Assembly: GCA_000708835.1 (NCBI GenBank) | Contig: DF237181.1 | Location: 69,474 to 133,473, forward strand | DNA length: 64,000 nt | Source: Klebsormidium nitens | Taxonomy: Eukaryota; Plantae; Klebsormidiophyceae | Reading direction: 5' to 3' | Shown: positions 1-64,000 of the stretch, piece by piece | Numbering within the stretch: the stretch's first letter is position 1 | Layout: the number at the start of each line of letters is the position of its first letter | Notes under the pieces: model-generated | Told to the model about the DNA's origin: nothing | Database searches by the model: none | Seen by the model: the letters and a program-made list of their open reading frames with translations, nothing else | Made by a program: the position numbers and the translations under genes

Positions 1-505
1 AGCGGCGGGTTTTCTTTGTGTGCTCACGAGTCTGCTGCTGTGCTAAAGCACTTTGAACTTGTCAGGCTTCACTCATTTGTTCTCAAGCTGCTTCTTGCGA
101 CGGATCCCCGTCTCTCTTTATCGAAGGGCTAGAAGGGCTATACTTCAAACAAGGGGAAAAACGAGCGACAAGCAACGCAGAGAAAGGAGGGAAAATATCA
201 CGACTCGAAACAGAGGAAACGAAAGCAGAAGCAGTTGTAAGATGGTTGAGCAAAGCGCTGTGGAAGGCCAATCTGTTCCCAATCGAGATCCATTATCGAT
301 TGGAGACCGCCTGAGTCTTCGATTTCCCATCACGGTCCAAATACCTTTTGAGTACGCTTCTTCTCCAGCTAGACCAACTTCTGCACTTTCTGATCCACCG
401 TGAGGACTAGAAATCCCTCAATGTTTTTCGCCGACCGATCTCCACACACTATGATTAGACGCGAAACTTGACATTGCTTGCTGAAGTGCGCCTGTCTCAC
501 CGCAG

Positions 506-3500
506 AGTCTGGCACGGGTTCCGGGGAGGAGATCGTGTTCCAGGGCTTTCACTGGGAGAGTCACCGCCACCCGTGGTACCAGGAGCTGGCTGCCAAGGCC
601 GGCGACCTCGCCGAGTGCGGCTTCACAACCGTTTGGCTGCCCCCGCCTACCGAGTCGGTCGCCCCGCAGGGTATGCCCCTGCAAACCAAGCGATCGTTTC
701 GAGCGTCTTCAATACGGGCTGAGATAAGACCAAACTGAATATCATCGTTTCAAAGATGGATTGTACTATAATCATCGTCTAGAGAGGATCTGGCTAACCC
801 ATACTTCAGATAAGAGCTATTTTTGCTACCCTTCAGATAAGCTCGTCTAGGGTTGACGGGCTCCTCTGAGTTGGTGCCAAAATCGAGACTTGCGGTTGCA
901 ACGGACAGGTGTGAACGAGTCTGATCATCTAGCATGCTTGAGTTCTAATGCTAATCTCACGTATCCGCATGCTGCTCGTCGCTGGTGATGCTGCAGGGTA
1001 TATGCCTGTCGATCTCTACAATCTGAACACTCCGTACGGCTCGCAAGAGGAGCTTAAAAAGTGCATAGACGCGATGCACGAGCACAACATCCAGGTAAAG
1101 TCGCGCTCTGTCGAGTTCCCGAGACCGGGGCCGGTCGCTTGCTCCGCTGATAGTCTCCCGTTCTGGATGTTTATTTTCCAGGGTACATGCCCGTCGATTT
1201 CTATAACCTCAACTCGGCCTACGGGTCGGTGGACAAGCTCAAGGCTTGCATTGCGGCGTTGCATGACAAGGAAATCCAGGTGAGAGATTGGGAATCATCA
1301 AAGCTGCGTGGAGGCACGGCGAACCGTAACACTATCTGGGCGTGCTCCAGCTTCGCACATCCTTCCCTGCAGGGCAAGAGGCTGATTCTGCAGGTAGTAG
1401 ATTGACAAGCATACCCCAGTATATCTGCACTGTAAGGCTCTTGCCAGGTTATAGTGTTAGCAAATGACCTGGCACACAGCAAGTTGGAAAGCTCTTGCAG
1501 ATCGGCTTGCAGACGTTGTACGTCCAGGACGCCAAAGTCGCAGACCTGAGATTTCTGCAGACCATTAATTCCCCATCTTCATTTGTCTCTCGGCTCTGCC
1601 GCGGTCATTCGCCTTTAATCAGCGGGGCTTGTGACGTCGATTCTTCCTATCCTACAGTGAACCCCCTGAGCAATCTGTTAGCTTCCTTTCAATGCCCTGC
1701 CGTCAGCTCCTTTTGATGCCCCCGTCTCAGTTTTCTGTCTCCAATACTTCGTCTCCATCTCCTTTGAATCGCTCAAGTTCCCTCGTCGTTGGAAGCTTTC
1801 CCACATTGTTTGTGCGTTGTTCTGCCCTTCTCATCGCGCACTTCTCACGATCTTCAGAACAAACACCACTTCGAGGTGCTGGTCGTGACCCTAAGACGAC
1901 GAAACCCGAACTTTTGAAACCTGGAAGCTTTTGGAAACCCTGTCATCTTCATGCTTGCAGGTTTTGGGCGACGTCGTTCTGAACCACCGCTGCGCATCGA
2001 AGCAGAGCCCCGACGGCACGTGGAACATCTTTGGCGGCAAGCTCGCGTGGGGCCCCAACGCGATCGTGCGCGACGACCCCAACTTCAAGGGGCAGGGCAA
2101 CCCGTCGAGCGGCGACATCTTCCACGCGGCGCCCAACATCGACCACTCGCAGGCAGGCAAACCGCAAAGAATTGAACCACTGATGGTCGATATGGTTTGT
2201 GTCACTACCCGTCTAATTGTTGACGACAAAGATGGACACATTGAAAGTCATTGTTCTCGAGAGGTTTTGGCCACATTGACCCAAACCTAAAGCAAAACCC
2301 TGGCATATTTTGCAAGTGGACCGCTCGTGGTCAGAACCTGCCGACTGGGATCGTTATGTGAGGTTCGGATGGCTGTGACGCAGTTTCGGCCGTCGTAAAC
2401 ATCTGCGATCCGCTTGCAGGAGTTTGTGCGTCACGACATCAAGGGTTGGCTCGAATGGCTCCGCAAGGACATTGGATACGACGGCTGGCGTCTCGACTTC
2501 GTCAGGTGAGCGCTGATTGGGCAGTTGACCGGCGATGCAACTTGGTGCGCGCTCCCTTGTGCAATTCCTCTTTTATTAGACTTATTTTTGCGCTATCAAT
2601 AGATTTCTTTGCAAGCTGGTGACGACCACGTGTCATGAGAACGTGGCACGTTTCTTCTTCACAGGACGCTTCGGGTCGTCGTCTTGTCCGGTTGTCAGCT
2701 TGTTAACTAGACTCTCGGGCTTCGGTCTTTCTAAAAGAGGACTCCGTGTTGTCCATGGCACCAGGCACTGGAGTGAGTCTGTGCCTGAATTCAAACGGTG
2801 GGGTTGAGAGGTGCTTCGAGCGCTGTCAAAAAGCACTTCCGCTCAAACGGACCGAGCTTTTTCCGCGTCCTTGGCTGACAAGAAACTTTTCTGAACGTCA
2901 CAGGGGCTTCTGGGGCGGCTGGGTGAAGGAGTACATCGAGTCCAGCAAGCCCAGCTTTGCCATCGGCGAGTACTGGGACAGCCTGGCGTACGAAAACGGG
3001 CAGGTCTGCTACAACCAAGGTGCGGCCGGCTCTTCAATCTTTGTTCATTTGAGCACCTCACGCTCATTGCGCTTGCCAAAGTTTGCCACATGGTCGTTTC
3101 TCTCCTAAGTTGCTTTGGAGGCTCTCGAACCTTGTTTGTTGAGTACCTCACGCTCGTGGGGCATTCCAACGTTTGCAACCATGGTTCGATTTCTCCAATT
3201 GTTTCATTGAAAGCGAACGGTAACTTGGCCTAAGTCTGAGCTCCATTGGTAGACTGAGAGTGCGTTCTTCTACGAGCCTCGTCAGGAAAGCTTTTATGAG
3301 ATGCGGAGAACCAAGTCACACCCTTTTCCAATACACACAGCGACAGCGCATTCCCCCGACTTGAAAAGTACACCCGTTGAAGCCTGGTCCAGTCCAACAT
3401 ACGCGCTGAGTCTAGTTCCTGCCACGTGGCATCGCTCGCCTAGCTGCTAACGTGTTGCTGACGTGTCATTCGTCTATGCAGATGCACACCGGCAGCGGAT

Positions 3501-5262
3501 CATCAACTGGATCAACGCCACCGGGGGCGCTGCTTCAGCATTTGACGTTACGACCAAGGTGACTTGGCGCTTATCTTTGTCATATCCACTAGCGTCCTCG
3601 CTTTTCGACTGTTTTCATGGTTCGTGCAAAGGGCCATTCATAACTATGGACAGCTCCTTCTCCGACGTAATGATTGAGAAAGTAGAACGGGTGTGCTAGG
3701 CAACCAGTGATCAGTGGCATAAGCAACACCACAAGAACTTCCAAACTTTCTTGAAAATTGAGCCTTCAGTCTAGAGTCCGCGTGTGCACGTGATTTGGAA
3801 AGGCTGCACTTATCAGAGATGAGCTTGTTCTGCGAAGTGTCGTTCTGCGATTGGGTCCAGCAAAAAACTTTCTGTCGTCAAGCATCGCGTCCTTGACTCG
3901 CTGGCCAAATCCAGGCGGGTACAACATCTGCCAATGCGAATCCTGTTTCATTACAAAGCCTCCACTCTCTCTTCGGCACGTAATCCGCTACATCCGCCAA
4001 CATTCTGAGACTCCCAGCCGTATGATCTGCCAGTTCCTTCGGGCATTTTTCAAGCGATCGTCCGTTTACCTCTGCAGGGCATCCTGCACTCGGCGCTGCA
4101 CAACGAGTACTGGCGCCTGATCGACCCCCAGGGCAAGCCCCCCGGGGTGATGGGCTGGTGGCCGTCTCGCGCGGTCACCTTCCTCGAGAACCACGACACC
4201 GGCTCCACCCAGGTCCGACATCGTGGCCGTGACCAGGATCCTTTACCCCTTCTAGTTCAACTACTCCGCTGAAGTGTCGGTGAATGGTGGCGTTCCGCCA
4301 GAGCAATAAGGAAGCTGCTCCGTATAGGAAGCGTTTGTCGAGAAAGCAGGTTGTGGGCTCGGAAAGCTTGCAGCCGCATCGCATCGCTTGTGGAGTATCA
4401 TAGCCCATAGAAACATTCGTCACCCTGCGCTTGGCGCGCTGAGGGAGTCCCGAAGAGCTGTAAGAGCTACCGGTCACCTTCTGCCGTCTCGATGCTCCTG
4501 GTTCGCATTTCGAGCTTTCGCGGCTCTGAGGAAAGCCCGGCGCTGATTTTGTTTTGAGGTGCTACTTTGCAGGCACATTGGCCTTTCCCTCGGGACAAGC
4601 TGCTCCAGGGATACGCCTACATCCTTACCCACCCCGGAACGGTAAGCCCTTGATTCCGGCAGGGACTGAAAAGTCCACGCATAGTCCTTCATTACCGCTT
4701 GAACGTCTTCAACAAGGAGCCTCGGACTGAGAAGAAAGACCAAGCCTGAGCAGCTTGTTCGTTTACACTGAAGATTTGCAGTGAGCTAGCCGGACTACGT
4801 CCATCAGTTAAGCAGCATGGTCTGAACCTGACAATCTGTCACGTTTTACTCCTGAACCATAACGTCAGCGGCCTTTTACCCCAGCAGCTTATGCGCCAGG
4901 GCGGTCTAGGAACCGCGTTTTCCAAAAAAAGTGATTCCTCAATGGTGACGTGAGCGCTTCGTGTCCAGAATTGCATTCTCTTGCTGCAGCCCACCGTGTT
5001 CTACGACCACCTGTACGACTTCGGCATGCACGACCAGATCGCTGACCTCCTCAAGGCGCGCATCCGCGCCGGCATCAAGTGCCGCAGCCCAATCAAGATC
5101 CTGCACGCGACGATGGAGGGGTACGCTGCCGTCATCGACAAGAAGCTGTGCATGAAGATTGGGCACCTCGACTGGAGCCCAGCCAAGGAGAACAACCTCG
5201 AGGGGCGATGGGGGAGGACGCTAGACCGAGGGACGGACTACCAGATCTGGGAGAAGGAATGA
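506..5262 (+). CDS. AMY3: Alpha-amylase, GH13, plant AMY3-like catalytic domain (5' exons unresolved or outside the window)
   Basis: Exons traced at splice junctions: 506-670, [997-1094 OR 1182-1279], 1961-2152, 2420-2505, 2904-3019, 3482-3558, 4078-4212, 4573-4641, 4990-5262 (TGA). The spliced protein carries GH13 motifs [31 protein letters not shown] and [31 protein letters not shown] and [17 protein letters not shown] match plant AMY3. Confidence 0.93.
997..1094 (+). other. Alpha-amylase alternative exon A (candidate mutually exclusive exon)
   Basis: ctgcag|GG TAT ATG...ATC CAG|gtaaag; 98 nt; encodes [33 protein letters not shown]. Confidence 0.85.
1182..1279 (+). other. Alpha-amylase alternative exon B (candidate mutually exclusive exon)
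   Basis: ttccag|GG TAC ATG...ATC CAG|gtgaga; 98 nt, same splice phases as exon A; encodes [33 protein letters not shown]. Confidence 0.85.
3041..3220. repeat. Diverged tandem duplication (~91-bp period) in an amylase intron
   Basis: ttgttcatttgagcacctcacgctcattgcgcttgccaaagtttgccacatggtc (3041) vs ttgtttgttgagtacctcacgctcgtggggcattccaacgtttgcaaccatggttc (3132). Confidence 0.75.
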
Positions 5263-7230
5263 GTTGATTGCGGGCCCGGCAGGACAAACGTACGGATGGA
5301 TTGTACACTCGGGCGCTAGCGATTGGTTTGCATGGCTGCAGATTGATGTGTTGCGGTGTTGAAGCAACAAAGTATTGTTTCTGCGCTACAGCGGCAGCAG
5401 CGGCGGGCATAATGAACAAGTATTGGGGTTCAAATACTAGGTACGCAGCTACCTATCGGTCCGACTTTGCACTGATGTGACTTGTTTTCAATTGAGTTTC
5501 GAGCATTTGCACCAGGATGTATGCTAGCTAAAGCTGCTCAAGCCCACCGGGTGTAATCCGACGAGGTAGCTGCATTAACACGACCGGTAGTAGGCTGTCA
5601 GAAGTTGGTCAGGGATCTCAGGAAAGTAGAAAACACGAAAATGACTTGGAAGGAACTAGCAGAGCCGCAAGTAATCCCACAGACTCGATATGAGCAGCAC
5701 TTTGCCAATTCCACTAAGCAGTGGGCACTCCATATGCTCTCAGATAATCGTTGCAGGGGTTCGGTTCAAGCACGTCCTCTACCCATGTTGAGAGATGCAG
5801 CAATCAACCTGGCGCATAGCCAGATGCGCGTTGTCAGCATGATTCAATGCTGCCTTGACGCAGTCGTGCACAGACTTCACTGAGGTGATCACCGTCGGCC
5901 ACTCGACGCACACGGGCCCCTACTAAGCTTTTGGGGCCAGTGACCCTCAGCAGCGTCTGGCATGCATTGCATGAAGCGGGCGCTAGGCGCATGGTAATCT
6001 AAGACTTAACTTAGGGCGGCATGCCATCATGACAACAGCTGAACTTTGGAGCCGGAGTCGTACACGATATTGAAACAATACAATATACGTGCATATACAG
6101 ATCATGCATGGCACATGCTAGGCGGGCGGAAATTCTATATAATCCTGCAAAACAGAAGTGACGCGTCATGAAGGGGGGGACGGGCCAAACACCACTGAAA
6201 CGTTGTGAACCATGATCCGATCTCACACCGTCAGATGAAACATTTCCCATGAGATCTGGACGTCAGGATTGCATATTTTGGAAGTCCCAAGACCGATGCG
6301 GTCCTCGGCTGGTCCGATGAAGGAAGGGCTGCGAAGAGTGTTAGAAGAAGGTCAAGGGCATTTTGGCTGCTAAACCCACCTATAAACCTGCCCCCAATTC
6401 CTCCGGCGCTCTGCCCGGACCCCAAACTTTGCCAGGTTTTCATGAAGGTGATCCCCTGCATGGAGGTTCAATCCCACCAATTTTCATTTCCGGGCAATAA
6501 CTAGTAAGCCGTTTGCCAGGCTGCTGCATGGCACACGGTTCATGTTGCTAACTTTCTTACCTGGGGCCCGTGCATTTTGGTCCCCTTGAGTGACGTAGTG
6601 ATAGCTAGTCCAGTATGGATCAACTTGCTGCATGGTTCAGTGTGGGTCGATCATATATATATATACCATGCAGCCGCGCCCGGTCTTACTAATATTGACC
6701 GAGCTTAAGTCAAGTATCCAGCCTAGATGCGTGCAATCCACTAGCCGGGCCCGGTTATACAATTCGAACAGCTCAACAGCTCGAGTCTGGCATCGATCGA
6801 TCGGATGTTGTTATCAATATATAGACCTCAGGACTTACCAAAGAAAATTTCGTATACTACGGCACCGTAAAGACATAGTTTTCGGTCACGAGCTTAATTG
6901 CGAGTGAAGCCGAAGGTACGTAAAGTGCATGCCACTGAGGCCAGGCTTGCAACTGAAACAGAGGCCCACTGGTGGGGTAGATGACACTGACTGCTCGTGA
7001 TTGGATAGATGTCGTTTAATCCTAGGCAGTTGGCAGGCCCTACCGCTGTTATCTAGCCCTACAATCGCTGGGTAACATTGGTCCGTTAACCTGACGTATG
7101 GTACATGTACGCGAAGATGTTTGAGCCAGCCCCATGTCCAACATTGACATGGTAGGTCTCCGTTCTTCGTTGACACAATCAGCTAATGCGTCTGGAGAAG
7201 GTCCTCAAATTCTATAGGTCGCATCTCGCC

Positions 7231-8576
7231 TCACGAGACTTGCTTTACGGCCTCCTCTACAACGTCGACATTCTGCTGAAGGACCCTCCACTGCTCAAGG
7301 GTCAGCGATATTCCTGGAACACATTAAAGAATCAAAGGCTCTCGTGAGTTGGTCAATACAGAAACAAATCAAACCGATGTGCAAGACAGCTTGGGGGGAA
7401 TCAGCAAGGCCAACGCAGAAGAATAGCGTCAGAACAATTCTGCTTGTGGCTATTGGCTGGGCCTTTAAGTGTGCTCACCCTTTTTGCCGGGTAGTTGCTC
7501 CCCGTTTTTCTCGTAGTATTCCCGGATTGAGACCAGCGTCTGGTTCTTCCACTTTGAGACAGTCACTTTCTTATTCCCGCTTAGCTGCACAAGGATCATA
7601 CTCGAGTTAGGCGGAGTTAGGCGGATCATGTGGTCCAGACAAAGTGGAACCGGCTGTGGTTCTGGAGGAGGGCTCCATTGTATAGTCCAAAAGGAGGAGT
7701 CTCCAACAGATCCGGCATGTGATAAGCTGAGGATCGCCATCACTTACAAGAAACACTACTTCGAAGCAGGTTCCTGATTGACAGGATCACGTTCTTTGAT
7801 GAGTGAATTCGTGGCGTACCTCACAAACGAGAAGATTCCCATCCCCAATGTACTGCCACTTGTCTGGCTGTGCGCCCTTCTTCTCCACCACCTCCTTGAC
7901 TCGCTTAGCCTCGGGGGCTTTGGACCCCCCACCGGACGGCCCCTCCTTTTCAGGCTTTTTTCGCTTCACTTCGATAGGCGCCTCTGGTTCCTCTTCAGGC
8001 TGCATCAGTTGGCGAAGGAGTTATGCTATGACTGATAAGTTGAGTCTTCGCTATTGAAAGACCGAGTTGTCCCGTGGTCACATTCATGATGCGCCCTGAT
8101 CAAGAGGTATCCCGCACAAGCCACCTCGTCGCTTGGGAATGACAGACCCTTTTGTAATACTCTTCAAAAATTGGAGCCCTATAGCCGACATTCTCAGCGT
8201 ATATCCTGACAACTTGACAGAGTGTCTTTCTCTGCTTTGATAAACTCAAGAGATCGTCTGTATCAATCTACGCTCCTTGAGATCAGATTGCCCCAGTCTT
8301 ATCATTGCGACTCTGCCCCAAGTACGTCATCACCACTGATTTGCTTCTCACAGGAGCCAGCCAGAACATCAAAATCTTCACCTCATCCTGGTCCAGAAAC
8401 TCGCCGATGACGGCCCTCAGGAACTTCTTTTCCTCCTCGCCCCCCAGCTCGAGCCCCAGCTGTTTCTCCAGTGCAGTCCTCAGCTTCCTCTCAGTCATGT
8501 CCTCCATATTTGCCCCCTTCAGCTCTTTGATAGCAGCCTCCCGCACCTGCTTCTGAGCTTCGGTTGACAGCCCCAT
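7231..8576 (-). CDS. KELP: KELP-like transcriptional coactivator (DEK-C + PC4 domain)
   Basis: Exons 8576-8382, 7999-7820, 7584-7479, 7313-7231 (TGA), all GT-AG. The N-terminus is DEK_C-like (ANMEDMTERKLRTALEKQLGLEL) and the C-terminus is PC4 ([27 protein letters not shown]). Confidence 0.9.
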
Positions 8577-8604
8577 CCTAACGACACAGGACGACTAGGG
8601 CCCA

Positions 8605-8764
8605 GGGGCGTTCAGTTCTTTTGAGGCAGAAGCGTTCAGCTGATGCTAATCAACGAACGCCGAGAACAACAATCAGAAATGAGTAAGCCCCTTGGGGGCG
8701 TTCTTCTAAATTGAAGCAGAAGCGTCCGGTTGATGCCAGTCAATGACGCCAAGAAGAACGAGTC
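8605..8764. repeat. Diverged tandem duplication (90-bp period) in the KELP/ELM1 divergent promoter
   Basis: ggggcgttcagttcttttgaggcagaagcgttcagctgatgctaatcaacgaacgccgagaac (8605) vs ggggcgttcttctaaattgaagcagaagcgtccggttgatgccagtcaatgacgccaagaag (8695). Confidence 0.75.
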
Positions 8765-9709
8765 ACTGCAGCAATATGTTTGCCTGGTATCAAGGATGCC
8801 GTTCTCCTTCCAATGCTGCTTTCATTCTCCTTGGGTCCTTCTTCTGAAGGCCAACTCTGGAACTTGGGGTTGCGTCTTGGTTTTCAAACCCCTTTTACTG
8901 AAGTGCTGAGAGACCTTTCCAATCAGCAGGCTTGCATTGCACAGTTTTGGGAGCGCAGTTGGCTGGGTAACATGCCTTGGTGCACAAGCGCGCTATTTTA
9001 GTGACCAACTATGGAACCTGGCTGCCAAAGTGCAGCTTTTGCCCAAGAGCTTTCACCCACTGGCATGAGTGCCACAGTGTGGGGATCTGCTCAGGAAGAA
9101 AGCGCTACAACTTCAAGGGGGAAGCTGAGCAATGCCAATGGGCGACAAGCTATGCACGGAGGAAGCGCAACGAAAGTTACCTAAGCGGGTATAAGCAGCG
9201 GCACGACCGTCATAAGCAGTTAACCTGAGCTCCTTGCAAGTTGCATGTACTTAGCTTAAAAATCTCTAGCTTTGCCAAATTTTAGATCCATTTCTAGAAA
9301 GCACAGAGCAAACGTAAGTACCTATATGTAACGCAAGTCTGAAGAGTTGGTGAGATTGCTAGAGCCAGAACTTCCGTTACAATTCGAGCCCCAATGGGCC
9401 AAGTTCTATAGACGAAATGACAAGTCTCCATCCTAATATTACTTCTCGCATAAGAAGGCAAGAGTTCACTTCCCCATATGCTAAATACTTCAACTTCAAG
9501 TTTTCTTTTCCACACGGCATTGCAATCTCCAAGAAGTGAATGCCAGAAAGGACGCCGAGCCATGCCCCTTCTCTTGACCTGCTGCATGCAGACGACCTTT
9601 CGATGAGGTGGCTGTGGTTCTCTGGCATTCAAAACGACGCATCATTGGTGTAAAATTGGAATTATGGAGGGCGCAGCCTTGAACAGCCTCGATTGATCTT
9701 TGCTAAGGG

Positions 9710-12700
9710 ATGGATTCCTCCGGCGTTCCTGAAATCTTCAACCGCGGCCTTGATTGCGTCGTCCGGCGAGCTGTGATTATTGGGAACGGGGCGGCGGGCG
9801 CAGAGAAGCAGTGCGTGGGCCTTGTGCGCGCACTGGGCCTGCCAGAGCGAAGCTGCCTGCTGCAGGTGGGGGGGTGCCGCCTGAAATTGGTGGTTGAGTG
9901 CTGCGTAGAAAGCGGTTTGAAGCTTGTGATGAAGTGCGTCAGGGAGGGTATGTGATGTGAGAAGGAAATATATGGTTTGATTGATTGGCGATGGAAAGGT
10001 TTTCGCAACCTGCACCTTGAACAAAGTCTACCCGCTGCACGATTGAAGAAACGGTACCACCGACTGCCTCTTTTTCTTCCAGGCTTGAGTTGACAGCGTC
10101 AATTCACTAGATTGCGTTTTTTGCACAATTGATGGTCAGTTTGACTCTTGATGCCATGTTATGAAAGTTATTTGATCCCCTGCCCCTTCTGACGGGACAA
10201 CCACAGATCAGATCGCTCGAAACTTCGTCCCGAACCCCCTCGTTAATTTGATCTGGGCGCAATCAGAGGGTTCCTGTTTTGCTTATTTGCTTGAAAACAT
10301 AAGCACCACCAGTTCTATTTCAAGGAAGCAAACTGGATAGGGTCTGTTTGGCAGCTCCAACTCTGTTCAAAACCTTCTTGTTCAATCCCTCTGTTCATAT
10401 CGAGCTCAGCCCCCCTTTCTTTGTCCCCCAGCGAGTAAACCGCCCTCGTGACGGCCTCCACCACTATCTGCGATGGCTCCCCCTGGCTTGGCACAACAAC
10501 CTGCACCGGACGCTCGCTTATCTGGCGAACCGCTCAACTCAAGTGGTCCCCAGTTCGTGGCTGCGTGAGGGGCGAAACGACGGGGTGCAGGAGGGCGCGC
10601 GGATCGGGGTTGCTCGAGACGTGCCCGATGCGGACCCGGAAGCAATTGCCAGGGAAGCGAACAGCCAGCTGAACAGGTGAGAATCGGTTTCGCTTTTTCC
10701 ATCGCTTACGACTCCGGTGAAGCAATTTGGTAGTTAATTGGTCTATGCATCTTCAGCGTATACACACTGCCGCCAGCTTTCGAACAGTGTAATCACCACG
10801 TTTGAGAGGAGGTTCATGCCATCCTAGTTTCCTTTCCTGACGCCTGTTGATATGCTGGGGAGGAGCGAGCGGCCAAAACTTGTCCAGCTAAGCCTAAGGT
10901 CGATCTGGCCAGGCGTTCCGCAGAACAAGGGACTGAAGTGCCCGAAGCTCGAAGTCTGGAGCCCAACTCACCGGCCCTCGTTGTCTACTGCAGAGAGGGC
11001 CCACTTCTTGTTGTTGCGTCGGGGCGCGACACGTGGATGCTGGCGGCCGAAGTCAAACGACAGGCGCCTTCGACCACCTTCGTTGTACAGGTGGGGACAA
11101 TATCTTGGCATTCCTGTCAAGTCGATGCGTGCCTTTTAGAATCATGATTTTCTGGACACAAAGTTGGTCAGTACATCGAAGTCAACATTTCTTCTTCGCG
11201 CAAGAGTCGAAGAGACGCGTATTCTGTTCGCCAGGCTGTCAAGCAACTGTAAGTCGGGACTCAGAGCTTCGTCCTCAATGATTAGAACTCGAGCTGAGTA
11301 CTCCGTCCCATTGCCTGGTCTTCAACCTCCTCCAGCACCAACTGTCCTGCTTTAGTTATGATAAGGTGCTGCAACGTTGCAGATTCTCGTTGTTTGTTAC
11401 TTGGTATCCACTGTCAGAACGTCAATCGTTTTGGCAAAAGTATGATACGGAGGAAGTTTGTTTGCCCTCGACATCACAGTACTTACAGTCATAGCAGCGC
11501 CAACTGTCTTCCGTATATGTCTTCCGTACCACGCTTTTCAAACGTCGGATTCAAGTGATCTTTTTCTTGATGTCGCCAGAATCATTCCTCGGCCTTATAC
11601 CCAGCTCGTCTCTCTCCGTGCGTAGATTCAGCACCCCCGAGCGGACGTCTCCCAGTTCGATCTAGTTATCACTCCTGCCCACGACTTCTATCCGACCACT
11701 CCCGTGGGCCAAGCCGAAAGGCGGGCGGCCCTGCCTTTTTTGGGCAAGCACCAGCAGCTCATACCCAAGCTGCCGGTTGGGCTGCAGCAATTACTATTGC
11801 CCCAGCTAAACCCCCCTTCTAAAAACATGGTGAGGGAGTGAAAACGCTGCTTGCATCGTCCCTTCGAGGTATGGTTCAAAAGGCGAGTTCCTTAGTCTCA
11901 TGAAAGGGTTCCTCCTGGGGTGACTGCCGGGTGGGTGTGCCGTTCCTGACACGAACGGCAGTCGAGTAACCCAAGTATGACTGGTAGGAGGTTGACAACG
12001 AGGGGCTTGAAGCTCGCTCAGCCAGCCGTGAATATTTCAAGCAACTCTGATTTTATACGTACAGGCTTGGTTGTGAAGGGTGACTTGTTGCTACACCCCG
12101 CACGTTACTCTATGTGGCGCTCTTGAAGTCTCCGATTCTAGCGCTACCCTGTGTGAGATCAATGAGGGATCTGGTCTGGCGGCCACAGTTGACGAGAATG
12201 GTAACATCTCACGTGTAGGGCCCGCAAAAGCATCATGTCGTCTCCTTCAGCACCACGTGCTTGCATGGTCGAACATTCCACAATGTTCGACCGCTTGCGA
12301 AGCGCAGCGGCGGCCCGCATACACCGGGCGACACAGACATCACAGCCGCAATCAAGTCTGACAAAAGTACCAGCATAGTACGTGACTCCCACCCTTTATT
12401 GACGCAGGTCCTAACAGTCGGCGCCCTCCACACTGTCGACACCGCCGTGCTGCGCATGGAAACCGCGCGTTGGCACGACGTTTTCTCCTCTCTCCCCGCC
12501 CCCATAGTCGCCGTCAGCATAGGCGGGCCGACCCGGCACTGTCCGTACGGACTCGACTTGGCGGCGGAGCTCGTGACGGGGCTTCGGACGATGCTGGCAG
12601 CGAACGGGGGGTGCGTACGGATGACGATGTCGCGACGGACGCCTGCGCACATAGCGCGGCACGTCCGGCAGGAGCTGGCTGGGGAGAGCCGGGTGAAGAT

Positions 12701-14394
12701 CTGGGACGGGCGAGGTGAGGTTTTCTGAGGGTTTGGATTTAGTGGATATCTAGGGTTCTCAGGCGAGAGGAGCAGGGAGAGCCGGATCAAGATCTGGGAC
12801 GGGTGAGGTTAGGGCAAAAGAGTTAAGGGTTGCAAAGGACGTTCGAGGGTCTTCAAAAGAGGTCACATGAAGAGTCGATTTTGAAATGGTGCGTCTCCAA
12901 TCTTTTGACACGATCAAGGCCGTCGAGGAGTGGCAATCTGTTAGGTTTAGATTCAGTCGACCGAAATCTGCCAGATAAGCATAACCATTTTTAAAGTTCT
13001 AGAAGTTCAGATGCTGGCTTTCGGTTGTCTGCTTCTTTGGTTGAAAAGCCCCAAAGAAGCTTGGGTTGAACGGTGTGTGGTAGTTACGCGCTCAGTCTTT
13101 TCTGCGGTGTGCTTCTCGCCAGCGGCTATGACCATATCGACCTCTCTGAGTAGCTTCTTCTCAGAACGTTCTGACCCTGCCCTGCCGCCCAAACATTACC
13201 TGATAATAGGATGATTGCCCTCGCATCTTTAGGGCTGCCTCTCGAAGGCCGGCCGGCGCCTCATCGACTCCGGTCGACAACCGACCGTCAAAATCTTTTG
13301 CAGAATCTCACACCGCAGGGGCATCACCTCATGGGTCACGACTCTGTATTGTTCCCTCTGGTAGCCGCACACCCATCAGGCTGCTTCAAAAACAATTCTT
13401 GTAAATCTTAGCAGAGTAAATTCTCGTCTTTAATCAGGAGACAACCCGCACCTGGGCCACCTGGCTTGGGCGGACACGTTCATCGTGACAGCGGACTCGG
13501 TGAGCATGCTGAGCGAGGCCTGCAGCACGGGGAAGCCCGTGTACGTCGTGGGGGGCAGCCGCTGCCGCGGTAAGATTGCCGCCTTCCACCGCACGCTGCA
13601 GGCGCGGGGCGCGACGCGGCCCTTCACGGGCACGGAAGACGTGAGTTTTCTGGGGCTCTTTTACATTGTGCTTCTCGTCGGCATGTACGTTTTTCCAAGA
13701 CAGCTGCTTTTTGCACAAGACATTTTAGTGGTGGCAAGCAAAGGGCAGACGGATACGGATCGGTATTTTGAGGCGTTTTGCGGTTTTCGGGTAAGCAGCT
13801 TCGCGTGCAGGGGTTGGGGGACTTTGCAGCGGTGAGAGCTCGTCAATTGGCTTCTAAAAAATCCGTTGTGGTTATCGAAAGCTGGATCCAGTGCAATTGT
13901 ATAGTTGTGGCGGAAGGGCGCTTATTGATTGTGATTGCATCATCTGGGGACGTACAGTACATTGTTGAAGCGTTGGGTGCTTGCGCTGCGTTGTGTCTCG
14001 CTTGAAGCTGTCGTCGAGAGAAGCTCGAGACGGGTGGTGGGCCGTCTGGAAGTTTGGAATCCTCTGTGTACATCACATGGGGTCTAAGAGCGGAAGCGCA
14101 TCGTGCAGACCCTCTATAATAGTCCGTGACAATGTGCTCGTCTGTTTTGGTATTCAGACTCGTGCAAGTCACGAAATAAGCGCCATAATTCTATGAAGGT
14201 CGAGAGTAATGCATAGGTGTTCACCCGTCCTCTTCAAATCGCCGACCAAAGAGTTAGACTCAGACTCTTGCCGTGTTATATTGCAGATGCGTTCCTCTTG
14301 GAGTTATCCCCCCCTGACAGATACCGCCGACTCTTCAAGGAAGATTGTTGAAATGATGGCTGAACGGGGTTGGAGTATAAGCAAGGGTCCATGA
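9710..14394 (+). CDS. ELM1: Mitochondrial fission protein ELM1
   Basis: Exons 9710-9865, 10432-10676, 10994-11090, 11626-11829, 12408-12714, 13438-13640, 14287-14394 (TGA). Motifs GVPEIF..VVRRAVIIGNG, LVVASGRDT, IQHPR..FDLVITPAHD, VAVSIGGPT, SRRTP, NPHLGHLAWADTFIVTADSVSMLSEACSTGKPVYV. Confidence 0.93.
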
Positions 14395-16446
14395 CCGTGT
14401 CAAGTCGTCTGTGTGCCGCTGCACGAAGGCTTCTGCCTTGCTGGATAGCCAGTGTCGCCTTCAACGGGATGCTAATACAGCAGATTTGTTGCTACAAAGC
14501 TACAGGATCTATAAGCATGTTATGTTACAATATAGCGCATGCGGTGGTTGATTGTCATCTTCTTACTTCAGACGGTAGACTTGCCTATGAATCTCATTAC
14601 AATCTGTATCGATGTCTAGCATATGATGCCGCCCATTGCATGTTCAAATCTACGCGCTTTCAATGTCCTGCTTCCCTCAGTCAGGCAAGACATACCCAGG
14701 CAGCCGGCTCGCATCCAGAACCGTCTCGGTGGCAGGGGGAGTGACTACTAGGACGGTCATCGTAAAGGATTCTACCGTACGGTACTCGAATTCAAGTATA
14801 ACCTAGTGACCGTAAGGACATAGTGACATAACCTCAATTATCCAAATTATATACTATAAACCCTAGCAAGCTTTTGGCCGGAATAGTTCCGACATCGTTT
14901 CGATGCTACTAAGATCGCCATGCGACGGTCGGAACATGAAGGAGCAAAGTATAGCTATCAAGAGCATAACCCGAGCTCTATAATTTTGAATGCCATCCGA
15001 CAATGATTAAGCAAATCTGCATCTAGGTATGTGTAATTTGAAAACTGAGTCTAGATTTGAATCACAGGCCGTCCGATTCGTATATCTTACGGTGTCTGGT
15101 GCTCACGTCACGGTCATGTGCATAAGCCTGAAGGCTGAAGGCGCAATCAAGCCTAATTTACGGACCTTGCCCGCCGGACTCGGTCATCCGTCGGTGGACA
15201 AGTGCCGACGTCAAAGCTCATCCTGACCTTCCAATTGTTTCCTTGTGAGCCGTCAGATCAGTATCCAACGGCGATCAACTGCTTTCCGTGCTTCACGGGC
15301 AGTTATACTCATACCGTTATTGCTGAGGTCAGGTGGTTGAAGGACTCAATCTCGCGAGTCGCATGCCAGGTTTAGAGCTTCGTCTACTGTAGTCTGTAGC
15401 TTGTCGGGAGTGTAGGTACATCGTATACGGTATGTACTGTATATTTACAGTGAATCTAGGTAGGTACCGCGTATGGTCAAGGACGTACCTGCCGTAGTCC
15501 AAAATCAGAGCTTGCTGGAGCTGGGTTGTACACAGTGTGCCCGTTTTCTGTCACGCAAACTCCTCTCGCACTTGAGCATAGGAACAAGCACACTGCTTCC
15601 GCATAAGATTTCTAGCTCGGTAGTACTGATTGGAGCTCGGCCAAAGCCGAAGTGGTAGTGGCCACTTGGCGTCTGAAGGTTATACCGGTATCGTGTCCTC
15701 GCACAAGGTTACTTGCCTTTGGAGATGCAATTGTAGCTCATTTCCAAATTCCAGTTTTCCAAGGTCCAACAATTTTGAGCTCCAGCCCTCACTCATTAGT
15801 GCACGGCGCCATTCGCTATCGTTCAAGGTGCCTGCACAGCTCTGCCTGCATCCTTGTGAAGAAAAGCCCTCAGACCAGCAAAGTACAACATAAGGGGGCA
15901 GGTCAACATTCCTGCCACCGCGCTTCTTGCTGTCACAGGTCAGTGATGTGGCCGTTCTTCAGACTTGATGAAAAGATTCTCTGCATGTGCTTCACTCCTT
16001 TTGCAGTCTGTGGCTTAATCTGCAATTGACCCTTTGTGCGCACATCATTTGTCTTTGCATACACTGCCTCTGTGCGGTGCTTTGTAGACAGTTTAAATTA
16101 GTGGCTCGTTGCAGAAGAAAATAGCATTGTAGAGGGTATTCTTCCACTGCCAAAACCTGACTTGCCACTGCAGGCTTGAGTTTGAAGGCCCTTTCGACCT
16201 GATTACACATGTCAGACTCTGACTTGAATATACTTCAGAAACCAAGTAGTGATCAGAAACCATTGGCAGAGTGGCTTGATTACTGGTGGTTATACAGGTG
16301 GTGGTTGTACTTAATCTACAGAGAAGAGGCACGGCGCCCTTAGTGAGGGCACTTGATTCAAGTCCAGTGTCTAGGCAACATCTAATGTGTGTTCGGCTGT
16401 CGAGCTTCCCTCATCACCCTCTTTCAATTTTTGTGTTCCAGGAGTG

Positions 16447-19400
16447 ATGGCTCTCCCTCGGGTGCTCCGTCTTTTGGCCACTGTCTTTACCACCATATTA
16501 TTTCTGAGCATTGGAGCAATGGCGCAATGTCCACGTAAGCTTTCAAGTCTCCTTCCAAGGTTATGCGAAACGCCTGTTCCATATATAAATTGGTTTCCTA
16601 TGCAATTGCAGCTTCCCTTTTTCCGCTTATAATCTCTTGCAACTTGAGTGGTCAAAGCTCACTTTATGTGCCCTGCCAACCTGTGGAGTTAGCCGACATG
16701 ATATGCCAAGAAAGCAGCACTATTACCTTGTACATGCAGAAAGTTTATGCATTTTTGTGTCCTGAGGAACTCTCGGCAATGTTACCTTAAGTTCCAAAAG
16801 AAGTTTCAGTAAAACATTTTCTTTCCTCTACTCATGTAGCCGGTGCTCCTGGCTGCCCTACCTTTCCCCCCAACAACAACCCTGATTGCGGCACCGACCG
16901 TGGTGCTGCGGTAGTGACCTACAGTGTAACTGATACCTTGAGGTGAGGTGGCAACTAAACTTTCACTTGCTCGTAAGCAGTTGATGTAAAGAATGACAGA
17001 ACAAAAGATGTGCAGCTTCGAGAAGAGTAGGCTGACCACTGGTTTGCAGCGGCAGACTCTTGGTTCTCATGCACATGAGAGATGCCTCTGTATCCTGCGA
17101 TCGCACTTCGTGAACTTTGCATCAGGAGTTCAAAGATTCACATGCATTCCTCTTGGTGCAGAACTATCTTCAGCAACGGCTGCCCCCCTTATGACTGGAA
17201 TGGCTCAAAGAGCCCTGGCCCACCTGGACCCAATGGCACCGCTGAGTTTGCCCACGCTAAACAAAGTCAGATCAGTTTCAACATCCCCCGACGCCCTCGA
17301 ATCCAGGCAGACATTGGTGACGCTCTGCGACTGGAAACCGTCAAAGGGCCTGTGGGCCAGACGCTCTTCGGACCTCCCCTCTTCAGGTGAGGTGGCAGAA
17401 GTGTGTTCTCAAGCAACGAATGGAAAAAGCTGAGTTGGTTGGTGAGCCTTAGAAACAGGTTCACTGAGCACAAAAAGTTCTCAAATAGTGTCCCTTGGAC
17501 CGTGATGAAGATTCGGTTTGCATCAAGACAGACTGTTCAGTTGAGGCACGTCTAAGTGCTCCTTACTATGAGTCCACCTTCCAGATTCCCACACTTCAGG
17601 CAGAAAATGAACCCTTTAAACTGGAGACATACTAGCTTATACTACTCATTGTGTGCACACCCTTTCCTTCCTTCTTGTTACCACATTATCACGCACTCAG
17701 TGTACATCCCTGGTTACCAACCAGATTTCTGATCTCAGTTTAGGTCCTTCCTCTGGACATTCCAGGAGAATAGCCACGGCTGTGCTAAAACATTCAGGTG
17801 CTTCAACCTCGTAGGAAAGCTTCCCTCACCAATTGCACTCGTTCCTTGACCCATTTGCTGACGAACAATCACCATTCCCCACTTGCAGCCCTTTCGACAT
17901 CATGGGGCGCGACGCGCTGGTGTTCGAGGGGGCCACGTTTGATTCCTGCGGCGGCCACGTGGCCCCCGGCCCCGACCAGTATCACTACCACTCCACCCCG
18001 GGAGATGGCGCGGCGACCCGCCACCGAGATTCCCGCAACCTCGATTTTGATGTCTGCGACCAGCTCAACTTTTGGATGCAGCCGGACAGGAGATGGTGGC
18101 ACTCTCCTCTGTTCGGGGTCATGGCTGATGGCGTCCCAATCTACGGACCCAGGGTGAGGACGACTTCCCAAGTAACTTTCTTTCGCTAATGAACGCTTGA
18201 TGGTTGACAGAGGCGGAGGCAGTAGATTCCTTGAACCTCACGCCGTTCCTCAACCAAACGTGCGCAATTGCATGCAGATCGCACGTCAAAGGTGCTCTGA
18301 TCTGCACTTCGACGGTCTGTCGTGCAATTTCCGTTGCGCGTTTTGAGGTCGCTTTGGACGTTGACTAGGAGGTGCCAGTGGCTGAAGCCTGGGTGTCAAT
18401 TTCAACCCCTTGCGGGGCTTATCTACAAGCCGTTCCGAGTGCACATGCTTCATTTCACACGTCATCAAGGACAGATTGCTCAGTTGCTTCTTGGTTTTTG
18501 TACAGGGGGATTGGGGCCAGCTGCCGAAAAACCTGGACGATTGCCAGGGGCACAAGGACACGACGCACCCGTACTACCACTACCATACCACCAGCAACTT
18601 CCCCTACCTAGTGAGTCGACTGTCTCCGTTTCCTCTCGTTGAATATTACGGATGCTTGAATGCTCTTCAGCATTTCGAGGACGGGTAAAGCTTTGTTGTG
18701 GTTACTGCTTTATCGTTCTTCCGGAAGCAACCAGAAAACGAGAGCGGAAGAACGTCCTAAGCGTTTACGTAGGAGGGATTGGATGTAGAAAGATGACTTG
18801 CATTTGAAAGGACTCGTCCTGCGTCAGGAGCTCGAGCAGGAAATGTGCCGTGGGGATGCGCCTCTCAACAGGCCACCAAGACATGTTTCATACTCCGAGC
18901 CGAACACTCGACTGTGTTTTAATCCTCCGCTCTTATGTAGATGAGTGAATTGTTATGCAACTATCAAACGACTTAAGATATCATCAGAGTGTTCCAACGG
19001 CAAACCACAGTATAGTCATGCTGGGTAACAATTTGACAGTGCGAGCAGCTAAACTTTCAATTTCTGTGTACTGACTCTGCTTTGGACGTGCAGACCACCT
19101 GCCTGCGCGGCTGCATGGATCCGAACATCCAACGGGGGAGGAACTGGCAAGGCGTCAACTTCCCGGCTTGCAACCCTGGCTCTGGTAAGCGCGCCTCCAC
19201 CACTTTTCGGCTTTTACTGAAACTCAAAATCTATCCCTCTGTTGTCGTGCATAGGTCCGACAAGAGTCAAGTCGTTCTTTGCAACGGCAACGTACATGTT
19301 TGAGCGTGTTCGAGCGACCTAATGCGGATCGATGAAAGTAATTTGCTTTCGAGCAATCAATTCGTGACATTTCCGTTGATCGTACTCAGCATGCTGACAC

Positions 19401-19599
19401 CTTCAAGTACCGTTCCTGATGGTATCCTCGAACGGCTTGCTAAAAACCTCCGTCAAGCTGGTCCGCTTACCAGCATCGTCGTACTAACTCGCTGATGTTT
19501 TCCCCTGCAGATCAAGCCCCGTACTACTGGCTCGACCTCGAGATCCCGGGGCTCCTCAGCCTGTTCCAGTACGGGGGGAACAACAGGAAGCTCAAGTAG
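16447..19599 (+). CDS. Secreted YHYH-domain protein
   Basis: Signal-peptide-like exon 16447-16534 (MALPRVLRLLATVFTTILFLSIGAMAQCP). One uncertain exon near 16612-16730 is needed for phase. Then 16840-16942, 17162-17386, 17889-18153, 18506-18610, 19094-19184, 19511-19599 (TAG). Family motifs SNGCP, FNIPRRP, DSCGGH..QYHYH, SPLFGVMADGVPIYGP, LDDCQGH..YYHYH..FPY..CLRG. Confidence 0.8.
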
Positions 19600-20677
19600 A
19601 AACCGTCTTGAGCCGACGGTTGAGTTCCGCTTGGATCCCAGCAATGGTCCACGCGCAGGGTATGAGCCTGCTTGTTGTGTTTCGTATTTACTAGTACATA
19701 GTATAAAGGACAGCGTCGCGGCGTATGTACGTATGTATAATAGAGATTATGTAGAGAGTTTGCCACTTTGTAGAGTGCAGCTGCGAAGTCAAGGATCCAT
19801 CTCGTCGCACGTGAAAGGAAAAGCTTGGTGTGTGAAGAAATACATGGAGGTTCGATCTGCCCTCAGAATTAATCAAATCGTGATTGTCCTATATTTCAAT
19901 TAGCAAGGCCTCGGCCAACATGTGCGCGACTTTACTTGCCCTATGCAAAAGTGAGCAAATTACAAACCCCGCATGCAGGAGATGACTTTCTCCTTATAGA
20001 TCTGAGCATATGGACTCAGCGTCTCTGACATGCCATGACGGAGTCCTTAATCCCTCCTTGCATGTGACTCCGTGGCAGTAATGTTTTAGTGGAAACCATG
20101 CTGTCCATGCCGAGCATAACATTCGCAAAGCCACCTCACTGCACTGCAAGACGCCGTTGTTGAATTCGAGTAGCATGCGTTCTTTGACTTCATAATTATA
20201 TGGAACCAATTGAAAAGGTTAGGAGAACCTGCTTTCTTTTCAATGCGGGTGGATAATTGCAATATCGGAGAATCCAGACTGTTTGCTTGTGGTTGTCCGA
20301 CGCATGTGATGGGGTGCGCGGTAGCATACAACGAAGTTTAGCATACCTTTTGGGCTGCCATAGAAAGAGTACTGCATCGCCGTATATTCGGAGCTTTGGA
20401 ATCAAGAATTTCAAGGCAGGGCTATGAAACAATTTTCCATTTGGTTGCAGCCGGAAATGAATCGCATGGGTTCTCAATATGAAACGCGTCGTCAAAGGCT
20501 GATGTTAATTTCTCTCTGCCACTCTCTTCTCGCTTCACAAGTTGCCCGACCGTTCCGACAGTTTCTGCCGTTTGCTTTGCATAGGTACGCGCCTCTTAGA
20601 TTGTGACTATTAATGTACCCATCGAATCTGCATTCTCCTGAGACCCTGAAAAAGCACCGGCGACGGACGAGATCGCC

Positions 20678-23600
20678 CTACATGTTCCCTTCCGGCGCGT
20701 CCCAACGGCCCACCAGATATCTAGCGGAGGAAGTCTTCAAATGCTCCGTCAGAAGATGCGGCCGCGTGCTTTTCGCCGCTCTTGTCGGGCCGCTGCTGAC
20801 GACAGCTTTCTTTGGGGGACGGGTCGAGATGAAGGCGTCGTCGGTACGCGCGCGCAAGACCACCTTCTCGATCTCAGGGTCCGCGTTGAAGCCTGAGAAG
20901 GTGACAGGGACACTCGTGGAACCCAGAAAACTTTGCGGAGCAATCTGCTGTCTTTTTGCAACGACCAGGAGATTGGCTCCGCTCGTCTTCGCCAATTAAA
21001 GAGCACCTCGCAAGGAAATGAACCTCAGCTAAACTTCGCACGCCAAGCTGTAGACTCAATCTCAACTTCGCTTGACACTCTTCAACTCCGTCCATCAATA
21101 TAAGAACCTCTCCCAACCTCAGTATTCAAGAAAGGAACAGAGTTCGGCCTCACCCGTCACCAACCAGTCGAAGGGGAGTGCCTTGTACACCGAATCATTC
21201 CCGGCCACGAAGCAGAAGCACAGAGAAGAGCAGGCCATGTATAAGTCCACCCACTCGAGCGGCGAGTCTCGGGCGGCCATTGTGATGAACGGGAAGTTCT
21301 TGGGGATGACCACCAGCTGCCCGGCAGAAACTTCCTGGTCTAGCGCATTCGTTCCACCGGGCGCCGCGACCTGAATACGCCCTTTGCCCCGGGTGAAGTA
21401 AGTGACGCGGTGCGCGGGAAAGTACCGGCTCGGGGCGAAGATTGCGTCCTACATGGAAGGGTGAAGTCTACATGTTTCCAGAGCTCAAAGAAAGCGTGAG
21501 TGCTTGGAGTGGGCAGTGGTTGAAGTTCAAAGCCGAGCGCGATCTGCGAAGCGAAGTGTAAATTTGAAACGAAGCTCCGAGAGGAATCGGAGGTCTTCTG
21601 AATGCTGAAGAGTGTGCATTGGCATGGGGTGCAATTCTGTTGGTAAAAGTGGGCACTGAGATAGAAAAAGCCGACGCGATTCTTTCACTATTTGCACCAC
21701 TCGGGACACGAGAGCAGCGGCAATGCAAAATAGTATGCCAACTTCTGAGACGTGGAACGCGTTTCCTGATTCTGTACCAACTGCTCGATCTGGAGTTGCA
21801 ACAATGATTCTGTGAGCGCATAACTATGTTGAAGTTCCATTGCAGTTTTTCACGGCTGTTACAACGTGACCGGATTCTCCAATTGCATTTAACTTTGTAG
21901 GAGAAAGGAGCTTTTTGCGATTCCTCCTCCGTGGCAGAAAGAAACCCACATTTTAAATTGCGGACAGGGCGGCGCGTGGTTCCTTACCGGCTTCAGCGTC
22001 GCATATGCGGCGCTAATGTCGACCTTCTCGAGAGACGGCAGCCTAGATACGGTCACAGCTTTGTATGACCCGCCCTTGTTTACGATATCCGGCGGCGTCT
22101 CCTCCAGGTTGAAGCGCATGTCCCCGAGAGGCCAGTCGACAGCCGCGCGCGTGGGCCCGTGCGCGCGCCCGCGCCCGCGCTTCTTCTTATCGAGCTTGAT
22201 GATGGACGCGCCTTTCTCTGACGGCAGCAGCTGTTCGACCGTCGGCTCGTCGACGTTGAACGCGGCCGCGAGGACGTCTTTCGAGAAGCCGTTGAGGATG
22301 GAAGCGCCGCCGGACTTGTCGTCGCGGTTGCCGAAAAGCGTGAAGTTCTGCGCAGCCAGACAGCACGGTTTGGCGGATAGAAGATACTATGAGACTCACT
22401 TCAAAGGCTGGACCGACTCACTTCAAAGGCTGGACCTTCGTGAGCGGAATAGAAACAACCAATCCTTTGATTAACATAACCAATCTCGGTAACACCCAAG
22501 GCAAGCTTGCTTCAAAACAAGATGCAGCGGAACTTATCCGGGAGAAACGGAGCCTTTTAGTTCTAGTTTAGTTATGGAAATAGTGGGATGCGTAGTCACT
22601 AACTTCAAGAACCGGTTTGTCAACTTCTGCGGTCTCTCGAACTCGACTTAAGGAATGCATGGTGCCACTTCCTGACGCAAATCGGACGCGAATCTGACAT
22701 CTGCATAGTAAAAAGCCACCATTACTCGTTACTAAACCCCTTAATATATCCTGCCGCCTCACTACAAGATCAAACAGCGTTGCCGTGCCACTTTTCGCCT
22801 TCTCCGTCCTTGAAGAGTACGATTCTTTTGACGCTCCTCAACCAGAAAGAAGTCTGAGAGGAGACCCTACCGTAGGACTGTCCAGGCCACACGCGCGCTC
22901 CGTGCCGCGGTCCACGCCCAAGATCTTGAATATTTCGCTGCCGTCGTTGTGCAGGCCAAAGACGTGGCCCTCTGGGAGGACGACCACGTCACCCTGCTTC
23001 AGCCGGCGCAGGCTAGTAGGCACGACGGGGTCGATCAGCTCCGCTCTCGCAGACCCTGGAGGCAGAGAACGGGTTAATGCTTGAACTTTTAGGAATCTAA
23101 CCCATCTCCCACGGCTTGAATGATCCGTAACGAGATGTTGAAGATCATGCGCTTGCGCAGTATATTAAGAGATGAACTTTGGAGTGGGCTCGACTAGAAA
23201 GTGCAATTTACGAAACATTAACTAAGGCCTGCGAGTGATGTTCTCGTAATGAGTTTGCGGTTGCAAAGCTTCGACGCAAGTGCCAACAGAACAGTTGAGT
23301 CATTTGGGACTACAAGAGGCTGAATAGAAGAAGAGGAAGAGGTCCTCTGAGCAAATCCATTGCTCCATATTGACTTTACGTCACACCTCGGCGACCGCCA
23401 TACTACTGTCTTGCAATGCACATTCGGGCATTTGCTCTTTGACAACCCTCGAGCTGACCGAAGTGATTGAGCTAGAGATTGTCGCAGTCTTCGCATGAAT
23501 ACCTTGGTTGCTCAGAGGAACAGATTTGGAGCCCCAAAAGAGTTCATTCCGACGTAGCCTCCTCTTCCGCGCACGAGATTGCCTAAAGAAGCCAGTGACG

Positions 23601-23860
23601 TCCCTCTCACCTTCCAGCACGTATCCCAGCGACTGTGCGTTCGAATACTGGGGCAGCAACATTCCCCCGGGCTCCAGAATCAGTTCCTTTACTCCCACCC
23701 GCGCCCACTTCTCCACAGCTGTAGAGGGGCCCCACTGTCGGAGGGATCCCCCCTCGCTCTTGAACACCTCTTTCGGTCCCGGGGGAATGAGCTCATATCC
23801 CCCGCAAGAAACTGAGAGCGGGCGCGAGAGGCCCGAGACAGCGAGAAGTGCGCGCGCCAT
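20678..23860 (-). CDS. Bicupin, 11S globulin/legumin-like (RmlC-like cupin)
   Basis: Exons 23860-23611, 23055-22871, 22347-21988, 21448-21154, 20892-20678 (TAG), all GT-AG and phase-consistent. Two cupin halves: GGSLRQW..LLPQYSNA..YVLEG..LKQGDVVVLPEG..SILNGFSKDVLAAAFNVD; and GG..RLPSL..DAIFAP..YFTRGKGRIQV..GQLVVIPKNF..VAGNDSVYKALP. Confidence 0.85.
22393..22436. repeat. Perfect 22-bp tandem duplication in a cupin intron
   Basis: gactcacttcaaaggctggacc x2. Confidence 0.95.
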
Positions 23861-25577
23861 GATTCTAGTGCGGGTGTAAAAAAGCTGCTGCTGCTCTTAT
23901 CGTTGACTTGGGCGCTTCTCTGAAAGCTTCTCGGATGCTCGTTTTGAGTCGACGCCACCTGCATTCGATTCACGAGAGCCGATTCGTCAATGAGAAGCTC
24001 CGCTTTTCACCTTGCACAGTCCTACAGAACCCTGTACTTCAAACTGAGAGACTCAAGACTCAAGTGCTGAAGTTCCTGCGGAACGAAGGCACAGCCCAGA
24101 CACCCCGTAAGCATTGCAGGCCGAGAGCTTCACGAGCATGACTACTGAGTCAGCTTGCACTTCTCGTCATTTTGATCGGGAACAAGTCTGTCTCTTTCGG
24201 ATCGCCGCAACTAGTATCCGCCCACGTGGGCGCTGAGCCGTACGTTCTTCCGCGGCGCATGCACCCGTTCGTCAGCTCAAGAGCCTTATAATCTGGCCTT
24301 ATCTAATTTAATTTGCCTTTCTGGGAGTCTCTCGGCCAGTCCACGAAGTTCCTCTAGTCTGGACACTTACAAATTGCAACCAGGAGTCTTCACCACTGCT
24401 TCCAGTGGGGAGGCTCTGTCTCTCGCTTCGTAAATGGATAAGATCAGGAGGCGTCAGTTGAGATTGAGCCAAAAGGAGAAGCTGCCCACCAAGCACCCTT
24501 TTGGAGACCAGGGAGAACATGGGAGGGAGCAGTCGAACCTCCAGAAAGGTCATGAAATCGATAACTGAAGTGGCTCATCTTGCCTGGAAGAAGGGTGCCC
24601 CGGCCGCTGTCACGGAGCTTCCTCAACGCCGCAAGGACTTCCCAGGAAGACTGGGATGCCATTGCTAACCAGGAGACTTGAGTCATTTCATGAAAGAGAA
24701 ACTCGAATCCGCAATTTCAGAGCGCTTGTGATTGGAACATGCTATTCTGCTAAGAATTTATGTCATATGGCGCTGAATCAGAGCCCAATCAGAGCTCATC
24801 GGCTCATTGAGCCAACTAACCATAAGCCAATCGCAGTTCGATGACTTGGTAATTCAGAACGAATTTCTCCGTACGTGGACCTTGGGGTGACTTCTAATCA
24901 TGGCCGTCTTCGAGGCGGAGGCCCCATGCACCGTTTGTGCCATCGACCCCTGGAGTCACTTCGGAGCCGCCCTGCATGCGCGGGCCGCCGCCCAAGGATT
25001 CGCCGACCCGCGGCCGGGTCTCAACTAGGTTGATCCTGCCAGAGACCAGCCTGAGTTGAATCTAATCATTACCACAGCGGCTCAGGCTCCGTCCGATCCG
25101 TTCATTCCCGCTCGCTATTGGTTTCAGCTCTGAAAATTCCGCCCGCTATAGTTGCTTGGCCCTGGGCTTGGCCAGCTGCAAGCAAGCTGAGGCGCAGCAG
25201 CAGAGGCTAGAGCCCGTTGCCCAAGCACAATTTCACAAATCAAGGTCAAGGATTATTATCATTGATATCAATCAGGGCCGCCATTTTCCAAGGCGCAAGG
25301 CAGACCTATCAGTGCAGGCATCAGCAGGCACTTTGTTGTGCAATTACTGAATCGGATGAGAACTTGGAAGCTTATGTTTGAGTAGGACCCGTCGTTTGTG
25401 ATAGCATTGCAAGCACGCACCGCCTGGAGCGCAGGCATGAGGGGAAGGCCAAGCACTCAAGTTTCAACCTAAGTGCCTGACTGTTCTGGTCACAACGCTT
25501 GCACATGGCACAGTGACCGGCCATATTTTTCTCCAACTTCTGCAAGCCACAGGCGCCAAGATTGGGTTCCTATTCAG

Positions 25578-26859
25578 ATGGTGTACATAGAGTCATGGGA
25601 CGAGTTTGCGGAGAAAGCGGAGATGCTCTTCCGGGCAGAGCCCTTGAGGGTGCGCACCACCCTAGCTTTTGATTTTTTTTTAGAATGTTGAGAAAAGTCT
25701 GCATTCATTGGGGGTGGCGCTGGACAAAGAAGAGCCCCATTCATTTTAAGTATGGCGTGTTAGTCCTCATCATTGCTCGAGTGCGTACTTCAAGTTGGCG
25801 GATTTGGGGTTGCTGAACTCAAGGAATGTTGTCCCTTGCTGTTTCCAACAAGAGATCCCTTGTGGCTCATGAACGTCTGAAAAATCCCAGAAAGAGGCCA
25901 CTTATTCTTGATTGACTTCCTCATTTTTCCAGACGCGATACTGCGTAAAGTACCGGCACCGGGAGGGGTTACTTGTGCTCAAAGTGACCGATGACAAAGT
26001 GGTGAGCAACAAGGATCACTCTGCTTCTTGGCACAGGCAATCCTTTGTGTCGACTGACTGTCTCGATTTGGCGCCTTTGCAATGCATGATTATGAACTCA
26101 TTTGTCGATTCGTTAATCTGTTAATTTGTTGATTATTTGGTCTCTCTATGTTTGGTGGCCCCTTCCGGTCTGTTGACGGCTTGGAGTGTCTTTATGTCTT
26201 TTCATTGATTTAGTTTGAGGGGGTTAACTTTTTCTTTGTTTCGCAGTGCTTGAAGTTCAAGACAGATCAGGCGCAGGACGCGAAAAAGATGGAGAAGCTG
26301 AACACGCTCTTCTTTACTTTGATGACAAAGGGCGAAAACGGTGAGGCAACACTGTTCCCTTAAGAACACCTTGGTCAGAAATATTTCATGACAATCTTGA
26401 CTTCTCTGCTTCAAGGACCTCTTACACGACAAGATACAGCCCCTTGCTTGCCTCAGGGGGGTTTTGGGAGGGGAGATGGCGTGTTGGCGGGAACATCAAT
26501 GTGACCCGTTTGTCCGTGGCTTCTCTGAGACGTTGCATAGAAGTGCTATCAGCGTCATGTTTGAAGTCTGCAAACCAAATGCATTCACCTTCTGAGAGCC
26601 GTTCATCTCTGCTTTCAGTCCTTTCTGGTTGCGACACAAGTAGATTGGCTGCAGTGCTTCGCTTCCAGCAAGGTGAAGCTCGAGACCTCAGCTTGTTGAC
26701 GTACTATTTGCTGTCATGCTGATCTGACCAACTCTTTTCAACAAATCGTGTGTACCAATATGTCATATGTACGTCTTTGCAGCACCCGCTCCGGAAGACG
26801 TTGTCATGCCTGATGTACAACAAGCTCCGCCCTCCAAGAAGGGCCGGGGCCGGAAGTGA
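25578..26859 (+). CDS. SRP9: Signal recognition particle 9 kDa protein
   Basis: Exons 25578-25649, 25933-26001, 26247-26340, 26783-26859 (TGA). MVYIESWDEFAEKAEMLFRAEPLRTRYCVKYRHREGLLVLKVTDDKVCLKFKTDQAQDAKKMEKLN is typical SRP9. Confidence 0.95.
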
Positions 26860-28156
26860 TAGGAATCAACTCGAACGGGGGGTAAAAAAGGGTGGGGGCA
26901 CGATATATGGCGTTTAGCTTCCTTACAACACCTGCCACCAAGAGCTGGGGAGAACAATGGTCAAAGAGTCCTCTACAGCGCTTGTTGTAGCAAGCTTCAA
27001 TGAAGCTTCATCGAACTTGTCCCATTTTTTTTGTGAAGTCACGAAACAGGTCGAAATCTGGAGAAGGAAAGCTCCAATGTTCCGGCAACAATTGCAATCT
27101 AGCCTTTTTGAACTCAAGGACACGCATTGATCAGGTTCTTGATTGATTGATATGAGATAAAGTCGACAACGAGTCAAGCAGGCGGACCGCAGGTCCCCAG
27201 CCCGCCAAAATTAGATCTGGTTACGCGTCACCAATAGTACGGCAAGAATTGAGCTCCACAGTTCAGAGCTTCCGAGAGAAGGCGTACATTACATATGCAC
27301 CTGAGTCAGTGAGACGGCCGCCCAATGTACTTCTCCCAAGGCTTCTAGCCAGATCTACCTAGCTTGGCATTCGACATGTAGTGACGAAAACTGTCAGGTG
27401 CATGCGGAGTTTCGCCGAGTCTGGGCATACAATTCGTGTCACTCTGGCCGGTGCCGCCAAATACCAGCGCGGCCCATGCCAATACTAGGCATGACAGCTA
27501 GCAGCTTGCAACGTAATTTCAACTTTGAGGGGAGATATTTAAAATACCAGCCTCATGGTAAATCATTGAATTGAGTTCAATGGACCGCGGCGTCAGCTTC
27601 ACTGATCGCTAGCTCTATATACCCATGCATGATTGATTCAGCTGGCCGCGGCCGCCATGGGTGCATGAGCCTGCACGAATGCTGCGCAATCTAGGCTGAG
27701 CCTGTCTTGGTTATATAGTATAGCTAGGCTGCCAGCTGCATTTAGTATCGACGGTATTGGCGGGCTGCCACTGGCAGGTTAGCACCGATGGCTATTGTCG
27801 AACAGACTCCAGCTCCAACTGGCAAATTGCATTCTCAGCACCATGCTCATATAATGCAGAAGATGTCCTAGACAGATTGGCGGCGAAATTCATGTCACGC
27901 TCCGACTGAATAGATGGATTTGTCACGAAAGGCTGTCATGTATCCAGGTCCGACATCTCATGGGTGGTGGATAACAAATGACATCTGGTTGGAGCCGTTG
28001 CAGGCATGCCAGGCCCCTACTTAAACGCGTCATCACCTGTTGACCCGCGTCGAACTTTACTCGGTTCGATTCCGCACCGAGTCCGTCTGGAAATATCCAC
28101 ATGTGCAGCTGTTTGCTGGTATGCGCGCTCAAGAGCAGATAGGCTTAATAAAACTC

Positions 28157-31100
28157 TTAGTCCGTGGCCCGTTTCGAAGGAACAGGCCGGCCTCCCTTAG
28201 GCTGGTTAAAGTGTTGCAACAGAAACACGACTGCAATCGCCACGATCAGGCACCCCACTAGCGTGCTAAACATCAACGCCCCGGGCTGCCGCACCTGCGC
28301 AAACCCGTAATACCCCTCGAAGCTCGTCAGTATCAAATCATTCAGCCCGTCGTTATTGAAGTCCGCCACCAACAGCGGCGCGATTGGCTTCGCTGGCAGC
28401 GAAAACTCCACCAGCCGGCTCCCGGTGGGGGAGATGAGCACCGCGTCCTTGTCCCCGGCCGCGAGGATGAGCTCGGGGGATCCCCCCGACCGCAGGGGCA
28501 TGGCGAGGAGCGTGGGGACGGAGCGGTCGGCCTGCACGCCCGCTGGCGTGAACGGGTTGGACCAGCTGGCGGGGGACGCGACCTGCCACCGCCGCTGGCC
28601 GTGCCGGTGGTGCAGCGCCTCGGGGTTGTACGCCGTCACCTAGGAGATTGAGCAGAACGGTAAGAGAAGCGGGAACGCTTACGAAAGATATACGTAGCAC
28701 AGGCTGGCAACAGGGAGGCTTACGAGAGCTAGGACGGTTTAAGAACCACTTGCAATCTCAAAATGCATGAGACGATGCAACCCGGAGGAGCGGGCAGAGA
28801 ATTTGCTACGAAGCAAGCAGATACGAGGGCATTCGCAAGTGGTATGCTGAAAGGTACTCATCTGCGGAGACAAAAGCGCTCGATGATGCTTGTTGCGGTT
28901 AATCAACGTCTGTGCGGATGGTAACAAGGGGAGGCTAGATCCCGCAAAGCACTGATTCAATTGTCACAAGGACTGTGAGTAAAAAGGTTCCTTTCGTTGA
29001 TTAAAAAAGCAGAACAGCTTTTTGAAATGAAGCCGCGGTACAATGACCACACGTACCTCCCCTCGGCTGTTGAGGAAGATGGCCTCGCCGCGGCTGTTGC
29101 GCCGGTGGCGGTGACCGTCGGGAATCGGCATGAGCACAGGGGTTGCCACCTGGCACCATCAGCAGGGGGCATGTGACGTCAGCGGAACAAAGCAGATCTC
29201 GAAGTACAACAAAGGCTCGAAAGATGCAGGCAGCGAAGCAAGCGGGCGAGGGGGAAATGCCCCAGAAGCACAAGACTGTGCATGTGAAAAAGAGGCTGAC
29301 ATTCCGCAACGAGAGAAACGTCATGGTACGGAAATGGAAGAGCATATGCCATTGGCCGCGAAGCTTTCCGCACCATGCTTCCGCGGTTTACATGCCCACG
29401 CCTACCGTCGCTTCATCATGCTGACTTCTAAGATGTACCGAGCCGAACGACACACCGAGGGGTCAACATGCTGACGATCTTGATAGCATTTGAGAGTTGT
29501 ACCATAAGGAACGCGCCGCCTTACCTCGAGGGAGGCGAAGTCGTCGTGCGGCGCCCGGCCAAAGTGGCGACTCGCGAAGTTGGTCTCACTGAACATGGAC
29601 GCGGGCCGGCAGATGGTGCCGTTGAACAGCTGCTCGCGCACGGGGACGCCCTGCGAGCCGCCATGGCCAAACGCCGATGAGATAAAGAACCTTTCCGACA
29701 ATAGAGAGGTCCGGACACACTAAGTACCTGCTTCAGCGATAGGAACGAGGACCTTGCGTGCGAAGTATAAAGACTTCCACAAGCAGACGGCTTTCACAAC
29801 AGCGTAAACAGATCATGTATGCTGCCACACAGCGTCTCAGGCTGGACACTTTGGAGTATTGACTCGGTTTGCGGGCTGATTAAGACATGACAAGAGCAAT
29901 TCTCACAGTATGGAATATGGAAAAGTCAGCGCTTCAATCAGAGTAGTACATCAATCTCTGTGGACTGTGACTAAACACGTGTGGGTTTCCAAGCATACAA
30001 GTTCGGCACATCCGTTTCCAGTCCCCTCTCACCGAGGTTGCTACAGCCCAGCACGGCTTGAGGGGCTCGTTCATCCCGGGGACCACGACGGTCTCCTGGC
30101 CGTGCCCGCCCGACGCCTGCACGTGGTCCAGGACCCCGTCACCATTGACGTCAGCATGCAGCTGGTGCGGCGGCAGCAGCAGCTTGCAGATGGTGCGCCC
30201 GCTGTACAGGTGGATCGCCTCGATGCCCTCCTTCAAATGGGCCACCAGCGCGTTGGTCACGCCCGCGTGGCTGCTGTTGGCCTGTGGAGGGGGGGTAGAC
30301 AGGCGTGAGAAAGTGGCCCCCGAGAAGGGGGGAAGCAGTCTCTGGAAAGCAGTATGTGTAGACTGTCATAGGCACCAGGGCGATTTCACACCCGCATGGC
30401 TGCTCTTTGGCCGGGAAGGGGCAGGTCCGGAAGGGGTGAGAAAAGTGGCCTCCGAGAAGGGGGGCAGGATAACCACAGAGGCGGAAAGAGTAAAGACAAG
30501 AGGGTAAAGATACTGTCCAAGTCTGACTCTTGTTGGCCTGGAAACGGAAGAACGTCCTTGAGTACTGTTCGCTTCAGGAGTCCGTGAAAGCTGGAACTAG
30601 GGACTGTGACAAGGGGCGCCCTCAATGCCTTATTTCGGCGGGGCTGCTGTTGACCTGAGCAGGGGGTTCAAAGAACGTGGAACAGCTACCCCCAAGATAC
30701 GAAAAGGAGAAGTGTTAGGAGACAAAAGTTACTGTGTGAAAAGGAGCAGAGGCGGCAAGGTGCACTACGAGGGCGTTGGCCATCACGCAGAAGTGCCAGC
30801 GGTCGGCCTTGTGCAGGGGGGGGGCTCAGATCGTCAAGGCAGCAATTGTTTCGGGACAGTCCGTTTCAAGTTCTTCTTCAATACTTCCTACCGGGAAGAA
30901 TATGCGACGCTTGAAGAGAGGGTACCTTTCGCTTTCTCATATCTGACCCGAATCACCACCTCGAACCCGTTGCTTCCTGTGCTTTTTTCGCTGTTTTCAT
31001 CTTCTCACGGTAGCCCAGTTGAGCTTGCTCACCTTGGCTGCCCGCGGCTTGGTGGCCAGCTCCGCGGCTTTCCCCAGCGCGCGCGTTACCGGGTTGCTGT

Positions 31101-34091
31101 GATCCTTGCCGTGAGCTCCTTTGTGGGACGAGTGAGGGCCGGGGGTTGCCTTGCCGCCCGGCGGGGTTCGCCGCCGGTGCTTCTCAAAGTGGGCCAGCTC
31201 AAAGTGCGTGTCACTGCGCCGGTCCTGCAGATTGTTGACGTCGTACGTGAGGACCATGGTGTATGTTTCTGACAGGATATGAAGGATTAACGCTTCCTGT
31301 CTACTCAAGAATGGAAGCTCGTACAAGATGCAGAGCGCTCCCAGCAATCGTCGAAAGTTGAGCTTGCTGAAGACAGGGAAGACAATTGACAGGTTGGTGT
31401 CCCCTGCCTGTGGCCTGACAGACAAGCCTCGGAGGACCACCTCGTAAACCGACCACACCTCTTTTGCTCGCTCCTTGAGCGATGAAATAAGCCTGAAAAC
31501 TAACTCGGGACAACTTGGTCATTATCCTTGTCTCGGATCCTCGTCCTTTGATCGTGATCGGCAGGGCCTTCCTTGGACATGCCCGAAGGCGACCAGCTTT
31601 GCTTTGATTGCTCTATCTACTATTGTCCACTTGGCAAGATGCATTCTCGAGCCTTCACTTCCGCAAATATAACTGGACATTCAGAAACAACAACTTTCTT
31701 GGGTAAGGAAATGATCAGAGGGCAGGTGTATGAAAAAGCGAATCTAATTAGGCAGAGAAACGGACAACAAAAATAATCGACACTGCTCACCCATCGGTGC
31801 GGCATCACGTCCAGCACCGCCTCCCGGAACTCGCGGCACTCGGCCTCCCCAAAGTGGCGCGCCCCCAGCGCACTCGCGTCTAGTTTGTAGTTGTGCTGCG
31901 GCAGCAATTGCTCGCTCAGCGCGCTGCCGTCGCGCCGGAAGTCCTTGCTGTCGTGCTTCCACCGCAGCGCGCCGTCGCCGCCCGAGTACGCGTAGTACGA
32001 GAAGTGGCGCTCCTTGGTGCCAGCCGCACCGCCAGTGACGTCCTCCAAGTTCTGTGGAGAGATGCGGCGGCGTTTTCGATTCTCCATTCAAGCTCAAGAG
32101 TCTTAGTCTCATGATTTCAACACTCTATGCAGCTTTGGTAATGGTGCATGTTGAACTTTTCAATGTCAAGGACGATGCACTAGTAGTTCAAAGCAGGACA
32201 GATGACAAAATCATGGGGCACAGGTCGTACTGAGCGTTCTCTTCGTACTTGCTGCTTGGCAATTCGATCAAACGAAACGGCAACTGTTTGTAAAAAGACA
32301 GCGTGAGTTTTTGAGACACCAAGAGTGGTGTCTCGAAGAGATGCATGCCTTCGCTAAACCAGGAACGACAGGAATGCCACGGATGCACTACCTGTGCATC
32401 AAGCCTTCTAAAAAGTTGCTCGAAGTCGACTTGAACAGGTGTGCGATCTGGCCAGTCTCTTGCGTCGCAAACTAGCGTCTACATAAGTACTGAGTACTGT
32501 CTTCGTACATAGACAGTTTATGCACCGCCTTCTCGTCAGCTCGAGGACGTACCGCTTTCTTGTCAGCTGATCTCCTCAGCTTGGCGGCCGCCTCCTCTGC
32601 TGACAGCTCCGCCGCCAGGGGGTCCGCCAGCTGTGGGGCAACCTCCATGCTGCCCCCCACAATGACGGAACCCCGGTCCCCCGAGCGCAGGGTGTGGTTG
32701 CCAATGTGAATGGCCACCTCGCGGTGGTGCGCACCATGGGGGAAATCCTCCTGAAGACCAGGTGCTCTTGAATTGTGTTTGTTCTCGTTTTTCAAGTGCT
32801 GGGGTGGATTATGGAAAGGGGGGAATCCAGACTGTCAATGAAGTTTCTGGAAGATCCCCTCGGGTTGAAAGTATCACGAACGAACAATGTTTCCGAGAGC
32901 TATGTATGAAAGCATACGCAATTATTACGGGTTCTAAAGACGGGTTCGATTGAAGCACTCTAAGTCCTGGCATAGTCCAGTCAGTCAGGCGTGTGGTGTC
33001 CGCAGAACGTTCCCCTCCAGAACGACTCCGCGCCTGGATTCCGCTCTTCTCTGAGCACTCCCTACCGCATCCAATTTCCCCGACAGCTCACCTGGACGTT
33101 GTTTTCCCACAGCAGCTTGAGGTTGTGGTCAAAGCACAGGATCGACCACCCCGCGGTGACCACCACTATGACCTGCTTTCTGGCGCCCTCCCGGGGACTG
33201 TTTCTGGGGCCGTCTAGGCTGCCTGCGGCCAGAGCCACTGGAGTGCGCCCTGTTGCTACACGGACTCTGGACGGAAGGAGGGAGGTCTGTGCTCGAACGA
33301 CCGTCTGCTTGAAGAGGCCGGCCTTGCTCCTGCGCCCGGGGTCCAATACCTGTGGCAAAATTAAATAGATCTGAAGCTGACGGTAGAGCTTCTTTGAGAG
33401 AAGGTGGCGCTGCGATGAAGGAGACCCTGCAACGACCTGATGAGGGGCCGTGAAAGAACTCGCAGGATCCATAAGAACCATCAGGATTCGATTTACTTTC
33501 CTGATTGATCCAGCTTTCCAAATTATCAGCTTGCTGGTCGATGCCACAAACTCACTCAAAAGCTCAGGGCAGAAGCGCAGATGGCAGACAGCCTATGGGA
33601 ACTCCGAGCAAACGCTGTGTTTATTCAGCAACGCGCAGTGCTCACCATAAGCTTTGAATCATGGGTCACAATGACCACCTCGCTGCGCCCATCGCCGTTG
33701 AGGTCTGCCACCACTGGCGGCGGGAGCGGGTCACCCTCGAGAGCAAGCATGCCCGCGGGCTGGCTGTCATGTGACCACTCCTCTTGAAACGAGAATTGGC
33801 CTTCATTCTGCGGCAAATGGGGATTGAGTTGACTGCTTGTTTCTGATGCTGTGAGAAAAGGTGGTCAGCATTCAGAGCTTTTATTGCAGCCGAGTCCAGC
33901 AAGCAGTGACTTCTACAATCGAACAGTTGAGGGCCTTCTGAAGAGACTCAGACACAATCGCGATTGCATAGTACAACAATTCATTGAAAGTGGAACCGCC
34001 AGCTAAACTTCGAGCAAGGGGCGCATACCTGAAGGCAGACGAGAATTGCAAAAGCAGCCAGTAGGAGGATGCCAAGGTCGCGCTTCCTCAT
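28157..34091 (-). CDS. NERD1: FG-GAP repeat membrane protein (NERD1-like)
   Basis: Exons 34091-34029, 33807-33646, 33349-33092, 32750-32553, 32051-31791, 31224-31033, 30281-30033, 29650-29525, 29149-29057, 28639-28157, all phase 0. N-terminus MRKRDLGILLL; FG-GAP motifs ADLNGDG, ADVNGDGVLD, ADFNNDGLNDL; C-terminal TM FSTLVGCLIVAIAVVF. Confidence 0.88.
30363..30830 (-). repeat. Degenerate copies of the NERD1 exon-7 acceptor region in the upstream intron
   Basis: The ~130-bp-period copy at ~30370-30464 repeats 30243-30333. A short copy lies at 30527-30545. A peptide-level copy starts at 30807 (ADRWHFCVMANALVVHL vs ANSSHAGVTNALVAHL). Confidence 0.7.
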
Positions 34092-35065
34092 TGTTAATGC
34101 AGTCAGTTGGACTACTTAGATCTTCTCCTCCCCCAATACTTCGCCACCTTGTTGAGAGCATCACCAGCAGGCCAGTCGTCCCATCACGGTTGATGAGCTT
34201 GCATTCAAGGTTGCTGGCAGTGGCGGCTGGGCAGAGAGAGAGAAGATGCATAATACGGTACATGTTTCAAAGCATAGCTGACTTCGTGCCCTGGCCCTGG
34301 GCCTGGTGTGCTGGCTAGGCTGGGGGGCAGGTTCAGACTGCTGCAAAAGAAAAGCGGCCGATTTGACACTAAATACCAAGTCACTCTGCCGCCGGCTCTA
34401 GGCGCCAGGGCCGGGTCAGCCTCAGGACAGAGCCAGCCCTTAGACTGAGAATTTGAATCTTAAACCGTCCAAAGAAGGTACAATTAGTGTCAAGTTTTCT
34501 AAGAAATTGCGCCTAGAAATATAATGTAGGTACCGTAGCTCTTGTTTCACCTGAGCTCCTGATGTCAGTGAGAGAAATGCAGCGCCACAATTGCTCCACT
34601 AGATAATTATAATTTATATAGTGATCCGCATTCAATTTCAACTTCAGGGGAGCTGGGTCCGCATGCTGGCACAAGCAATGGGCGTTTGACGTGAGCTGGT
34701 TGGTCCCGGGGTTGTGCATCATGGACGATTTTGCAGGAAGGGGCCACCCTGGGTTGCTGAAGGACGATTCTGTGGCACATTCAGATGAGAGAAGGCGAGA
34801 ATGCAGCCTATGACTTCTTTGCTTCGACGGACTGTTGGACAGTGCATTGCTCCGGTTGCATTTGGCTTTGCATCATCCCTTTTGTTGCAGGAAACCAAGC
34901 AATGAAAGGATGCCAGTTTCAGAATTAGGGTTTGGGGGCAATGAGATATGCGTGATGGGGGCGATAAGTTTGCAGCCAATAACCACTTTTCTAACTATTC
35001 TAACAGATCTCTCCTTGATTTGCAGTGAGGCATGGGATAGTCACTGGCCCCCAGAGAAGAGTCCC

Positions 35066-38000
35066 ATGGCTTCCCCTCTCAATGACCTGGCGGCCCGGGT
35101 TAGAGGGGCGCTCAGTGAGGATGAGGAGGATGCAGACACCGTGTACACCGATGAACTGCTCAAGCTGAGGAGTGCAGTCAATGAGAAGGTGAGAGATTGA
35201 CCGCAGCAACTATCAGCATGCCCTTGTCGCTGTCATGCTGGACAGGGGCATAAGCTGGCATTCAAACCATCTGGTGTCGCCCTCACGTGGTATATTTCCA
35301 GCAGACCTAAGGGCATGGCTAGTGGTGCGTTGTGCCCCACCTCTACAAGGTTTGGCAGTTTAAATTTTACTCTCAAACTTGCAGGGTACGCTTAGCAGAA
35401 GGCTAGCAAATCTATGCGTGCCTCACCTTCCTCCCCTAGCTAACGATGAAGGAAACTATCAGTCTGTGTCCACTTCTTTGTACATACTCAAGGGGCAGCC
35501 CGCTCTCTTCCTGGGTACAAAAACCTGAGCAAGCCTACAAAATTCTGGCACTCCAGGAGTTGGAGCTGGTCGAGCTGCGTGAGAGCCACATGCATCTCCT
35601 GGAGCGGAGTGCGGAGGCCCGCACCAACTGGGAGGAAGCAGTGGCCTCAAAGGACAGAGCAATCGACCAGCTGCAAGAGGCGCTGCGAGCAAAGGAGAAG
35701 GCGCTGGAGAGAATGGATGGCAACTTGAGGGAGGCTAAGAAGCAGCTGCAGGATGCCCAAGGACTGCAGGTAGGTTGGACGGACCAAAGCACCGTGTGGG
35801 GCAACTCCCTGATTGCTGAGCTATCCTCATCTTTTGCCTCCATCTTTCTGCCAATGCTCTTCTGAGTTGGTCAGAACGGTGGAGATAGCACAGTGCCTGA
35901 GCACAGCTCTATATGTTCCCCCAACGAGGCTACGCTTGGAAGTAGAACGCGATGAGTTAAAGAACAGACTTTGCTGAGATTGGCAGTGGAAGATAATGTC
36001 CACTTAAGTCAAACTGACTAGATTATCTTCATCTGTTGCTTTATCTGCATTTGTTTCATGGTGTGACGTTCAAGTCTCTTGTGTGTTCTCACACAGGCGC
36101 ACAAGATCTCAGAGCTCGAAGGCATGGTGGACGACTTGAAAGAGGAGAATGATGCACATCAGAAGCAGCGACAGAAGGTGAGGTGCTCGCTCCATAATCC
36201 ATAGAAACTCTCGATTCAGGGGATACACAGTTTTCCGGTCGAAGTCAACATAATGTGAGACAGGACTCTGACCTGCTCAATACCGTCACTGTCTTTTATT
36301 AGTCATCTATCGTTTGATCAGCAAGATCATGGAACTTGGTCGGGAAGTGTCTGGCAAATCCAACAAACATAAGGTTGTTGCATTAGTGATCCCTTTCTGT
36401 ATTGTCCGATCCGGCCCGCTCCTCTGAGCTATGAGAGTGAGGGGCATCTTTTCGTCTTGAACACTTGGCCCCCAACTCAAGAATGGCGTTGTATGTGTAC
36501 AGGACGTCTCTGAAATCAAGGCGCTGCGCTCCCAGCACCAAACGAACCGAGAAGATCTTGCAGTCGCAAGCGAGCAGCAGCAGGGGATTGAGCATGCCCT
36601 CACGAGGTAAGACGAAAGCCGATCGGCCTTGTCTGTGCGTGTTCCTGTGGAGTTGCGACTGCTGCACTGCAATCACAACCCGGGGCTAGCACCAGTTACA
36701 ACCTCTCTCTTCTTGTTTAGAAGGAACTGGCTGGCTTTTCCAAAAGACGCCACTACATGCTACTGTCTGACTTTACCTTCTTGATGTCTGCCGTATTGAA
36801 TCTCCGAAGCTTCAAAACTTGTTGATTACCTCGACGGGTATGTCTTTTGGAACCTTATGAGAAGTTGCAGCAGAGTGGCTCAAGTGTCTGACGTTCCGAG
36901 ATCACGTCTTGCGCAGGCAGCAGAAGCAGCTCGAGGCGCTGGATAAGGAAAACCGCCAGCTCCGGAGCAGCCTGGAGGCGGCGGAGCGGATGACGGAGAA
37001 GCTGAGGAAGGACCTCATGGGGCAGCAGGACGTCACGCTGCAGGCCAGCCAAGCCAAGGTGAGCCAACCAACTGGTGCACCTTCAAGGCGCACCTCTTGC
37101 TGGATAGCTGGTTGTCGAGTAGGCTCGTCCATGGATCCGACCTTACTTTCTCTAAGACCAACTTTGAACAAGGCCGACCATCGGTCCACTGAGATTGCTA
37201 CACAGAATGAATGAGATCTCTGTGGATGGGCTTTGCTTCCTGGAAGCCGATGCCCTGTACTCGGAGGCTCGACGGCTATTGACAGGCGTGCCCCAATGAT
37301 TGCTCTGCACATCTCGGCCCGTCATTTCCTAAGCCTCGGGAATTGAAACGACCTTATTTTGGCAGAAGCAAACGTTCTTTTTCCTATTGCAAACGCTTCT
37401 TACAGGAACTAATGGCGAGAGAGATCCAAAGCCGTGTTGAGGAGTTGCAGTCTCAGATGGTGGAGCTTCAGGTAGGACCTGATCTGTATTGCCTTGAGCT
37501 TCTGGCTACTGTCTGTATCCGACCATGTTCACGTCTCTGGCAGAACAACGCTGCATCCCAAAAAAGCATCATCTTTTTGTGATTTTGCGGCCGATTTGCG
37601 CATGCCGGTGATTCCCTGCCGGCATGGCTCGGATGACGTTCTCGCATTGTCGCGTAGTCAAATCGAAGCCATTTGATTCGATTCGACGCACGGATAACTC
37701 TGCAGAACTATTCACTGAAAAGCATCCGAGTCGAACGCCGTCGGTGTCAAAACTCTTAAGTCGCCAGCAATACAGGCATTTGACATGTGGAGCACTCTTT
37801 AACCTCGTCTAACGTGTCCATCGTACGTCCTGTGCGTTTCTTTCCGCCGCTTCTAGGCCTTCCTGTCCCTCGTGCTTCGTCCTCAACTAGTTGTGCCTTT
37901 GTCACGGACAGGTGGTTTGGTCGCCTGGGACGGCTAGCACCGCGCTGTCTTGCTGACTCGTTTCGGACGTCCTGTAGCAAGGGGTGGCGTCCAAGGAGGC

Positions 38001-40988
38001 GTCCGTGCAGCGGCACCGCGAGAAGAACAAGCGGCTGCAGGCCGAGCTGAAGCTGAAGCTGGCTGCACTGGAGCAGGCGGGCGCAGACAAGCAGCAGCTG
38101 CAAGCGGAGGTCGGCAGGTGAGGCCAGGGGGATTTCCCGACAGTCGGTGCCCTTTCAGGCATGGGCGTTCGTGTCAGTCGACGGTTCGGAATACAGGATT
38201 CTCGATCGGCAAGCTGTTGTATGGGGTTGAGAACCGTGAACACTGACGTTCCGGATCTCGAGCAAGTCTTTCCGCTCTGATGGCCATTTTCAGCAGATCT
38301 TTTGTTTTTGCAGCTTGCGAAACAGATGGGGCTCTTTAATCCCAGCGGTCAAGAAGCACTGAGTATTGCTGTGTCGATCTCGATATGACACGCTCTAGTC
38401 ACTCTGGTCCGCTTACTCTCGCTTCCCGCAGGCTGCGCACCGTTAACACGGAGCTTGACCAGCACTGCAATAAGCTGAAGCGGGCGGCCGTGTCGTTGGA
38501 AGAGAAGCTAGCCGCAGTGCGGGAGGAGCTCAGCGCTGCGAAAAGGTCAGCAGCGGGCAGGTCACCCCTGCAATCACAACAACGGGCTTTTGAGACAAGT
38601 AGAAGAGAATTCTGCTGTGATGCTGGCTCCGGATTTTCATCCTGATCTTGGCTGCTCTCGTTCATCGACTATCCTTGTGCGACGCCGGTTTCGCCGCAAG
38701 TAGGTTATGCTCCGAGTGAGAGAGCCATCGTCTTTCCTTCTTACGTCGTCGAGCACTACTCAGCCGTCGGCGACCTGTTTTGAAGCACTGCTGTTCTATA
38801 AAAAGTCCTCCAGAGCTCGAGCCAGCTGGTTTCGTATTGTCAAAGCCAAGACTTAGATATTGGGCGTCCGAGGGTCTCATTCGCAAAGGAACGACTATCG
38901 GTCCTTCTTCGTTGCGCAATCAGACTCAATGAAGTAAGCCAATCTTTTTTTGTTCCCATTCCTGAGGACACCTTTGCAACCGTTGAACCGCTTTAGACAC
39001 CCAGGGGCTCCTAGCCCGCTCGCAACCTGAAGCCGACCGTTTATCGGATGTCCGCAAAGGCCTATTCTTGCACTCACACTGATTGTTCGTCGCTTTCTCA
39101 GGTGGGCCACCGACTCCGACCTGACCGACATGGTGGACGGCCTGCGGGCGGAGCTGCGACAGAGCCGCCAGGAAGCGGAAGGTACGCGCGGCGCAGCAGT
39201 CCCACTCTTGGAGTATTTGGGAACTCCGCCTCTGATATGACGTCAGCACGAGGTGCCTGAATGGCGGAAGTTCAAACTTTCTCGTCGAAATGGCGGCCGC
39301 GTACGTAGCTGGGTCAGCAGAGGGAAGTCTTCGAGCGGCCTTGTGTGGCATAGTTTCAGTGCGCTCGATTTGGTTGCAAGGGTTGGAGCAGCGTGCCTAT
39401 TGAGACTATGGCATCTGCAGAGTGATAGTACCTCAACCGCCGACCAGTTTTGACCGAGTGGCTCCGGCAGGTCTTAGGCACTATCTTTTCGAAGGGGTAA
39501 TCGAGAGATCTGCGCACTTTATAGCAAGCAAAATTTGTAAACAAGGTAAATTTCTTGTCAGGCAAATGCTCAAAGCCACAAGGTTCGATGACGTGATGTT
39601 GTGGACCTATTAACCAGATTGCCCCTCGCATCCTGTGCTAGTCTGTCCTTGACCGCGCAGAGCTCTTGCGAAAGTCAAGCGAAAAGTCTCTGTCTCCGAA
39701 CCACAGACCTGGCGGCCGAGCTTGCAAAGCAGAAAGGGGCGCACGCGTCCGACGTCCGGCGGAAGCTGCACTCGCTAGAAAAGAAGCACCGACTCCAGAT
39801 GCAAGAAGCCAAGGTGCGGCCTCAAACTCGCCTTATGCCAAACCTAAGTCGGTCTGCTCCGGGGCGTTAAGTCGTATTTGAGAAGCATAGAAAGCCGGAA
39901 CATTCTAGAAGAGACCTGATGCAAGTGTCCATCTTTTGCTGCCTCGCTGCTTGTCGATGAGCAATCAGGCTCACCCTCAGCTTCTTTGATCCTTGAAACT
40001 GAAACATTCCAGCACTTCTGCAAGTACCCTTCTCCTCGCGAAGTGCGCGAAAGTGCCCGACAAGCTCTAGTTCGTTGCTTGCAGTTGAAACTCGAAACGC
40101 GGATAGCGGAGCTGGAGGCGGCCCTTCACCGGGAGCGAATGCTAGCGAGCGTCGCCCGGATGGACACGTCAGTCCAGGAGGGCCGCCACCGGGCCAGCTC
40201 CGAAGGTGAGCACCGGCCCGTTTGCAGCATTGCAAATCTGTTCTGATGATGTTTGAAATCGTGTCAATCCAGCAGTTTCTTAAAGCTCGGGGGTCTGTTA
40301 CTGCTCCGACCCGAAACGTAGACAGCGTGCTCTTTTGTTGCTCGAGAATTCTTCAGGTGTTGCTTTTCAATTGACTTGGCGGTAGGAGATCACGTGACGT
40401 GTTGTTCGCGAAGTTCGTCGACAACATCGGCCTACCCGGATGTTGAATGTGGGCATTGTCGACTGTGACTTTATTAATTCTTCGTACATTCGGTTCAATT
40501 CCAGAAAACAGGTTGTCAGTCTTCCCCAACGGTGACTGTATCTCAGCGTGGCCGTCGTGTGCAGATCTCGACCGACAAAGGGAAGAAACATGGCGGCGCA
40601 TGGAAGAGGACCTGCGAGCACAGCTGCGAGAACGGGACAAACAGCTGGCGGAGGCCGAGCGCTTCCAGGCTGAGGTGAGAAGAGATCAAGATTACAAAAG
40701 CTGGTAGGGCTTCTCTGCTCCTCTTACATGCTTGGTTCAACGCTTGCATTGAACCCAGCTTCGATGGCTCTAACGTGTCACAAGGGGCAGCTTGTTAAGC
40801 TCGACGAAGCCCTCTCGTACTTTCCAACCCTCTTTAGCCGTTTCTGAGTTGTACGAGGTACTGAAACTTGATTCAAAACTGAATTCGGGTGTCTCTAAAC
40901 GGAACGGGTTGCGTTTGGTGCGCTGCAGCTGGAGAAAGTGGTTCGACGATTAGCGGCGAGGACCCTGGGCAAGGACGTGGCAGCTTGA
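35066..40988 (+). CDS. Multi-exon coiled-coil protein of unknown family
   Basis: Phase-consistent GT-AG exons 35066-35188, 35557-35769, 36097-36177, 36503-36606, 36917-37058, 37406-37471, 37978-38117, 38432-38545, 39102-39181, 39707-39813, 40085-40205, 40565-40674, 40929-40988 (TGA). E/Q/K/R/L heptad-rich. The 3' end is less certain. Confidence 0.75.
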
Positions 40989-42100
40989 CATGCCGCGCTG
41001 TTGGGAGATTGCTCTGCAGAGCGCGGTGCTCCGGCAAGCAGGCGGTCAGGTGCGAATTCCAATTTTGGGCCTCGACGATGTCATGCCGCTCTTTTTTCGA
41101 TAAGACCTTCCCGCAGCAACCATTGCCAACCTGATGGTCTCACGACCACGTGCTATCTCGAGAAATTGACTGGCTCTTACACCAACCTGCTCACACAGCC
41201 TCGCGGATTGTTTGTGTTCCACAGGGTCTCAAGGCACAAGGCGGATCGCGGCTGAAATTACCTTCTGAGAATTCAAGGCGAAGCAGATCAGCGCTTTCAA
41301 AACGCCCATTAAGAGGAGCACCAACGCATTGTTATTCTCAGTGGGAGGCCGGTTGCAAATGATTCTGATGTTGAGCAACATATCGCGCTTCTTGAAATGT
41401 GCTGCATGTGCAATTGTCGAATGGCTATAGTACAGTTGAGCGGTTGATCTAATGAACTCACGAGAAATTTTGAAACTGACTCCGTTAGTATGTGAACTTT
41501 TAATCTGGCGCGCTTCCGCCACGATATTCAGTTATTATATATGTTGGTATCTTGTAGACCCTGTCTTTGCAAAGACTCAAGACCTCAGCTCTCAAGTCCT
41601 TGCAATGATGGTTGCATGCAACCGGGCCTAATTATAAAGCAGTCATTTAATACAGGGCGCGGCCGTCAGGCTGGGCGCGCAGCGGCCTAGGACTAATTTG
41701 CCCGCATGGGTAGGGCCGCAGTTGTATAGTATACATGATTGATGGAGCGCCGGGTGGCAGACTAAAGCCGGAATTGCATGTCAGCGACCTAGGACACCGG
41801 TTTGCCATGCCATGAGCAGATTGCCTGCAGCTACCTGTTCTACGTATAATTATGTCAGGGGAATTCAAAGTCTCAACAGCCATGAACCATGAAGAGAGAA
41901 GAGTACGGTCAACATTACAGCTGCACCTGTGATCACTTAGCGCTCTCTTCGGGATCTAACTTGGATGACTAGCTTCTTTCATACCTAGTCGTTGAGGGCC
42001 CTTCCATCCAAATGACATACTCTCATGATTCTAGGTGGCCGGACACGACTGCTTAATGAAAAATAATGTGAATCAGATCCTACAATGCATAAATTGGACC

Positions 42101-42867
42101 TCAAGGGGCAGGTGGTGGAGTTTCCTTTGGATGCTTGGATTCATAATGGACGACCAGGTTTTTGTAGCTTGTAAATGGAGCCTGCAAAAATGAATGTCAT
42201 ATCAGGTCAAGAAGATGTGTTTGAGTAAGATAGTAAGCCCATGATAAGCCTCAGATCCATTCATCAGGTCTGGGGGCACCTTGACCTGTCCAATCAGGTG
42301 AAAAACACGCACATCAGAAGGACAGTAAGCCCTAAATCACTGAGAAACATCAGGCGGTAGGACAATCCAGACACACATTGAGGCTTGAGGCTTGTATTGT
42401 TGGTAACCAGCTTGTCGTTGCTGTACTCACCTTGCATATTGGACACTGGACTTTCAAAGCCTCCGCCTAGAAAGAGAAGGAAACAAAGTTGTTAGTGGAA
42501 GCTCATTCAAAGTCCTCCCACCCGACTGTGTTCTGCTGTGAGTTCCTTATCTGACCAGTTTCTGTGACTCATGACCACTGGTTCCTTGAATCCTTGAGTT
42601 CCATATCATTGGATTTCAACATAGGCGGGGAATGTGCAAAGGAGTATCTGCAATAAATTTGACTGTGGGGCCACTGAGGCAATTGAATTCAAAGAGCACT
42701 CCAGCCTGATCATTCGACAAAGAAGCCACGCGCTCAGGAGGACGAATATGTACGTCGGTCAGAACACTGTCGTGGCTCACTTGGGCCTTCAACTGAGACC
42801 CTTTTGCTGGAGCGTTCTTCTCTGCATTCTTCTTCTGCGACTCAATCTTCTGCTTGCCCCGCGCCAT
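42101..42867 (-). CDS. Small ZNF706-like C2H2 zinc-finger protein (4F5/SERF-like N-terminus)
   Basis: Exons 42867-42781, 42466-42431, 42181-42101 (TGA) give MARGKQKIESQKKNAEKNAPAKGSQLKAQAEALKVQCPICKAPFTSYKNLVVHYESKHPKETPPPAP, with a complete C-x2-C...H-x4-H finger. Confidence 0.9.
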
Positions 42868-43329
42868 CTTGTCAACACGGCAGCCACCAGTGCCACAATT
42901 GTATAGGTTCTGATCAGTAGAAGGCCGAGAAATCTCTGTAATCGTGCTCAGCTGGGCCGGAGCACAACACTAAGGTATTCGAAATGCGGAGGAGCTCATT
43001 GGTCAAGTGCTTATTGCCGCGTGCTGGCCTCTTCTTGCATCACTCCCTGACAGCCCTGTCGAGCCGCCACGATATGCAGGTCAGTCCTAAATAGTAGTTG
43101 CACTGCATCATATGTGAGATCTTGGAAATGCTAGAGAAAATGCAATGCGACCATGGGGCGTGCTTGGGACGTCCTGCAAGTTTGCTCATAAATGCAGTCC
43201 CAAAGTAGCCTGTTGACAGTGTAGGGAAGGACAGGCGCAGGCGGCCACATTCAACCATTGTCAAGAGAGACGCGTTCTGTTGGGTTTAGAGCAACCGTCA
43301 TGCCGATTCTAATCTGCGTTACTACTGTA

Positions 43330-43671
43330 GGGTAAGGTCATTTTGAAGTTGACCCCCTATGTTCAGTTCAGAGGGTGGGTCTTGGGGGTTTGGAATCCTG
43401 AGGGCGGCGGGAGGGGGGGGGAGGCTCGGGGTTTCTGCCATAAACGAGCCGCAGGCTCGGAATATCTCGCATGATATCGGTCTAATTACATGCCGTTTAC
43501 AGGGGCAAATTAAGTGCAAAATACACATGTTCATACAGCCGGAGGGGAGGGGGGCTCCGCTTATCCCTGGGTGGAAGACTGTGGGAGGGGGGGGGGGCTT
43601 GGCCGTTCGGGTCTCGAGGGGCGATATCTGGACTGAACATAGGGGGTGCACTACAAAATGACCTAATACCC
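43330..43671. mobile_element. MITE / non-autonomous DNA transposon (PIF/Harbinger-like, 342 bp)
   Basis: ~43-bp TIRs: left gggtaaggtcattttgaagttgaccccctatgttcagttcaga; right reverse complement gggtattaggtcattttgtagtgcaccccctatgttcagtccaga. A 3-bp direct repeat GTA flanks both ends (43327-29, 43672-74). No spliced coding signal inside. Confidence 0.8.
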
Positions 43672-44114
43672 GTATACGTATAAGTGCACAGATAGAAGAC
43701 ACTAGAATGGAAATTCGATTCTTTTTGTCCATTCCGTGGTTTAGAAATCGGTCTCCAATGATCTCGAGAACACAAGGGCCGAAACGGTCAACTCTGAGCT
43801 GACCTGTCTTCTGCAACCGTTGCAAGCAGGGAGTTCGGGAAGCTTTTCTCGTGCTGGTCACGAACGGAAGGCGCTTTGTCAACAGCGGGTTGCTTGCACA
43901 GCAGGCGCATCCTAGCAGTAGGATTTTGGTTGGCGCACACCGTTCCTGAATTCAGGGTGGATAAGAACCAGGAGAACAGCGGAACTTTAGGTTCTTGTGC
44001 TTCTTAGGTAGCTTGGCTTACACCCGCTCAAAGGGTTTGGGTGATGAGGCAGGCCCTGCTCTGATCAGAAACACATTGGTAGATCTAGTTTCTTGACTTG
44101 GCAGGTCAAGAAAG

Positions 44115-47100
44115 ATGGCTGCTGCAAATGCGCCGATCCTGACAAAAGAGGCCCTGTCTGTAAGTCCCTGCTCTGATTGCTCGCAAGCAAGATCTGGCTG
44201 GTGTTCGCTTCATAAGCCTGCTGACTAGGGGTTTGTCTTCATCGATTTGTGCATGGATTTTGATAGCATGATTCGTACGGAGTTGATCTTGTCACAGGCT
44301 TTGACGACCTGTGTAACACTTGCCATTGCAGTTGACGGGCCTCGGTGTCAACCAACAATTTATCACATTTACGCACGTGACCATGGAGTCGGAGAAGTAT
44401 ATCTGTGTCAGGGAGACAGCCCCCAGCAACAGCGTGGTGATCATTGACATGAGCATGCCCAGCCAGCCGCTGCGCAGGCCTATCACCGCTGATTCTGCGC
44501 TGATGAATCCTGCTAGCAGAGTCCTGGCGCTCAAAGGTATGCGATCAATGCGTGCTTGAATTCCTGTAGTTGCTTAGAGCAGCAGGACTGCATTTATACG
44601 GATATATTTTCAAGAAATCTCTTCTATCATGCTCAGGTAAAAGCTGACAAACGCTGGAGGCAGTTTGAGAATGCATCCTGTGCTTTGCTGCGCCCCCCTT
44701 AGCAGCTTGCAATTGCCTGATGAGCCATCCCTCTCGCTTTCTACAGCTCAAATCCAGGGAACGACTCAGGATCACCTGCAGATCTTCAACATTGAGGCAA
44801 AGCAGAAGATCAAGTCATACCAGATGCCTGAGCAGGTGATTATCTTGCCTGGCTTCTTTGGAATGCGTTGTGAGCACACAAGTTGGGAGTGTACAGAAAA
44901 TTGGATTCGATGCAGTCAAAGGGGCACTGCACCAAGTACTTGAGCATTTTGCTAATGCAATATTATCCTGCGTTGTGAGAGCGGATTTGTGGGAATTCGT
45001 CATTTGGTTCACGAATTGGTAGGATGCTGCGGTTGACTGGAACTCAATACGTGCAGGTCCTCTTCTGGAAGTGGATTACTCCCAAGACTCTTGGACTGGT
45101 CACAAGCACCTCAGTGTACCATTGGTCAATTGATGGTGAGATTGGCCACCAATTTTGCTCAATTAGTAGTCCATACCTCATTTAGATGTGCTTGCCAATA
45201 TAGTGTGGATTGAGTGGGTGCACTTCAATTGCAATAATGTCATCTTGAAATTGGTGAAAGAATCAACATGGTGGCAAAATGCATTCAAGAAAGGTATTGT
45301 GCATTGCTACAGAGTCAACGTATGGTCAATGCAACGAAGGTATTACTTCAGGGCGTCAAGGTTGAGTAGGATTCGGTGCTGTGTGTAGGCACCTCTGAGC
45401 CCGTCAAGCAGTTTGAGAGGACTGCGAATCTGAATGGCAATCAGATCATCAACTACCGGTGTGACCCATCTGAGAAGTGGCTGGTGTTGATTGGGATTGC
45501 TCCGGGCGCCCCAGAGGTAGAGTCCTTTCGTCCTACTCACCACTAGGGTTTGAAGCACTGGGTGCACCTGCTGCCATATGCTGATACTGTCTTGCAGCTG
45601 CCGATGTTGTCAGGTTTTCGGAAAGTGGCGTTTGACAACTGTTGCGTTGCATCATGAACTATTGTGCAAGCTCAGCAAGTGCAATCGGAGAGCACACCTG
45701 CCTTCTTGTGGGTGTTTCTTTGTGCAATCTTCGTCTAGAAAATCGGCATGTTGAGCAGATCCGTCAGGAGTGGATACTTCATGTACTCATACTCCAGAAT
45801 GGTTGGGGGAATGATCGTGGGACATTTTGCTGCAGCGTCCTCAACTGGTGAAAGGAAACATGCAACTGTACTCCGTGGAGCAGCAGCGCAGCCAGGCTCT
45901 TGAGGCTCACGCAGCTTCGTTTGCAACTTTCCGGGTGAGTTTGCCCCAAACCTCCCGCAGTACTGCAGGTGTGGGTCTGCCTTTCAGCTGCATTTCTGTT
46001 GTGAGCTACACGTGTTTTCAGGATTCCTGGCAGCTGGGCTCAATGTTGCACCAATGGTCTGCAGGTTCCTGGAAACGACGTGGACTCCACCCTTATCTCG
46101 TTTGCTACAAAGACAATTGCGGCTGGAACCGTCACCTCCAAGCTGCATATCATTGAGCTTGGAGCACAGCCAGGTGGGCACTGTTCGCTGGCGGCGATCA
46201 TTTTGAGTAATACACTCCTCCGCAATTCCAAGTTCTCCCATCAGAAATCGAAGATGCTTGCTTGTTTTGTGATCTCTCCTTCTGAAAGTGCATCCATCAA
46301 GCATTTGAAGTGAGCTGAGCGAGCTAACCTGACAAAGCCAGAAGCGCCAAACTTTCTATCATCTTTGTGTGGACATGTTCACTCACTATGATGACGTGTC
46401 ACTGATGCAGGCAAGATTCCTTTCACCAAGAAGCAGGCCGACCTTTTCTTCCCCCCCGACTTTGCGGATGATTTCCCAGTCGCGATGCAGGTGGGCAGAT
46501 ATTCGATCTTATGGGATGCCTTCTTGGTAATGTCAGCCCATGTTCAAGGTGGTTCTTCTAGAGCGAGAGCAGGCTCTCTCTAGTGGAGAGCAATGTCTGC
46601 TCATGATTCGGCATTCTCCTGGCTGCTTGGCAAGAAAGTTGTGCACGGATTGGAAACGCTCCTTTCATCAAGAAAGGAGTGCTTGCTTGCCTGTTTCTGA
46701 CCTGCGGCTTTTATGCGTACAGATCTCTGCGAAGTACAGCCTGATCTATGTGATCACCAAGCTGGGGCTGCTCTTTGTGTACGATCTGGACACCGGCACA
46801 GCAGTCTACAGGAACAGGATCAGCCCGGACCCCATCTTCCTGACTGCGGATGCCGGCGCGATCGGTGGATTCTATGCCGTGAACCGGAGGGGGCAGGTCC
46901 TGCTGGCCACCGTCAATGAGCAAACGCTGGTGCCTTTCGTCAGTGGACAGGTCAGTGGGTAGGACGATTGTTGTTACGTCCGGTCCAGTGATTGGCTGGC
47001 AGAAGTTACTGGGTTTCATTGCCCCTGTCTCTGGAGCTTGTAGAGCTTGGTTGGCAGCTGCCCGCGTCAGTACAACGTTGGAAACTTACTGATTGTCTCT

Positions 47101-50100
47101 TATTTTTGCAGCTGAACAATCTTGAGCTGGCTGTGAACTTGGCCAAGCGTGGCAACCTACCTGGAGCGGAGAACCTGGTAAGTATCATCCCCTTTGGGCA
47201 GAGTGGGTGCCACCTTGCACAATCAGCTGCTCATGGTTGTGCGAGAAAAGATTACAACAGGAGAGTCGTCGGTTGCTTCCAGCTTAAGTAATAACTGCAC
47301 CTAATATTGCTGGCTTGTGCGGGGCAAAGAGGGCTATCCCACCCTTGCTTGCAGCGCAGTCAGCAGGCATTTGGGCTGTCGCTGTGACCATCCTTCAGCT
47401 GCCCCTTATGCTTGTCCACATGTCTTTCGCAGGTGATCCAGCGCTTCCAGGAGTTGTTCCAGCAGCTCAAGTACAAGGAGGCTGCAGAGCTGGCTGCCGA
47501 GTCCCCGCAGGGGATTCTGCGCACCCCCGACACTGTGGCCAAGTTCCAGGTCAGTATGGGCTGGTATTCCTTATCCAGTAAAGGAGCTGCAATGCATGTC
47601 TACTCACCTCTCTGCCCTTCATTAGCCCTCGTTTTGAATTCACGTTCAAAGTACCGCAAACCTGCAAGACCTGGCCTCAGATTTTTGCCGACCTATGGCG
47701 AGACCTACACTTGCTGAGTACGATCGGGCAGAAAGGGGCACCCGTTTTGATGGGCACAGATCCTGATGCTTTTCTCATAAGACCCACTTTTTTTGTTCGT
47801 GCAGAGTGTGCCGGTGCAGCCCGGCCAGACGTCGCCGCTGCTGCAGTACTTCGGCACGCTGCTGACCAAGGGCAAGCTGAACGTGTTCGAGTCCCTGGAG
47901 CTGTCGCGCCTGGTGGTCAACCAGAACAAGAAGAACCTCCTTGAGAACTGGCTGGCCGAGGACAAGCTCGAGTGCAGCGAGGAGCTCGGGGACCTCGTCA
48001 AGGTGCGCACTGGTCAAGCAGAAACGATGATTTTTGCATCTGCAGTATCTGTATTGACAGCTGTGGGTGACTGACTGAGTAGTCGCGGATCCGCGTGTAT
48101 GCGGTAACTGTACTGCCCGATTAGGGACATCCTGGCATGGGAGCGGAATGTCTGCTTTTGCTGCTGGCAGCTCACGCATGTCCAATTGGTTGGCCAGCAG
48201 AACATGATTGGACAAAAGTGGATTTCCGCATGTGGGCTCTGTCAACGTGAGGGCTGGAACTGATACTTCCCCTCTCGTTATGTGCAGACGGTGGATGGGG
48301 ACCTGGCCCTCAAGGTATACATCAAGGCCAAGGCGACGCCCAAGGTCGTGGCCATCTTCGCGGAGCGCAACGAGTTCGACAAGATCATCGCCTACTCCCA
48401 GCAAGTCGGCTACACGCCCGACTACCTCTACCTGCTGCAGACGCTACTGCGCACCAACCCCGCGGGCGCGGGCAACCTCGCGCTCATGATGGCCAAGATG
48501 GAGGGCGGCTGCCCCGTCGACTTCAACACGATCACCGACCTGTTCCTCCAGCGCAACATGATCCGCGAGGCGACGTCGTTCCTGCTCGAGGTGCTCAAGC
48601 CGAACCTCCCGGAGCAGGGCCAGCTGCAGACCAAGGTGCTGGAGATCAACCTGGTGACGTTCCCCAATGTCGCGGACGCGATTTTGGCGAACGGCATGTT
48701 CAGCCACTACGACCGCCCGCGCGTCGCGCAGTTGTGCGAGAAGGCGGGGCTGTACACGCGCGCGCTGCAGCACTACACGGACCTGCCCGACATCAAGCGC
48801 GTGATCATCAACACGCACGCGATCGAGCCGCAGAGCCTGGTCGAGTTCTTCGGCACGCTGTCCCGCGAGTGGGCGCTTGACTGCATGAAGGAGCTGCTGC
48901 TGGTGAACATGCGCCAGAACCTGCAGATCGTGGTCCAGGTCGCCAAGGAGTACACCGAGCAGCTCGGCCTCGACTCGTGCATGGGCCTCTTTGAGGAGTT
49001 CAAGTCCTACGAGGGCCTCTACTTCTACCTCGGCTCCTACCTCTCCACATCGTGAGTCTATTGCCCTCTATTTCTTCTTAATAGGCTGTTGGATGTTCAA
49101 AATTGGTCGAAGTCTTCAAGCCAGTCAGAATGTTTCTTTAGATGTTCAGCGGTTTTGGGTACATGTATATTTGTTCGAAAAGACCTGGCGGGCGAAGTTA
49201 GTCTGGCATGCAAGCAAAAGGCTCAGGAGGTTGGATCCCGCGATGAGGGTTGTTTTGCGTCTTCTGTTAGCAAAGACAAGAAAGCAGCACCTTTTGGTGT
49301 AGGAAGAAGCGATTTCTGTGAGGTGAGCTGGTGAGTGGGATAAGTTTCTGATTCGCGTCCGTCTCGTTGGCTGGCTGCAGAGAGGACCCGGACGTGCACT
49401 TTAAGTACATTGAGGCCGCCTCGCGCACGGGCCAGATCAAGGAAGTGGAGCGCGTGACGCGCGAGTCCAACTTCTATGATGCGGAGAAGACCAAGAACTT
49501 CCTCATGGAGGCTAAGCTGCCGGACGCGCGCCCGCTGATCAACGTGTGCGACCGCTTCAACTTCGTGCCGGACCTCACGCACTACCTCTTCACCAACAAC
49601 CTGCTGCGCTACATCGAGGGCTACGTCCAGAAGGTGAGCAGCTGACCTACGGTAGTTCAATCGGTGTTGTAGATTTGCTACGAATTCTTTTTCTGGGCGG
49701 TGAGGTATGCACTGCAAAGGCAGGCTAAGCGGCTTGGTTTTCAAGCTATTGTTGTGCTTTGTCTTTCATAGAGTGCTCAGGAACGACTCGGAAGGACTGA
49801 CGTCTGGACGACTTGGATGCTGACGTCCGGATCGTTCAAGCCTGTGAAGGGAGTAGATACGGTCAAGTCAATCATCGCTGTGTCAAATACTGACATGGTT
49901 TTTGAGTTCTGAGGGTCAAAGTGATTCTGGCAGGTTTGCAGGGTCTAATGTTGTGCGAGCCCTGATCTGATTGTTTTGCTGCAGGTCAACCCCGCAAATG
50001 CCCCTCTGGTCGTCGGCCAGCTGTTGGACGACGAGTGCCCCGAGGACTTCATCAAGAACCTCATTCTGTCCGTCCGCAGCCTGTTGCCAGTCGAGCCTCT

Positions 50101-53100
50101 GGTAGCAGAGTGCGAGAAGAGGTGAGGTGCTACAGCGGGCCCTGTCCTCAGTGCATATTTTCGGAGAAACGAATAGTTCTCTGGAAATTACGAAGGCTCA
50201 GGTTCTTTGAAGATCAGAACCTGCATCCGACTTCCTCCCAGATTACTCATAGTCGTCCGAGACGTCAATGGGTTCCGCTTCAAGTGGACCATGTCGTGGC
50301 CGGAATTTAATCGCACGGTCTACTGCTAAAACAACAAAGCCTTCGTAGAAGACAGTGACTTGCACGCTCTTCGTAGTTCACAGTGCCCATCCCTCCTGTT
50401 GGCAACCCCTGAGAGTTCTTAAGGAAATCTGATTCCTACGATCTTGGTAGTTCGCTGTGCCAATCGCTGTAATTCCACTCTCGTGCAGGAACCGGCTGAA
50501 GCTGCTGAGCCAGTTCCTGGAGCACCTGGTGAGCGAGGGCAGCCAGGACGTGCATGTGCACAACGCGCTGGGCAAGATCATCATCGACAGCAACAACAAC
50601 CCCGAGCACTTCCTCACCACCAACCCCTACTACGACTCCCTCGTCGTCGGCAAGTACTGCGAGAAGCGCGACCCCACGCTGGCCGTTGTCGCTTACAAGC
50701 GCGGCAAGTGCGACCTCGAGCTGGTCGCCGTCACCAACAAGAACTCGTTGTTCAAGCTCCAGGCCAGGTGGGCGACCATCCCGGAACACTGCGCTCATTG
50801 CTTCTTGGGGCTTCTTCGTCTTTGCACAGTCGTCCCTGAGATACAGTCCCCTGTCCTTCATTGGATACCGCACCTGTTCTCATTGTTCAATGTGCTTCAT
50901 GACGAAAGCGCGGTTCCAACGAAAGTTTGCTGCTTCAGTACCTGCGAACCCGCAGTTGTGAGCATCATGCTTCCTGTCGTAGCAGAACTCCCTTTGTGCG
51001 TTCCCTCTTCTCAAGCGGCTAGTTTGTGTCCACCCGGGTTTCCTCCTAGCTGTCGTGCCCAGAACTAACTACAACCAGACAGGGGGATGGGAGTAGAGGA
51101 TCTTACCTGCTTTCCTGTTGGCCAGGTACGTGGTGGAGCGCATGGAGCCGGAGCTGTGGGAGAAGGTGCTGACGCCCGAGAACCAGTTCCGGCGGCAGCT
51201 CATCGACCAGGTGGTGTCGACCGCGCTCCCCGAGAGCAAGAACCCGGAGCAGGTGTCGGTGACGGTGAAGGCGTTCATGACGGCGGACCTGCCGCACGAG
51301 CTGATCGAGCTGCTGGAGAAGATCGTGCTCCAGAACAGCGCCTTCAGCGGCAACCCCAACCTGCAGAACCTGCTCATCCTCACCGCCATCAAGGCCGACA
51401 AGTCGCGCGTCATGGACTACATCAACCGCCTTGACAACTTCGACGGTGAGCGGCGCGCACGAGCCAGGATTGGAAGCCTATGGGGAGCAAATCATGGGAG
51501 CGAGTAGAGAGGAAGAAAACAGACGGCCTGCACTCTCAAGTCTGCAATGGAGACAAGCCGTGTCTCGGTGGCTCTCCTTAAACTCTCTTCTGAACTGCAG
51601 ATTCTTCCTGTTGATTGGGATCGGAGGGATTTTAAAGTGTGTGGTTCGACAAGGTGCATAGTCAGGGCCTGTTATCCATGTCGCGCTGACGCTGACCGGG
51701 CCCTCCTTCTCAGGTCCCGCCGTGGGAGAGATCGCCGTTGGGTCGGAGCTGTACGAGGAGGCCTTCACCATCTACAAGAAGTTCAACCTCAACGTCAAGG
51801 CTGTGGACGTCCTGCTGGACAACATCGGCAGGTGCGTGCGTCCATGTTCTCCAGCGTCAGCTGCGCCAGGATCATTCGATCTTTCTCGACATAACTGGTC
51901 ATGTCGTTGCATTAGATGCAGCGAGTCTCTCTTTTTCATTGTCATTTTCCGTTCAAGGTCGACGATAGGCGATTCCCGCCGAAGTATAGTATCACCAGAG
52001 CGTATCCCTCACCAGGTGCACTGGTCAAAGCACTAACAAAAGCTGGGCCTTTGATCCTGTCAGCCCTTTTGGGGTTCTGGACTCTTCTAATTGTTCCTTG
52101 GTCGCTGCTTTGCTGCAGCATCGACCGCGCCCTCGAGTTTGCGAGCCGTGTTGAGGAGGACGACGTGTGGAGCCAGGTGGCCAAGGCGCAGCTGAAGCAG
52201 GGGCTCGTCAGCGACGCCATCGAGTCGTTCATCAAGGCCAACGACGCCACGCAGTTCCTGGACGTCATCAAGGCCGCCGAGAAGGCCAACGTGAGCCCTG
52301 CCATCTGATTTTTTGCCGTGTTCTTTGCCTGCTTGCTGGAACGAGCGAGCATGTTCTGGTCGTGTCCAACTTCTTTTTTGATTCAGACGTTTCTTGCGTT
52401 GAATAGAACTGCCTGACGATCGTCGTCGCCTTGGTTGCTGTGGATCGGTTGCCTTACTCAGCTCCGACTCAGTTGGCCCTTCGCTTGGGACGAAATCCTT
52501 CACCTGCGTCCTGTGTGGGGGTCATGCAGCTCAACTTGTCGGCAATCGCTGAAGTATGCTAAGCTTCAGCGCTGTCAGTTACTCGTCAGTATATTACCCA
52601 TCGCTCACGCTAGTTTCCGATGCGTGCAGGAGTTCGAGGAGCTGGTGAAGTACCTGCTGATGGTGCGCAAGAAGGTGAAGGAGCCCAAGGTGGACAGCGA
52701 GCTCATCTACGCCTACGCCAAGACGGGCCGGCTGGGCGAGATCGAGGAGTTCATCGCAACGCCCAACGCGGCCAACCTGCAGAACGTGGGCGACAAGTGC
52801 TTCGACGAGGCGCTCTACGAGGCCGCCAAGATCCTGTTCACGCACATCTCCAACTGGCAGCGCCTCGCGTCCACACTCATCAAGCTCAAGCAGTTCCAGG
52901 TGCGGCACAACCTTGGAAACGATCACAAGGCTTTCCGTTTTATCAATGGAGCTTGCGTTATTGCAACGAGCTTGCATGTCCAACGCTTAAGGCGTGCTTC
53001 TAGGGCTCTTCAAAGTCTGCAGTATCTGAGATGCCCGAGACATGGTTGGTGGCTGCTTGCCAGAACCAAGTCGAGCATCATGACCAGGGCTGCAGGAAGC

Positions 53101-56100
53101 TAGACAGAAGAAGGGGCGGTCGCTTCTTGTGCTCAAAGCGATTCCGAAGAGTTTCGGAGAATCGTCCCTTGCTAACTGAGGACTTTTCGTGAAACAGCAA
53201 GCTGTGGAGGCCGCCCGGAAGGCCAACAGCGCCCGGACATGGAAGGAGGTCTGCTTTGCGTGCGTGGATGCGGAAGAGTTCCGGTTGGCCCAGCTGGCCG
53301 GCCTCAACATCATCGTCCAGGTGAGGAACTCAGTGCAGCAGCAGAGCTATTATCAAGCATTCCTGTCAAGGAGCGGCTGACATGTGTACCGTTATGTTGT
53401 CGCGTAGATTGACCTGGCATCGGCTTTCATTGGCATGCGAGATTGTCAACTCCAAGCACCACCAGACATTCCCAGTCGTAAAGAAAGTGCTTGCCAAAGC
53501 TTTGCCCAGTGGTGACTGGGCTTCTCCTTCCCCTGTATTTAGGTATTTCAAAAAGTTTCAAAGAAACTTAAAGAATGTTGCGTCAAACTCGTAATCTCTC
53601 TTAGACACCCGACGAGCCCTTAAAAAGTTCAAACACTTGACCTGACCGGACCAGAATCCTCTTCTGACTTGCGTACTCTGTTTCCTGCGCCGCAGGTGGA
53701 CGACCTGGAGGAAGTGAGCGACTACTACCAGAACCGCGGCCACTTCGACCAGCTGATCGCGCTGATGGAGAGCGGGCTGGGCCTGGAGCGCGCGCACATG
53801 GGCATCTTCACCGAGCTGGGCGTGCTCTATGCGCGCTACCGCCCCGAGAAGCTGATGGAGCACCTCAAGCTCTTCTCGACGCGGCTCAACATCCCGAAGC
53901 TCATCCGCGTGTGCGACGAGCAGCAGCACTGGAAGGAGCTCACGTTCCTCTACATCACGTACGACGAGTACGACAACGCGGCGGGCGTCATCATGGCGCA
54001 CAGCCCCGACGCGTGGGAGCACATGCAGTTCAAGGACGTGATCGTGAAGGTGGCGAATCTGGAGGTGTACTACAAGGCGGTGCACTTCTACCTGCAAGAG
54101 CACCCCGACCTCATCAACGACCTTCTGCACGTCCTCGCGCCGCGCGTCGACCACTCGCGCACCGTCGACATCTTCCGCAAGGTGAGGGAACCTGTTATTG
54201 ACCCTGGTTTTTCTTAACAGCTGGCTTTTGCAGGCAGGCAGGCATGAGGCTTTTTAGGTGCTGAGCTTAGGAAAGGCAAAGGAAGATACTTTGGAAAGAG
54301 TGGCCGACCTTTGCCGAATTCGTGCGCAGGGCTTTCGTGAGAAGTGGTGAAGTCGCTTGTTGTGTACATATGAACAGGTCGCAATTCGAGAGCGAGTCAT
54401 TGCTGCAATTTCAAGGGGGCTGCGCTTCATCCACTTGGAAGGAGAGGCGTCAGATGCCCTTCCCAGGTGTGAACGATTCCGGATCTTGTAAGTAGGGGGA
54501 GACAACCTTCGAAACGGCTGAGTTCTGACGTACATTTCCTGACGTACATTTCCTGACGTACATTTTCTGCTCTGAATGCAGGCTGGCCACCTGCCGCTGG
54601 TGAAGCCGTACCTGGTGGAGGTCCAGAGCGCGAACGTGTCTGCTGTGAACGAGGCGCTCAACGAGCTGCTGGTGGAGGAGGAGGACTACGACCGCCTTCG
54701 CACCTCCATCGACATGTACGACAACTTCGACCAAGTCGGCCTCGCGCAAAAGGTGAGCCCGCAACAGACCGCCTCTACGTTCTTGAAGCCTGGCAACAGA
54801 GCCCAATGACCTCGTGTAAATTACTCGAACATGCAGGTTTGGGAAATCACTCTTTCGAGAGACAAATGACGGAGCAAAGTCGATTGTACTTGGCTCCCGT
54901 TCTCTTTGAAGCAAAGCTGCCAGCTTTTTGCTACCCAGAAGGTTTGGGCGGAGAGAGGCAACGGCTGCAAAGCAACAGCTCCATTCTCGGTTTGTGCCTG
55001 CTGACATCAATCAAATTGCTACTCCGTCCTTGGATGTCGTGTCTGGTTCCGGATTGAACAATCATCCCCTGACCCGCTCCTTGTCGGTGCGTTTTGCAGC
55101 TGGAGAAGCACGAGCTGCTGGAGATGCGGCGCATTTCGAGCTACATCTACAAGAAGGCGCAGCGGTGGCGCCAGTCGGTGGCGCTGTCCAAGAAGGACAA
55201 GCTGTACAAGGACGCCATGGAGACTGTCAGCCAGTCCGGGGACAGGCAGCTCGCGGAGGAGCTCCTCGTCTTCTTTGTGGAGGAGGTCAGGATCACCTCT
55301 TTGCTCTCGCTCGGCGGTCTTTTCGATATTACAAGAAGCATCAGAGAGTAAGAGTGGTAGATGCCGAACATAATTTGTAACAGATTCTTGGGGCTGATGG
55401 GGCAAAGTTGGTTGAACCTCTCTCAAATTTTTGCAGGCAGGCGTTTTCTGCAGACCGAGCTTCATCTCCCTTTGCCAAGCAACTCGTCGCTGGTTTGTTC
55501 TCCCCTTGCATGGACAAGCAAAGCTGATGAGCCACTGGTTCGGAGACTGACAGCAGCACTTGTCGCGTGCAGGACAAGAAGGAGTGCTTTGCCGCGTGCT
55601 TGTACCAGTGCTACGACCTCATCCGGGCGGATGTGGTCCTGGAGCACGCCTGGTTCAACGACATGATGGACTGCGCAGTCCCCTACCTCATACAGGTGCG
55701 CCGACGGCCACAGCTTCCGCGAACTGCCTTGCGAGCTGCCCTTGCTGTGTCGAACGATCCTATTTCCTGTGACAGTAAACGGAGTCATCTTTCAATCGCC
55801 TTATTTTGGACGTGCCAGGCCCATTTCTGCGAAGGCTTGATGATCACAAAGAGTTGGAAAGGCTTCTGAAATAGAGTGAGGCGTGATTCGATGAAATTTC
55901 AAAACGGTGCCCGTTCTTAACCATTCCGATCGTCTGCCTGTCGTGCAGTTTGTGCGCGAATACTCGAGCAAGGTGGACGAGCTTGTAAAGGACAAGGCGG
56001 AGGCTAACCTGGAGAAGCAGGCCAAGAACCACGAGGAGAAACAGGCTGTGGCGCAGGCGGTAAGTGCCCGAAGCCAATGCTGAGGCAAACTTAGAACGAC

Positions 56101-56429
56101 TTCTTGTTTGTGCGCCGCACAAAGATGGTGTGAGGCATGATGCAGCAGCTGACTTGAGGCTGTTGAGTCCAGGATACAATCAGGGATGCCATGTAATGCT
56201 TCTGCTGATTGCATCTTGACCGAATCCTGATCCTAAGGTTAATTGTCAAGCACTGCCAGGGTCTGCAAACTGCACTTTGCTGAGAAACTTCTGTCTTTGG
56301 TCGCAGAACCTCTATCAACAGCTGATGCCTTTGGCGCTGCCCGCCCCTCCTTCTGCTGGCCCGGGTTTCGCTGGACCTGACGGTGGTTACGGGGGGATGC
56401 CCGCGTATGGTATGCCGCCTCAATTCTAG
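44115..56429 (+). CDS. CHC: Clathrin heavy chain
   Basis: 27 canonical GT-AG exons: 44115-44159, 44332-44536, 44747-44835, 45057-45135, 45389-45516, 45836-45934, 46065-46173, 46411-46490, 46723-46950, 47112-47177, 47433-47549, 47805-48002, 48288-49051, 49381-49633, 49985-50121, 50489-50767, 51126-51445, 51714-51831, 52119-52290, 52630-52899, 53198-53320, 53696-54181, 54582-54752, 55100-55285, 55573-55695, 55949-56059, 56307-56429 (TAG). Hallmarks [46 protein letters not shown]. Confidence 0.98.
54525..54566. repeat. 14-bp tandem repeat x3 at a CHC intron branch-point region
   Basis: ctgacgtacatttc / ctgacgtacatttc / ctgacgtacatttt, ending 15 nt before the AG at 54581. Confidence 0.9.
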
Positions 56430-57128
56430 TTTTGCCGTAGTAGCATCGAATGTTCGTTAGGATTCGCATCGATACGAAAAGGAGTAGTAAAGCGGAGGTG
56501 ATCAGCTGGATGGGGGGTCCGTTCTGGCAGTTGGTGATGATGTTGTGATACGCTTCAAAGATCTTTCAATCCGGATCCAAACTTCTGTCGGACCAGCATA
56601 ACGTGATCGATTGTGTTTTGCGAGTTGTTGCGGCCTTTTTCTTAGCACACCATGAAGCGAGACACATTCATTTGTCCCTCATTGGCCTGCATTCTGCTCT
56701 TAAGGCTGGCATATAATAATGTTTGTCTGCTCTTAGTGCTCGCATGTATCATGATTTTATTACGCATGGTTGAATCAATTGAGCTCCGCGGCCGCATTGA
56801 AATTCTTGTTGATGCAGATGAAAGTCACAGTACGCAAACAGACCATATGCATCATTTCACTGGCCCGCATCCTTCACTTAACTTGTCAAGACAATCTGCC
56901 ATGCTTGGTATATAGTCACCCATCGAAATTCTTCAGCATATGCATAGCCTGAGCTTCTGGCTATTGGCGACGCCGGGTGTACAATTACAAGGCGCATGCG
57001 CCAAGCTTTGTCGCTGCAGCGTCGAGGCCACCTGCGTCCTGCCTTAACCGTACCTGGCACAGTCTGCCGTTATGAGGCTTCTGCACGTATACTAGTTAAG
57101 CCGCATGATTCTTGTTCGGACGCTCTTC

Positions 57129-57150
57129 AATGAATGATGCATCATTCATT
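57129..57150. repeat. Perfect 22-bp palindrome
   Basis: aatgaatgatgcatcattcatt is its own reverse complement. Confidence 0.9.
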
Positions 57151-58937
57151 CACCAATGTAGCTTATCATGAATTGATTGGAGCCGATCGATCAGACATTC
57201 ACGAACAAGTAGCTAGCTGGATCCACAGGCTGCACTGCATCACTGATTCTCAGTGAGCCTGTGAGAGCGTCAGTCACTACGCATGTCCTGTAGCTCCTAG
57301 CTAGGCTTGCATGCCGGTGCAGGTATACTCAGCTACAGTGAGTTTAAATGTAAAACCGTTTAACTGTACAGTGTGGTATGTTACAGCTTACGTCTACAAC
57401 CTGTCCAACTGCCGGACATCACATCGACGGTGCATCTGGCGAGTCTCAGCAACCTTCCAATTTATCGAGGGCTGACGTGGAACGGGAATTCGGCCGAAAG
57501 GTCCGGTCGCCCCCTCGCCGGATCTCGACTCAGTGCCGGTGGTCCTCGAGACAGACTGGCTTCCCTGTACTAGATTGGACGGACAGCGTATCCCATGCAC
57601 CCCATGCAGGCCCCAGGCTCCACTACGTTAAGGAATACTGTCGTGTTACGAGTACGGTATCTACAAAGATAAGATTCGTTCTAGTATTTCACAAACGCGG
57701 GTTAATATGACAAGTGAACAACCCATACAGTCGCCCCAAAACGCTCTTGAAAGGCTAGAAAATCCAACTTAATCTATCAGCACCGCTAATATGTAGTAGG
57801 TAGTGCTGGCTTCAACTCCCCTTCAACTGATGCAGGATTGTCATGCTGACTGTGTCGTGTGCCGTTCAAATTGAACCTTCTGTCATGAATTTCTAGTGTG
57901 TCATTGTCTTTCCGAAGAGCCGTGTTAGGAGTGATCGAACGGGCCCCAATGCAGACCAGATGCTTCGGCCGAGCCTGAGAACTGCTAGGGAAAAAGCCAA
58001 GGGTCACGACCTTCGAGGTATAGAAGTATGAAACAGGCTGGCAGGGCCCTGGCAAACCGTCTCAGCAGGTCCACGTTGGTGCTTGTTTGGCTTTGTGACG
58101 TTGGCATCAGGCCGGGAGGAGTCTGATACGACGTCATCATGAAAGGAATTGCTGTGGGAATGTTTGCCACCGCGCCGTCACCACCAGCAAGCAATGTGAA
58201 GCGGCGTTATACGCAGCCTCCAAAGCGGCCTGAAAGAAGGTGGGTCGCACATCCAAGAGCTCAATCTGCTCTTATAGCTACCACCCTCAAACAATTCCTG
58301 ACAGTGCTTGTCTTTCATTTCCGTCAAATCCGCCTCAATCACGCTCCGCCTGCAGGAGCTTTTGCGAAATATATGTTGACCCTTTGGCGACTGAGTTGTC
58401 ATGCGCAAAGCTCGAAGACTAAAAAGTCGATGGCAAAAGATACCTCGAGGGCGGCAAAGGTGCCTCAGCACGAGTGGCCGGGAAGTTTGCAAGTTTCTCC
58501 TGAGAGTGGCGTTCAGCGTGGGCGAACTCTATCAGTATAGCCGCAGATTGAGCTGAGGAGCTGGCTTGAAGCTGTCAGTCTGCCGTAGGCAACTTCTTCA
58601 AAAGCTTGAAAGCCTCGTTGGCAGGGCACGACTATTTTGCGGGCTGGTATAGTGATCGTGCGCAAGTCACCGAATCTTGGCCAACCTGAAGCAGGCAGCT
58701 CAATAGAGGTTGGAGTCGTCTAGCTCAACTTTATACGACTCTCTTTCCCGTTCCTGCCCGAGCTCGACACAGCAGGCAACAAAAAGACACTGTGCTGGAT
58801 TGGGACCGTGGTAATAGTACTTTTATAGCCGGGTTAGTTTCCAATGGGCAGTGCGATCATGCATCATTAATGTTCATGCACTCTCACCGCTTTTAGGGCC
58901 TGTCCCTGACACGCCAAGTTTTTCTCTCCTGTTACAG

Positions 58938-60252
58938 GATCCCCGCAGAGTGTTTCGACGCCCCTTCGACCAGAGCCGTTACTGACGAAGACGGAACGGT
59001 CTCCGTTCAGTTCGTTCCGGAGTCTGGGCGCTGCTCGTTGGGCGCTTTCCGACCCCTTTCTGCACCACCCCAGTCAAGTGGACTGAGTTCCAGATGTCCA
59101 GTGCCACCAGAGGATCTTTGTAAGGTCGACAGCAAAGGGGTGCAGCGATTGGAGCCTTGGCAAGAGCATCAGAATCGAATTGCTCAATTGAAAGCATCAA
59201 TGGGAAAGAGTAAGGCTGTGTTTCCTCCGCCGAAGTATTGCTCTTCTCAGCCTGGCAAACATGCTGTTTCCGGGCTTCCATTTGAGAGTACGGTGAACCG
59301 GAAACGGAGGCAGGAAGAGAAGCGGATAGCGAAAGAGAATTTGAAGCTCGCGGCAGCTATGGAGGATATCTACAAGATGGGGCCGCGGTCTTCGCTGCGC
59401 AAAAAGTTTGATAAGACGGGCATCGCTCGACCGACGGGGATTGCGTATGTCGACTGCCGTCCTATGTGGAAGCAGCGCACGAAGCTCTTTCTGGGCGACA
59501 GAGACGTCGATACGAGCAGTCAAAGACCCCTTCCTGGTCGCCCTAAATCAAAGACAACGGTAGAGAAGAGCAGCAGCATGCCACAAAAGAACGGAAAGAT
59601 CGGTCCGCTTCAAGATTTGCCAACTGATGATATTCGGAATACGGAGGAAACAGGGGATGCTTCTGGCCCACAGGAAAGCGGTGATTTCGTCAAAGGGTCG
59701 GCTTTCCGCGCCGCGGGGTTTTCTGACATCCGTGTCATCATATCAGCTTCCGACTCAAGAGGAGCTTCAACAGATGCGCGCAAAGGCGTTTCTGGCTCGC
59801 AAAACAAGGAACGACCGTCAAGCGCGCCTCCTGCGCGCCTTGCAGTTGTCAAAACGGTCCTAACCCAGGGGGCTCAGGAGCAAACCTGCACTTGGGGGGC
59901 TAACCTAACCGTCCCTGCAACGATCCCCAAAACCGTCGGCGTGCGGGCCTGCGCGGGGTGCGGCTTCAAGAGCTTTTCAGGGGCGGACGGGCGGGTGCTC
60001 CAAACGTGCGCGAGATGCCGCGCAGTTTTGTACTGCTCGCTCGCGTGCGCGCTCGTGGACCGGGTCTCGCACCGGGCGGTTTGTGCCCAGGTGACGCAGG
60101 GGAGGTGGCAACCGTTCCGCCCGGTGGAGCAGAACTGGGTGGTAAGCGGAAGCATGGCCCGGGAACGGGCGGCGCTGAAGCGGGCCCTTGCGAAGGAGAG
60201 GAAGAGGGCGGAGAGGAAGAAGTCAGGCGGAGGTAATAGGGAAGTACAGTAG
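58938..60252 (+). CDS. CFAP97/Hemingway(KIAA1430)-like domain + C-terminal MYND zinc finger protein (5' exon unresolved)
   Basis: 404-codon ORF (59038-60252) whose frame is open back to the acceptor gttacag|G at 58937. MYND-type CAGC..CARCRAVLYCSLACALVDRVSHRAVC. The N-terminal WQEHQNRIAQLKASM..PPP..NRKRRQEEKRIAKENLKLAAAMEDI resembles the Hemingway/CFAP97 consensus (recognised by eye). Confidence 0.7.
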
Positions 60253-61277
60253 GGAATCATTTGCGAATGGTTGGGGAGTGCAGTAGTGATGGGCGCCAAG
60301 CAAAACGCGGGAAGCTCTCTGAAGCATCCGTGGGTTCTTCATCTTGGCAGCGGCTGTGCACCATGCCGATCAAGGAAACATCAATTTGTAGGGCATCCGA
60401 GAAGGTAATAAGCATACCTTTGGGTCTCCTCGAAGTTTCCTGCGCGGCAGTTCATGCAGGCGACGATCAGTAGCTTGCGTGTATCCGGGTTTGTAGATTA
60501 TCTAGTACCCGTTCAGCTTTCTCAAGTCGACTTCGCCGGTATAGCGGACTTGGCTGTAAAAAGAAGTCAGCAAGAACGTTTCGAGAGTTGGAAATTTAGG
60601 GGGCGTAGTAGAGGCTTCGTGGTAAAAGAGCACGGCACAGGTCGCACGAAGCACTGACGTTCTCAACTCAGACAGTCATACACATGCTCCTCGTTGGGAA
60701 AATCGTCATTCATAGTAACAAAAAGGAAGCGTACGTTTCGAAAATTTGGCTGTCGTTGATCTACAACGCTTTTACTACGTTCTACATTCGAAATGCAGCG
60801 GCTTTTAGAATCTGATATCCGCTGAGATAAGATTCGACAATTATTGGTAAGTTGACGACAGCCTCATGTCCACATGTCCACACTAGTCTAGAATCACAAT
60901 CTCATGCTGCGGCGGATCGCACAGAATCTCGAGATCAAGAAGTGTGGGAATGATTGCACCTTGACCTTCTCAAAAATGAATAAGACAAACACAGTCAATC
61001 GTCCTTATCTCGTTCTGCGCATTTTTTGAACTCTTAATGATGATCCGCGCCGACTACATATGATTAACCTTGGAATCACGAATGCCATGATCTGCAAAGG
61101 CTTACATCCATTACGACGTGTTCTGATGCATAAAGGAGTCACACAAATTGATGAAATTATCTTGCGCTGCATACTGTTCCCTTATCCAGACAAGCAAGTC
61201 ACCAAGCGTAATCAAGGCTGTCCATGTATTGGTTCTTATAAGCAGACTATTGCTTCTAAAATCTTCTCGTTTTCAGA

Positions 61278-62690
61278 CTATAAGACTAACTCGTACGAAA
61301 GTCGAATGTCAACTTCTGGAATTTTTTTGAAGTCCTTGCGAAAGATTGCAAGGCTACCTGGCTCGTCAAAATCGTAAATATCGTACATTGACAGCTTCAA
61401 CTTCTGTAAGCCAGGCATTGCGTCGCATATCGTCCGGATCTGCAAGTACGACTCGAGTTTGCAGACGGAATGAATCTCTAATTGCATCAAATCTGAGAGC
61501 GTGTGACGGCCATGCTCGGGTTCTGACAGGCGCAGCCCAACAAGGACGCCACCATCTACGCTCAACTTTCTGATCTTTGGAGGCAGCTGCGCCAGAAATC
61601 TACCAATTGGCAGGTCTTCCGTCAATTCTTCCGAAGACTTCAGGGTCAGGGACTTGATAGAATGACTCTGGAGGAGGACGGGTGCCACAATCTCTTTCCA
61701 ATCGTTTTCTCCGATTTCCACTATGCTCAGGTGATCCAGGCGAGTACATGGCTAAGTGAAAGATAGTGGACGCTGCGAGTCTCCTATCGTGAGTGTCAAG
61801 CTTCGCAACGAAAGAGTGTTCAGCCTGATCACGTTGCAACAGATGACCAGGTCAAGAAGTCTGGGTGCTTGTAAGTCCAGAAACATGAAGCTGTTGTTCG
61901 TCCCGCACAGGTCTAAGGACGTCAACGTTTCAGAGTTGATGATGAACTTGGTGTCTTCAATTGACTTCCCAGATTCGGCAGGATCGTCGTACCCTTCCGC
62001 AACAGCCTTTAGAGTGTCAAGCTGTGTGCACCTTTGCAGCAGATTCTGGAGAGCTTGGACGGCTATGATTGCTTTGGACAGGTCGATGCATTTCAGTGAC
62101 GAGCTGGGTGCCTTCCAGCTCAGCATTCTCACAGAAACCGTACCGTATGGGAGTGAAGATACGCTAAAGTATCTCATTCTCAATCCCATCAGACTTTCCA
62201 TGATGTTCCTGCTTGGTTCTGGATGAGACAAAGTATAGTTGCATTCTCGGAAAGACCCTCCTGATCTTCTGTTCTCTTCCGATTCAGAATCTCTGTCCCT
62301 TGTCTGATCCAGGAAGTAGATGCCGACCTTTTCAGGTATCCGCTTAAGCAGTGGGCTTGAGAAGATGAGATGATGCGCAACCTCGTTATGGAACTCCGCT
62401 GTAATCAGCAGATTGAGTCTATCAACAGAGAATTGGGGATGGTGGATGAAGGCTGCAAGTCCAAGCGCCTCGTCTTCGCTCCTCAAAGGCCATTCCAAGC
62501 TTTTGACCTGATGAGCTAGCTTCTGAAAGCGCTTGCAAACTAGTTGTGCGCGGACCAGATTCAGTGCAGCCTCCACGCGCTTCTCAGGCAACCTCTTGTC
62601 TGCATCTTTCCTGCAGGCGCCCACCGATTCAAGTACAGATATAACCACTTCGTCAGGTAGCAGCTCAAACAGAGATAAAGAAGGAGCCAT
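61278..62690 (-). pseudogene. Intronless F-box/LRR gene interrupted by one in-frame TAG
   Basis: ATG at 62690 (MAPSLSLFELLPDEVVISVLESV..LVRAQLVCKRFQKLA, F-box-like), followed by LxxLxL repeats. TAG at 61752-54 is followed in the same frame by PCTRLDHLSIVEIGEN..., open to 61278. Confidence 0.65.
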
Positions 62691-62730
62691 AATGATGGCA
62701 AGGGCTTGGCTTTGCTTCTTCTTGTCGACC

Positions 62731-62763
62731 CAACGTCCAATCAACGTCCAATCAACGTCCAAT
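62731..62763. repeat. 11-bp tandem repeat x3 upstream of the F-box ATG
   Basis: caacgtccaat x3. Confidence 0.9.
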
Positions 62764-63169
62764 TAACTTTCACCTAAGCAAAAGCGGACACAGCGATCTG
62801 CTAGAAACGTAATAGTGCTGGTTATATGAAGCTGAGCAGACTTAGCTTCTCCCCTGTGAACTTCCTCTGCATCTTCGGAATACCTATCTGCATGTAATTT
62901 TATCCTTTCCACAACATGTTCACCTTCGCCTTAGCACCTTACAACCTTAGAGTCTTCTCATGGCCTTCTTATGAAGTTCTCCATGATCAAGAGCGCTCTC
63001 CGTTGCTTGCGCGTCTCTTTCTGGTCAGTCTGTCTGCTCTTGGAAGCTTCTACGATTGAGTTGATGCGACCAGAGCGCCAGTTGATCCAGCCTTTGTTCA
63101 GCCTTGAAGTGATTGGAATCTCACAAGAGGTCTCTGACATGACGTTAAATATCAAGAAGCCAATACCCG

Positions 63170-63354
63170 TGAACTTTAATACTTATAAGGATCTAGTACC
63201 TATAAGGAAGTACCCGGTGCAACGACCTAACTAAATACCCTAACCAAATCAATAAACCGCTCCGCACCCGAACCCACCCTAACCACCAAACCAACCCCAC
63301 CCGTCCCCGGGCATTGTCTTATAGGTATTAGATCCTTATAGGTATTAAACTTCA
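63170..63354. mobile_element. Short foldback/MITE-like element (~185 bp)
   Basis: ~47-bp TIRs: left gaactttaatacttataaggatctagtacctataaggaagtacccgg; right reverse complement gaagtttaatacctataaggatctaatacctataagacaatgcccgg. The C/A-rich core contains accctaacc twice. TTAA occurs near both ends. Confidence 0.75.
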
Positions 63355-64000
63355 TTCTTATAGAAGCCAACGGCAGAACGGTTTTACACGGCTGGGAATG
63401 ACGGTGTTTGCAATTTGACTGCACTTCAACGGCCCTGATTCCTTGTTGATTGATGCAGTGTCCACAGGCCGGGCCGAGCTCCGCCGGCCCGCTATCATTA
63501 CTAGAGGCGGGGCGGCGCAAGGACGAAATCCCACCCAACTCTCTCGGCCGTCCGATGGGCAGGGTTCTTCCGAGCGCCGTCGATCGGCGATTCGGCTGAA
63601 CTGCACAGAAAGTGCCCGGTTTGGTCCGGAAACACAATAGGCTATGCGCTCGAGTCGCCCCCCTTGAAGCCCAGGCACTAGCCTGTCACTGTCACAATGT
63701 GTCATGCTTTTCACTGCAGAGACTGGGCGCGTCATCTCTACCGGCCCAGTGAGCGCACTCCCATTGGCACCACGGTGGTCATAGGCGTTGCTGCTGTAGG
63801 TAGGCGCGTTGGCATGACATGGCCATGGCACCAAGCCTGAGACGAGCCTGCGCTAGCTGAGAAGGCAACATTGGAGCGCAGTCGCGAGTAGCTCCAATAG
63901 CTGAGTCAGGTTGTGTAAATCAAGGTGTGTATCTCTGACAGCTTGCGATATCACTTTTGTGCGTGTTCCGATGTTGTGGAGTAGGCAACCACTCTCTGGG

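What the first reader, a model, noticed from the sequence alone, without database searches (positions are those of the whole stretch)
997..1279. Candidate mutually exclusive exon pair in an AMY3-type alpha-amylase
Seen in sequence: two tandem exons (997-1094, 1182-1279) are both exactly 98 nt, with the same entry and exit phases and intact AG/GT sites, and are separated by an 87-nt intron. They encode paralogous peptides sharing 21/33 residues, and 10 of those 21 use different synonymous codons. Including both frameshifts into a TGA early in the next exon (GG TTT...TTC TGA), and skipping both also frameshifts, so exactly one is required. Established knowledge: this segment (GYMPxDxYxLN..YG..EL..I..H) is the conserved GH13 barrel stretch just before the DxVxNH motif, and mutually exclusive splicing is well known in animals but considered rare in plants. 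Inference: silent divergence with protein conservation means both exons are under purifying selection. The result would be two amylase isoforms differing mainly in one helix ([15 protein letters not shown] vs [15 protein letters not shown]), possibly stress- or temperature-regulated. A possible branch point (ctgat ~1146-1150) lies only ~50 nt from donor A, which could sterically enforce exclusivity.
Basis: partly seen in the sequence, partly recalled or inferred. Interest (0 to 1): 0.88.

Follow-up and report, generated by a model that had tools for sequence, protein, structure and literature searches.

The report
Either-or twin exons in algal amylase
A starch-degrading enzyme gene of a streptophyte green alga carries two adjacent, diverged copies of one 98-base exon; distantly related algae keep both as working code, so each mRNA most likely uses exactly one, a splicing style common in animals and rare in the plant lineage, though no RNA was available to show it.

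Summary
Exons 997-1094 and 1182-1279 are both 98 nt, have AG/GT sites, and share 21/33 residues, 10 of them through different codons. Including both or neither gives a premature stop.

New evidence comes from five contigs of two related algal lineages, from four independent assemblies. All carry both exons, 98 nt each, open and with intact splice sites. The flanking introns there have diverged to random-level identity. Against these orthologues, changes are mostly synonymous and third-position in the amylase frame: A dN 0.08/dS 1.4, B dN 0.18/dS 1.0. So both exons are translated, which is only possible one at a time.

Marchantia and Closterium orthologues have one intact copy, so the pair is lineage-specific and predates the split from the sampled relatives.

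I found no transcript, so mutual exclusivity is inferred, not seen. "AMY3-type" is wrong: the gene belongs to a streptophyte amylase family with a coiled-coil N-terminus. Steric exclusion and stress regulation remain untested.

The scan has already flagged many similar exon pairs in other genes of this genome, which its notes call Klebsormidium nitens. This is one more member of a known kind.

The parts
506..670 (+). Constitutive upstream exon of the amylase catalytic domain (beta1-alpha1-beta2; ends ...SVAPQ plus the first base of the Gly codon). The 5' boundary (506 or 508) is not verified.
   Evidence: It is 94-96% identical at protein level in the relatives. Donor G|GT is at 670/671.
997..1094 (+). 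Exon A, 98 nt, phase 1 in and phase 0 out. It encodes the beta2-alpha2 loop, helix alpha2 and the first residue of beta3 (barley AMY1 G51-Q84). Signature residues are ..NTPYGSQ.. and ..CIDAMHE..
   Evidence: Against the orthologue: 18 nt and 5 aa differences, dN 0.079, dS 1.38, 13 of 18 changes at third codon positions.
1095..1181 (+). Intron of 87 nt between the twin exons, by far the shortest in the gene (the others are 267-681 nt). It is 75-76 nt in the relatives. A conserved CTRAY branch-point-like motif lies at 1147-1151.
   Evidence: No unusual fold.
1147..1151 (+). Putative branch point CTGAT for exon B. It is conserved as CTGAT or CTAAT exactly 31 nt from the last intron base in all four sequences. 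The branch A is intron position 56 here and 44-45 in the relatives.
   Evidence: Function is inferred from the consensus and from conservation only.
1182..1279 (+). Exon B, 98 nt, with the same phases as A. It encodes the same structural segment, with signature ..NSAYGSV.., and keeps the family-invariant Ser at position 12.
   Evidence: Against the orthologue: 24 nt and 9 aa differences, dN 0.18, dS 1.04, 15 of 24 changes at third codon positions.
1961..2152 (+). Next constitutive exon ([10 protein letters not shown]..., GH13 region I). It holds the TGA reached when A and B are both included.
2420..5262 (+). Rest of the catalytic domain and the C-terminal beta domain, in six exons: 2420-2505, 2904-3019, 3482-3558, 4078-4212, 4573-4641 and 4990-5262 (stop included). 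With either twin exon the reading frame from 508 runs 402 residues to the stop.
   Evidence: Homology to barley AMY1 extends over the whole domain (via proxy P0256).

Best explanation
An ancestral 98-nt exon of a plant-type GH13 alpha-amylase gene was duplicated in tandem in the lineage of this streptophyte alga, before it split from the sampled relatives. Both copies have been kept as coding exons. Each is 3n+2 long, so an mRNA carrying both or neither runs into a premature stop and should be lost to nonsense-mediated decay (inferred). Productive mRNAs therefore carry exactly one, giving two enzymes. The isoforms differ at 12 of 33 residues. Three differences are in the beta2-alpha2 loop next to the substrate-cleft residues Tyr-Met. 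Nine are in helix alpha2 and the turn after it, on what looks like the exposed face. The catalytic and buried residues are unchanged. The short intron between the twins may also hinder A-to-B splicing, which is possible but unproven. Shown: the anatomy, the frame logic, conservation and purifying selection on both copies, and a single copy in outgroups. Inferred: alternative use in RNA, NMD of the aberrant forms, and any functional difference between the isoforms.
For: Anatomy and frame logic. Five contigs from four independent assemblies, representing two related lineages (two JGI metagenomes and two Logan runs), all hold both exons. Each is 98 nt, open and has AG/GT. Window-versus-relative introns are at shuffled-sequence identity (183-188 of 300 against 178-187 for shuffles), while exon A is 82% and exon B 76% identical. 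dN/dS against the orthologue is 0.057 for A, 0.175 for B and 0.037 for four constitutive exons, at dS 0.75-1.4. Nonsynonymous changes are depleted: Fisher p = 6e-7 for A and 8.5e-4 for B. Random placement of the same number of changes reaches so few amino-acid changes with p <= 1e-4. Third-codon-position excess in the amylase frame is 13/18 for A and 15/24 for B. Between the two closer relatives, B has two differences, both synonymous. Quartet sites are 9:0:1 for A-with-A and B-with-B, so there was one old duplication and no gene conversion. Marchantia and Closterium loci have one intact copy, and about 135 streptophyte and other plant proteins show one segment each.
Against: No transcript or transcript-derived protein of this gene was found in any collection I could search, so no junction has been seen. 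Exon B accumulates amino-acid changes about six times faster than the constitutive exons, so it could be a minor or weakly used form. Introns of 75-87 nt are ordinary in land plants, so A-to-B splicing may well occur, and exclusivity would then rest on NMD alone. No conserved competing RNA structure was found.
Confidence: 0.78

Rival explanations
1. One copy is a dead pseudo-exon, a relic of a tandem duplication that is never productively spliced. The gene makes a single enzyme.
For: No transcript evidence for either exon. B evolves faster than the rest of the gene. Closterium shows that decayed exon fragments do occur at this locus in other algae.
Against: At a divergence where introns are randomised, both copies keep their length, frame, splice sites and a synonymous, third-position substitution pattern in the amylase frame. 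The decayed Closterium fragments look quite different: they are short and truncated.
Confidence: 0.07
2. One exon is constitutive, and including the other is a 'poison' event. The A+B transcripts carry a premature stop and are degraded, which tunes amylase mRNA level and makes no second protein.
For: A+B inclusion gives a stop at mRNA nt 379 with six exon junctions downstream. The 87-nt intron has normal splice signals and a branch-point motif.
Against: A poison exon is not translated in the amylase frame. In an A+B transcript, B would be read in a shifted frame. Yet B's substitutions are synonymous-biased and third-position-biased in exactly the amylase frame, and it keeps family-invariant residues.
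Confidence: 0.1
3. The duplication is an assembly artefact or a collapsed or expanded repeat.
For: None beyond the tandem arrangement.
Against: The copies are only 68% identical at nucleotide level. The same arrangement is present in five contigs from four other assemblies.
Confidence: 0.01

Closest known systems
Animal two-exon mutually exclusive clusters policed by frame and NMD (FGFR2 IIIb/IIIc) or by steric hindrance (alpha-tropomyosin exons 2/3). The mechanisms are summarised in PMC6071210; the gene examples are from my own knowledge.
   Same: Tandem-duplicated homologous exons of equal length and phase. The length is not a multiple of three, so double inclusion or double skipping gives a premature stop. 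A short intron separates the twins, with the downstream branch point 44-56 nt from the upstream donor.
   Different: Here no RNA data show the exclusivity. The organism is a streptophyte alga, where the minimum donor-to-branch distance is unknown and short introns may be tolerated. The protein is a metabolic enzyme whose barrel segment is swapped.
Docking-site/selector RNA-structure MXE clusters (Dscam, 14-3-3zeta, srp; PMC6071210, PMC7404189)
   Same: Origin by tandem exon duplication.
   Different: No conserved complementary intronic elements were found here. The single 18-nt complement in the window (1134-1151 / 1618-1635) is absent from the relatives.
Other candidate either-or exon pairs noted by this scan in the same genome (DTC carrier, GSH1, OEP80-like, pyruvate kinase, P4H, NHX, CNGC, MUT9-like kinase). 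These are unchecked AI notes.
   Same: Same genome and same anatomy: tandem twin exons where one must be chosen. One note also describes 98-nt exons.
   Different: Several of those notes report RNA support. This gene has none so far.
Barley alpha-amylase 1 (PDB 1HT6, 2QPS)
   Same: The catalytic domain is homologous over its whole length (E = 2e-131 for the close proxy P0256). The swapped segment corresponds to G51-Q84, just before region I (D88-H93).
   Different: Barley AMY1 is a secreted ~405-aa enzyme. The algal gene's relatives carry a long coiled-coil N-terminal extension of several hundred residues (orthologues total about 920-1090 aa).
AMY3 (chloroplastic alpha-amylase 3)
   Same: Plant-type GH13 catalytic domain, 72-75% identical in the region-I exon.
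   Different: AMY3 has tandem PF23166 (CBM45-type) N-terminal domains (P0007). This family has a coiled coil instead, and orthologues score higher with it (83-86%).

Membership tests
Mutually exclusive exons arisen by tandem exon duplication | Adjacent exons are homologous to each other | tested here: met
   21/33 aa, 67/98 nt, tblastn E = 2e-13.
Mutually exclusive exons arisen by tandem exon duplication | Same length, same entry and exit phase, intact splice sites on both | tested here: met
   Both are 98 nt, phase 1/0, with AG...GT. The same holds in four related sequences.
Mutually exclusive exons arisen by tandem exon duplication | Including both or neither destroys the reading frame or the fold | tested here: met
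   Premature stops at mRNA nt 379 (both included) and nt 619 (neither included).
Mutually exclusive exons arisen by tandem exon duplication | Both copies are maintained by purifying selection as coding sequence | tested here: met
   dN/dS 0.057 (A) and 0.175 (B) at dS about 1. Fisher p = 6e-7 and 8.5e-4. Third-position bias is present, and flanking introns are randomised.
Mutually exclusive exons arisen by tandem exon duplication | Mature transcripts contain exactly one of the exons | tested here: inconclusive
   A junction pattern scan of metagenome contigs gave only chance hits. Protein searches found no product of this gene of 149-472 or 508-1615 aa. Raw RNA-seq reads cannot be searched with these tools.
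Plant-type GH13 alpha-amylase | Alpha-amylase catalytic domain plus C-terminal beta domain, homologous to barley AMY1 | tested here: met
   Close homologue P0256 matches PDB 2QPS/1HT6 at E = 2e-131 over the full length, and Pfam PF00128 + PF07821. The window's exons are 58-100% identical to P0256.
Plant-type GH13 alpha-amylase | Region I DxVxNH and the catalytic Asp/Glu/Asp motifs | tested here: met
   The spliced translation contains [19 protein letters not shown] and LENHD. The assignment of the catalytic residues rests on my knowledge of barley AMY1.
AMY3-type alpha-amylase | N-terminal tandem starch-binding domains (CBM45-type, Pfam PF23166) | tested here: not met
   The window lacks the N-terminus. 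In the relative's locus, the upstream 328-aa ORF has no Pfam hit and is 48% identical to the coiled-coil N-terminus of P0256. PF23166 is found in AMY3-like P0007 but not in P0002 or P0256.

The most novel reading that the evidence does not exclude
This alga and its relatives keep an animal-like, genome-wide set of old tandem either-or exons, and the amylase pair is one of them. On this reading the two amylases are functionally distinct and exon choice is regulated. The differences could act through the exposed face of helix alpha2 (partner or starch-surface contact) or through the loop next to the Tyr-Met substrate-cleft residues.
Probability: 0.35. Interest if true: 0.75.

Novelty: new member of a known kind. 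Interest (0 to 1): 0.55.

Why it matters
Mutually exclusive splicing of tandem-duplicated exons is a major source of protein diversity in animals. In the plant lineage it is regarded as rare and is poorly documented. Here a pair of exons has been kept as coding sequence for a time long enough to randomise the surrounding introns, in a close algal relative of land plants, and it sits inside the barrel of a starch-degrading enzyme. Together with the many similar pairs this scan has flagged in the same genome, it suggests that this alga may use the mechanism routinely. That would make it a tractable system for asking how either-or exon choice is enforced outside animals. For starch biology, it predicts two isoforms of a still uncharacterised coiled-coil alpha-amylase family that land plants retain with a single version of this exon.

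Tried and rejected
1. A splice-junction pattern (end of exon A or B joined to the next exon, degenerate for window and relatives) was scanned in metagenome contigs. It gave 92 hits, none of them amylase, all chance.
2. Three large protein searches were run. Riccia P0002 region 625-780 returned only land-plant and charophyte orthologues. P0256 restricted to the region-I exon was run at two length ranges.
3. A MAFFT alignment of separate exon peptides to P0256 (A2) scattered the fragments and was not used.
4. Single-sequence AlphaFold of the proxy domain gave pLDDT 36 and was discarded. The 32-sequence alignment gave pLDDT 76 and was used only for secondary-structure boundaries.
5. Searches for competing RNA structures found nothing shared. 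Inverted repeats in the three introns of the window and two relatives do not match each other. The A-B intron folds no better than shuffles (z about 0).
6. U12/U2 incompatibility was considered and rejected by eye: the donors are GTATGC, GTAAAG and GTGAGA, none of them U12-like.
7. A third decayed exon copy was looked for and not found.
8. An exact look-up of an intronless-looking ORF (61755-62690, minus strand), tried to identify the genome record, found nothing on record.
9. Literature searches for this exon pair, for Klebsormidium MXEs and for the Logan run accessions found nothing specific.

Full report
**Observation**

The window is eukaryotic, with about 52% G+C and spliceosomal introns. 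Positions 506-5262 on the + strand hold the catalytic part of a plant-type alpha-amylase gene.

- Exon A is 997-1094 and exon B is 1182-1279, both 98 nt.
- Both are preceded by AG and followed by GT, and are separated by an 87-nt intron.
- Both enter in phase 1 and leave in phase 0.
- The peptides share 21 of 33 residues and 67 of 98 nt. Ten of the identical residues use different codons.

With either exon alone, the frame runs from 508 through eight exons to a stop at 5260-5262, a total of 402 residues. With both exons a TGA is reached at mRNA nt 379, inside the next exon. With neither, a stop is reached at nt 619.

The similarity is not chance. tblastn of A against the window finds B at E = 2e-13 and nothing else. 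A six-frame self-comparison finds no other tandem pair in the 64 kb.

One correction: CTGAT is at 1147-1151 and the putative branch adenosine at 1150. That is intron position 56, 31 nt from the last base of the intron.

**What the gene is**

A profile-free search with the region-I exon (1961-2152) against 1.8 billion representatives gave these best full-length hits:
- proteins from Riccia fluitans and Taxus, and from Mesostigma and Chlorokybus;
- two 129-136-aa fragments at 98% identity from JGI metagenomes and Logan assemblies.

The family is a ~920-1090-aa streptophyte alpha-amylase found from Closterium and Mesotaenium to seed plants.

It is not AMY3. AMY3-like P0007 carries two PF23166 starch-binding domains. 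P0002 and P0256 do not. In the relative's locus, a 328-aa ORF about 2.6 kb upstream of the catalytic exons is 48% identical to the coiled-coil N-terminus of P0256. The window itself starts only about 500 nt upstream of the catalytic domain, so this point rests on the relatives.

Other notes of this scan name the genome Klebsormidium nitens. My data agree with a streptophyte alga but do not prove the species.

**The key test: orthologous loci**

Exact look-ups of the two fragments returned five genomic contigs:
- L001 and L002, from two JGI metagenomes, form one lineage.
- L003 (JGI), L004 and L005 (two Logan runs) form a second, closely related lineage.

All five contain both exons in the same order. 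Each exon is 98 nt, open and has AG and GT. The intron between them is 75-76 nt.

The divergence from the window is large. Four constitutive exons give dS 0.75-0.84 at dN 0.028. The flanking introns align no better than shuffled sequence: 183-188 matches per 300 against 178-187 for shuffles (alignment). Unconstrained DNA is therefore randomised between these genomes.

Against that background both exons are conserved, and in the way coding sequence is conserved.

| Measure (window vs L001) | Exon A | Exon B |
|---|---|---|
| Nucleotide identity | 82% | 76% |
| dN | 0.079 | 0.18 |
| dS | 1.38 | 1.04 |
| Fisher test, nonsynonymous vs synonymous | p = 6e-7 | p = 8.5e-4 |
| Random placement gives as few amino-acid changes | 0 of 100,000 trials | p = 1.2e-4 |
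| Changes at third codon position of the amylase frame | 13 of 18 | 15 of 24 |

Between the two closer lineages, B has two differences, both synonymous.

Informative quartet sites group A with A and B with B at 9:0:1. So there was one duplication before the lineages split, with no later gene conversion.

B can be read in the amylase frame only when A is absent, and vice versa. These patterns therefore mean that both E1-A-E3 and E1-B-E3 mRNAs are translated. The arrangement in four independent assemblies, and only 68% nucleotide identity between the copies, rule out an assembly artefact.

**Distribution**

The Marchantia locus (L099) has a single homologous exon between the same neighbours. The Closterium locus (L098) has one intact copy plus short, decayed fragments of several exons, which show what unconstrained duplicates look like at this locus.

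About 135 family proteins each show one segment, with the consensus ..NSAYG(S/T)xEELKxCIEEMH... Both algal copies are about equally distant from these outgroups. B keeps the family-invariant Ser at segment position 12, where A has Thr.

**Where the difference lies in the protein**

By alignment to barley AMY1 (PDB 1HT6/2QPS) the segment corresponds to G51-Q84. It lies between strand beta2 and region I (D88-H93).

An AlphaFold model of the close proxy P0256:520-923, built with a 32-sequence alignment (pLDDT 76, pTM 0.82), gives these boundaries:
- beta2 ends at residue 45;
- helix alpha2 covers 73-84, which is segment positions 17-28;
- beta3 starts at 89, which is position 33.

The 12 differences between A and B fall at positions 7, 12 and 13 (loop), 17, 18, 19, 22, 25 and 27 (helix) and 29-31 (turn).

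The conserved helix positions 20, 23, 24 and 28 follow the spacing of a buried face. The variable positions are therefore probably exposed; this is an inference from periodicity.

The Gly-Tyr-Met-Pro start is identical in both. From my knowledge of barley AMY1, its Tyr and Met (Tyr52, Met53) line the substrate cleft.

The differences fixed in both lineages are position 7 (Leu/Tyr versus Phe), 12-13 (Thr-Pro versus Ser-Ala), 17 (Gln versus Val), 22, 25, 30 and 31. No consistent charge difference emerges.

**How exclusivity could be enforced**

What the sequence shows is that double inclusion and double skipping both give premature stops, with several exon junctions downstream. That is the standard substrate of nonsense-mediated decay, the mechanism described for FGFR2 (cited in PMC6071210).

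Steric hindrance is possible.
- The A-B intron is much the shortest of the gene: 87 nt against 267-681 nt.
- A CTRAY motif is conserved exactly 31 nt from the last intron base, as CTGAT, or CTAAT in L001.
- That leaves 56 nt (window) or 44-45 nt (relatives) from the donor of A to the branch point.

In animals such distances block splicing. That threshold is from my own knowledge and has not been measured in this alga. Land plants splice 70-90-nt introns routinely, so I rate a steric contribution at about one in three. A note of this scan on another gene says the same idea was not supported there (unchecked).

I found no conserved competing RNA structure and no U12-type donor.

Grau-Bove et al. 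(PMC6142364) report that exon skipping in Klebsormidium is, unusually, associated with short flanking introns. That fits twin exons separated by short introns, but it is only circumstantial.

**What is missing**

No transcript was found.
- A junction-specific DNA pattern found only chance matches in metagenome contigs.
- Protein searches ranked on a stretch identical between P0256 and the window found no product of this gene of 149-472 or 508-1615 aa.

So the relative use of A and B, any regulation, and the absence of A+B mRNAs are all unknown.

**Verdict**

The pair is real, at least as old as the split from the sampled relatives, and under purifying selection on both copies. It is best explained as a two-exon mutually exclusive cluster, with confidence about 0.78.

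It is a new member of a known kind: the mechanism is classical, and the scan has already flagged many such pairs in other genes of this genome. Its interest lies in the lineage, in its position inside the catalytic domain of a metabolic enzyme, and in its part in what may be a genome-wide habit.

Noticed in passing
window 2153-2419: The intron between ...NIDHSQ and EFVR... begins with GC (CAG|GCAGGC) and ends with AG. It is absent from the five related contigs, from Marchantia and from Closterium, where the two exons are fused. It is therefore probably a lineage-specific intron gain with a non-canonical donor. An in-frame GT donor 42 nt downstream (ATG|GTTTGT at 2194/2195) would add 14 residues. 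No other copy of the intron sequence exists in the window.
   Followed up: partly
L098 (Closterium sp. NIES-68) 9051-9101, 9370-9399, 10395-10571, 10962-11057, 11399-11609: The Closterium orthologue's introns contain short, decayed partial copies of several amylase exons (the E1, A/B-type, E3 and E4 equivalents). This indicates repeated local duplications that were not kept as code.
   Followed up: no
window 1134-1151 and 1618-1635: An 18-nt, 78% complementary pair links the A-B intron, including the putative branch point of exon B, to the intron downstream of B. Pairing would loop out exon B. It was not found in the relatives, so it may be chance.
   Followed up: partly
window 666-681 versus 993-1008: The donor region of the upstream exon (GCAGGGTATGCCCCTG) resembles the start of exon A (GCAGGGTATATGCCTG). 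The relatives' donors do not, so this is probably coincidence.
   Followed up: no
whole genome (scan notes): Sixty-seven notes in this genome mention mutually exclusive exons. Follow-up notes report RNA-supported pairs in a DTC carrier, GSH1, an OEP80-like protein, pyruvate kinase, a B3 factor, a histidine kinase, P4H, an NHX antiporter (also 98-nt exons) and a MUT9-like kinase. A genome-wide census, including the lengths of the introns between twins, would be worth doing.
   Followed up: no
window 48282-49055 (+): A 257-aa open frame that looked to me, from reading its translation, like a clathrin heavy chain exon. It was seen only while listing long ORFs.
   Followed up: no
L001 2704-3690: In the related alga the amylase gene has a 328-aa single-exon coiled-coil segment with no Pfam family. 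It is 48% identical to the N-terminus of the Closterium-like protein P0256. As far as my literature searches showed, the function of this conserved extension in a streptophyte-wide amylase family is undescribed.
   Followed up: partly
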